Shown here: piece after piece, positions 1 to 64,000 of the stretch
Position numbering within the stretch: position 1 is the stretch's first letter
Layout: the number at the start of each line of letters is the position of its first letter
Source: Eledone cirrhosa
Lineage: Eukaryota
Length of the DNA: 64,000 nt
Assembly (NCBI GenBank): GCA_964016885.1
Contig: OZ024745.1
Location: 37,820,001 to 37,884,000 of the forward strand
Direction of reading: 5' to 3'
Translations under genes and position numbers: made by a program
The notes under the pieces: model-generated
The model's database searches: none
What the model saw: only the letters and a program-made list of their open reading frames with translations
Told to the model about the DNA's origin: nothing

Positions 1-1793
1 TCAGAAATGCACACGAACACTCACCCACATACATTTATATACATTTCATGTACACACAAACACACAGATTGTTATGCACGTACAGTCATGTATTTAGACA
101 TATACTCACACACAGATTGAAATAAACACACTTACGCATTCGTACATTCTCACATATGCGTACACGCGTACACTGACACACGTATAGTCATATATATACC
201 TTGTATTCAAATATATTCACAGATACTTACGCATATACACACAAATGCTCTCATATATGCACTCATACACAGAGTTAATCGTGCACATATTCACATACAC
301 GCTCACATACACACTCACGCACTCACATATACACACATACTCCATGTGCGTTGAAACACATTCAGAAACTCAGGCAGAAATGCAGTGATGCCTTTACACA
401 CATTCACAGAGATTCATATTAACATACTTTCCCTTTCCCACACACGTGCCCACGCATACGTTAACACTCATACGCCCACACACACTAACGCACGCACCCA
501 CACATACGCATATATACAGTGCTAAGTAATAAATGACAATAAAAAAACAGCCTGTAGACCGTAAAAACTAAAATGGCTATTTACTTTTTGTCTGAGGACA
601 AACTTGTAGATATATAATGAAACTGAATAATCTTCTGGGGCACAGTAAGTCGGTGACATAGCTAGAGGCATTATGAGAACCTCACGCTGAACAATAGACA
701 TACTCTTACCATTCTAACAAAGTAAATAAATTGAAATTTATCAGTCTTCAGGGCAGATTTTTTTTCTTTATGTAAATAATACTTGAATGATCAATATCGA
801 TACAGATGCTAATGCACATACAGTCATGCATTCACACATACATTCAAACACACATTGAGTCAGGTACACATTGATACACACAGTCTTAAATGTGTACACA
901 CATGTACAATCACCTACACACATTCATACACTCCACGTAAACTCAAACATACTCATAGATACTTACGCCTCAAAACGAAGAACAAATCACATAAATGACT
1001 TTTGTAGTATTTTTCAGACAGTTGAGATCAATGAGACGAATGTATTACGAGTAGCAGAGCCAAAGAAGGATTTTTAAGGTTCATTTTCCCAGACTGATAA
1101 ATGTGATGTGAATGGTACCTCAGAATAACGGACAGTACCCATGCATAACCATTGTAGTAGCTTCTCCCAAACTTGTAATATTGATATGATGGGTATCATA
1201 GAAAAAGGTATGTATGGTCCTGTAACTCCCGAGGGTGTAGTTGCGCGCAGCAGTGTCATACAGCGTTTCTAGGGTATTTTGAAATGTAGCCGAGCATATC
1301 TCCTCTTCAGGTCTTTTGCAGTCCCGCTACCCATATTTGTATGATGACACCTCAGAATAAATGATAATACTCATGAACGATTTTCATAGTTCATTATTCC
1401 AAACTGGTAAGATTAAGATTGATTTAAGTGATGCTTGAGGAGAGAGAGATAGAGTTTGTATCTGTTTTTGCTCTTCCTACGGCTCACACCTGTGTAGGTT
1501 TGGTTAAAATTCTATGAGGCTGCATTTCATTTTAGATTTAATCCTATCATGTCACTATTGTATCATCTCATGCCACTATTTTTCTGCGACAGAAGGCGAG
1601 ATTTGAACTTTTGTGATAACAACCTCTAACAATTTTGCATATCTCCAGTTCTGAACTGGCACTTTATTTATCTTTCCCAAAATGATGAAAGTCAAATTTG
1701 ACATCTGTGGGATTTGAAATCAATTTGCTGTGTGTCGGAAAAAATACCATAATGCATTAATGACGTTCTAACGGCTCTGCCAATTCAAGATAC

Positions 1794-1961
1794 ATAATTG
1801 TTTCTACTTTAGGCACAAGGCCAGCACTTGTACTTTATTTTATCGACCCCGTAAGGATGAAAGGCAAAGTCAATCTCGGCGGGATTTGAACTCAGATCGT
1901 AAAGGGACATGCTGGAAAGCATGGCGTCCAACCCTCTACCGATACTGCCAATCCACCGCCC
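1794..1961 (-). mobile_element. tRNA-derived SINE (octopus-type)
   Basis: Minus strand has A-box-like TGGCAGTATCGG and B-box GAGTTCAAATCC, a body ctttgcctttcatccttacggggtcgataaaataaagtac and a tail ccttgtgcctaaagtagaaacaattat. A 15-bp TSD-like repeat ttcaagatacataat occurs at 1784-1798 and 1971-1985. Confidence 0.85.
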
Positions 1962-2999
1962 TTTTCAAGATTCAAGATACATAATGACCGTTATTCAAGA
2001 TACATTAATTACACTTATCCAAGGCTAATGAGATTGATGCTGATGATAAAAAGCCTGAAAGTTTGAAAGTCAATTCTTTCAATGAAAGCGTGAGCATAGT
2101 GTAAACTTGAGGATGGGGTAGCATCTGGTACCTGCATGTTTGCAACACATCCTGGTTGTTAGGGCGTTGGGCTCAATATTATATCATTCTGGTTCAACTC
2201 CTAGACCAGGCGGCACTTTGTGCTTGCTCTTGGGATAAACTCTTCATTGCACGTTCCCAGACATAATATGCCCGGGACCCCTGTCATTATAACACTCAAG
2301 AAACCTCATAGGAGGCCTATTAAATGTACATAAGTGTGAGATATACATTTCAATACATTTTATGAACCAGATTAATGTACTGAAGCGGAAGGGTGTGTGT
2401 CTAAAGACCAAATGTAAATACCCAATGACAACACGAAAGTATACAAGATACGAAAAGTTTTTAAGTTGAAATTTCTAAACCAAACAAAACAAATGGAGAC
2501 GAACACATAGAAATTGAATTTTGTAATGAAATCTTAAATAAAGTTCTCTTGATCATGATAATAAAATAGCCATTTATTCTGCCCTCGGGATAAAACTGCA
2601 GAAACGTGATATAACTGAAAAGAAACAATCTTCTCAGCCTCCTCAGTCAGTCCTTACATAGCTAAAGGCAATACACATTTTCACAACCTTAAATTCTGGT
2701 ATAAACGTGTGTAAAACTAAGAACACACGCCTTATCGGAGCAAACAACAAGGGCAACGATAACAACAAAAACAACAAAAACCACAATTACAACGCTGACA
2801 AAAATAACAACAACAATCAAATTTGCTAACATAAGCACAAGGCTGGTTATACTTTCTGGGAAGTGTGTGTATTTGACTGCCATTTATTTAATATGGTTTC
2901 GTTATAAGCCACAATACTGGCAGTTTGGGAGAAATTTAAAATCGATTATATTGAGCCCAATATTTAACTGATACGTTATTTTTTCGACCCCAGGAAGAT

Positions 3000-5100
3000 G
3001 CGCAATTTACCGGTCAACTGACCGAGCACCCCAGAGCACTGTCCGAAGTCACAAACCTGCTTTCACGTGCCAAACTGCTGGCCAATGGACTTTTCCTGCC
3101 TGATGTTTTCTCCCGTCTCAGGGTCTTATTCCTTTAGAAAATGTACCAAACACTACCTCTTTTGCTGTGTCCGACACTATAATGACGTTGATTTTACATA
3201 ATAAAACGACTCTCCCTATCACTCATCTCGGTTCAAGCAGAATGACTTTCAAGAAGTGGGTCAAGTAACAATACGTTGAGAAGCGGCTAGAAAGAGCACA
3301 TGTGGCGGAGCGCTGGCCTGACGCTGAACAGCTTCGAAATGTGACTGAGAATTGTAGAGATTCAGCCCCTGGAAACGGACCAAAAATCAGCCGCCGGGTA
3401 ACGATCGTTGACCGAATAGAAAGTTTTTGATTGATCCAGATTATCGTCGTCTCTATGGTGTGTTGATTGCGCTGAAGATTGTTGTAAATGGATCTATTCA
3501 AAATTTAACCATTTTGGGCAAAATTGTAAACTCTGCATCCAGGAAATTTGTGGCTGGAAATTATCAAACGTGTGTCCCGTGTTAGTGTCCTTTTTCAGCT
3601 GTGAAACCGCTTCTCCGCTCTTGGAACTGAGGAATTGTCTGTTCTAATGTCGGTTGCAGTAAATCTCTATCTGTCAAAATATCAACAAACAAGTCTGGCA
3701 AGGACTTGTAAAGCTCATGAGATAGACCATCCAGACTTGAGTTTCGCGTGGCAGTCCATCATCCCCTGTATTTCTGCATATGTTGTTGGTTTGGTGCTAC
3801 ACCATGCTACGTCAACTGAGAGCCGCCATCTCCCACTTTTCATGAACAGTGGAGCAAAGTGCCACTGAAAAGCTACATACATGTGCTCGGAATTGAGCAT
3901 TAGGCATCAATCATGATCCACCAAAACCGAATTATAGCTTTATTTCCACGCCGTGCTTCTACTACCTGAACCCAGCGAGAGAATTCGTTCGTCCATGATT
4001 TAGTGTATGGGATTTAGCTATGTCAACACTATCTTTGTATTTTATGACAAAGAAATTGTCACTAGCACCTCCGTTGCAATGCCTCTATTAATAGCCTCTT
4101 CTACTTGCTTACTAGTTCCTTCTCTAATTCGTTTCTTTCTATTACTCGCTCTAGTCTGCTCTAATTGCCCTCATCAGGCCGCCCAGCACCGATTGTTGAC
4201 GATAGCTCCAGTTCAGTCAGACGTGGATCTCGACAAGCCAGAACATCAGGTGATAGTAGGATGCGATGTACGTGTCTGTCACATCTACCCGACCATTTAG
4301 TGATATATTTGTTTCAGCCAATTTCAGGGTGAGAGTGTCTACCATTACCTCGTCCCAGTTTTTATTCATTTGGACCAAATCATACACCAAGTAATTTAAC
4401 TGGTCTGACCGTCCAGTAAGATGCTGTTGACGGCATGGATCTGCTCCTCCAGGTGCCGAGCTACAGGCACAGTGACTGTTCCTGGTTAATTTCCGCTTCC
4501 TCTATGGCTTCGTACTACCTGGGAGTGGTGCATATTATTATGTGTTCGGTGTTCGAAACCACCTCGGGAACGTTGTCGACACATACTGATATAGGTCTTC
4601 CACAGCCTAAGTCACGCGAAACACGTTCCTCAACGTTTCTGTAGTACTCTTTCGAGAATCAATAAATACATGTGGGACGAAAGTGGAGAGCCTAGTACCG
4701 AGCGCACAATGCTGAACGTTTACCAGAGGTTCCCGTTCACTCTAACCACAGAGCATATGTATTTGTGCATTGCAGCGATACATCTTCTGAAACGGCGACG
4801 GGCAGCTGCGTTGGGGATTTCCACGATTGTCAGCTCCGTAAAAAGCTTTCGATTAATCTATGTTCAAAATGGTCTTACCCGTACCATTTTCTTACCCATC
4901 CTCGCTATATTGTATCGCATGAAGACGAATTTGTCGTTGCTGGATCTGTTCAAAATGGATCATGTTTCAGCCTCTTCTCCCCAACAAAAGACGACATGAG
5001 CCAACTTTGTCGCTAAAATTTGGCCAACATTTTGAAATCTGCATTTAGTAGAGTTATGGCCTTAAATTTATCAATATAGTTCTCGCTCGGCTCCTTTCTC
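3000..5100 (-). mobile_element. decayed Tx1/L1-type LINE ORF2 fragments (probably two pieces)
   Basis: Minus-strand translations match the intact ORF2 at 33535-36954, e.g. AFQWHFAPLF vs AFQRHFAQLF, an NLDQSK-like segment near 3400-3445 and a GLQLGTWR-like segment near 4445-4470. Many stops and indels. Confidence 0.8.
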
Positions 5101-5958
5101 AGAAGCACCACCGCTCCTCGTACCCATTGAATGGCTTTAATTCCCTTGTGTCTAGAAGCATATTTGCTAAACTTGAACATATTTTCAGAATATTATATTT
5201 TCCTTCAAATTTTACATTTTTTAATGTATACTTGTTAACGCGAATTGGAGTTAAAACGTTGGTTAAAATGTATTTTAATGCTCGTTCTCGTTCTCTTTGC
5301 CCTGAGCTGATGTCAAATTTGATGTCAAATTTGCCTTTCATCGCTTCAAGATCAATAAAGTACCATTTCAATATTGAGGTAAATTCTTTGTCTATTACAT
5401 ATTCTCTCTCACTTCCATTGCATTTCTCTAGACCAAATCGTTTATGTTCCGCTCTGAAGAGAAATGGGCACCACCAGGTTTTAATGCACAAGACACGCCG
5501 TTTAGAGCAACTATGCCCTTACGACGGCATCAGTTCAGGATCAATGGAAAGAAATAATTAGCATTAAACATTTTTATTGGTCTTGCACACAACAAAATAA
5601 CGTACCGGTCGAAAATACACATAGATGTTATTGATTGTGAATTGAAAGTCAAAAATAAAAAAGGCTTCTGAAATAACAATAGTAATAATTTTATTTGCTA
5701 TAAAATTCTGAGAGAAATTATTATTGAATAAATAATAATTGCAATATATAAATCTAAGCAAAGCAAAGGTAAATAAAAAAAAAACATTAGAATTACATAA
5801 ATTGCAGATATATAGTAATGGAAAGAACCGACATTGGAATCAAGTGTTAACGATTTAGGAAAACAAAGGTATAAAAGAAATATAACATTTAAAATCCATT
5901 GTTTGAAACTGAACGTATATAATATATGAAATATAAAAATGGAAACATTATATTTCTG

Positions 5959-6024
5959 AACACACACAAGCACACACGCCCGCAGACACACACACACACA
6001 CACACACAAGCACACACGCCCGCA

Positions 6025-6107
<83 letters not shown>

Positions 6108-6118
6108 GCACACACGCC

Positions 6119-6188
<70 letters not shown>

Positions 6189-6205
6189 GACACACAGACA
6201 CACGC
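5959..6205. repeat. (CA)n microsatellite with repeated interruptions
   Basis: Long CA run interrupted three times by an aagcacacacgcccgca unit. Confidence 0.95.
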
Positions 6206-6383
6206 CCCCCCACATATATATGTATATATGTGCATATATATAAATAAACAATGAGTTATTTGGTTTGTTGATTATTCAACAAACTTAATTTTACAGATTA
6301 GAAGCACTCAACATATGTTTATCCGGAGTATCATTAATATCAATAATATTAATAAATGGAAAATATCTTTATAAAACCATATT

Positions 6384-6444
6384 TATTTTATTATACGTAT
6401 TTCAAGGGTACTAATATTTAAGTACGCTTTCGTCAGATAAAATA
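6384..6444 (-). ncRNA. minimal type I hammerhead ribozyme
   Basis: tattttat-CTGACGA-stem II (gtact/agtac)-GAAA-tacgta-TA-ataaaata: 8-bp stem I and palindromic stem III. Confidence 0.8.
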
Positions 6445-6739
6445 TAATAATTGGTGTAAGGATAGTGATATATCTTTATGTGAACTTCATGTTATAAGTT
6501 CAGTGAGGATAGTGAATAGAATTGTTCAAAACTCAAGGGAAATAGGTAATGAGGATAACGTTAAAACTGAAAAGATCCGTTAAGTTTAGACGCTAGATAG
6601 ATTTTAAATATTTATTACAATTTTTTTTAAAGGGTTTGCTATTAAATTTGAAAACATTATTGGAAAGTTATTTTAGAATTATTTATAGAAATATACATAT
6701 ATACACCCATGTATATATATATAAATATGTAGCCTTCCA

Positions 6740-7342
6740 TTAGTATGAAAGATCATATACTACAAGACATCAATTTACTTAGTCTGCTATATTCCAATGA
6801 TTTGAGCTGGAATGATTATATCACACACCGATTGAAAAGTCTGCTACCCAGAAATTTAGGTCACTGTATCATTAGTCCTTGAATTGAGTATTGTTGCAAC
6901 ATCTGATCTGGTGCTTCTGGCATTCATCTCGAAAATCTAGGTAAGATCCAAATCGAATCGTCAACATTGTTGTTACCGATTCATCATGTCAGCTTCAATC
7001 ACTATGACACCGTCAAAACGTTGCTTCTCTTTGAATTTCTTCTTTTAAATTATCATGGGAATTTTTCTGATGAACTTGCACGGAGCACCAGATTGGTGGC
7101 TAGGTCTCATCCAATTAGAGTTGAAATTCCTAAATGTAGTTGCAAATTCTATTCTAATAGTTGCACATTTCCCGGTGTCTTGCTGTATTGAACTCTATAA
7201 TTTAAAAAATTCAAAAGCAGCACCAATCGTCATCTTCTCTCTTCTCGAATTATGTGCTATTTGTTTTTTCCTTCTCTTTTCTCTATAACCCTTCGCATTT
7301 TTATGGATTTATTGCCTTGCTTGGGGTGAGCAAAAGAAAAAT
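6740..7342 (+). mobile_element. decayed 3' end of a LINE (Jockey/CR1-group-like)
   Basis: Remnants resembling DLSWNDYI and EYCCNI.SGA of a post-RT domain, ending in an A-rich tail at about 7332-7342. Heavily mutated. Confidence 0.5.
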
Positions 7343-7824
7343 AATCTATATATCTAATTAAGGAAATATAGCAGTTATTCATAAATGAAAGTAGCCGTCT
7401 CTCGTTCTCCAGCTCCTTTTTTCTTTGGAACAAATTGATTGCGCTCAGACATGCAGAGTAATGGGCCTGGATAGGATTAAACACCAAATACAAGCCGTAT
7501 ATCATGAATATGAACCAAAAACAGAAACAAGAGATCAGTATCCATAGATGGATGGATGATTAATAGATGAGACAATAGAAAAAACGCAGATTTTGATGAA
7601 CAGGAGGAAACTATTAAATAAATGTTGATTATCAGGCCTCCAAACACATTCACATATTTAGTGTCCATTACTATGTTATATATGGTAGTTAGGGCGCCTG
7701 ATTCCATCTATCATTTATTATATCAACTTACAGATTATCACAGACAGAAAACGGAAACAACGACTTTGACCTGAAACTAGAAGAATGGTCAAAGTGGGAG
7801 GGATGGTCACACATATATATACAC

Positions 7825-7826
<2 letters not shown>

Positions 7827-7912
<86 letters not shown>
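7827..7912. repeat. (TA)n microsatellite
   Basis: Pure AT dinucleotide run, one of many flanking the fold-back elements. Confidence 0.95.
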
Positions 7913-7917
<5 letters not shown>

Positions 7918-8077
7918 TTGGTGCTCTGAAATAGCGATATATATATGAATGTATATATAGTGTATTTTGCAATACACTGTATGCTTAATTAAAAGCATTT
8001 CGAAGACCATACGCTATTGTTTTAGAGTAGTGACAGTCTCACTTACTTTAAATTTTCAGCAAACAAGGGGGACATAA

Positions 8078-8122
8078 AGCTGACAGAGCTCTGTTTCGTA
8101 CTTTTTGGTACTTATCAAAGCC
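8078..8122 (-). ncRNA. hammerhead ribozyme, U3-A8 core variant
   Basis: ggct-TTGATAA-gtac caaaaa gtac-GAAA-cagagctctg-TC-agct: GUC cleavage triplet and palindromic stem III. Confidence 0.75.
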
Positions 8123-8572
8123 AAGTACTCCACCTGTTTGTTGAAAATCATGACTGTTTGATTCTTATAGAATTCTAGTAATAATCAGAAACTGATTATA
8201 CAGAGCGGTTACCGGTCAAGCAGAAATTGAAAAGTACCTAAAAGTACGAAACGGAACTCTGACAGCTTTATCTCCCCTTGTTGCTGAAAATTTAAAGTAA
8301 GTGAGACTGTCACTACTCTAAAACAATAGCGTAAAGTCTTCGAAATGTTTTTAATTAGCATACAGTGTATTGCAAAATACACTATATATATATATATATA
8401 TATATATTAGAATTGGTGCTCTGAAATAGCGATACATATATGAATGTATATATAATGTATTTTGCAATAGACTGTATGCTTAAGTAAAAGCATTTCGAAG
8501 ACCATACGCTATCGTTTTAGAGTACTGACAGTCTCACTTACTTTAAATTTTCAGCAAACAAGGGGGAGATAA

Positions 8573-8617
8573 AGCTGACAGAGCTCTGTTTCGTACTTTT
8601 TAGTACTTATCAAAGCC
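8573..8617 (-). ncRNA. hammerhead ribozyme, U3-A8 core variant
   Basis: ggct-TTGATAA-gtac taaaaa gtac-GAAA-cagagctctg-TC-agct. Confidence 0.75.
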
Positions 8618-8888
8618 AAGTACTCCACCTGTTTGTTGAAAGTCATGACTGTTTGATTCTTATAGAATTCTAGTAATAATCAGGAACTGATTATACAGAG
8701 CGGTTACCGGTCAAGCAGAAATTGAAAAGTACCAAAAAGTACGAAACAGAACTCTGACAGCTTTATCTCCCCTTGTTTGCTGAAAATTTAAAGTAAGTGA
8801 GACTGTCACTACTCTAAAACAATAGCGTAAGGTCTTCGAAATGTTTTTAATTAGCATACAGTGTATTGCAAAATACACTATATATACA

Positions 8889-8928
<40 letters not shown>

Positions 8929-9088
8929 TTGGTGCTCTGAAATAGCGATATATATATGAATGTATATATAGTGTATTTTGCAATAGACTGTATGCTTAAG
9001 TAAAAGCATTTCGAAGACCATACGCTATTGTTTTAGAGTAGTGACAGTCTAACTTACTTTAAATTTTCAGCAAACAAGGGGGAGATAA

Positions 9089-9133
9089 AGCTGACAGAGC
9101 TCTGTTTCGTACTTTTTGGTACTCATCAAAGCC
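9089..9133 (-). ncRNA. hammerhead ribozyme, U3/G8 core
   Basis: ggct-TTGATGA-gtac caaaaa gtac-GAAA-cagagctctg-TC-agct. Confidence 0.7.
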
Positions 9134-9389
9134 AAGTACTCCACCTGTTTGTTGAAAATCATGACTGTTTGATTCTTATAGAATTCTATTAATAATCAGG
9201 AACTGATTATACAGAGCAGAAATTGAAAAGTACCAAAAAGTACGAAACAGAGCTCTGTCAGCTTTATCTCCCCCTGTTTGCTGAAAATTTAAAGTAAGTG
9301 AGACTGTCACTACTCTAAAACAATAGCGTAAGGTCTTCGAAATGTTTTTAATTAGCATACAGTGTATTGCAAAATACACTATATATACA

Positions 9390-9477
<88 letters not shown>

Positions 9478-9546
9478 TATACATATACATATATATATGT
9501 GTATATATATTATATGTATATGTGTATATGTATATATAGATATATT

Positions 9547-9597
<51 letters not shown>

Positions 9598-10719
9598 GAA
9601 TGTATGTGTGTGTGGGTGTATATATATGCTTTACATACGCACACAAACAAACACACATATATCATATATGTATATATTTACACCAAGGCACTCAAACACT
9701 CTTTTAGACATACACTCACACACACACACATCTGCGATGTAATTAGCAGACAATATAGCCAGCAAATATGTCATAATATTTTCGAAAACTGAGTTAATAT
9801 GAGAAAATATCACAGTCGATTGGATCAGTACATTATGAATAATTATTTTATCGACTGCAGAAAATACCATCTTCATAATCACCACCACCACCACCACCGT
9901 AGATCATCAGAACTTGAGAGCGTTGGCCAAAATGCTTCGCAGGAATTAGATAGGGTCTTTACGTTCCGAGTTCAAGTAGCTGTTAGGTACTGGGGTCTAT
10001 GAAGTCGACCTTACGCTCATCTCCTTGTAACAGCTTTATTCATATTAGTTCCTTTCATTGGGTTGTCGTTTGCTGAAGCCGAGCCATCAGTACTTTTGTC
10101 AGGCCCCAACTACTTATTTTTAATATTATAATACATACAATCCAGCATTCTGTTATTTTTAATCAGACCTTTCCTAACCTTTGGATACCTTTAGCAGGGT
10201 CTACTCTATTCCAAGTATTCGGCCCAGATATACGGTTAAGTATAATTCCTTTCCTTTCACTATTCTTGGTGGTCGGGAATAGGGTTGTGGGTATTGCCCT
10301 GTTTCTCTTGACAAAACAAACAAAAACGAAAAAATAACAAGGATATTCCACGTTTTCGACATTTGGAAGAACCACGTGTTATGTCACAGTATTGTCACTA
10401 CGATCATAAACACAAGGTGTGCCACCTGCAATAGAAAGTGCCCGTGATGTTTAAATACCAGTCATTAACGAGAGATTCTATTTCACACTTGTTGCTTTGG
10501 TCACCAGCTGCCAGCGTTCTATTGGTATGAAGCCGAAGGAAGGAGCTGCTGTGAGATGGAACGGCTGATACTGCGGATATCATCAGATGTTCTTCCTGAA
10601 CAGCCGTTTGTCCTAGTGACAAAATAGCCATAAGCAAAATTATAGGATTCAAAGAGTTGAACAACTTACATGGAAAATAGGTCCTTCAGGATGGACAAAC
10701 GAATGAAGATTATAAGTTT

Positions 10720-10966
10720 TCGGATTATTAACCTCATTGGTATTTATAAAATATTGCAGATATCTTCAGAATGAGAAAGAGAACACACATATACACACTC
10801 ATATACATACATATACAGGCACACTGATATACACACAAGCACACAATTCCGCACACAAACACACACAATAAAGAGTTAAGGTTAAGTGGATAAAGAGTAG
10901 TCTCCCTTTAAAAGGGTTTTTTTGTACATGCCTGTTTAAGTGTGTGGGAGAATGTGTGAGGTGTAA

Positions 10967-10997
<31 letters not shown>

Positions 10998-11394
10998 AGT
11001 GTGAGAAGATATGTCTATACGTAAATGTGGGGGATAGATGTTATCTCGTGTTAGAACTGGTCTTTGTGTGTATATGTGTGTGTGTGAGAGAGAATAAGTG
11101 GAGGTGTAGGTGTGTGTGTGTGTGCGTGTGTGTGTGCGTGTGTGTGGGAGGGGTGTGTTGTGTAAATATGGGGCTGGATGGTATATCAAGTTATAAATTG
11201 GTGTTGAGTTCTAGTCTATTATTGATTGGTGGTTGTGTTTTGTCTATAATTAGTGCTTCCTTAATTCTAAGATTGCCGAGGTTTTTTTCCTTAGTTTCTA
11301 TCGTAACTGTTATGGTTTTGTCGGTGTTTTTGCATTTAACTAGGTGTTTCTTAAATGAGGAAGCGTTAGTATTGAGGTGTTCTTTTAACCTCCT

Positions 11395-11396
<2 letters not shown>
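10720..11396 (-). mobile_element. 5'-truncated Penelope-like element (GIY-YIG C-terminus plus CA-rich 3' region)
   Basis: The minus strand at about 11191-11396 reads RLKEHLNTNASSFKKHLVKC...LRIKEALIIDKTQPPINNRLE*, typical of the end of a PLE GIY-YIG domain. It starts at a (TA)n tract and has a degenerate CTGAAGA hammerhead remnant near 10733-10775. Confidence 0.7.
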
Positions 11397-11453
<57 letters not shown>

Positions 11454-11585
11454 GTGAGGTTTATTTTTACAAAATGAAAAATAACCGAGGTGTCCTACAC
11501 GAGTGAAAGTATAAAGAAAAAGAGATGAAATCGAAAATGCAACTGGAGTCTTATTTTTAAAAAAAATATATATATTTATTTGGTT

Positions 11586-11623
11586 CCTTTACCGGTTTCG
11601 CAGTTCTTCTGCTTTTCAAAAGG
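11586..11623 (-). ncRNA. minimal hammerhead ribozyme, U3-A8 variant
   Basis: cctt-TTGAAAA-gcag aagaa ctgc-GAAA-ccgg-TA-aagg. Confidence 0.72.
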
Positions 11624-11695
11624 TGAGTTGAGATGGAGGGTCTGTGATTTTTCTCACATCTGAGAGAAAAACCACAGACCCTCCATCTCAACTCA

Positions 11696-11733
11696 CCTTT
11701 TGAAAAGCAGAAGAACTGCGAAATCGGTAAAGG
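11696..11733 (+). ncRNA. minimal hammerhead ribozyme, U3-A8 variant (inverted copy)
   Basis: cctt-TTGAAAA-gcag aagaa ctgc-GAAA-tcgg-TA-aagg. Confidence 0.68.
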
Positions 11734-11802
11734 AACCAAATAAATATATATATTTAAAAAAAAAATAAGACTCCAGTTGCATTTTCGATTTCATCTCTTT
11801 TT

Positions 11803-11851
<49 letters not shown>

Positions 11852-12109
11852 CACGTGTGTGTATGATTGTGTATAGAAGATTATATTGATAAAAGGAATT
11901 CCAACTTTGTCTGATTTACTCGTTTTATTTACAATCCTTTAAAATTTATAATGGTATTAGAATGAAATAGTATGGTAGAATATTAAATGTTAAGTGTTAA
12001 TTGAACAAGTACTTTCATGCTTTCGCAATCTTCAGGTTCATATTCTATATTGATAATAACTGCAGTCAAGTTTGCAATTTTCAACTATTTATATATATAT
12101 GTATATGTA

Positions 12110-12169
<60 letters not shown>

Positions 12170-12380
12170 CATATATTCATGAATGCATTATATTTATTAT
12201 ATTTATTTTCGTAAATGATTAAATATGTACTTATGGCAGATGTACTTTTATGATAAATGTCTATTAATATTTCGTGTTCATTTATTTCTTGTACATATTT
12301 ATATATTAATTACCACATATATATAGTACAACGGTAAAGCTATATTTATTTATATATCCGTTTTGATGAAAACTGTATTG

Positions 12381-13240
12381 ATAATAATTGTTTCTACTTT
12401 GGGCACAAGGCCAGCAATTACCCAGTACATTACTGGTACTTTATTTTATCGACCCCGTAAGGATGAAAGGCAAAGTTAACCTTCGGCGGGATTTGAACTC
12501 AGATCATAAAGAGCCGTAACTCTATGCATCAAAGGATGGCGTCCGAGCCTCTCCCGATACTGCCAATCCACCGCTCCATATTGATAATAATTGTTTCTAT
12601 ATTGATAATTGTTTCTACTTTTGGCACAAGGCCATCAATTACCCAGTACATTACTGGTACTTTATTTTATCGACCCCGTAAGGATGAAAGGCAAAGTTAA
12701 CCTCGGCGGGATTTGAACTCAGACTGTAAAGGGAGGACGTAACTATGCTGGAAAGCATGGCGTCCGACTCTACCGATACTGCCAATTCCACACTGTTTCT
12801 ATATTGATAATAATGGTTTCTTATATAGGCACAAGGCCAGCAATTGGGGGGGGGGGTCGACGAAGTTGACCCCAGTGCGTAACTGGTACTTTATTTTATC
12901 GACCCCGTAAGGATGAAAGGCAAAGTTAACCTCACGGGATTTGAACTCAGATCATAAAGGGCCGTAACTCTATGCGGCAAAGCATGGCGTCCGACCCTCT
13001 CCCGATACTGCCAATCCACCGCCCTATATTGATAATAATTGTTTCTATATTGATAATAATTGTTTCTACTTTTGGCACAAGGCCAGCAATTATCCTAGTG
13101 TATTAGTGGTACTTTATTTTATCGACCCCGTAAGGATGAAAGGCAAAGTTAACCTCGGCGGGATTTGAACTCAGACCATAAAGGGCCGTAACTCTTTGCT
13201 GCAAAGTATGGCGTCCGACCCTCTAACCATACTGCCAACA
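12381..13240 (-). mobile_element. tandem array of four tRNA-derived SINEs
   Basis: Copies at about 12381-12577, 12604-12792, 12808-13024 and 13051-13240, each with a B-box (gagttcaaatcc on minus) and the same body. Separated by tattgataataat duplications. Confidence 0.9.
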
Positions 13241-13469
13241 ACTGATAATGAATTATTTTTGACGTCTTTAATTATTTTTCTTCAGACCATGTCGGAACAC
13301 CAGCATACGTAGCTAAGATGCTTTTTGTTTTTGTTTGTTTTGTTATTCCAATAATAAATGAGGTTTCTTCTGGAAAAAAGCCCAGATTTAACAAAGAAAT
13401 ATGAATTATTTAGAAAATATTTAAATATTTATACTTTGTATTAGGAACAATGATAATTGGCATATATAT

Positions 13470-13645
13470 AGGGAAAAGAGTCAGGACCCTGACGGCTGAG
13501 ATCCGATCGGATCTCGCTGTCGAAACGGTCGGAGCTCAGCCATCGGGGTCCTGACTCTATTCCCTCTCACCCACTCTACTACCCTAAGTATCGAGTACTG
13601 TGGCGCGTTATGGGCCACCTGGTATCTTAACAGACCTTCTTTGTT
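13470..13645. mobile_element. (TA)-flanked fold-back fragment (Penelope pLTR-like)
   Basis: Inverted arms at 13470-13500 and 13535-13565. A related sequence occurs in reverse at about 47585-47703. Confidence 0.55.
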
Positions 13646-13791
13646 ATATATATATATATATAATATAAGATCAAAAGATGGTAAAAATGTTCCATGTATT
13701 TTATTATGCGCAGTGAAGTGTTAAATCAACATATGTTGATTTAACACTTTACTGCTCGCAAGTGTTCTTTAAGCTTCATATTATGTCTCCC

Positions 13792-13862
13792 TATTTTATC
13801 TGATGAGAACGCAGATATCATCCCATGAAGATATTTGTTTTTGAAATGCGCATAATAAAATA
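13792..13862 (+). ncRNA. minimal type I hammerhead ribozyme
   Basis: tattttat-CTGATGA-stem II (cagatatc/gatatttg)-GAAA-tgcgca-TA-ataaaata. Confidence 0.82.
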
Positions 13863-13994
13863 CATGGAACTCTTTTAACCATCTTTTGATCTCATATTAT
13901 TTATACTCCAGTCCTATAAACTGTTGAGTGCTACTTATCCTATATTTGCATTGTTTTATTGTGCTACAATAAAACTCACCTCCTACATACATAC

Positions 13995-14061
<67 letters not shown>

Positions 14062-14723
14062 TATATATATATTATCTACTAATATGTATTCAGTACACAT
14101 TTAAAACTGATTTTTCACATAAGAAATGCAAAAAAAAAACGATGTATAAACACATACACATACAGACACACACAGTCTTGCACATACACATGCACATATG
14201 TGTGTGTGTGTGTTTGGGTGTCTCAGAGTGTAGGTTTATGCGAATTTAGAATAAATGTTTGTGTTAGTGCTTGAAATGTTATATGTCAAAGCGTACAAGG
14301 TTATTACGATAAAAAAAAAAAACTTTTGAAATCTCATTAATGTCTTTTCAAATCTGATTGTCATCATTATCAAATAAAAAGAAGAATCGCCAAAAATAGG
14401 AAAAATGCAAAACAGAATCTAAATACTCAACAAAATTCATAGATTTGTACCATATTTTTTGACAAGAACATTTGAAATTTGAAATTTGAAATTTAAGAAT
14501 AAAGTAAAGTCTGAGATTGATCAGTAAATGTCGAAAAAATAGTGATGAAGAAAGAAACAAAAATAATAAGAAATTGTAACCAAACCGGGAAGCATTTAAA
14601 AAATGCAGTTGATTTAAAAACAAAATTTTATAAAATAAATAAATTTAAATTCAAACTAATTTTCGTCTAAAATTTCAAATTAATTAAAATACTTTACGTT
14701 TACCTCAGAAATATAAATCTCCA

Positions 14724-14784
<61 letters not shown>

Positions 14785-16696
14785 ATATATATATATATAT
14801 ATATACACAAATATCTATTTAATATTTCTACAGATTACATGTTTAAGCAAACAATTTCTGCTTTCACCATCTGAAACAAATACCGTAGCAATATGGACGA
14901 AGGCATAGGAATTGTAAACTAGGAATCAATTTACTTGACCATCACATAGCATATTAACCGCTGACCTTTCGGTCCAATGGGTGCTGTTGGTCCTCTATAT
15001 CCATGTTCATTATTGAATCACAGAATTTTTATTGCCACAAACACAAAGCAATTTGGCTCGTGCTCTTTCCTGTTTTGCCTCATTAATATGAGTAACAGAA
15101 CTGCGGTTGTTGTCTTCTTGAGGAATCCCCAACAGTTGATTGTATATATTTCTTAACTTTTTTAACGTTTCGTTACCATACTTATGGTTGGTATTTACAA
15201 TAAGAAAATACAAAAAAGAACATAAAAAGCATAACCATACATTATGAAGCTGATAATTTTTTTTCGGTTTATCGTTCGCAGATACATCCAAGATAGGTAT
15301 GTAGATGTAAGCATCTTGAAACCTTTTGAAGTAAAAAAGTTGAAGTTAGATATGGATTGAATAGGTGAGGAGGAGAAATAATGTTTATTTGAGGACTAAT
15401 ACTCTTTTCGTTTTTCACCATCAGATACGAGATACAATGCAGTCTCATTAGATTCATCGGTAGAACTGTAGCATTGCTCAGATAAATGGATTTATGTTGT
15501 ATATATTTATGACAGCTGTGTGTGCATGTATGTTTAAAAACCATCAAAGCACAGGCATTGCTTGTTCAGGATGTGTTACAGGTTCGTGTGACTGGCCGTA
15601 GCCTAAAAGTGAACCAAACTATAATCTAACAAGCGATTGCAATACTCTTAGCAGAGTTTGCAGCCATCATGTATTTATATACATATATATATCACATGTT
15701 GCAAACAAACAGAGAAAAGAAAAAGAATGGTGTAAAGTTGAAGGAAGTGAAAAGGAAGAGGACACACAGAGAATAAGAGTCATCGATAATGTCGCAGACT
15801 CTGAGGAAAGGACTTTGATAATTACTTAATTGGTTGATTCATTAATTGATAGATGGGTTAATTACTTTATTAGTATCAAAAGAAAAATGGAACTCAAACG
15901 GTGCACATGTTAACTGACAGCCGGGACTTCCAAAAGTACAAAAATATATACAAAATATGTGTATGAGTGAAAGTTTGATGCGTGCTCCAATATGTGAATG
16001 TATGTATGCGCGTGTGTGGGTGAACATAAGTGTATGTTTTAGATTCAATTTTAAAAATAATTGGTTGAGTGGGATTTGTGTGCTATCTGCCGCAGGTTGT
16101 GTCGAGGTTCCTCATTGATTTCCACCATGTAGTATATCCCTGTGTTGTCTAGTATATTGTGTAATCATAAATAGTGGAATGGAATTTAGTATAATGCGGC
16201 ATACAATGTAACGAAGGCTATCGATTTTCAGAGTCAATGGAGTGCTGGATAATTGTTCTGGTTTCTGCGTTCTGACTTCCAGCCCTGCCGAGGTCTACTA
16301 TGCCTTTCATTCTTACGGGGTCAATAAAGAATGTACCTACCCTGTGCAAGTGCAGCATTCTCTCCATCCAGCTGTTACGTCTTAAATGTTTCAGTAAACC
16401 AAGTGATTGAGAGTCGAGAGTAAATTCAAAAACAGATATGAATACACACAGCTATGGGTTTCTATTAAAAGTTACTCGAAAGGCATTAGTCAGCTCGTAG
16501 TAAAAGATACTTGCACAAGTTGCCACGCGGTGTATAGTAGTTTACAATGTTTTAAGTTTATAGTGCAAGATAGTATCTGTGGAGATTCTAATATTTTACA
16601 AACCTCAATTAAATGTCAGTGTGTATGTCAAGGCATTTCGATATGCCAGCAGTTTTGTAGAAAATTAATTTAGTCTTTCTTTCTGGCACAACTTGG

Positions 16697-16872
16697 AGGC
16701 ACAAGGCCAGCAAATTACCCAGTGCATTACTGGTACTTTATTTTATCGACCCCGTAAGGATGAAAGGTAAAGTTAACCTTAGCGGGATTTGAACTCAGAC
16801 GGTAAAGAACCGTAACTCCATGCTGCAAAGTATGGTGTCCGACCCTCTATCGATACTGCCAATCCACCGCCC
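16697..16872 (-). mobile_element. tRNA-derived SINE
   Basis: Same family as 1794-1961. Confidence 0.85.
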
Positions 16873-17221
16873 TTATTATAATAATGATTGTCAAAATAGT
16901 TACCATCAATAACGTTGAAAACAGCAGGACGAGTAGCATCAATAATGGTTACAAGGAACCAGACACTATTATGATGTCGAGAATATCATGATGTCGACAA
17001 GTGGATCTGTATATTCACATGATTGAAGAATTTCTATTGGTTGTTTCTTTTTCGGGACTCATCGGACATACCTTTCAACTGGAAAAAATATAGAAAAATA
17101 TAGATAGATATGTAGATATAAGGTAAGTAGATATGTAAACAGCTAGGTAGATAGTTAAAGAAATATATTCATAGAGAGAGGTTGAGATAATTAAATAGTC
17201 AGCCATAAATGTGAATAGATA

Positions 17222-17349
<128 letters not shown>

Positions 17350-17907
17350 TATATATATAGACACGTCATCAAACACCGCTGACATATATACTCCATGGCT
17401 CTCGCTTGTGTGTGCTTTTGGGCTTGTATATCTTGCGCGTGCGTCTATGTTCACGTAGTACCCAATACCGAGGATGCGACGCTGTCGGTGTTGAATGTTT
17501 CGCATCATTTACTCTACCCTCACCATTTCGTGGCTCTATCCATCTTCACGCTCGTAGTGACTTCACATTTCGTAGTTCTGCAGATTCCGGGGCGGTGTTT
17601 TTTCGAAGACGGCTGGGAGACCCTTTCAGGAACTCATATGTCTGCTGGACATACTAGCAGAAGGACGTGTGTTTATTCTTTGCTGCCGGCAGCATATCAC
17701 TAATTCGAATTTCATCTGAGGATACCGTTCTCATAACAACAACAAATGCATGAATCGTTGAAATAATTGTAATGAATAAACAATTTATGTAACATCAGCA
17801 TCTTTATTAATGTTATTATTATACTGAATCTCCATCGTAACTACAAACTACGAATGTTGAGAGCTTTCTCCTGCTAGATCCTGTTTTTAACAAAACATTC
17901 TCTTCGG

Positions 17908-17981
<74 letters not shown>

Positions 17982-18589
17982 CATAAATGCATACATATAT
18001 ACATACACACACAGAATACTTGTGTATGCATGTTTTAAATGTGTGTGAAAGAGAGGCAGTCAAATTGCACTGATTGGAAAACAATTTCGAACGTTCATTA
18101 TTGAAGCATAATCTATTTATTAATTTCAAGAACGTCAGTATTCCGTGTGTCATAATTCTCGGTTATCATTGGTTCATAGATTTCAAACGACTCTGCCCAC
18201 CTCAACGACGCCAAACTGAAATTAATATGCATAATGCCAATGAGGGAGTGAGAGGGGAGGGTGTTAACGCTGTGTTCAATAACTATTAACATGTGTGCGT
18301 GTGAATGTACGTGCGCGTATGTTTATGTGTGTGTGCGTGCAGCGTTCCACAGAAAGTAAAAACTATCAACATGAGTGAGTGTGTGCGTGTGTAAATTTGC
18401 GTGCGTGTGCGCGTTTACATACGTGTATGTGTGTTGCGTTCCACAATCGCCACACAGTTTATCTGTCTGTGTGCCTGTCTGTCAGTCTAACATACACATA
18501 GTTGTGAAGGGAGTAAATAGGGACCGTTCTTTACATTGCCCAACATCTTTTATATTTATTATTGTGTCATTTTTTGACAATTGCTCGAA

Positions 18590-21500
18590 ATGAATACTGA
18601 TAATAAAAGCAATTCGACTTTATCAAACTGTGAACTACAGGGGCGACGGCGTGCAGCCAGGAATGAAGAAAAACTGGCTGAACAGCGCCATCGGAACGCC
18701 GAACTTCAGAGGCGAAGACGTGCCGCCATGAATGAAGAGGAGCTGGCTGAACAACGCCAACGAAACACTGGAGCCAAGCAGCGACGGCGTGCTGCGATGG
18801 TTGAAGACGAAATGGCTGAGCATCATCAGCAGATGGCCAGAATTCAGCAGCAACGGCGTACTACGGTGGATGAAGAGGAGCTGGCTGAACAGCACCAGCG
18901 CAATACAGAAGTCCAGAGAATGTGTCGCCAAAGTGCTCCTCATTCCAGTAAAGAGGCTAGAAGGTGAACGAATGATATTAAAAATGGATCATGGCAACCG
19001 TGTCATTTTCAGATTGGTGGACTAGCAGAGTGTCCATATTGTGGAGCGTTGCTTTGGAGGCACGAAAAGACGTGGACCACAATGTGCTGTCATAAAGGAG
19101 CAGTTCAACTAGAACCCTTGCGAATGCCGGATGATGAGGTGTCACCGGAGTTTAAAATACTAAGTATGTGGTGTGATCAAGGAGACCGGGGTAGATTACT
19201 GCGCAAATATTCGCGGCAAATTAACAATTCATTAGCTTTAGCATCGCAGAGAGTTAGTGAGATGTTTGAGAGTGGAGCATGGCAACCGAATGTAGTCATT
19301 CAAGGTCGTTTGTATCATTGTATCGGTAATTTAGAAGTTACCCCAGGAGAGAGGCCTTGATTCGCTCAAATTTACGTTAACGATCCAGATTATAGTGAAT
19401 CGGAGGAGGATATCAGGATCGGTTGGATGAAGTTGCCGGGAAATATAACTGAACTTGAACGGCAAAGGTTAAGTGATTTGATCCGTGATTTACAATCATG
19501 GCTTAGACAGTGTAATCCTTATGTTATGGATATCATGTTGGTGGCTGAACCGCAAAATCTTCAGCAGCAAACATTGGTGATTAAGGCTGACGCAGTGCCA
19601 AGGGATGAACACGAAGGGCGATATAATGCCCCTGAAGGATTTCGTGAAGTTGCTGTGCTTATGGACGATAAGCCTGGATCGAGAGATATCGTCCTTAATC
19701 GCAGAGATGGTGTTCTCAAGACTATCAATGAGTCAAATAGGGCATACGATCCATTGCATTATGTTCTTTTATTCCCAAAAGGTGAAAATGGATGGAACAT
19801 GTCTGTTCATTTAGATGATCATGAGAATCAGCATCAACAGGGAGGTGGCAATAGACACAATAATTCGATTCGCGACTTTTACGCGTTCCATTTGAACGAG
19901 AGGAATCAACAGAGAAATGCGCTATTTCAAGCCAGCAGATTGTTCCAGGAATACTATTGTATGGCATTCGCAAAGATCGAAAATCAAAGGCTAAATTATA
20001 TAGTTACACATCAGCAACATAGAGCTGAATTGTATAATATTATACAGGATGCGATAACAACCGATGATGCCAATTACAAGCAAATTGGTTGACGCATCAT
20101 TTTGCAATCGTCGTTCATCGGCGGCCCGAGATATATAAACATTCGCTATCAGGATGCAATGGCTATTGTCAGAAAGTTTGGAAAGCCAGATTTGTTTATA
20201 ACGGTTACATACAATCCTGAATGGACTGATATTAAGGATGCACTTTTGCCAGGACAACAGCCAAAGAACCGTCCTGATTGTGGCAAGAGTATTCAAAGGA
20301 TATCTGAAAAAGATAATGGATGATGTGGAAAAAGAGGGAATCTTTGGAGGTATAGTTGCTTTTACATACGTAATTGAATTCCAAAAAAGAGGATTGCCAC
20401 GTGCATATTTGCTGATCATTTTACATAGAGATTGAAAATTGAGATGTGCTGAGGATGTCGACAGCATTGTGTGTGCTGAACTGCTGGAGAATGAGGCACT
20501 ACTAAACTTTGTGGCAAAGTCAATGATGCACAACCAATGCGGAGTGGTAAATCGGAAAGCGCCTTGCATGAAAAATGGCCAATGCAGTAAGCACTTTCCG
20601 AAATCTTTTGTCACGAACACTACCTGGAACGATGGGGATGCTCATCTCTCATACAGAAGACGGTCGCCTGCCGATGGCGGTTTGGTCGAAAATGTAAACG
20701 GTCGACAGGTTACAAATCAATGGGTTGTGCCATACAATCCATATTTGGTTATGAAATATCGTTGTCATATTAATGTGGAAATTTGTAGCTCAGTGAAGGC
20801 TTGCAAATATCTATTCAAATATGTTTACAAAGGTCATGATCCGGCAATGATCAATGTCAGGAATGAGGAAGCGAACCAAGGAGATGAAGTTGGCAGGTTC
20901 TAGGATGTTCGCTCGATTGGATCTAGCGAAGTTTGCTGGAGATTGTTCGATTTTCATCTCAATGAACGCAAACCCAGCGTTCAGAAACTGCCGGTTCACT
21001 TAGAGAATAGGCAAATGGTCTGTTTTCAGGACACTAGAAGAGGTGTCGAAAGAATTGCTAACGCACCACCTCCTAAGACTGAATTGACTGAGTGGTTCAA
21101 GCATAATAGGTAACATGCTTTGAACCCGTATCAAAGGCAACTTTACTGCGATTTCCCTTCGCACTATACGTGGGATAAGAAGGGAAAGAAATGGAATGAT
21201 AGAAAACAAAAGTTGAGATTCATGATTAGTGGACGGGTTTGTAATGTCCATCCAGCATCTGGTGATGTGTTTTATCTCCGAATTCTGTTGAATAGTGATT
21301 TTTCGAGAGGTAAACAGAGCTTCGCTGATTTGAAAACAATCAATGGCGTGGAATATGAAATATACCAGGCTGTGTGTCAACATCTGGGACTCCTTCAGGA
21401 TGACGCTGAATGGAATAACGCCATGGAAGATGCAAGAACAACACAGATGCCAGCTCAAATAAGGCAGTTGTTTGTCACGATTCTAGGATCTGCAATCCTG

Positions 21501-23182
21501 CCGATCCAAGAGAGTTATTTGAACGCCATTGGGGAATTATGGCTGATGATTTTAGGCATCATCTTCAGGTCGATGATGACAATTTGATGAATGCTATTGT
21601 TTTGCTCAATATTGAGCAACTGTTTGAAGTTCATTTGAAATGTTTAACAGATTTCAATTTGCCAATTCCGGATGAAGAAATGCGGCAACGTGTCTTAGCA
21701 TTGAACATGAGATTGCAGCTTAGATGGTTGCCACTCGATCGGAGGGAACTATTCCAGTTTGATCCACTGGAACAGCAACGTATTGTGGATGAACGTATGC
21801 CAATGTTGACCCATTCTCAGAGAGAATTGGTCGATGGCGTTCTCCACTCGATTTCCACTAATGAGCAACTTTGTGCTTTCATAGATGCTCCAGGAGGCAC
21901 CGGAAAGACATTCTGTTTCAACACTATGTTATCGGCAGTCAGAGCTCAGAGGAAGATTGCTCTCCCTGTAGCCACCAGTGTGATTGCTGCCACTTTGCTG
22001 AGTGGTGGAAGGACCTTCCACTCATGCTTCAAGGCTCCATTGGCTCCGGATGAGTTGAGTGTCCGTAACATTACAGGACAAAGTGAACTCGCGGGAATTA
22101 TACGCAATACGTCTCTGATTATTTGGGACGAGGCTCCAATGGCACACAGATATTTGCTGGAGGCATTGGACAGAACTTTGAGAGATATCTGCGGTAGTGA
22201 CCTGCCATTCGGTGGTAAGACTATCGTTCTTGGTGGTGATTTCAGACAGGTGCTACCAATTGTTTGGAATGCTGAAAGAGCGCAAATTGTCGATGCATGT
22301 CTGAAAAAGTCCCCGTTGTGGCGCCATTTCAGAGTTTTGCGATTACACGATAATATGCGACTTCGTATGTTCGGGCAAAACGAAGAGGCTGAGACATACG
22401 GCCGATGGTTGATGCAGTTGGGAAACGATGAATTGCCACACGTTGGTGATAATTAGACTGTAAGTATCCCAGACCATTTGGTCATGCCACTGGACCGCCA
22501 AGCATTGATTGACTGGGTGTTCCCTAATTTGAATGCTTTTTGGCAGAATATCTCCTGGATATCGGAACGCGTTATTCTAACTCATACGAATGCAACGGTC
22601 GATGAAATAAATTCACAAGTAGCCGGAATGTTTCCTGGAGAGGAATGGTTGACCGTCAGTGCGGATGCAATGGAGCCTAATCAGCAGAACAATAGAGATG
22701 TTCCGACTCAGTATCTGAATTCACTTCAAATACCAGGATTTCCCCCACATATTTTGAGGTTGAAAAGGGGTATGCCGGTTATATTGCTTAGAAATATCAA
22801 TAAAAAAAATGGGTCTTTGTAATGGTACCAGATTGATTGTTGAGAGATTGATTAACGGAAGAGTTTTAGAAGTTAAACTCCCAGGCAGAGAGGAATCGGT
22901 TCTCATTCCGAGGATCATGCTGAGACCAAGTGAAGATCTGCTGCCATTCATTTGGCAAAGGAGACAGTTTTCCGTCAATTTGGCCTTCTTCATGACTGTC
23001 AACAAGGCACAGGGACAGACTTTCAAGCGAATCGGTGTCTACGTGAATGATCCAGCATTCAGTCATGGGCACTGTATGTTGCTGCATCTCGAGTGTGCGA
23101 TCCTGATGGTATAAAATTTGCAATTGATACCACTAACAGAGGAACAACCCTGAATATTGTCTATAATGAAGCTTTGAGCTGA
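18590..23182 (+). pseudogene. decayed Helitron Rep/PIF1-helicase gene
   Basis: Collinear ORF fragments: 23-aa repeats, CPYC..MCC Zn finger, YDPLHYVLLFP, Rep motifs KPDLFITVT / VIEFQKRGLPRAY (HUH mutated) / YLFKYVYKG, and helicase motifs DAPGGTGKT, IIWDEAPM, GGDFRQVLP, CNGTRL, TVNKAQGQT. Numerous stops and frameshifts. Confidence 0.95.
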
Positions 23183-23734
23183 TGTATGCATATCTTTAAT
23201 GCTATCAATAAGCGACGTAAATGATTCGGACATTGGTATCCTTTGATCAGTATTGTGAGCTTTGACAGAGTTATCATTTCTGTTCAACGTCATTTATTGT
23301 CGATAATGAGCAATAAAAACCAACAAGTATTGGTAGAAATTCCCTTCAAATTTATCGCTTCTGATTGCAGTGGTAATAAAACCTCATCATATGCTGAGTC
23401 TGGCAAAAAGTTTGGTGCCTATGGCCGGCCCGGGCTAGAGTAATATTGAAAAACGATTCTATTTTCGAAGTAGAAGGATCCGCCTTTTGGAGTTCAAACC
23501 AGGCCACCTCCCCGAGTTGAACTCTGGGCGATATTGACTGTCTATTACTCAGTGGCTAAGACCTGGAAATTACTGAAAACATTTTTGTGTCATATAATTT
23601 GTTGTTTTATTATTATAGCTGACCACTTATAGATAAGCATGTTATCCATATCCATATTAATTTGGCATTTGTATAAACAATTTCAAGTAAATAGGGACCT
23701 TTTTTACATTGACGGACATCTTTTATATTAATTA

Positions 23735-24087
23735 TCTATATTTACATATAATATAAAAGATTGGAACTTCCATCATCCTTTTGAGAAACGTGGAACAACC
23801 ACGTCTATGCAATGATACACGTTTTACAGTCAGGCAGAAGATGAACCATCTCCTAGAGGTCACTATTCTAGGTGGGAGCACCTAGAATTGTGCATATACT
23901 ATGCACAAACCGTACAACGAAGAATCTGGTATATCTGGAAGATTGTTTTTACTGTTTTTTATATCACACAGACAACACGGACTCGCCTCATACTGTAACC
24001 AGACAAACATCTAATACAGTCATTTTCTCTTTTACCTGTCTTCTCCTATCATCTGTTTACCCGGGTGAAGCTGGGTACGTCAGCTAG
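23735..24087 (+). mobile_element. non-autonomous mini-Helitron (or 3' terminus of the large Helitron)
   Basis: Begins A|TCTATAT and ends with hairpin acccgg-gtgaag-ctgggt followed by CTAG|T. These are canonical Helitron termini at an A|T site. Confidence 0.75.
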
Positions 24088-24879
24088 TAATATTAACTAC
24101 GAAATCACAAAAATACATTAACGCAAAGTAAGAATTTTAATTTGTGTCACTATATTTAGCTCTGGAGCTATAGTAAAGTTCGTGTGTTTGTGTGTTACAC
24201 TCTCTGTGATTAATATCACTATGTGTGAGTGAATGTGCATCATTAAGTTTGGCAGTATATGTGAATGAAAATATATCACTGCGTACGTATATGTCTGTTA
24301 CTGAGTTTGTATTTCGTGTTTGTATGAGTGTGTGTTTGTGTTGGTGCGTATGTGGGTTTAAGAACGCGTGCAAGTGCATTTGTAATTTGTGTACGTATAT
24401 ATGAGTCTAATTAAGTCTGTAATATATGTATGTGTGTGGAATTGTAACTGTATGCAGCTGTATATCTGAGTGAGAATGTATATGTGTGTATAAACCGTTT
24501 CTCTGATTGCGTACGTATTTTTGTGCATAACTCTAACTCTGCCTGTGTATGTGTATGGTTATAATCGTATTTCTAAGCATGAAGATATATATGTAGGTAA
24601 TTGAATCTGTATTTTGTGGCAGTATGTTTGAATGTATGATTAATTCTTAAGTTGGTACGTATATGTATACAAATGAATACCTAATCCAGTTCGTGTGACT
24701 GTAAGTTTATCATTATACGTATGACCAACTTTTCGTTTAATTCTTTGTTAACTCAAATACCAAATGACTTTACTTCCTTGTAATCAATTAATATATTCGG
24801 CTCACCACATTAAGAGAGGTGCTTTGTACTTTTATGCATATGTGCTTTACTCTGATTTCATTCGAACAACGCAACAACG

Positions 24880-25082
24880 CTCTCGTGAAATTGATGTGTA
24901 AGTGGGAGATTCAGCGTGAAACAACCTGACCCATTGAATTACAGGTACAACAATTCTTTCCAGGTGAGTGAACATGAGGAATGAAAAATAACATGTCTTG
25001 CCCAAGGACACTACGCGCCACCAGGAATCGAACACGATATTACGATAGTGAGTCTAACGTCCTTACCGCTAATGGACGTGCA
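24880..25082 (-). mobile_element. older tRNA-derived SINE (second family)
   Basis: B-box-like gttcgattcc on minus followed by gtgtccttgggcaagaca. A degenerate plus-strand relative lies at about 2150-2260. Confidence 0.6.
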
Positions 25083-25131
25083 GCCAGCCCCTCCCCCGTA
25101 TATATGTATATATAGATATATACATAAATCT

Positions 25132-25184
<53 letters not shown>

Positions 25185-26179
25185 ATATATATATATATAT
25201 ATACACATAAATCTCTCTTTGTATATATAACACATACACACAAGCACTTTTCATACCTATACCCTACACCCCTACGTAGAATGCCAACCAACAAAGATTC
25301 TATTTAAAGTACGTTAAACAAGGATTTAATTAATATTGATATTGCGTTTAGGTTAATTTTATCAAACTATCTAAGAGATTTGAGATTAAAGAACTGGTTA
25401 ATCAATGGAAATGTGATGATAGATCGTCAGATCAAACCAAATAAACTGTTTCCTCTGGTCTTTTCATTACCGATTCTAATTCCTGGCAGAAGTAGGCAGG
25501 ATTTGATTTCTTAGCGCACACATTCTGTGAAGTAGCTACCGAGAATTATGACTGATTCTTTAACGATTAAACCCCTCCCCATCTCTAATTAGTAACTTAT
25601 CACTCCGAAAGTATGAAAGGTAAAAATTCATCTAGTTGAGATGTGAATATGGAGCGCTGAGATCCGGATCAAATAGCGACACTTTAATGACTGTTCCAAT
25701 TTGCAACCATACAAGACAGTAATTGTGCTATGCACACTTCACTTTGATGATATGGACTAGTTTCAGAGTTAGGTGTGTGTGCGAAGGATTCGATAGACAT
25801 AGCAGGTCAAGTCAAACCATCTCTACCAAACCATAAGATGTTGTTTGATGTGTAGAGAAGGATAATAGAATAATTAATTTCAGATGGAAACATTAATAGC
25901 CACATCAAGATGATATTAAAGAAGGCGTAGGACGATACAAAATGTTTCTTTCTTTTTTTCGCGTTAGAAGTATGAAAAGAGAAAACAAGCAGCATCTAAA
26001 ACTTCAAACAAAAGAAACTTCCCTAATAGGGGAGGGTGCAGTTCTGAGGGTCAGTCGTGGAGAAAGCCAACAGAAAGCTTGTCCTTTATTATACCTTATC
26101 GATTCTTATGTAATTGCACTTTTCAGTCCAAACCAACATCTGTCTTTGAAGATTGCCCACGTTAAATATTTTCTTAATC

Positions 26180-26900
26180 TATTCTCGGCAAGATTTTCCC
26201 GGCGGGAACGACACGTTTAGCTTCCAATAACCGGGGCGCTGTCTCTGACACCTATGTCGACTGTACAGATTATTGACTTGTGGACTGCGTAGTTAACTAC
26301 GTTAACATGCTGATAACCTAAGCTGGCTTAATTAATTCCCTATAAAATACACTGTGAAAGTACGATCTGGATGACCCGATGTCATTGGAATATGTCCACA
26401 TTGACACATTCTGGAAATCCAATTAGTAACAGCCAAAATGTTTAAAATGTCTGACTACGTTTGTGAGTCTTTTACACCCTCTTCCCCTATCTGCTAGCCC
26501 CACCCGGTCCCACAGCGGGATGTTCCTAGAAATGTGTACAGGCGCCTGAGGAAATCAGGCTGTCCTACCTCTCTCGGTGCACAGATGTTGCTGGTTACGT
26601 CCAGTGCCATCAACATACCTTCTGGTATCAGGAAGATGGTCCGTATCTGAAGAACTCGGCAATTCTGAAACATCACAGCAATTCCGCCTCCAAATCCTTG
26701 ACAGCTTGAACATTCGTACAACTCATAGCCGCCGAAGATGAGTGCGAAGGTTTCTGCTCTCACTGATGCCCATCACATCTATTTGTGACCAGAGCTCGTT
26801 GAGCAAGTAGCCTTGCTTCCAAGACGACTCCTGGCTACGTGCATTTACACTGCCAATCCTGAGCAAGGCCATATTTAACGAAGTGAAGGAAAAAGTGAAA
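26180..26900 (-). mobile_element. decayed Tx1-type LINE fragment (APE domain, ORF2 start)
   Basis: MALLRIGSVNARSQESSWKQGYLLNEL and AETFALIFGGYELY...PDFLRRLYTFLGTSR are homologous to the ORF2 N-terminus at 36954. Confidence 0.88.
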
Positions 26901-27624
26901 AGGATAATGATCTTAATTGGAGAGAGGAGTTCGATTCGACCCTCCAGCAAGTCATGGGCATCTCGACAAGAATGTCAACATACATCCTTTTGATATTGTT
27001 GCTTGGAAATCTCTAATTGCATCAGGGAATTTTGTTTAGGGTTGTGTGTATTTTTGGTCTATTGTAAATATTTTTACGTGTCGTATGTGCGAATGTTTTG
27101 AAATAATGTAATTTTTTCTATAATGGTTACGTTGTGCTGTATGTGGTGAATATATTGGTGTTGATATTGGTGTTGTGTGTTCTATGGCTGTGATTCTTTT
27201 GCGTGTTCTCTCTTTTTGAGGGAGTTGATAGGTTTTTTTCTATTTTACATTGTCGATGATAATGCTATGTATGATAGAGACAATGATAGTAATAAGGTTG
27301 GTAATGATAATGATAATTGTAGATGCAGTTTGGATACTCTATTTGTGCTGGCTGGAGAAAATGATATTTATTATAAAGAACGTCATCACTATCATATTCC
27401 TCCTCCTCCTCCTCCACCTCATTGATCAACAGAGACAACTTCATTACCACAACCACCATCAACACAAACCCCCACCACCATCACCACCACCACCACCACA
27501 ACTCCCACCACCATCACCACCAGCAGCACAACAAATACCAACACTACCAACGCGACCACCATTACAATTACTGTGACTTGATTTTTAAGTCAATGATTAT
27601 GTTGGTTTCTAATTTTTGGCATAA

Positions 27625-27820
27625 CGCTAGCAATTTTGGTGGAGGTGTTAGTGGATTAAATCGATCTGAGTTCTTGGCCGGTTTTTTATTTTAACGATCC
27701 CGAAAGGATAAAAGGCAACGCTGACCTAGGCGGGATTTTATCTTAGAACGTAAAACGCCAAAACTAAATACTATGAGGCATTTTGTCTAAAGCACTAATG
27801 ATTCTGTCAATCTACCGCCC
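27625..27820 (-). mobile_element. diverged tRNA-derived SINE directly after the GPCR tail exon
   Basis: Recognisable gatcccgaaaggataaaaggca...cggg attt...ccgccc frame of the same SINE family. Confidence 0.65.
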
Positions 27821-27850
27821 TAAAGTCAATTAATATAAAGAAACCATTAC

Positions 27851-28071
27851 CTCAGTAACCTGGACACAGGTGTGTTGCCGTAGTACTCCGCACGAAGATC
27901 TGGTCATGTCAGACTGGTTACCTACAGATAAAGCTCTTACAAAAACGCTTTTTAAAACGGCTCTCTTAAAATGTGTAGTCATAATAGTGTAGATGAGTGG
28001 ATTAATGGCACTGTTGATTGGCAGAATGAAGATTGCTAACCAAGCGTAGAGATCGTCACTGATATGATAGC
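27851..28071 (-). CDS. TM7 / cytoplasmic tail exon of the LRR-GPCR
   Basis: Acceptor taatttcag in phase 1, matching the upstream donor. Encodes GYHISDDLYAWLAIFILPINSAINPLIYT (NPxxY). The 3' end is either the donor GAG|gtaatg at 27851 or read-through to the stop at 27830. Confidence 0.9.
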
Positions 28072-29481
28072 CTGAAATTATAATAAAGAAAACAACAGCA
28101 TTGAGGAGCAAGATGACGATAATAATGTTGGTGAAAACAATGAGAGAAAAGTGATAGTGTGAGTAGGAGAACAAGAAAGACGGTCAGAAAAAAAGAGGAG
28201 AAAGATTACACTGGCCAACAAATATTTTGTTGACAGGCTTTTTTTGTTGTTTTTAGTTAATTTTGAGGTGCTGATATCAAATATGGTATCTATTTTTTCA
28301 TAACACATTAGGTTTTCATTCGATAGCACACCCCTATTTTATTATACACTGTATGATTTTGTTGACCAGTGTTATTGTTTATGATGTATGCCGAATGAAA
28401 AAAAAATAATTTTGCTTGATGCCCACTTAGGAATGTTTAAGTTAACGTCAAATTGTTAATTAAAATCATTATGCAGCGAGGAAAAGACAATATTAGCTTC
28501 ACGATTGAAATATAGGATGCATCTGTGGGTAGGAGAAGTATCAGTGGTAATAGCGATAGAAGAAAAATCAGTAACAGCGCAGCCGCAAATATTTGATAAG
28601 TCTTCTCGTGTGGATACAAATGGTGCTTTTTAGACAGAATGAAATAATTTGGAGACTTTAAGAAAAAGTTTAGGTTTTTGGAAATCAGTTTCGCAATGTT
28701 ATAGACTCAGTGCAATTACGTGGCTAAACACAGTGGAAGTCAATCGGATGGATTGTATCTGAAATTCAAATCTCCAGGTTTGTCACAAACTGTCACGCTA
28801 AAGCCGCCTGAGAATTATGTTACAGTTACACAGGTTTATTGAATACTCAGCCATTTATATGTTAATTGACAAATCAAATTTTCCATTAATGGAACAAATG
28901 AATGCTAATCCTCGAAACCAATGGAGACTCCAATATATTCAGAGCTGAAGTTGGAAGGAAAAGTTTTAAACTGTGGTAATTAGCATTTGGAGCATATATA
29001 TGTTTTCCTTCATTGCATAGGCAGTATTATTTAAAGTTCATTTTCCATGCTGGCATGAGTTGACCACATTGTGACCGACCAATACTTGACTGGTTGGAGA
29101 GACCACATCTTTCACGCACGCTCTCTTACTTTAGAATAGTTTCTACGGCTGCATGACTTCCTAACGCCAGCCAATTTACACAGACGAATCTGTGGCTAAA
29201 CAAAACTTGATATTTCCTTAAACAAGATAGGGACAGGAACAGCCAATAAGCCGTGGAACACGTGAAAGCAATTTCAATATTTTTGTTCACAAATGTAATA
29301 TTAATGGATTTACATTTGCTTACGTCTTTGTAGTGGGTTATGTAATTTAAGCTGCTGACATTCCTACATTAGATTTATATCAAAACAACAGAAAAGGTTA
29401 AAGGAAAATATTTGAAGCAGATATAAAAAAAAAACATGAAACGAAGAAATATAAAGAAATTATACAAAACAATAGACTTAC

Positions 29482-30320
29482 CTGTCAGAGCCACGGTTTT
29501 TACAGTTATTATAGGAACCCAACACATAAAGTCAGTAAGGACGATAAGAGAGAACCGCTTCATAATAAGATGATCATGATTTTCACGATTTGTTCGGAGA
29601 GACATGGCAGACTTACGGATGTTGCAAAACATGACGAAATAGGCATAGCAGATGAATATAAAAGCCAACACAGTTATACCAAGATATAGAAATGCCGAGT
29701 ACTCCCACCCTTTGATGAAAGGTTCATGTATGTGCAAAGGAAGACACACAGCGTTATTCCGATAGAAATGTTCACCGAAATAAGGTATGTCAAGAACTGG
29801 CAGTACGGCAATAAGAAAATTAGCAAGCCACATGGAAATTATTAAGAAATATGCTGTTTTTCGCCCACATTTGTGTAATGAAAATGGATAGACGACATTT
29901 ATGTATCGATCTAATGTAATGAGAACAACAGTAAAAACAGACATTTCAGTGCTAACTGTTGAGATCACGCCGCAGCTGTTGCAAAGCCATGAATATCTCC
30001 ATTGTTGATCATTCGATAAATATTTCCCACGATAATACATGTCTTTTGAAGCGACAGTCAATAAATAAACACCCATCAGCATATCAGCCAAAGCCAAGTT
30101 TTGTATGTAAAAAGAGTGGACTTTGTTGTCTTCGTTAATGCAAAAACGTCCAAGTAAGACGAGACAGTTTCCCAACACACCGACTATACCGATCACCCAC
30201 ACACCAACACGTAACACTGGGTTTTCAATAAGATTCTTTGTACTGGATAATCCATCGCCTTTTGGATTACACACTCGTACGTGCAAAGCGTAAATACAAG
30301 TGTAAAACACAGTGAAATGT
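29482..30320 (-). CDS. hinge plus TM1-TM6 exon of RXFP1/2- or Lgr3/4-like relaxin-family receptor
   Basis: Lies within ORF 29375-30409. Motifs: hinge CIYALHVRVCNPKGDGLSS, GNCLVL, NLALADMLMG, ITLDRY, CLPLHIHEPF..GWEYSAF, TDFMCWVPI. Acceptor ttttcag at 30321-30322, donor gtaagt at 29481. Confidence 0.95.
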
Positions 30321-30340
30321 CTGAAAATAATAATAATAAT

Positions 30341-30391
<51 letters not shown>

Positions 30392-30392
<1 letters not shown>

Positions 30393-30600
30393 CTTTCTTT
30401 ATTAACCACAAGGGTTTATACAAAGTAGACATTAAGGACAGTACAGGACAATACAGGACGGAACAAATGGACATTTCTGCGTGTAAAAAAAAGAAAAAAA
30501 AAGAGGATGTAATAAAAGAACAATGAAAAATTCCCCAATAGGGGGGAGACTTCGGAGGGCCATCGTGGAGAAAGCCCATTAAAAAAAGCCACGGTGACCC
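30392..30600 (-). mobile_element. 5'-truncated Tx1-type LINE (3' UTR only)
   Basis: Close match to 33272-33490, ending in the (TTA)n tract at 30326-30391. Confidence 0.9.
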
Positions 30601-30624
30601 TTATTATTAATAATAATAAAAAAA

Positions 30625-31829
30625 ATCACATCTAAATAGTAGGAATGTCATAAGTGCAGTGAATTCCCGAGCTGTGTCTATTATTAGGTACAGTGCGGGA
30701 ATTCTGAAATGGAATGTTGCTGGACAAAAAGAAATGGATAAGAAGACTAGGAAGCTATTGACTATCTACAACATGTTCCACAAGAGGAGTGATGTCGATA
30801 GACTCTACTTAAAGAGATCTGAAGATGGAAGAGGTCTTATCAGCATAGAGGACTGTGTTCAGATGGAGAACAACAACCTGCACAAATGCGTGACCGACAG
30901 TAGGGAGCCAATGCTCAGAAGTGTACTGAAGGAGAGAACAATAGACCAGGGGATGTCCAAGGAGGAAATAACAACAAGGAGGAAGAGCAACCTTCATGAA
31001 AAATCCCTTCATAGTACCTTCTTTGAGAAAACTGAATTTAGAGATCCACAGACATGGAACTGGTTAAAAAGAGGAGACCTTAAAAAGGCTACAGAAGGAA
31101 TGCTAATGGCTGAGCAAGAGTAGGCACTCAGAACGAAGTGGGTGAAACATCATATTTACAAGGAGGAGGCTAGCCCACTGTGTAGGATCTGTGGAGAGAG
31201 AGAGAGGAGACTGTGGTTCACATTGTATCCGAGTGTAAACACCTAGCCCAGACTCACTATAAAGGCTGGAGACATGATGTGATAGGCAGGGTGATCCACT
31301 GGTACCTATGCAAAGTAAACAATTTACCACATTATGAGAAGTGGTATGAGCATAAGCCAGAGTCGGTGATAGAAAACGATCAGGTGAAGGTGCTATGGGA
31401 TTTTAGGATACAGACGGATAAGAAACTGGAACACAATAGGCTTGACCTGGTGGTTTTGGACAAGGAAAAAAGATGGTGCCTGGTTGTAGATGTAGCCTGC
31501 CCATTTGACACGAGAGTGCAAGAAAAGTAGAGGGAGAAAATTAACCGATACCAGGACTTAAAGTGGGAGGTAAAAAGGATTTGGAACTGCCATGAAGTCA
31601 GAGTCGTCCCGATTGTCATAGGCGCACTAGGTACTATCTCAAAGAGTTTCAAAGGATGGTTAAAGAAAGTTAGTCCAGCCCCGCTTTTTGGAACACTTCA
31701 AAAGGCATGCTTGCTGGGAACAGCAAGAACCCTCCGATACGTCCTGAATATCTGAGGCTGCAGGTAGCGGCTTGATATTCATTTCAACAAACTTTCCAGT
31801 TAAATAACATCAATGACTGAGACTCAAAG
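30625..31829 (+). mobile_element. 5'-truncated R4/Dong-like non-LTR retrotransposon
   Basis: RLYLKRSEDGRGL, CRICGE..HIVSEC (CCHC), RHD, and LWDFRIQTD..LDLVV..DVACP restriction-like endonuclease. Contains stops and a frameshift. Ends in (AAC)n(AAT)n. Confidence 0.9.
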
Positions 31830-31847
31830 AACAACAACAACAAAAAC

Positions 31848-31880
<33 letters not shown>

Positions 31881-31882
<2 letters not shown>

Positions 31883-32152
31883 TTTCTTTATTAACCACAA
31901 GGGTTTACATAAAGTAGACATTAAAGACAGTACAGGAAAATACAGGACGGTACAAACGGGCATTTCTGCGTGTAAAAAACAAAAACAGAGGATGTAACAA
32001 AAAAATAACAATGAAAAATTCCCCAATAGGTGGGAGACTTCCGAGGGAAATTCGTGGAGAAAGCCCATTAAAAAGCCACAGTGACCCTGACCACCAGGGC
32101 AAGTGCCCTCTCCCAGTTTTCCACCTTTAATTTACAGACACATACTCAGAGT
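31881..32152 (-). mobile_element. 5'-truncated Tx1-type LINE (3' UTR plus last ORF2 codons)
   Basis: Matches 33272-33553 and has (AAT)n on both sides. Confidence 0.9.
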
Positions 32153-32188
32153 AATAATAATAATAATAATAATAATGATAATAATAAT

Positions 32189-33216
32189 GGGAATATAGAC
32201 TCTACCTAAGGAGATCTGAAGATGGAAGAGGTCTTATCAGCATAGAGGACTGTGTTCAGATGGAGAAAAACAACCTACACAAATACGTGACTGATAGTAA
32301 GGAGCCAATGCTCAGAACTGTACTGAAGGAGGGGACAATAGGCCAGTGGATGTCCAAGGAGGAAATAATATCAAGGAGAAAGAGCAGCCTTCAGGAAAAA
32401 TCCCTTCATAGTACCTTCTTTGAGAAAACTGAATTTAGAGATCCACAGACATGGAACTGGTTGAGAAGATGAGACCTTAAAAAGGCTGCAGAAGGAATGT
32501 TAATGACTGCGCAGGAGCAGGCCCTCTAAACGAATTGGTTGAAACACCATATTTACAAGGAGGAGGCTAGCCCACTGTGCAGGATCTGTGGAGAGAGAGA
32601 GGAGACTGTGGCTCACATTGTATCCGAGTGTAAACACCTAGCCCAGACCCACTATAAGGGCTGGAGACATGATGTGATGGGCAGGGTGATACACTGTGCA
32701 AAGTAAACAATTTACCACATTCTGAGAAATGGTATGAGCATAAGCCAGAGGCGGTGATAGAGAACGATCAGGTGAAGGTGCTGTGGGATTTTAGGATACA
32801 GACGGACAAGAAACTGGAACACAATAGACCTGACCTGGTGGTTGTGGACAAAGAAAAAAGATCGTGTCTGATTGTGGATGTGGCCTGCTCATTCGACACG
32901 AGAGTGCAAGAGAAGGAGAGGGAGAAAATTAACCGATACCAGGACTTAAAGTGGGAGGTAAAAAGGATTTGGAACTGCCATGAAGTCAAAGTGATCCCGA
33001 TTGTCATAGGCGCACTGGGGACTATGTCCAAAAGTTTCCAGGGATGGTTAAAGAAAATCGGCCCCTTCACGCTTTTTGGAACGCTTCAAAAGCCATGCTT
33101 GCTGGGAACAGCAAGAACCCTCCGATACGCCCTGAATATCTGAGGCTGCAGGTAGTGGCTTGATATTCATTCCAACGGACTTTCCAGTTAACTAACATCA
33201 ATGACTGAGATTCAAG

Positions 33217-33217
<1 letters not shown>
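32189..33217 (+). mobile_element. second 5'-truncated R4/Dong-like element
   Basis: Same family as 30625-31829. ORF 32754-33143 carries NRPDLVV..DVACSFD (PD-D/E-xK endonuclease). Flanked by (AAT)n. Confidence 0.9.
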
Positions 33218-33273
<56 letters not shown>

Positions 33274-33534
33274 TTTCTTTATTAACCACAAGGGTTTACA
33301 TAAAGTAGACATTAAGGACAGTGCAGGACAATGCAGGACGGTACAAATGGGCATTTCTGCGTGTAAAAAAAACAAAAACAGAGGATGTAACAAAAATAAC
33401 AATGAAAATAACAATGAAAAATTCCCCAATAGGGGGGAGACTTCGGAGGGACATTTGTGGAGAAAGCCCAGTAAAAAGCCACAATGACCCTGACCACCAA
33501 GGCAAGTGCCCTCTCCCAGTTTTCCACCTTTAGT

Positions 33535-36500
33535 TTACAGATATATACTCAGAGTCGGCCCATTCACTCGGGCCATTCTTGCTTCTCTCACCCATCTTTC
33601 AACAAAATGCTGGGAAGAGAGCACTTCCTTCTCTACTCTGATTTTCCTTTTCAAATGAAATTTGAAAAAGTCAATCAGAGCATCACCGAAGAGGTAAGTG
33701 CTCGTCTTCAGCCCTTTCAAACGTGTCCACCATACTATCTCTTTCGCCATGGCCACCAGACAGATAAAAACTGCCTGCCCTTCCCGGCTAAAGGAGGAGG
33801 GCGGGGCAATCCTCACGATAGACTCAGATGATAGCTGGATCCGTCCTAAACGCGACAGCAGGTGTTCGACATAAACCCACAAGTCAGCAATTTTCGGACA
33901 CTGGACGAGTGCGTGCAGGACGGTTTCGTCGCCCTGCGCGCATCTCGGACATGCCCGGCTGACGGCACCTCCATGCCTGTAGAGTTTATCCCGAACTGGC
34001 AAGGCTCCTCGGTAGCACTGCCAGGCCAGAGATTTCTGGAAGTTGTCCATAGGCCCTGGCCCGAAGGTTCTTCCGAAGAGATTGGCTAGTTGATTTTCGT
34101 CGACGCCTAGAGTTTCCCCAAGTACGTCGTCGCTCTTCCCCTCCACTAATCCTCTATAGAACGCCGAGGTGGAGTTTCCACCGATCACATTGCCCGATTG
34201 GTCGAGGGCTGTGAGCGCCTGAAGACATTCCAGTCTCCAGGCGCTCCCTCTCGGTCTTCGCTTGACCCAGGACTGCAGCTCCGTCAAGGAAACGAGCTGG
34301 GGAAAAACGCGTCTAGCAAACGGCGACCACACCTGATCACCGTCGAGGAAGAGGTGGAGATGTCGTAGCCTGAGCGCGTGCCTGCGCATCATCAGCCACG
34401 GCATGCCCAGCCCTCCACGTAGCGGGTGTTGACAACAGATGGACCGCCTGACCATCGGAGCACGTCCCTTCCACAAAAAGCGAAAGAGCAAACGCTCCAG
34501 CGCAGTCAGGCGAGGCTTAGGACAAGGTACGACGGTTAGGCGGTAGCAGATGACAGACGCGATGTACGCGTTAGCCACCTCCGCTCGACCTTTCAGGGAT
34601 AGCTTCCTCTCCGCCCATTTCTGGGTGAGAGAAGCCACCCTGCTCGTCACCTCGTCCCAGTTTTTGTCCGTCTGGAGGTCCGGACCGAACCAGACCCCTA
34701 GCAATTTAACCGGTCCGTCCGTCCAGCGCCCGACGACGCTGTTGGACGGCATGGACCTGCCTCTCCAGGTGCCGAGCTGCAGGCCCACTGACTTTTCCTG
34801 GTTGATCATTGCTCCTGTCACCGCTTCGTATTCTCTTAGTGTAGTGCCGATCGCCTCGATGTGTTTGGCGTTCGACACCACTACGGTGACATCGTCCGCA
34901 TATGCTGACACGGATCTTCCGCATCCTAGTTCGCGCGGGACTCCCCTCAACGTCTCCAGTTTGTGCAGTAATGGCTCGAGAGTCAATACGTACAAGAGGG
35001 ACGAGAGGGGACATCCTTGGCGGACCGAGCGCATGATGTTGAACGGTTCCGACAGGTGACCGTTCACTCTCACCACAGAGCAGATGTCGCTGTGCATGGC
35101 AGCGATCCAGCCTCTGAAGACGGGCCCAAAGCCAGCCGCCCTCAGGACTGCCGCTAGGTAACGATGGTCGACCCTATCGAAAGCTTTCGACTGATCTAAA
35201 TTGATCAAGGACCCACCCGTGCCAGGTTCCCTAGCTACCCTCTCTACGATGTATCGCATGAGGTGGAGGTTGTCGTGGATGGATCTGTCGGGAATGGCGC
35301 ATGTCTGCGCCTCTCCCACCAGACCACCAACGACAAGCGCCAACCTCTTTGCTAGCACCTTGGCCAAAATCTTAAACTCTGTGTTTAGCAGAGTTATGGG
35401 CCGGAAATTGTCTATGTTATCCCCCTTGTTCGGATCCTTTCTCAGCAGTGCCACCGCTCCTCGGCTCACAGAACTGGGAATTCTCCCGTTCTGTTGCCAG
35501 TTGCAGTAGACGTCCGCCAAGAGGCCTCCGAACAAGTCTGGCATCTGTACGTAAAGTTCATAGGGCAGACCATCCAAACCAGGCGATTTACCCCTTGTGC
35601 AGCCAGTCATTGCCTCCCTTACTTCAGCGGCTGTTATCGGCTTTTCGCAACACTTCGCCTCAGTGGCCGAGAGCCGCGGCAGTCCGTCGAGGTAGACACT
35701 AAAGTCCATCCCTCTACCCGGCCCCCCGCTGCCCCCGAACAGCTGAGCGAAGTGTCGCTGAAAAGCTTCACACATTTGCCCGGGATCGAGTAGCATGCGC
35801 CCGTCGTGGTCCACCAAAGACCGGATCGTGGCTTTGTTGCCACGACGCGCCTCCGCCACTCGGGCCCATTGAACGGCTTTCGTCCCCTCGTGTCTGAGAG
35901 CACGCACCCTAGCTCTGACAACGCAGCCTTCGTGCTTTGCATTGAAGAATTGGTCAAGGGCCAATTTCGCCGCAAGCACGTCGGTCGCAATGCCTTTGCT
36001 AAGCGCCTCGTCTAATTTTCTAACTAGTTCTCCCTCTGCTCTATTTTTCTCTATTGCTAAAGCCTTACTAAACCTAATCGATTCTATTCTAATCGCTCTT
36101 TTCAGAGCAAACCACCACTTGTTGTTGACGATGGCCCCCGTCAACGCCCGCTTAACTAGTTCGCTAATCCGGTCTCTGTAGGCCTTGCGCGCTGGTAAGG
36201 ACGCGTTTAGCTTCCAGTAGCCGGGTCCTCGTCTATGAAGCCTATCTAAGTCAAGCACACAGATCACGAATTTGTGGTCCGTGTAGCTGACTATCTTGAA
36301 TTGTGGACAGCCTATGCTAGACCTATCTATTTCCCTACAAAATACTCTATCTAGATATGATCTGGATGACCCTATGCGGTTTGTCCAAGTCCACATTGGC
36401 ACATTCGGGAAATCCAATCGGTACCTGTCAGACAGTTCAAAACGCCTGAGCAGGTTGGTGAGGCTCTTGCACCCTCCACCCCTATCCGCTAATCCCACAC

Positions 36501-36954
36501 AGTCCCAGCGTGCATCTAAGATCCCGTTCCAGTCGCCCACTAACACTAAAGAGCGCGACGTTCCAAGAAAGGTCTCCAGACGCCGGAAGAAATCAGGCCG
36601 CCCTGCTCCTGTCGGGGCATAGACGGCCACTAGCCTGAAAGCTTGCCCGTCTCCGCTGGTCACGTCCAGCACCACCAGCTTACCCTCTGGGTCCAGGAAG
36701 ATGGCCCGTATGGCGAGATCCAAACCTCTCCGAAAAAGCACAGCAACTCCTCCACCCGATCCAGGACGGCTGGGAGATGCGTACACATCGTAGCCGCCGA
36801 AGATCGGTGCGAAGGCCCGTGCTTCGGAGATTCTGGTCTCGCTGATGGCCACTACATCTATGTTTAGTGACCTGAGGTCGTTGAGCAGGTGACCCTGCTT
36901 CCATGACGACCCCAAGCCACGCGCATTTATGCTGCCTATTCTGAGTGAGGTCAT
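33535..36954 (-). CDS. LINE ORF2: AP endonuclease, reverse transcriptase and C-terminal zinc finger
   Basis: 1139-aa uninterrupted ORF. APE motifs SINARGL, SETR, VYAP, GDWN, LDRVF, TDH; RT motifs KSPGLDG, FRPITLLN, DQSKAFDRV, QGCPLS, YADD; zinc finger CPRC..ETVLHALVQC. Confidence 0.97.
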   Translation of the reverse strand: MTSLRIGSINARGLGSSWKQGHLLNDLRSLNIDVVAISETRISEARAFAPIFGGYDVYASPSRPGSGGGVAVLFRRGLDLAIRAIFLDPEGKLVVLDVTSGDGQAFRLVAVYAPTGAGRPDFFRRLETFLGTSRSLVLVGDWNGILDARWDCVGLADRGGGCKSLTNLLRRFELSDRYRLDFPNVPMWTWTNRIGSSRSYLDRVFCREIDRSSIGCPQFKIVSYTDHKFVICVLDLDRLHRRGPGYWKLNASLPARKAYRDRISELVKRALTGAIVNNKWWFALKRAIRIESIRFSKALAIEKNRAEGELVRKLDEALSKGIATDVLAAKLALDQFFNAKHEGCVVRARVRALRHEGTKAVQWARVAEARRGNKATIRSLVDHDGRMLLDPGQMCEAFQRHFAQLFGGSGGPGRGMDFSVYLDGLPRLSATEAKCCEKPITAAEVREAMTGCTRGKSPGLDGLPYELYVQMPDLFGGLLADVYCNWQQNGRIPSSVSRGAVALLRKDPNKGDNIDNFRPITLLNTEFKILAKVLAKRLALVVGGLVGEAQTCAIPDRSIHDNLHLMRYIVERVAREPGTGGSLINLDQSKAFDRVDHRYLAAVLRAAGFGPVFRGWIAAMHSDICSVVRVNGHLSEPFNIMRSVRQGCPLSSLLYVLTLEPLLHKLETLRGVPRELGCGRSVSAYADDVTVVVSNAKHIEAIGTTLREYEAVTGAMINQEKSVGLQLGTWRGRSMPSNSVVGRWTDGPVKLLGVWFGPDLQTDKNWDEVTSRVASLTQKWAERKLSLKGRAEVANAYIASVICYRLTVVPCPKPRLTALERLLFRFLWKGRAPMVRRSICCQHPLRGGLGMPWLMMRRHALRLRHLHLFLDGDQVWSPFARRVFPQLVSLTELQSWVKRRPRGSAWRLECLQALTALDQSGNVIGGNSTSAFYRGLVEGKSDDVLGETLGVDENQLANLFGRTFGPGPMDNFQKSLAWQCYRGALPVRDKLYRHGGAVSRACPRCAQGDETVLHALVQCPKIADLWVYVEHLLSRLGRIQLSSESIVRIAPPSSFSREGQAVFICLVAMAKEIVWWTRLKGLKTSTYLFGDALIDFFKFHLKRKIRVEKEVLSSQHFVERWVREARMARVNGPTLSIYL

Positions 36955-36989
36955 GTTTAAAATAGAGTGGAAAAGATGGGAAAGACCAC

Positions 36990-39089
36990 TTACCGTATTT
37001 TTGGTAGAGGAGGGATGGTTTTTACATCCCTTTTCACTTGATCGTCTGGTGAAGGGACCGTTGAATCGTCCCTTCGGCTGGTCGTCGGCTCTTCTAAGAG
37101 AATGTCTGAATATACTCTTCGATTAATGGTTCCTCCTAGGTCCCTGAAATCACCAACTGCGTTGGGGAATTTCGTTTTAATGTTTGTGTATTGTTTCTGT
37201 GCTATTTTTAGCAGTCTTATGTTAGTTGGCGTTTTGATTGGTGCTGGTATTATGTAGTCCTGTTGTGAAATGTCTGTGTGTTCAATTATGTAAGTCATTA
37301 GTTTCTTGTTGTGTGTGTTTATTGCCGTGCATTTGTTTTTCTGGGGGTGGGGTGTGGTTCTGCTATTTTCTTGTCGTTGTTGCTGGGTGTGTGTGTTTTG
37401 TTGTTGTGTTTGCGATGTTGGTGCTTGTGGTGGTGGTGTTGAAGGTGTTGTTGGCGGTGGGGTTGTCGCCGGTGGTGATGGTGGTGCTGGTGTGGGTGGT
37501 GATGGTGTTGGTGGTGTTGCTGCTGTGGGTCTCTTTGCAGTAGACTTTACCCTTTTCTCATTTCTTTCCTCCCTTTTCAAAGGCGACGATGCGCTGCTTC
37601 TGCGTTTGTGCCTTCTTGAGACCTTTTGCCATCCCTCTCCCACCTCACACTCCATGTCTGATTCTGTAAGGTCGGGGAGGGGTACCAGCTCCACTCTTTC
37701 ACTTGTTGTTGTTGGTGATGTTTGCACTGGAGTCTCTGTTGCAGCTGCATTTGGTATTGCTGTTGTTGTTGTTAATATTTCCACTGCTGCTGCTGTCTTT
37801 GATTTCCGTGGAGTGGGTATGGGTGCCACGGACCTATCGTTCCTGGTTGCCGCTTGTCCTGTTGCTGGTAGCCGTGGAACCGGATTCGGGAGGAGGGGGG
37901 TTTTCTCCTTTCTCAGGGTCTTCTCGTTGCAGAAGGCCCTGAGGTGAGTCTTCGATCCACAGCGAAAGCATTTCGGGCGTTTGCCCTCAACACTTATGGG
38001 CAGTTGAGTGCCGTTATCGAAGTCTATCACATCCGGGATAGCTTCGATGCACTCCTGGTTGGTTTGGATTAGCATCTCAATGGAGGAGCCGACCCAATCT
38101 TCTCTTACTTTTTTCTGTACTTGCAGTACAGTTGTTTTGTCCTCGATTCCGACGAGGACAGACGCGGCCAGCCAAGAAGGGGTCATTCCGGGGGGGACGT
38201 GGGTCAGTTTGACCCTCACAATTTTTTGCCCGCAGTAGGAGGGCACCAACACCATTTCCTCGCTCCTTAGGGTCACTACTGATTGGGCCTTTGCCTCCTG
38301 GGGTGTGGCAAAAAGTACGTCTACGGTGGCGTATTTTTTGCCTCGGGTGATGTGCGTTTTCCTCTGCCACACAGACCCCAAGGCTTTTTGTATTTGGGCC
38401 TCTGTGGCTCTTTCCACCCTACGGGATTTTGTACTTACTGTACGGTACGTGACCGTACAGTGCTCTTGGGTTTCGAAAAAATTTTTCGCTGCCTTGCAGA
38501 TTGCTCGGTGTCCGTTCTTTGTCACCATCTTCTTCGCTTCCTCTAATTCCTCATTTGTTATGAGGATTGTTTCCAGGTTTTTCGCAATACCTGCAAATGA
38601 GATTGGTTTTTCTCTGCTGTTGTTGTTGTCGTCAGAGCTGCTGGTACTTTTGTTGTTGCTGCAGGTACTACGACTACTGCCTCCGCCGCTGTTGCTGTGG
38701 TTGTTGTTGGTGTTGCTGCTGCTAATGCTGTTGTTGTTTATGCTGCTGGTGATGCTGTTGCGGCTGCTACTGTTGTTTTCATTGTCACTGTTGCTGTTGT
38801 TATTACGGCTGCTACTGCTATTATTCCTGACGTCAGACGAATGAACTGGGTTTTCGTATTTCCCGCACACCTGTTTCGTCGCTGTCGTCGTCGTCGTGGA
38901 GAAACCTTGCACGCTTTGCACGAGACTTTTCTTTTCTTTCGTCGCTTGCGAAAGAGAAGGTAGGGAGAGAGACACATTTAAAGAAGGGAGGGAGAGAGAC
39001 AATCTTCTCTCTCCTGTAGTGATGATTGAGGAAGAAGAAGACGGAATGAGTGGGAGTGACGTATGAAATTTTTTTTTTTTGGTAGCCAT
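36990..39089 (-). CDS. LINE ORF1 (gag-like nucleic-acid-binding protein)
   Basis: About 700 aa open frame from the ATG at 39089. S/N-rich N-terminus, CCHC knuckle CFRCGSKTHLRAFC, and a P/T-rich linker with basic KVSRRHKRR. Confidence 0.9.
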   Translation of the reverse strand: MATKKKKFHTSLPLIPSSSSSIITTGERRLSLSLPSLNVSLSLPSLSQATKEKKSLVQSVQGFSTTTTTATKQVCGKYENPVHSSDVRNNSSSSRNNNSNSDNENNSSSRNSITSSINNNSISSSNTNNNHSNSGGGSSRSTCSNNKSTSSSDDNNNSREKPISFAGIAKNLETILITNEELEEAKKMVTKNGHRAICKAAKNFFETQEHCTVTYRTVSTKSRRVERATEAQIQKALGSVWQRKTHITRGKKYATVDVLFATPQEAKAQSVVTLRSEEMVLVPSYCGQKIVRVKLTHVPPGMTPSWLAASVLVGIEDKTTVLQVQKKVREDWVGSSIEMLIQTNQECIEAIPDVIDFDNGTQLPISVEGKRPKCFRCGSKTHLRAFCNEKTLRKEKTPLLPNPVPRLPATGQAATRNDRSVAPIPTPRKSKTAAAVEILTTTTAIPNAAATETPVQTSPTTTSERVELVPLPDLTESDMECEVGEGWQKVSRRHKRRSSASSPLKREERNEKRVKSTAKRPTAATPPTPSPPTPAPPSPPATTPPPTTPSTPPPQAPTSQTQQQNTHTQQQRQENSRTTPHPQKNKCTAINTHNKKLMTYIIEHTDISQQDYIIPAPIKTPTNIRLLKIAQKQYTNIKTKFPNAVGDFRDLGGTINRRVYSDILLEEPTTSRRDDSTVPSPDDQVKRDVKTIPPLPKIR

Positions 39090-39354
39090 GTTTTTTTGTT
39101 TAAAATGAAATTTTGGGTACAAAACCCCAATAACTGGTTATTTAACCCCGAAGGGCCAAATAACGGACAGAAAGACCCCTCTCACGAGGAGGAGGGTGTC
39201 TTTATCAACAATTTGGTTCAAGTTTTAAGCAATTTACAATTGTTTTAACGGTTAAAAATTACTATACCTTACAGAGCCGAGCCTCCGTCAACCATGGCAT
39301 TCAATAATAATAATAATAATAATAAGAATATTAAGAAGAAGAATATTTTCTTCA

Positions 39355-40835
39355 TTGATAATGATTTATTTATTAACCATATAGGTTTCACATTAAAGAG
39401 AACATTAAAGACGGCACAGGAGGACACAGAACGTTACAATGTGGGTTTTCTCCGAAAAGCAACAGACGGAAAGAATTCGAATAAAAGAAAATTCCGTAAT
39501 AGGTAAGAAGGTTCCGAGTCACTCTGACCACTATATCTCACTAGGAAAGACGTATTCCGTGGATTAATCAAGTAAGATGTTTAGCTCCAACCGAATAACG
39601 TAACATGTACGACAGAGCTGTACAATATATACATTGGATAATGTGCAAGTATTTTCATCTTCTCCACCAAAACAATTGCTGGGAGCATCAATCACAATAC
39701 GTATTTGAAAATGGTCATATTTCAATTTTCGTTCTTGCAGCCTCACAGCGACGGGCTACTGTGCACTTCCATCATTCTCTGTCTGATATAATAGTGAAGG
39801 ACTTTAAACATAGTGTATGTCTGATAATTGACATGACCAGTCTTATAGAAAGAATGTGTATGTAAAAATATTTGAAACATTGAGCAAATATTAAGACCTG
39901 GAAATAGAGATTGGAAAATTGAGAAGTTGAGAGCTAAAACATAGCAGGCGCACTAGGAAAATACTTAAGACGTCTAATAATTACCAATCCCAAATTCCAG
40001 GAATCCCCGTACAAAGGTTAGTACTAATATGAACTGCCCATACACTAAGGAAACTTCTGTCGATATAAGTATTTCAAATGTGTAAACTTCAACTTTTTTC
40101 TTTGAACATGACATAACTTGGTGTCTCTTGAGGTCACTGGTTGTGTCTTGGTGATAATTCGTAAGAATATAAAGCAAAATAAATATGATAATAATAACAA
40201 AATTCGCAATACTGGCTACGTAGCTAAAGAATTTCTAATCGTAGCACAAAATCAAAGCCTTCCCATCAGAAACAACCAGACATTTATAATGAAACAGAAC
40301 ACAGTAAGTAACTGCAGAATATGTGAAGGTGAGAAAGAAAGTTTTAACCTCATTATCTCTGGCTGTACAGCCGTCACCGAAACAGCATGTAATCACAGAT
40401 ATGATAGAGTTGTAATTTAAATACACTAGAATTTATGCCAAGACTACGAAATACCACGAGAAATATAATAATACAATCACAGAACATAAAAAATATCAGA
40501 GAATTACAAAGCAACTACACCAAGGCAAATGTTAATAGACACATACATAGAGATCAAAGGTAACCATTTGGATATTATAGACAAGGTTATATATTATATA
40601 AAAGTTATATAAAACTTAGAAGAGGTGAAGACATTTTACAATATATTGAGACGTATCAACATTTCAGGCTTCCACAGTTAAGAGAATATCTATATGTAAG
40701 CACATATGTAATCAATAGATAATTTACAGTAAATATAACTTCCTGAGTCAGATCAGGGTTTCTCACAACTCCGTGCACTTGAACAAGATACAGAACATAT
40801 ATCATTTCGAAAAAGCCTTTGGGCATTTCAGGTGT
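39355..40835. mobile_element. older layer: diverged Tx1-like 3' UTR (minus) followed by two decayed R4/Dong-like 3' fragments (plus)
   Basis: 39355-39560 resembles the Tx1 tail (tttattaacca...cattaa..gac). 39590-40190 and 40210-40835 give YIHWIMCKYF, SDIIVKDFKHSVCLIIDM, AQNQSL and CRICEGEKES motifs. Confidence 0.7.
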
Positions 40836-41932
40836 TGAAATCCACAAGAAAGGGTTAATAACTTGCGATAATATAAATCCAGTAAAGAGTAGCTACTAAA
40901 GATAAATCTCACACGCAGCTTGCTGTAATGTGGCTGAGATCCACATAATATGGTCATTTTCGAAACTGTAACATTTGGTGTGGGATGAGGCGATAAAGGG
41001 CCGGCATCCTCCGAGAATTTCTGTTCTCAGTGCAGCGGCACAACGCTAGTGATTCTGCATCGCACCGCTTTACTTCCATGTTGCATCACTATTACCTTCT
41101 AATTTCCTCATTTTCATTTTCTAATTGCCCCATTATTTACTCTTCGTTATTACGTTGTTGGTTGTTATTCATCTCATTATCCAAATATCTGTTTGCATTC
41201 TTGATGCCCCCTTCTATCCTCCTTGTCACCCCCTTGCCTCTTTGTTTCTCCCACCATTTTCCTCCTTGTTGTCTCCTAGCTGGTTACTTGTTGTCTACTT
41301 GGTTATGACGACAGCATGTAGTTATATATAATCACACTTTACACTTTGCAGTTAAATATAAGCACAAATAATGTATTTCAAAGCCGTGTCTTATACATTC
41401 CATTTCGGAAGGAATTGTGATTTATTCCGTTTCTCCTTCCTCATAATAAATAAATCTTTTTATTTTCATTATATACGTCGTCGTCTTCACGTATCTATGA
41501 GATTCGACGATATAATATATTCTTGCACTACAACAATTTGGCTTATTCAGATCTTCAATTTTGTCAGCTCTTCTTTCTCTCTTTACTATTCCCATTGGAA
41601 AACTCAGAGATTTGCCTCAATAAATGGTATTTCTACTGCTATTGTCTTTTAGCTCCAGATAAATGACGAACAACATTCTAAGCTTCATTATCCCATGTTT
41701 TTCAAATAGTATATTTAGGAGTACATTTTCTAATGTGTCACAATTTCCCTATATTGTTCCCCAACCATTGAGCGGAACGATTGAATGTTTGAACCAAACT
41801 ATTTTAATTTTAAAGATACAGCATGACAGCATTTCATAGCTACAGGGTGGCGATCGTTCCATGTGTGGGACAGCAATTCAGCGATTGCATACATACACAT
41901 TTTATAGGGAACGTTGATTGTATCATTTTGAA

Positions 41933-42114
41933 AATAATTGTTTCTACTTTAGACACAAGGCCAGCAATTACCCAGTACATTACTGGTACTTTATTTTATC
42001 GACCCCGTAAGGATGAAAGGAAAAGTTAACCTCGGCGGGATTTGAACTCATACTGTAAAGGGACGTAACTATGCTAGAAAGCATGGCGTCCAACCCTCTA
42101 CGGATACTACCAAT
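41933..42114 (-). mobile_element. tRNA-derived SINE
   Basis: Same family as 1794-1961. Confidence 0.85.
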
Positions 42115-42916
42115 TCATCATTTTGAAAATAATGCCGGGTTGGATTCCAGGATGATTTAACTGCTATTTATAGCAAGTACAGTGACGGTCACTACGTGTA
42201 TGTTCCTTCGTAGTTCATATTATTTCTGCATTTCTTTAGCTACTGGGCTTGGTGGAAAAACAGTGCCCATGGCCTTCGCAGGCCTTCCGAGACCGGAGAA
42301 ACTGATTCTGTAGAACTACTTAAACTGCTGCAAGTCGACGCCAGTAGGAGAAAGAAGATCAAGGAAAGAATTCAAGAACGATGACGTTCTGGGGAGGTCA
42401 GAATATGTACAGTGGTTAGTTCGTTGCCTAGGGAAGAGGTGGAAAAATTGCGTTGCTTAGGGAAGGGAGGAGAAACGAGTGGCACTTGACCAGCCGAATT
42501 ACGGAGAGCAGAGGCCGTTGTCTCATGAGACACGTTTCATTAAGCAAACTTATGACATTGATATCTCCATAATTATCACCATCACCTTGTTCAATATGTA
42601 AATAGTTGATTCGACAGCGTCTCCTTTTCATTATCTGCGACAAATTGTAAACCTGAACCACCAAATCTGGTACGACAGAATCAAATTGTGTTACCAATCA
42701 TAGTTTAATGTATCTACAACATATTTCGCTAGGCTGAGTCCCATAATTCAATAAATAGTTAAAAAAAACTCTACGATAAGTTAGATTAAACATCCGCCAG
42801 TGTCTCCCTAAGAGATTGTGTTTCCGTTGATATATTTATTGATTCTTGTATTTGATGGTGATTGCATCTAATATTGTATTTGACAAGATGACAACACTTC
42901 TCTTCCAGTTAACATA

Positions 42917-43038
42917 ATGATTGTTTCTACTTTAGGCACAAGGCCAGCAATTACCCAGTATATTAATGGTACTTTATTTTATCGACCCCGTAAGGATGAA
43001 AGGCAAAGTTAACCTCGGCGGGATTTGAACTGAGACTG
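42917..43038 (-). mobile_element. 5'-truncated tRNA-derived SINE
   Basis: Same family, truncated just 5' of the B-box. Confidence 0.8.
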
Positions 43039-44852
43039 ATATCTACTCTAAGCAGAGCACAAAGCCAGCAATTTGGAAGGAGAAGGGGAAATCGATTGTA
43101 TCGACCTCAGTATTTGACTGCAGAAGCGTCATACTTAATCCTGTTTCCATACTAATAGCACTCTTCTATATGCTGTATCCTTTCATTTTCATTCTAGCGT
43201 TGGATGTGTTATACCTTGCCGAAGATGTTTAGCGGAATTGTGTACACATAACTTTTAGTTCAAATCCTGCTGAGATCAATTTTTCCTTTTTTCCTTCCGG
43301 GATTTGTTAAATTGGTAGAATTGTTAAAGAGACGAACGTAATTCTTTCCCGCCTTATGTGTCCAATTCTCGCCGGTGACAACTTTGCCATTCACCCTTTT
43401 TGAATCTGTAAACCAAGCACCAGTCCAATGGTAGATAATAGGAGGAGTTTAAAAGAAACGGACGTGATATTTTGTGGTGTCTCTTCCGGCTCTGTACGTC
43501 AGTTAGTTCGAATCTCACCTCATCACTAAAAAAGCGGTGACGCTTGTAAGAGGGTTTATGGCCTGCAGATAATGTCAGAAACGGAAATATCATTGGAAAT
43601 ATTGTTTCCCCGATGATTAAGTTCTAGATTCTATTTCATTCTTTTAATTTCTTGAATATTTAATAGTTACTTCTAGGTGAGACAACACTAGTGTAATACG
43701 TTCTTATGATAGATTCTAGCATTTGTAAGCCTGTGAGTTGAAAATTGTTGATCAACTAAGATTACACAAGCAAATAGTAAATAAAAACACCCCTCTAGAC
43801 CTTGTCTACCATGTAAAACAACAACAATAATACCATTTTAATCGTAGTTTTTGGCACAGTACATATCACGCTGATTGGAGTAAATCTGATCTTTTAAAAA
43901 GTCTATGAATACGACAAGCTATATGTAGTGGGGGGGGGGGATTTAGTTGAATATAGTGATATCAGTTTATATCAAGAACACATTTTATCGAACCTGGAGG
44001 GATAAAATGCAAAGTCAACCTCCCTAGTATCTAATCAGTAAAGCAATATCCATGACAATTTTCAGATGTCCACGAACTGATTCGTCGAAAAGAGTTATTT
44101 ATTCTCAGATTGGTGACCTCGTCTGAATACTTACAAATGTTTGAACTCCGTTAAAGGTATATAATGACCATAATGTTTTTTAAACTAGGTGACAAATTAT
44201 ATCTGCAATCCAAGAACAGAAATTTCCCCCTCTGATGGATATCCTCCCTGTTTTCACCTCCAAAGTTTCATTCATAAAGCTTTCACCAGACTGAAGCTAT
44301 AGTAGAAGATACTTGCCTAAGATACTTTGCAGCGGGACAGAACATGAAGCCATGCAGTCACGAAGCTATACCCTCACCCATTATAATTCAAACATAATCA
44401 ATTTACTTGTAGCCGGACATAGTATGTCTGCTATCCAGAACATCTTGAAATAATCCAATGTAATAAAAGCACACGTATCTCATTTGCTCGTTAAATAAGC
44501 TTTCATTAACAAGGACTGTGACACGCATTTTGAATGTCCAACACAGATAGTTCGTTCAAATAATTTCTTTATAGACATTAAGGACTAGAAACTATAAACT
44601 TAACACAGTTGTCTATAACTATGACAATTCTGACCAGATATTATGAACTGTTTAAAAGTTGTTATAACTGTTTAAAATAAGTATTCTAAACAATTTAAAA
44701 TCAATGAAAAGAATGAAGGTAATGTTAACATTTCATAACGATAAGGTGAATATGTACTCTAATATGAAATTGAAAGCAAAACTATGTATATTGAATTAAA
44801 ATAAAGCCATTCCGCATTAGAGTTAAGATCAAGACAATGTTTTGGTACTCAC

Positions 44853-44924
44853 ACGAATTTCAGATTTGTCAGTCTTGTTAGTGTATTCGGAGACATTGTT
44901 CTGAAGGGATTACCTGTCAAATAA
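44853..44924 (-). CDS. last LRR exon of LRR-GPCR
   Basis: tttttactacag acceptor and gtgagt donor bound a 72-nt phase 2-2 exon encoding YLTGNPFRTMSPNTLTRLTNLKFV. It splices in frame to HFTVFYTC at 30320, matching the RXFP-type LRR-to-hinge junction. Confidence 0.88.
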
Positions 44925-45184
44925 CTGTAGTAAAAACGAAATACAAATCCAAGAAAAAGGTCACAGGAAAGAAGTCTTTGGAGAAAATGTCACTTTTTAT
45001 TTAAATAGATCATTAATTCAAAACAACGGAAATAAGGAAAAAAATACCCGCAGACAATTCTTATGTTCCTGTTTAGTTTCTTTGTTTTCAAGCCCAAAAT
45101 GGGACACATGTGAATATTTACTGTAAGTTTGTCTGCTGTGAGTTGATTTCCATTCATCTGAAATAAATCTCATTAAACAAAGTA

Positions 45185-45410
45185 TAGATTTGTCCACCGG
45201 TAGCCGGATCCGGACAACAAGTGATAACATCTGTTGGAGAAATATCCACAAGTCAGCAATGTCCGGACCCTGGACGAGTAATAGATGGCAGGGAAAATTC
45301 AGGGATAACTTCCTCTTGGCCCATTTGTTTGTAAGTGCGACCACCAGGTTTGTTACCTCATACAAGTGCCTATTCACTGGTTCCGATATGTGACCATTTA
45401 TTCTGACCAT
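45185..45410 (-). mobile_element. internally deleted Tx1-type ORF2 remnant
   Basis: MVRINGHISEP, LTNKWAKRKLSL and IADLWIFLQQMLS match three distant parts of the intact ORF2. Confidence 0.75.
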
Positions 45411-46469
45411 GAAAATTCTATTCTCTGATTCTGACTGTGTCTTCCTAGCTTCTCTCCTCATGGTTGAAGCATTTACGCTACCCGCCAATTTGTTCAGAAT
45501 AGTAGCTATACTTCTAAAGATAGTAATGAGAAATCGTAAACCATTATGTAGTGAAGTTCATTTTGAAGGGGACTGCCGTCATACAGCGAATGTGAGTCTA
45601 AGAAATAAATCTTACACTCAGCATGAGCGCGCCACGTGAGAATGATCCTTCTCGTATGGCTATAGAAGGAATATAACATGAAATATATATGCTGAATTCA
45701 CTAATTCCATCAGTGAAGAATCAATACATGAATATTCAAGAAAGATCAGCCTAACAAAAATATTACGAAAAAACAAGAATATGCACTTCTGCTAAAACAT
45801 CAGTTGCCGTATCATGTTAACGATTATGATCCATCATATAAGAGTTTAGACTCATTCTCAAGTTAGAGACATTGAATAATCAGCAATAAATTTCCCTACA
45901 GACGCTTTGAATAAACAAACATTATCAGCGATACTTCTCGAGGAACTGAAACTAAAGAAAATCTCACTAATAATGCTTTTCCGAAACTTGAATTCCAGGC
46001 ACCGATTCTTAATTGGTCCCCGCCATTTATATTAATGCATGCATGCTGACAGGGACAAAAGACAGCAATAAATTGCTCATTTCACGAAATGGTTTGGTGT
46101 CAAGCGAGCCAGCTTTAACAATTTTCATGAAAATGTGGAAATTTCCCGCCAACCCTGCATATACTATGGCAACAAAGAAATCACGAGACTAAATGTTTCC
46201 ATAAAGTATGTTTGTTCCTGTCATAACTCGTATTCATCCATGGTCAGTTGTATCTGTATAAACTAAAATTGCAGAATGAGATCATTACTGTCAGGGAAAA
46301 TTCACAGTTTCAACAGTTTTCACAAAGTAATTTGTTACCAGGGAATTATTTATTAAAATTTTGTTTTCATTGAAATCTCATCACACACAAGCATGCGAGC
46401 ACAAACACATACACACACACATACACACACATGCACACACACACACATATTTATCTATCTATCTAAGTC

Positions 46470-46990
46470 CATTATAATGATCAAGCCGCCTCCCCCCTTC
46501 AAAAATGAAGGAGAGGAGGTGTTTCTGTGCGTAATAGCCATGGTGAAAGAGGTTGTATGGTGGACGCGTTTGAAAGGACTGAGGTCAGATCCCTTTCACT
46601 CTGGCCAACAACTGGTTCTTTTCTTCCGATATCATTTCGGAAGAAGGATCAGGATGGAGAGAGAGGTGCTCCACCCCAGCCAGTTTTATGAAAGGTGGGT
46701 GAAAGTGGCGAGAATGGCCCGTGTGAATGGGCCTTCTCTCTATATCAGCCTGTAGGTGAAAAAGATGGAAGAACAAGGGAGCACCCTCTCTCTGTGCTCC
46801 TGAGGAGAAGGGTTGCACACTTTTTCGGGGGTGAGTGCAACCCCCCAAAACGCCTCGTCCCTATTGAGGACTTTATTGTTAATTTTATATTTGTTATTTG
46901 TTTTTTTACTCGTTCTTTTGTGTAAACACCCCCTTTGTATTTGTCCCCTTCTTTTGCGCCCTCGTGGCAATAAATAGAAACATATCTACT
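46470..46990 (+). mobile_element. 3' end of a sister Tx1-type LINE with (TC)n tail
   Basis: AMVKEVVWWTRLKGL...ARMARVNGPSLYISL* is homologous to the ORF2 C-terminus. The 3' UTR has AATAAA and is followed by (CT)n at about 46997-47044. Confidence 0.9.
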
Positions 46991-47007
46991 CTACCACTCT
47001 CTCTCTC

Positions 47008-47078
<71 letters not shown>

Positions 47079-48103
47079 AATGGCTGACTGAATAGTCACG
47101 TGCGCGTTTTCTCCCTTTTTTCCTTGGTTGTTCCCCGTTCTCGCTTTTTATCCTATTTATCTACTACATCTAACTCTATCTTCAGACACTTTTCCTGCGA
47201 TTTCCAGCATTAAACTAATATATTTCTCCAATGTACTGTGTCGTTTGCTTTATTATTTCAGTTTAACCTTTTTACACACAAACACACATTTATTAAGCTA
47301 TTCTATATATTTCCAGGAGTTCGATGGTTAAGTGGTGTTATCTCCACGTAAACGTCGACACGAGTTCATCAGATTACAATAAGAGATAAAAGCAAGCGGC
47401 TTCTAAATTTTATCGATACGAGCGGCCGGCACAATGCCTGTTGCCATTAGGCTGTTCGTCCCCTTTGAATGCTATCTCATGAACGCGGGCCGGCGGTTAC
47501 GTGAATAATAGCTAAATGCACATCTTCATATGGACTGTACGCTAAAATTTAGTGTCATGTATATATATATATATAAATAAGGATTTTACCAGTTTTAAAC
47601 TAGTGAGACCATTACTAAGCAGAGTACTCGATACTTGGAATAGTAGAGTGTAAATGTATTAAATAGTCCGGACCAGATGGCTGAGCTCTTGCTGTTTCGA
47701 CAGTATATATTTAAATGTACATATTTATTCTGTATATATGTACAACATAGTTTGCTTCTCAATTGCCTGTTACATATCGTTTACAGTTATATAAGTCGTG
47801 AATACGTTGGATAGAATGCTTTGAGGTATTGTTCTCACCTCATTACTCGCACTGAGTTCAAATCCCTCTGTAGTCAACTTTGCATTTCATCCTGTCGAGG
47901 TCGATTAAAAAGAAGAACCAGTTCAGTACTGGGGTCGATTCTTCCTCTATAGAAAAAATCGGCTGTAGAGATTTGGAGAGGGATGGGTTCCATCAGGTTT
48001 AAATGTGACCTACCTAGCACGCCGTATGACGGCGCGTCTACGACACCACAAGGAGTTATCGGATATTTATCCTATCTTTTAATAATTAATACGTAATATT
48101 TTG

Positions 48104-48149
<46 letters not shown>

Positions 48150-48209
48150 CAAAATATATATATATATATATGAATTATAATAATCAAAGAACTGTTCAAA
48201 ACATTTTTA

Positions 48210-48256
48210 TGCTTACAACTGTTTCCTCCAAACCGAGGTTTGGATTCTTCGGAGCA
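48210..48256 (-). ncRNA. hammerhead-like motif (C4 core variant)
   Basis: tgct-CCGAAGA-a-tccaaacc tc ggtttgga-g-GAAA-cagttg-TA-agca. Confidence 0.6.
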
Positions 48257-48585
48257 ATATATAAAGAATTTGTCACCAGATCAACCAACCTAACACTCTT
48301 GTTTACCTACTTAAGGGCTTCTACTACACGCAACTCTCTGCCACACTATATAAACAAGACGCACGTGCTTGCCACACATATAACCTGTGCACTATATAAC
48401 CGCTTATTTTCATGTTGTACTTTAACCTGTATTTTTGTTTGTATCTTTTAATATGAATGTAATCTCTAAGTGTGTACTGCCACTCTAAATGCTGTAATGA
48501 ATGTTGACCCACAATATTTGCATATGTATCTGTATGTCTCCTGGGTGAAAAGGAGGTCATTATAAGTGTTCATTCATTAATAAAT

Positions 48586-48632
48586 TGCTCCGAAGAATCC
48601 AAACCTCGGTTTGGAGGAAACAGTTGTAAGCA
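48586..48632 (+). ncRNA. hammerhead-like motif (C4 core variant), inverted copy
   Basis: Motif identical to 48210-48256, on the plus strand. Confidence 0.6.
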
Positions 48633-48835
48633 TAAAAATGTTTTGAACAGTTCTTTGATTCTTATAATTCATATAACTGCTCTGTAAATCATCTGATGTT
48701 TTTACATTGAGCTACTTAACTTACTGGTAATAAGGTAGTAATATATTACTGCCTACCACTATTTAGGGTTTGTATAAAAATATATATAACTGCAAAAGGT
48801 TTTTATATTTACATAACCATAAATAGTATAATTAA

Positions 48836-48887
<52 letters not shown>

Positions 48888-49699
48888 CATCTGCATCCAA
48901 TACTTTCATGAATTAACAAAACCTGCGGAAATTCTGGTGATCATATTCCTCGAAGATACTTTTTATTCAGAACTTGGAATCACCATTCCAGAGTTTTCTA
49001 CGAATGACTAAAAACTACAACACCAACACAGGAGGGGAACCAAAGGAAGACAGCGACAGGAAAGTTAAACGGAATGTTTTTATTTTTTTTATTACAGAAG
49101 AAACTGAAATATGAATCAAATTTTTCTATGAAATATATTTAATTGCTACAAAAAGGCAGAAAAAGATTCCTCTCTGGGCTATATGAATAATGTGAAGTTA
49201 TATTTGGGTAGAAATTAACATAGAGCTCAATTATGTCATAGAAAAACAATTACGCCAACTAGTAATGCTTATCGAACTTAAAAATATAATTATTCAAAAC
49301 TATGATGAGTGTAATTACATGCTCTCCCGCTAAAGCATTATCTCTGAGTCAAGCTGACAATCAAACAATAATACACGCCGATGCTCTTAAAATAGACGTG
49401 CTGACAACAACGACGACATCACATGTCATAACAAACGTTACATCGACTGCTATGTGACATTGCAATTTTATTGTCCATCAACATCAAGTTGCCATCAACG
49501 ATAGTAAATGTAATAATAGGTGGAAAAGGAAAGAGTCCAGATTATTGAAATGTATTCATAGTGAAACGTTTAAAAAAGAAAGATTAGTATAAAACTGCCG
49601 TTAAAATAGATACAGCACCTGTCACTATTAAACTAAAAACCGAATAAAATGACTTTACCCACTTTGAACGAAATTGGAGGTGAATATTTACGATAGGTT

Positions 49700-51410
49700 A
49701 ATGCCTCTATGTTTGGCAGATTAACGCGTGCCCTAATGATCTAGCATCGACTCAAAAACTTTATCCTGGTGATATTTGAAACAAAACAACTCAAATATCG
49801 GTCACGTGGTATGTTTATCCCATGCAAACAAATAGAAAACTACACTTCTCGGCACCAAAAAAGGGAAAACTATGATTGAAACGATGTTTGAAGATAGTCA
49901 AAATAGGATTCTTGATAACAAACTGGGCATTCTCAAATATTTTTGGGGAGATGTTAATAGGAAACTCTGGTATCAGAAGTGAGTTGCTGAAGGGAAAATG
50001 ATTAATATGAAATTTAGTCCAATCCAATCCTCAGTAAATATGAGGGATGAAGTAATAAATGTCATTGAGGTTCCGTATCAGAAAGAGAAAGATTCATCTG
50101 GAGAAAAATTTGGGGCGAGGAAAAAAAGTTTAAACAAGATGCAGTATGGTCACGTCGAGGGAAATCCGGAGGAACCATTTTCCTTTCCCACGTTACACCA
50201 AAATCATACAGTATCAATGGAGTTATCTTGGAAATTGTGAGAGAAAAACTTCAGGAAAAGAAAGCACCACTAAGTGGCCTAATTGCCAGGAAACGATACA
50301 AAAAGTTGAGGTAACTTATCAAATTCTATAAGCAAGGTCTCGAGAAATATATATACGAAGCTTGTTGGTATTGGCAGAAACGAGACTGATCCCTTCAAAA
50401 GAAGACTTTCACTTGGCAAAAACTGATTAAATTATTCATTAAATTTAATGTAGAAAATGTATGAACCTTGTCTGAAATAATCCATCCAAGATCACTCTGT
50501 CAATATCAATTTTATCACAGATGTGCAAGCAGCTGTGAGGAATTGGATATATGCGAAGCATCTCCTAATTAACAGAATTGAGATATCTGAGGTCTGGTGG
50601 CGAAGGAGGCACTTGGCTACACTATTGTTAGATTACAAGAAAGCATTTGTTTCTGTTCCCCGCATTTTGAATGCTAGAGGACCTTTGAATTGTTGATGTC
50701 TCAGATACCATAATCGTAGCCATAGAACATTTTTCTTTGCTCTGGGTCTCTATCGCAAACTTAAATACCGGAAAGGATTGTATTGTCTCTGATAAAATAA
50801 AACATCGTAGGGGTACATTTCAATGAGTCAATCTCTTTGTGATACTGTCTATATAAACAGTATACTCCACGGTTTTATACTGAGGAAATATGAATGGTAA
50901 GTAATTGGTTCACAAAAGGACAGAAACATTACACTTACACATTTGGTGGCGATCTAATAGTTTATACTAAGTATACAAATGATATGAAAGTAAGTGTTGA
51001 CATTGTAACGACATACCTGATAGATATAAGGATGTTATTTGGCCAGTAAAGGTGTGCTATGATTTATAAAGCGAGAGAAGACTACTAGCCAGTTTAGCAA
51101 CATCTCTATCGATGTCTTGATTGTTTCACAGGTATCTCCCGAGAAATACTAAGGTACTTAGAAGCCTACACCCGTATTTGTAACAACGACAATATAACCG
51201 TGGAATTCAACACTCGGATCAGGAAAATATGGTTTAGAACTCTCTGCGTACAATAAATCTAAGGCCCACAACAAATATTAACATTTGGACAATATGACTG
51301 GACGTTAGATGAGAACTGAGATATTGTAACGGACAAAGGAAATGTCTACATTAATAAGGACACAGACCACCTCTGCGTAAAGCGTAAACATGTCAAAGCT
51401 TTAAGTTAAA
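49700..51410 (+). mobile_element. highly decayed RLE-type (R2/R4/NeSL-like) retrotransposon RT region
   Basis: Remnants LDYKKAFVSVP (about 50627-50660), RGTFQ (about 50807) and FGQ.RCA (about 51038). Many stops. Confidence 0.6.
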
Positions 51411-51412
51411 TT

Positions 51413-51413
51413 A

Positions 51414-51492
<79 letters not shown>
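51413..51492. repeat. (CTAT)n tetranucleotide microsatellite
   Basis: Pure atct run. Confidence 0.95.
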
Positions 51493-51569
51493 ATAATACG
51501 ATTCTCGCTGAATATATATATATATATACGATATTAAACAAATGGAAACTATATTTATAAAACCATATT

Positions 51570-51633
51570 TATTTCATTATACATATTTCGGGGATACCAT
51601 ATTAAAAATATGGCATGCCTTCTTCAGATAAAA
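51570..51633 (-). ncRNA. minimal type I hammerhead ribozyme
   Basis: ttttat-CTGAAGA-stem II (atgccatatt/aatatggtat)-GAAA-tatgta-TA-atgaaa. Confidence 0.75.
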
Positions 51634-51702
51634 GTTTATATCAGTTTATATCAGTTATAAAATATTTACTTGTTGTAACCCAACAATTTTAAATAAAACT
51701 TT

Positions 51703-51788
<86 letters not shown>

Positions 51789-51791
51789 CGC

Positions 51792-51829
<38 letters not shown>

Positions 51830-51832
51830 CGC

Positions 51833-51890
<58 letters not shown>

Positions 51891-52236
51891 AAGGTTAAAC
51901 AAGGTTCAATGAATAAATCAAAGAATGTCTCTCTTTCCTTGATCAATCCTCTTTTGCTCTGTATACTTCTTCTACTAGCTATATTATCCCCTCATCTGCT
52001 TTCTCTCTGTCTTTCTTTTTTCTTTCCTCTTTCTTCAATAATTTAAATTATTTGAATCTCTAACAGTTATGTAAATTGCTGTTATGTATTTTTTAGCTTT
52101 CTCACATGCACCCTCTGTATTATATGTAAGTTTTTTCATGTCTCAATCTTAAGGTATATAAATATTGAGTTTTGTCATATATTACCATGACTGAATCTTA
52201 ACCATCTAATATGTCAGGGTATGTCATGCATCATCT

Positions 52237-52303
52237 TATTTTATCTGATGAGGACGTACTGTTGAAGTTAGCTCAGTACCTCTGAAATATGTATAATAAA
52301 ATA
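52237..52303 (+). ncRNA. minimal type I hammerhead ribozyme
   Basis: tattttat-CTGATGA-stem II (gtactg/cagtac)-GAAA-tatgta-TA-ataaaata. Confidence 0.8.
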
Positions 52304-52358
52304 TACTTGATCACAAGAATTGTCTATTTTTGTTAATATTTTGAATTAATATATATAA

Positions 52359-52451
<93 letters not shown>

Positions 52452-52667
52452 TATTTATATATATATATACAATATATTAATAAATGGAAACTATATTTAT
52501 AAAACCATATTTATTTTATTATACATATTTCAAGAGAGAGAGAGAGAGATTATATTTAATTTGTTGGGATTCAACAAGCTTTAAAATTTTTGTAAAGCAC
52601 TCAACAAATTAGTGGAGGAAATACACAATATATTAATAAATGGAAACTATATTTATAAAACCATATT

Positions 52668-52733
52668 TATTTTATTATACATATTTCAAGGGCAACCAAG
52701 GCAAATTATGGTGCGCTTTCATCAGATAAAATA
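52668..52733 (-). ncRNA. minimal type I hammerhead ribozyme
   Basis: tattttat-CTGATGA-aagcgcacc...ggttgccctt-GAAA-tatgta-TA-ataaaata. Confidence 0.75.
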
Positions 52734-52867
52734 CAGATTTGTTTTATAAATAAATATTGACATACCCGGAAAAAGACAACATTAACGGTTGGAGCTTCCA
52801 GGATGCTCCAACCGTTAAGGTTGTCTTTTTTCCGGGTATGTCAATACTTATTTATAAAACAAATCTG

Positions 52868-52933
52868 TATTTTATCTGATGAAACCGCACCATAATTTGC
52901 CTTGGTTGCCCTTGAAATATGTATAATAAAATA
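52868..52933 (+). ncRNA. minimal type I hammerhead ribozyme (inverted copy)
   Basis: tattttat-CTGATGA-aaccgcacc...ggttgccctt-GAAA-tatgta-TA-ataaaata. Confidence 0.72.
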
Positions 52934-53047
52934 AATATGGTTTTATAAATATAGTTTCCATTTATTAATATATTGTGTATTTCCTCCACTAATTTGTTGA
53001 GTGCTTTACAAAAATTTTAAAGCTTGTTGAATCCCAACAAATTAAAT

Positions 53048-53165
<118 letters not shown>

Positions 53166-53370
53166 AGTGTGTGTGTGTGTGTGAAAAGTAAACAGAAAAC
53201 AAAACAACAAAGCAAACAATATAGTACATTGAAAAATATTTTTTTTAACGCTCGATATAGATGGAACTTTCTTAAAGTTTAGATAAATTCGGTAGACATG
53301 TACATGCTGAGGGATACACTTGGCACGATGTGCAACATGCATATAAAAAGAATTATGAATTTTCACCTAC

Positions 53371-53442
53371 AGGGATGTAAGGTTCTTCACATACATAAAT
53401 GATTTCTCTTCAATCTGTTCTATTTGATTTTCTTCCAGATTC
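53371..53442 (-). CDS. LRR exon of relaxin-receptor-like LRR-GPCR (LGR type C)
   Basis: On the minus strand, tttcctctttccag acceptor and gtaggt donor bound a 72-nt phase 2-2 exon. It encodes one LRR, NLEENQIEQIEEKSFMYVKNLTSL, and joins in frame to the exon at 44924. Confidence 0.88.
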
Positions 53443-53973
53443 CTGGAAAGAGGAAATATAAAGCCATTTAGATTGTATCTCTGACAATAGAGAGTTTAGG
53501 AATATTCGTAACAACATGGGAGCTGCTATTGTTATAATGATTGAAAAGAATTTAACAATCCTGCTGAATATAGCGATTGCTTACACCTCTTATGTCACAC
53601 AATTTAAGTTGTTTGCTAGTAGTTCCAGATTTGTTGGGTTTCATGTTAAATTACAGCTTTGTCGAAATCCTTTGTATAAATTGCATGAGCTTCACTTGGT
53701 AGTTCTAGTACTTCTGGTGACCACATACAGATTCCTCATTCGCTCACATGCGTACGTTTGTACAGGTGGTTGTGTGATTGTAAATTAAAGACGACACCAT
53801 AACTATGAGAGTTTGGTGGAGTAGAAGCTGATGTACTAGCTGTAGATGAGATTATATTGGTGAATTGAGTGGAGAAATAGCTCAGATTAAAAGGAAGCCA
53901 GAGCAATATTCTGATAGTTATATATTTAAATCTCTAAGCTCTAAATTGCATTTCCATCTTTTGTACGTACGTA

Positions 53974-54043
<70 letters not shown>

Positions 54044-54455
54044 AATATAAACATACACACACACACATATATGTATACATACACACACATATACATACAT
54101 AGCTATACAATTATACACATACAAATACGTACATATCATAAACACGCACAACCAAATACAAACACACAAACACACACATATACATATATATATACACACA
54201 CATACATGTGTGTATGTGTAAAACTCAGTCTTAGATAATTCATATGAACCTTACATATACATATATATAGTAGTAAAGTAATAAAGCAACATAAGGCAAT
54301 TATTCCATTCACCAGTGGTTTCTTAAAAGCAAAAAACTTTTCCTTCAATCTTCAGAATGAAAAACATGGTCTATCCACATATACATACATATACACACAC
54401 AAATATATACATATATATATACACACGCACATACACACACATACATATATATATA

Positions 54456-54487
<32 letters not shown>

Positions 54488-54699
54488 CACACAAATATAC
54501 ATACACATACACATAGGTATGTGAAGAGCAAGGCAAAACGAATATATGGGGGGGGGGGCATAAGAAAAGGTGAAATATAAGGGGAGGTAAGGGAGAAAAA
54601 ATAAGTAAATATACAAGAGTACAGAACGTAGAATCAGCAAAATAAAAACCGTAGCAGATGTAAAGAGCAGAGAAGGAGTTCAAGGCAGTTGATTTATCA

Positions 54700-55385
54700 T
54701 AGGAGTGTCAATCCAGTTACAGATCAGATGCGATTTCAGATGAGGACAGCATCTGAAGATCTCAGTCTTTGAGTTAAGGCAAGCGGAAGTGGCTCTCAAT
54801 TTAGCAAAATCCTATACTTTTCTGTGGTACACAAAGAACAATTTTTTGTGCCCCTTTGGTACTCCCTCGAATGGTCTAATATAGACCAATCAATAGAGTA
54901 CGGGATGTTACTATCCTTGAGTTCCCACACCTTACTTGTGAGGGCCGTTGATGTTCGTTTATCGGAGTGCTTAAAAGAAGCGACATGTGAGTAAAATCTG
55001 GTTTTAAACTTGTCCTGGGTCATACCGACATATCGCTCACTCCTGGCTGGCTGGTTGTTGATTACCGGTGTTATCTTAGCCTCATAAACGACAGATTTGG
55101 TGTTACATTTACCCTGCAATGGGCATTCATCCGGCTTCCTGCAACTGCATCCTGGATTTATTCTCGTACGGTTTGAACTGGTAATTTTGGACTTCATAGA
55201 TGGGCAACAAGAGTAGCTGATCTTAACTACGTTCCTATTAAATATCTTATAATATCTATGATTAGGAGGAAAATGTTTGTTTAATAGTTCAAGGAATTTC
55301 CTTCCTACATTAGTTTTGACAGTTAGAGAGAAGAGGGGTGTGAACCAAATAATCTTCCTTTTCCTGTTATTGTGGTTAGTTTTAG
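54700..55385 (-). mobile_element. 5'-truncated Penelope-like element (GIY-YIG endonuclease)
   Basis: ORF 54796-55197: CSCRKPDECPLQGKC, VVYEAKI..YVGMT, FKTRFYSH, CSLCTTEK. Confidence 0.92.
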
Positions 55386-55503
55386 GGGGGGGGGGAGTAG
55401 GTAAATATATATATATATATATACATATATACGTATGTAAGGTTCATATGTCCCAAGGCTTTGATACCACCAACACAGAGCTGGCATATCTAAGAACTGA
55501 CTA

Positions 55504-55559
55504 ACTGCCTGATGAGGTCATAGCCATTCAATGGCTATCATCGAAATATATATAGCAGT
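55504..55559 (+). ncRNA. minimal type I hammerhead ribozyme in inverted Penelope pLTR
   Basis: actgc-CTGATGA-stem II (atagccat/atggctat)-GAAA-tatata-TA-gcagt, followed by aataaa. Confidence 0.82.
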
Positions 55560-55617
55560 AAATAAAGGATTATGAGTTGATGAAATTGACTTATGTTTCG
55601 TCACTATATATATATAT

Positions 55618-58600
55618 ATTTATTAAAATAACAGATTCAAGTTTAAGCAAATAATCGCTGCTTTCCCCCTTAACGGGATCTTCTGAAATACATACAAGCC
55701 ACTATATACGTACATACACAAGCATACGCGAAAACACTCGCGATAGGTATACAAATACACGCACGTACACACAAAAAACCCCCCAAAAATCCATACGCAC
55801 ATACAGAACCCACTCAACGCCTGTACCCGCATGCATACGAATGTATACACCTAACACACACATCATTATATATAAAAATATATATATATTAATACATATA
55901 TATGTGTGCGTGTGTGCGTGTATACATATAATTAAATAAACGTATATAAATACATAAATACGTATATAACTAGCGCTCACACACATACCTACATGCAAAT
56001 ACACATATGTTCGGAGACGTACGTCAACCAAAATACGAAGTACACATATACACACACCCTACATACGTACGAACCCGTATACTCACACAGACGCAAAACA
56101 CACGTATACACATAACCAAAAGCATATGTACCAGAATATATAATATATACGCCATAACACATACAATCATATATACATACGAGGAAGTATACGTACCTTC
56201 ATAAAACATACATTTAATATATACTTACCTATACAAATAAGTAATGGTATAAACATAACATATACTTAGCTACCACATCAAGCCGTAAAATATCCGCGTA
56301 TAGTTCGTACTATCCGTTAGGGTATAATTTGGTGCTGTAATACAGGAAAGTGTTCTGCAATTTATGTTTACAAGCCGAAATTGCCTCAGATTTTTTGTTT
56401 AAGATGTGGTCTTTGGCGTAGAGTATTTCCAGGGCCTCAGCCGCGCAAAGGTCACATGGTCTTTTATTTCCATTATACGATCTAGCCCTAGCTAGGATCT
56501 CCCAGTGTAACTTATATTGGGTGTTTTTGTCTTTTAGACTCCAGATATAAGATGAAAGTGACGTCATATTCCTTCTTAAAGGGTAACGAAAAGAATGGGT
56601 ATGCTTGTAAAGACGCTGCTTGAATCTATTGGCAGTTAACCCTATGTAGGCCCTACGGGACGTGGGTGTTTCAACCTTACATTTGTAGACAATGTTACTA
56701 GAGAGGCATTTCCCGGATAGGGGGCAGTCAACCCGATTCCTACAATTATAGTTAGTACTAACTACAGGGTTGCACGTTTTCCTACGGCTAGGTAGTTTAG
56801 CTAAATTTGAAGCTGTGATGTTATGTGCAAGGTTAGGAGTCGTTGAGTAAGACACGTTGAGTAAGACATTTTAATAGTATTTCTATAATAGTATTTCTAT
56901 AATAGTATTTCTATAATAGTATTTCTATAATAGTATTTCTATTTTACTATATTTATGTGTATGGGGAAAATGCACCATAGTAAGGGAGAGAAAGATCTTA
57001 GCTAATGGTGTGGCCACCTCCATATTATATGGTGGGTTATACCATATAATGCGTCGGGATCTATTTCTTCTAGGTGTATTCTCGTACTCTGTATATGCTA
57101 CCTTATCGACAAATCCACTTCGAGCAAGAGCTTCATTGTAATATGTGTAAATAGTCGTTGAAAATATGCTTGTTAGTAGATAGACGGGAAAGCCTCAAAT
57201 AAACGTTTCTTACCAGGTTCTTGGTTATGCTGGCAGGGTGGTTAGAACGCTTACTTATGTAATTAAGCGTATCATTTGGCTTTCTATACGGGTAATGAAA
57301 GCCATTCAATAAATTGAGGGTAACGTCGAGGTAATTAACGACCGAGAGGTTGGCCTCAACCTGTATGGAGAGGTTGAAGCCTTTAAAGAAGGCTGTGAGT
57401 TCTTTTCTGAACCTGTCGCAAGCACGTGGGTCGCACTTAGTCATGGTCAAAAGACCATCATCACGGTACAAACCACCGCCCACGTTGGGGAATTCTTCCT
57501 TGATAGAGAAAAGAAGGAAAAGGCCGATAAGATCAGTAACCTCCGCAGAATTGCTGGCGCCCATACTCACGTCGAATGGGGTACTATTGGAATTTTTAAT
57601 CCAAATAGAGTCGTCGAAATTAATCACCGACTTACGGGCATTGAGGATGACATCAACTTCGAAATCCTTAACCACTGTGAGTGTTTTAGCGAAATTGATA
57701 ACTCTAAGGAGAAGTGATAAAGTCATTGAGGAGTAATAATTATTGATGTCGAATTGGATAAAACGGCAATGTTCCTTGTTGCATATGCCGTTGAAGCAAT
57801 CAATCACCGCGAACGAATTGTTCCACAGTACAAGAGGAGCCAAACTTCTAATTTCAGGTATAATTCCATCAAGAATCATTTTACTAAGTCTACCTAAATC
57901 GGACTCCGTAGGGTTAATAAGCCGAATAGAAGGGTTGTTCGGAAAATTGGATTTGTGATCCTTCAGGGTAAAATTGGGAGAAATAGGGTCCAGAGGTTCA
58001 GTCCGGTCCAGGATATTGTGATCAGAGGTGATTTTAAACCCAGCATCGTTGATTTCATTTATGACGCCCCGATTAGTTTTACGGTAATCCTTAGTTACAG
58101 CATTATGTAGCAGTTGATGGTAAGTACTGCGCTCCACTTGATATAGATTGCCAGTTTTGCCGGAATGGACGTGCACGGCATTAGAATCCTTAATAGAACG
58201 AATTCTATTTTTCAGGTCCTGCTGGAAGGAATAGCTCCTATTTCGAAATTTGATACTCCGTATGAGTTTCAAGACATCATTTTCGAAGGGTAGCAATGCT
58301 GGGTTACTCGGAGGGTTACTATAGGTTTTAAATCCAAATTTATCCTGTTTGTTGTCTGCTTTTCCCTGATTATCGAAATAAAAGGCACGCCAACGCAACC
58401 TTTTAATGAACGCGTCTGTTTTCTGTATCAGGAGTTTTAGGTATGTTTTCCTGCTTGGTACGGATATGTTCTTTGTAGAAATATTCAGATGTTGGTTTTG
58501 CATGATGAATATAAGTCAATAGAGTGCTCAACCGAGGGAGCCAAATAGTAATAATAATAAATTTGAAGACTAAAATCCAAAGAGGGCTCGATAAGGATAA

Positions 58601-58900
58601 ATATATATCAAATATATATGAACCGTAGAGCAAATATTTATTAAAATAACAGATTCAAGTTTAAGCAAAGAATCGCTGCTTTCACCCTTAACGGGATCTT
58701 CTGAAACTAACAAAGTCAATCTGTGAACGCAGTGGCAAAGCATGGCCTCACTGGGAACGGCAGCGTCTTAAATGTAAAAGGCAACTCGCTATCACTTGGT
58801 ATAAGTGGAGTATTTGCTCTACGGTTCATATATATTTGATATATATTTATCCTTATCGAGCCCTCTTTGGATTTAAGTCTTCAATTTTATTATTATTACT
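55618..58900 (-). mobile_element. near full-length, disrupted Penelope-like element
   Basis: RT ORF 57133-58503 (FDINNYY, SMGA, YRDD) and GIY-YIG ORF 56310-56855 (IVYKC..YIGLT, CDLC). About 70-bp direct repeat at 55618-55688 and 58636-58706, and 5' inverted arms at 58545-58636 and 58812-58900. (TA)n flanks. Confidence 0.93.
56873..56942. repeat. 14-bp minisatellite x5 inside the Penelope ORF
   Basis: aatagtatttctat repeated five times. Confidence 0.9.
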
Positions 58901-60101
58901 ATATATATATATAAATCAGTGATATAGTTTATGGAGAAAATCTCTGCATTTCAATATTACTCAATGTAAAATGTAATGCATGAAAAATTGGAAAACATTA
59001 TTTTTTGTAATATATCAAATCAAAATTATATTATTAAATCTTATTCTTATTTTATTCCTTGTAAAAACTTTTTTTCAAAATATCAATTCAAAACTTGATT
59101 ATTTCATTTTTGTGTAAAGCATTATTTTCAAATTAGAAATTGAAAGTTTAATTATTTATTTTTTAACATAATAAATACATGAAAATAAATTTCATACTTT
59201 GTCCTAATGAAGAATTTCAGTGTAAACAACATTTCTTGTCTTTCTTGATTTTTTGAAGTTCCAGTCCTTGAAATAGCCATGTCCTTAAAACATGCCATGA
59301 CTGAAACATGGGTTTGTCAGATCTATACTAATAGTTTTGAAAATTTGACCTTGACCTTTGTTGATGCTCATGGCAAAGCTGGGAACGGCAGCCTCTTAAA
59401 TGTAAAAAGCAACTCGCTATCACTTGGTATAAGTGGAGTCCTTGAAATGAGAAGAGCTTGACCTTTGTAAACCCCGAATATAATGGTTGCTTCAATCAAG
59501 TTCTCATGCAATCTTGTTACAGTACATCTTGTTCCATTTATTGGCCAACATTTTCACTATGGGAGGTTTAACCCCCATTAGGGTGTCTTAATATTATTGA
59601 AATTTGCTGAGATTTTGTGAATAGGTATCATATGTACCTATGTTTTAAATTTCATATAAATCAAAGGGAAAACATTTTCAGCGGGGTTTGTGCCCCCGAG
59701 GAACCCTTTGATTAAAATGAAATATACTGGGAAATGTAGTTTCAGAATATATATGGTTATGTGGTTCTATCTCCAAAACCATTGGAGGAGTTCGTGAACA
59801 AACAAACAGAGAGGAACTACAAATTTATATATATATATATATGGAAAAAGTGAAATTACATTTCTCACACTTAGTACGGCTGATCTAGAAACTAGTTCAT
59901 CGTTCCTTTGTCAGTGTTGAAATAGGACAGCGATGGTTACAGAACACTGTATGGCTAATAAATCGGGCTGTTTGTTTACAAACCGAGCATTATAATAAAT
60001 GTTCGGTAAACCCATACGTACATATATATATGTGTGCATGTATGTATATACATACTACTGTACGTCTGTATACATATATGTATGTACGTATACATACTTA
60101 C

Positions 60102-60166
<65 letters not shown>

Positions 60167-60167
<1 letters not shown>

Positions 60168-60864
60168 AGAATAGGATTCGCTGTGTAGTTGCTAATTACG
60201 GTAGCTTAAAATGGAGTGAGAATAAGAAGAAAGCAAGAACGGGGGGGGGGGGATTTTCCTCATCAGTTGTCTACTGGGGGTCTCGCTTTCTTCTTATTCT
60301 CATTCCATTTTAAGCTACCTTAACTAGCAACTACACAGCCAATCATATCCTCCATATATTTTATCATGTTTCCCTGCGACCACTCTTCTCTCTCCTTCTA
60401 CCTAACTATTTCGTTACTATCTACTCTTACCCCTCTTTCTTCCTCTCCCTTACTCCCTCTCACTTTCACTCATCTTCTTTCTGCCAACCACCTCATTGTT
60501 TCACTCGCCTGACCCCCTAGCAGTCCTTTTCTCACTTACACTCGCTGGGGACAGACGTGTCTTTTCGCTCGCCCACACGCTCTTGAACTTAAGTTCTCTT
60601 ATCGCTGTGGTCTTGGATTTTCTTACCTTAAGTTGCTCGCACATTGTTCGGTTTGTTGTTCTTTTCGGTGTTTTCTCTTTTCTTCACTTTTCCCTTCTAT
60701 TTTCCTCCCCTCCATCCTCCGTTTTCCCAATAACTTACCCAGGTATTGAACGCCCTGTGCGGTAGATATCTTGTCTCTAAAGCGTGGAAATATTCGAGAC
60801 CCCCAGAAGACAATTGATGAGGAAATCTCCCCTCCCTTTCTTCTTATTCTCAACTCATTTTAAG

Positions 60865-60866
<2 letters not shown>
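60167..60866. mobile_element. (TA)n-flanked fold-back Penelope-pLTR-like element
   Basis: Inverted arms at 60167-60233 and 60285-60353, with a further inverted copy at 60796-60866. Truncated CTGATGA/TTGATGA cores at about 60260 (minus) and 60814 (plus). Confidence 0.6.
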
Positions 60867-60932
<66 letters not shown>

Positions 60933-63099
60933 AAAACGAAAAATCAGTGATGCATCTGGACTTAGTTTATTTCGTGTTACAAATGTTTCACCGGCATGTA
61001 GCTCGAGACATGGGCCTTGTATGGATCTGGCTGATTCTATTTCTGCGGGTTCTTTCAGGCACGGGTGTTTCGTCCGGAGTAAATTTAATCACTGGGGTGT
61101 TATCATCAAAAAACACCCTAAAAACACCCTATTTCCACTCTTGTCATGCCATTGGCTGTTTTTACTCCACGTCATCACAAGTTCTGGTCAGTATCTGCTG
61201 CCACACGGTTCATCAAGCATTTTCCGTCCGAGACATTTCGATGGAGTCATGCTGGGTTCAGTACTTCACACGTCTGCTCACACTTCAGAGTAAGCACCCA
61301 CACATACTAAAATACACACATAACACACACACACACATACATACATATACCTATTTATGAATACACACACGTACGCCTACATGCGCAGACACACACACAC
61401 CCACATACATACATCGAAGTATATATACACATACCCTCTCTCCCTCACTTCCAGGGACCCAGTCACACCGACCTGTTGATACATATCGTCACAAGCCTTC
61501 TGACGGCTGCTTACTTCGCGCTATGTATCAGTTGGGATAAGCATATCCTACTCAAACATAATACATATATACATACATACGCGCGCACCTATACATACGC
61601 CCAACCTTCTATACATTTATATATGCATACACATCTATATATACACACTCATACACACACATATATACATATACATACATATATACACACATGTGTATAC
61701 ACATATATATACACACATATACATACATACACACACATACATATATGTATACTCACACATGTCCAGACATACATACAAATACACATACGTAGATAAACAT
61801 TACCTACACACATACATACACACACACACACATATATATATATATAATATATATATAATATATATAATATATATAATATATATAATATATATATAATATA
61901 TATAATATATATAATATATATAATATATATATATAAGGGCGGTGCCCCAGCATGGCCTCAGCCGGATGGCTGAAACAGGTAAAAGAGTAAAAGAGTATAT
62001 ATATCCCCCTAATATATATACATATATATATATATATACACACACATATACACACACATGTACACATATACACACATATGCGGATATATACGGATATATA
62101 TAAAGGATATGTGATAAAGTAATACAACAAGAATAATAGTAATAAAATAAAAACCAATATTGTCCATATATAATCATCCGCACACATTCCTATGAGATGC
62201 TCATAAACACATACTTGTATGCACAAATACACATACACACATATAGAGGCCCGCCTATGCATGCACTTGCACCCACACACATATCCATATATATACCTAC
62301 ACCCACACATATATATACGCACACTTACTCACCCCCCCCCACACACACACCTACTCATACGTGGCTATACGTACTTACTCACACATACATAGATAGACAT
62401 ATATATATATATATATATTCATATATAGACACACACATACATATACACACATACACCCACATTCCGCCACAGATGTATATACATGCACATGTCTGCACAT
62501 ACAGGCACGTATAAGCTCATGCACACACGCACCCATTCCCGTGCACACGCCCCACCACCCACCCACGTATATATATATACATACATACGCATCTACACAC
62601 ACACACGTACATATACCCACACACAGGTCCACACATAAAAACACGCGAATATAAACACTATATGATAATAAAATAAAATAAATAAATAAATTTACAATAT
62701 TTTAGGGTACATTAAAATCTGTATGTAACTGCATAAATAGGTACAAGAAAGGAAGGGGTAAAATAAAGGAACGGGTAAAAAAACAAAAAAAAAAACGGGG
62801 GGGGGGGGAGGTACAGGAGAAGGTGCGTGCGTCCATGCGATATACTACATACAGGTATTATGAGATGCACATTGTGTCCGTGTATAGCACAGGTAACAGT
62901 AACAGAACAGGTGGAGAGTATATAGTCACGATTGACGTGGTACACAATAAATGTGACCTTCGTCACGGTCGCCATGGGGCATGGCACCGTGGCTGGGGTG
63001 TACTGTTCTATACGTTTAGGGCACCGGACCCGGCGGATTCCATGCTGAAAATGTACATCTTCTCTGGTGTCTGCATGTCATGATAATTTCAGACTTCAG

Positions 63100-63960
63100 G
63101 TTGACAGCGTCATCATTCAGTCTGACTATCTCCATGGCCTCGTGCAGGCACAATCGGCACTTTCTACTTCCGGCCGAATATGCCCCCCAGGGCGTATGGG
63201 GTGTCGTGGTCTTTCATGTCGCACACGAGGTCCGCTAACCTAGTGGAGTGCCTTTTGCTACGGTCTCTGAAGGAATTCGTGTGATTATACATCCGCGATT
63301 TAAAGGTCGTGGATGTTGCGCCGATGTAGGTTCGATGCGCATTTTGGGTTGTAACCACACACTTGTACATTAAGTCTTTCATTAAGCATTTTCCCTGTAG
63401 GGGGCCCTGGGTGCCCGCTCTAAAGTTGCAAGTTCTGCTGTCAGTTCTTGTGCGTCCGATGTCCGGGCCCGGATCTGTTATGGCCCTCTCAAGGTTCTCA
63501 GGCTGTTGCACCGCCGACACATTTGCCCCCCCATGCCACTACTTCCCTCTCGGTGTTAGACCATATCGCCCTCGGCGGGCGCTCTGGTCGCCTCGGGGGT
63601 CGGATCGTCATTTGAGGGCAGCTCTCTGGGTGGTTCCCCGCGCTCCGAAACATGGTCACTCTGTCGCCGCGGTTGACGGCCAGTGTGCGCCATCTTCACC
63701 GCGTTAGTTCTAGCCATGTAGTCGGCCATATTCGGTGCCGTTAAGAAGGAAAATTTCACTGTGTGGCGGTTGAAGATTTTGTGGTACTTGTTTGTCGTAG
63801 GAAAGCACTCATCCAGGGCTCGGAAGAAAAGTCCTGGCACGCTGGTGCGTACATGTTTGGAGTAAGACGCATTGGACCAGGTAACGGCCTTTGATCTGTT
63901 CCTTCGTGTGCGCGGATTCTTGTTGGTATGCCCAGGGCTCGATGTCCGTCCAGTGCTAGG
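63100..63960 (-). mobile_element. frameshifted Penelope-like element 3' region
   Basis: CFPTTNKYHKIFNRHTVKFSF..PNM (63556-63840) and PLQGKCL..LMYKC..YIGATSTTFKSRMYNH (63164-63520). Confidence 0.9.
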
Positions 63961-64000
63961 CCCAACTATAATTTCTCTCTTATGTTGTCCCTGTCTATTT

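Follow-up and report, generated by a model that had tools for sequence, protein, structure and literature searches.

A ~320-nt retrozyme inserted as two head-to-head arms in a (TA)n tract of Eledone cirrhosa, very probably by Penelope-like machinery, and likely triplicated locally

Layout of the locus

We analyzed a window of 64,000 nt from Eledone cirrhosa (assembly GCA_964016885.1, contig OZ024745.1, positions 37,820,001-37,884,000 of the forward strand). The coordinates given below refer to this whole stretch of DNA, and statements on published work refer to the available portions of the cited texts.

Three repeated units, with (TA)n between them as an earlier note on this sequence had claimed, begin at 7912, 8407 and 8923. 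Each of them forms a long hairpin in the predicted fold (81-86% paired, −272 to −295 kcal/mol), in agreement with the fold-back described there. The units had been regarded as head-to-tail monomers; the three repeated copies are real, but none of them is a simple monomer. Each ~500-nt unit is itself a head-to-head pair of arms, composed of one whole monomer and an inverted, 5′-truncated second arm. At this locus, the long arm comprises monomer positions 1-322 and the short arm positions 26-207. The following features were distinguished:

7827..7912, no strand: (TA)n target tract on the left side of the insertion
7912..8233, minus strand: long arm of unit 1, a whole ~320-nt monomer with its sense on the minus strand and its 3′ end at 7912
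7912..7936, likewise 8407-8431 and 8923-8947, minus strand: 25-nt tail of Penelope type, present in the long arms only (for the concept, see PMC8557442 and PMC11167929)
8055..8145, minus strand: full type I hammerhead of unit 1, U3-A8 core at 8112-8118, predicted cut after 8082
8227..8233, likewise 8722-8728 and 9223-9229, plus strand: arm-to-arm joint with 6/7-nt microhomology, mimicking a plus-strand core
8227..8405, plus strand: short inverted arm of unit 1, lacking the tail and covering monomer positions 207 to 26, with hammerhead stem II at one end and the internal TA tract at the other
8407..8728, minus strand: long arm of unit 2, with two private changes common to the long arm of unit 3
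8550..8640, minus strand: type I hammerhead of unit 2, core at 8607-8613, predicted cut after 8577
8722..8901, plus strand: short inverted arm of unit 2, with two private changes (one of them GUC to GAC) common to the short arm of unit 1
8923..9229, minus strand: long arm of unit 3, shortened by a 15-nt deletion private to it
9066..9156, minus strand: type I hammerhead of unit 3, core UUGAUGA (U3-G8, a private change), predicted cut after 9093
9223..9402, plus strand: short inverted arm of unit 3
9380..9597, no strand: (TA)n target tract on the right side; the inner tracts lie at 8383-8407 and 8879-8923

The units contain no ORF of at least 150 aa, a TA-repeat frame that overlaps unit 3 being the one exception. 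The element also contains no ORF with the RT and GIY-YIG domains, and is therefore not an autonomous Penelope-like element (PLE). With one hammerhead per monomer, it is the non-coding, hammerhead-bearing element of retrozyme type that the earlier note had recognized.

Several other features lie elsewhere in the window. A 221-bp unit, which we presume to resemble a SINE common in octopus genomes, is repeated in tandem about four times at 12376-13238. These repeats are followed by a fragmented Helitron (19361-22456, plus strand; PIF1 helicase and a weak Helitron_like_N match), a large exon of a rhodopsin-family GPCR (29375-30415, minus strand; 7tm_1, E 2.8e-25) and a nearly intact LINE (33535-39137, minus strand). 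The LINE has an APE-RT-zf ORF2 of 1195 aa and, upstream of it, an ORF1-like frame whose start recurs at another locus (L131).

The ~320-nt monomer and its predicted hammerhead ribozyme

The 3.0-Gb assembly to which the window belongs was searched with one ~500-nt unit as the query, which yielded 3057 candidates, of which 40 were scored. Many matches covered only positions 1-325 of the query and recurred every ~320 nt. Decomposition of the loci with 8407-8728 as a monomer ruler revealed tandem monomers of ~320 nt (GC content 34%), each with one full type I hammerhead, and with cut-to-cut distances of 320, 320, 320, 320, 311, 321 and 321 nt. The core pattern had 918 exact matches genome-wide and none in the reversed control, and the hammerhead core is therefore not a product of chance. 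The corresponding number was 499 for another subfamily, in which the stem III palindrome is different.

For each of the two subfamilies, spacing was determined in the first 100 matches listed, for neighbours less than 1 kb apart. Among these listed matches, same-strand neighbours were 317-323 nt apart in 15 of 15 pairs and head-to-head pairs (n = 28) were 53-649 nt apart, while tail-to-tail pairs numbered zero. Spacings of 495 or 516 nt were absent among the listed neighbours, and the ~500-nt rod put forward as the monomer is not supported, the period of the family being 317-323 nt. The multimers expected elsewhere in the genome were indeed found, in the form of dispersed and tandem monomers of ~320 nt, whereas exact matches to the joint of the ~500-nt unit are confined to this window. 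Dispersed and tandem copies of the monomer are present at hundreds of loci. Separate DNA contigs (loose ends, from one sample) run from 8233 and 8728 into the start of a monomer and not into the inverted arm. Additional divergent members of the retrozyme superfamily, with other hammerhead stems, are located at L004:2900-3230 and L090:3533-3699.

Minus-strand hammerheads are present in the units at the places originally claimed, but the motif is longer than described and includes an extended stem I (8055-8145, 8550-8640 and 9066-9156). This stem runs through an internal loop into a distal helix of 13 bp, a part of the motif that presumably resembles the hammerhead motif of Schistosoma. The predicted cut sites (C17) at 8082, 8577 and 9093, with gaps of 495 and 516 nt, and the stem III palindrome (CAGAGCTCTG) are as previously reported. 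On the minus strand, the cores read UUGAUAA at 8112-8118 and 8607-8613, and UUGAUGA at 9123-9129. UUGAUAA was found in an intact stem context in 58 of 78 aligned motifs, and the strict full motif was intact in 33 of the 78. Matches combining a canonical core with the same stem II numbered two, versus 918 for the U3-A8 form, which indicates that U3-A8 cores escape canonical hammerhead searches.

In 20 sequences representing several subfamilies, 96.5% of the cells were paired (39-46% in slid controls). Eight of the 28 pairs, distributed over stems I, II and III, were changed on both sides, although eight pairs were also reached by 36 of 500 shuffles, and a small number of subfamily-level events, each counted repeatedly, underlies the changes. 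Rfam HH9 matched all three minus-strand motifs at 18.9-24.2 bits, below the gathering score of 52, and no Rfam hammerhead family was found in the units at or above its gathering score. Matches to Rfam miRNA families were discarded, as they lay far below the thresholds and were due to the long hairpin and the TA repeats.

The folding z-score was −6.2 for a near-majority copy, and −3.0 and −3.7 for copies from the window. For the isolated motif, the predicted minimum-energy structure is an alternative fold ~3 kcal/mol below the hammerhead, which would be in keeping with dimer- or protein-assisted cleavage. Of nine Xenopus retrozyme dimers reported, one was cleaved (bioRxiv 10.64898/2026.07.22.740005).

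A second core had been described on the plus strand. The sequence TTGAAAA-GTAC..GTAC-GAAA does occur at 8227, 8722 and 9223, with GUC replaced by GAC in units 1 and 2, and its stem I is broken, as had been stated, the 5′ strand of this stem being absent. These look-alikes folded no better than shuffled sequences (z 0.20 and −1.45). They lie at the point where the long arm ends with TTGAAAA, in the place of TTGATAA of the hammerhead, and passes into stem II of the inverted arm. The exact joint has three matches in the genome, all inside this window; at L010 the joint lies close by but is not identical. Judged by these features, the plus-strand "core" is a microhomology joint between the arms and not an antisense ribozyme, and the claim of cores in both polarities could not be upheld.

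The consequences of the fold-back for the real ribozyme were considered in predicted structures. Forcing the hammerhead inside a unit costs 46-57 kcal/mol, compared with 2.7-3.8 kcal/mol without the inverted arm, and on the minus strand the blocking short arm is transcribed first. The fold-back is thus predicted to lock the ribozyme in a duplex. Since a ~180-bp hairpin in the unit transcript would silence the ribozyme, the locus is most likely a dead end and not a source of circles. The natural circular monomer is predicted to be branched (59% paired), at variance with the viroid-like rod of the earlier note.

It is extremely improbable that the ~500-nt fold-back replicates as a viroid-like rod, with cores in both polarities and with circularising monomers of 495/516 nt. 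The units do fold into long rods and their cut sites have this spacing, but such a replicon is contradicted by the confinement of the joint to this window, the lack of the corresponding period among the listed neighbours, the missing stem I of the plus-strand core together with the loss of GUC in two copies, and the predicted cost of folding the ribozyme once the blocking arm has been made. Moreover, the units have arm-specific mutations in common, which is typical of DNA duplication. PLE-type inverted insertions can evidently mimic two-polarity viroid-like rods in genome scans.

These mutations were defined by comparison with the family majority. Four substitutions and one insertion are common to all three long arms, and two changes outside the joint are common to all three short arms. 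In unit 2, the long arm agrees with that of unit 3 in two further changes, and the short arm agrees with that of unit 1 in two others. Because the units share arm-specific mutations and unit 2 appears to be a recombinant of units 3 and 1, we infer that one insertion was expanded locally. Most likely, an aged insertion was duplicated via its TA flanks, and unequal crossing-over produced the middle unit. The earlier note had read the trimer as a replicon array, and had named a unit multimeric at this locus alone, through local duplication, as the finding that would speak against it; the trimer reads as just such a local duplication.

Alternatively, the units might have entered a single (TA)n tract by three separate insertions, or the array might be an artefact of assembly. 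TA tracts are hot spots, relatives of the element sit in TA tracts beside PLEs (L119, L124), and no contig spans the array (contigs of one sample). However, the same rare joint is present in all three units, while joints vary elsewhere, and the long arms and the short arms carry the common changes listed above. The private changes and the recombinant pattern are unlike those of a collapsed or duplicated contig. Both possibilities are therefore considered very unlikely.

Insertion footprint and the template of the arms

Among 54 other loci (a set of which half came from the fold-back query), 40 were inverted, i.e. they consisted of two opposed arms with 3′ ends directed outward, mostly into (TA)n; in the half obtained with the monomer query, which includes two pairs resembling segmental duplicates, 13 of 27 loci were inverted. 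Of the 40 inverted loci, 32 combined an end at positions 1-3 of the monomer with a second end at positions 24-41, and the remaining eight lacked this standard end pair. The one-armed loci (n = 14) had a fixed 3′ end (12 at the tail and two at position 26) and ragged 5′ ends. Central joints differed from locus to locus. In no fewer than eight loci (L006, L007, L014, L017, L020, L021, L023 and L028) each arm held sequence absent from the other, which indicates that the arms were templated independently and that neither is simply a copy of the other; a fold-back generated by self-copying was rejected for this reason. At most loci the fixed ends adjoin (TA)n, which reflects microsatellite-biased insertion.

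A TA-targeting MITE, or a fold-back DNA transposon with TIRs of ~180 bp and a hammerhead present by chance, would likewise have long inverted repeats with TA flanks. We give this explanation almost no credence, as arm lengths and central joints vary by locus, the two ends are offset by 25 nt, numerous copies have a single arm and a ragged 5′ end, the arms are tandem multimers, and a genome search for exact matches revealed no fixed-length fold-back family with this joint outside the window.

The footprint corresponds to that of PLEs, whose layout is an inverted, 5′-truncated copy with a tail at one end only (PMC8557442). Targeting of (TA)n has been described for Hydra and Naiad PLEs (PMC8557442). 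In experiments in vitro, both DNA strands were cut and extended by a PLE protein, the tail corresponded to the interval separating two RT start sites, and insertion did not depend on the hammerhead of Poseidon PAc (PMC11167929). Penelope-like mobilisation, which the earlier note had thought probable, is thus supported by the inverted 5′-truncated arm and one-sided tail at the 32 standard loci.

Two abundant autonomous RT+GIY-YIG families have fragments in this window and intact frames of 713/714 aa elsewhere, and both show the same two-ended, TA-targeted layout. Their ends are 88-89 nt apart in one family and ~68 nt apart in the other (family 2; 10 of 10 pairs). On the motifs of PMC8557442 (RWK/RWR, DKT, CxCX5C), both appear to be Hydra-like; Pfam gave no name for their proteins. 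The first family is represented by a broken copy at 56310-58515 (minus strand; RWR, CxCX5C) with an inverted 5′ arm at ~58820-58915 inserted into (TA)n. DKT is present in its intact copies, such as L093, the 713-aa frames belong to this family, and its hammerhead-like motif is CAGAAGA, compared with CUGANGA. The second, very young family has left an endonuclease fragment at 54796-55443 (minus strand); it has 714-aa frames, arms that are more than 99.5% identical, a canonical pLTR hammerhead and a tail of ~68 nt.

No autonomous partner of the element was found, both tested families differing from it in tail length (~88 and ~68 nt vs 25 nt). Comparison of the monomer with these two local families, out of tens of thousands of PLE candidates, revealed no similarity above that of shuffles. 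A retrozyme relative beside the PLE at L090 is absent beside other copies of that PLE family and was assigned to a neighbouring insertion. A GAGCAC word common to the ends is too short to count.

The 21-nt tail motif has 21,050 exact matches in the genome. Many of these belong to a 310-312-nt sister family with a canonical CUGAUGA core, which has the tail module in common (~76% identity). A DNA search with the 310-nt monomer of this family as the query gave no candidates, probably owing to the skipping of very common words. Its complete two-armed loci (10 of 10) end at ruler positions 309-310 and 285, i.e. at the tail end and 25 nt earlier, and its arms reach ~10 monomers. Long head-to-head arrays of identical monomers with a CGCG stem III represent this young family at C1:1240013-1244419 (L162), C1:15433925-15438539 (L165), L119 and L124.

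Within an arm, monomers of the sister family differ by 0-1 changes at seven multi-monomer loci and by three at L168. Opposite arms are identical at six of six loci, and these loci differ from one another by 1-4 changes, with the exception of one identical pair. In the family of the window, loop II is common to opposite arms in 9 of 11 pairs (permutation p 0.0014). Since all monomers of the two arms are fixed for variants specific to their locus, each insertion should have passed through a bottleneck of a single monomer, with the same template for the two arms; the sequences point to one RNA template, which was likely circular. Rolling reverse transcription of a circle has been proposed for retrozymes (PMC7229834, PMC7761336). 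A counter-example is L062, where the two arms come from different subfamilies, and either two templates or nested insertions would account for it. The stretch L062:808-1664 contains a 279-nt deletion variant with a CAAGGCCTTG stem III, opposed to a C3-G8 variant.

A possible though rather doubtful alternative is that PLE twin priming took place on linear multimers, or on two RNAs, and not on one circle, with homogenisation at the DNA level afterwards. It would accommodate L062; furthermore, PAc takes unprocessed linear RNA in vitro (PMC11167929), and source arrays of identical monomers would also yield identical daughters. On the other hand, variants fixed in all monomers of both arms at 6/6 young loci would still require a single-monomer bottleneck, and the length of the arms (~10 monomers) is a further argument against a linear template.

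We consider it very probable that the locus arose from one insertion of a ~320-nt retrozyme, in which two PLE-written head-to-head arms were placed in (TA)n, and that this insertion was expanded to three units locally. The process may be pictured as follows: (i) transcripts of tandem copies would cleave themselves, probably in dimers formed through the palindromic stem III, and the resulting monomers would circularise; (ii) a PLE RT-endonuclease would nick both strands of (TA)n, as the footprint suggests; (iii) cDNA synthesis would start at two fixed RNA sites 25 nt apart, namely the tail end and an internal UA tract; (iv) the lengths copied would vary, and the 3′ ends of the two cDNAs would be linked, in many cases at short microhomologies (here at one of 6 of 7 nt), to give a fold-back with a single tail; and (v) the aged insertion would be duplicated through its TA flanks, a crossover between copies giving rise to the hybrid middle unit, as the variants in common suggest.

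On balance we also lean towards a broader reading, in which a superfamily with different hammerheads carries one 25-nt tail module, and a PLE primes both (TA)n strands on one circle and rolls from both sites. If this is true, the rolling-circle, target-primed step that has been proposed for animal retrozymes would gain evidence from genome sequence, and its start sites would be defined to the nucleotide. Copying of the circle by a LINE or PLE enzyme during integration of animal retrozymes has been proposed, but not shown, in the available text of the literature searched. As the footprint names two start sites and a target, it lends itself directly to an assay with a PLE and a circle. The insertion studied here has decayed and been triplicated locally, and the family behind it matters more.

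Comparison with known systems

By features open to testing, the element belongs to the non-LTR retrozymes and does not qualify as a two-polarity viroid-like element. The likeness to hammerhead viroids and viroid-like circular RNAs with ribozymes in both polarities is limited to a superficial rod fold: the second core of the element stems from an inverted and truncated copy of its one ribozyme, and its true monomer is predicted to fold into a branched structure instead.

The element resembles the non-LTR retrozymes (PMC7229834; bioRxiv 10.64898/2026.07.22.740005) in having (i) non-coding tandem monomers of 150-450 bp (here ~320), (ii) a GC content below 50% (here 34%), (iii) one type I hammerhead per monomer, and (iv) dispersed copies ranging from monomers to multimers, with PLEs co-occurring. 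Judged by the lack of long ORFs, the dispersed core matches and the ragged 5′ ends, its organization does not appear to be of the LTR/PBS/PPT type. It differs from them, as described in the available text, in its U3-A8 core and 10-nt palindromic stem III, and in its strict (TA)n targeting, two-armed insertions and one-sided tail of 25 nt. Co-occurrence and pLTR homology have served as arguments for a link between retrozymes and PLEs (bioRxiv 10.64898/2026.07.22.740005); here, no pLTR homology to an autonomous PLE was found in the two local families compared. The available main text of the literature searched, including PMC7229834 and bioRxiv 10.64898/2026.07.22.740005, contains no mention that we could find of a tail-plus-inversion footprint for retrozymes.

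With the EN+ PLEs (Hydra clade, PMC8557442; Poseidon PAc, PMC11167929) the element has in common the inverted 5′-truncated copy, partial tandems, the tail at one end, microsatellite targeting, a hammerhead upstream of the 3′ ends, and two RT starts. In contrast to them, it has no ORF, its tail is 25 nt long (30-40 bp in PMC8557442 and PMC11167929), and its hammerhead is full, with a long stem I, whereas that of the PLEs is minimal. In Poseidon PAc the RT start is not homologous to the cut DNA (PMC11167929), whereas here one of the starts is a UA tract matching the target.

The U3-A8 swap is known from the hammerheads of Schistosoma PLEs (PMC4209133), a paper that also reports dual hammerheads on opposite strands, 100-700 bp apart. 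The Cercyon PLEs of Schistosoma thus have the same compensated core swap as the element described here, in minimal hammerheads there and in a full-length type I hammerhead in E. cirrhosa.
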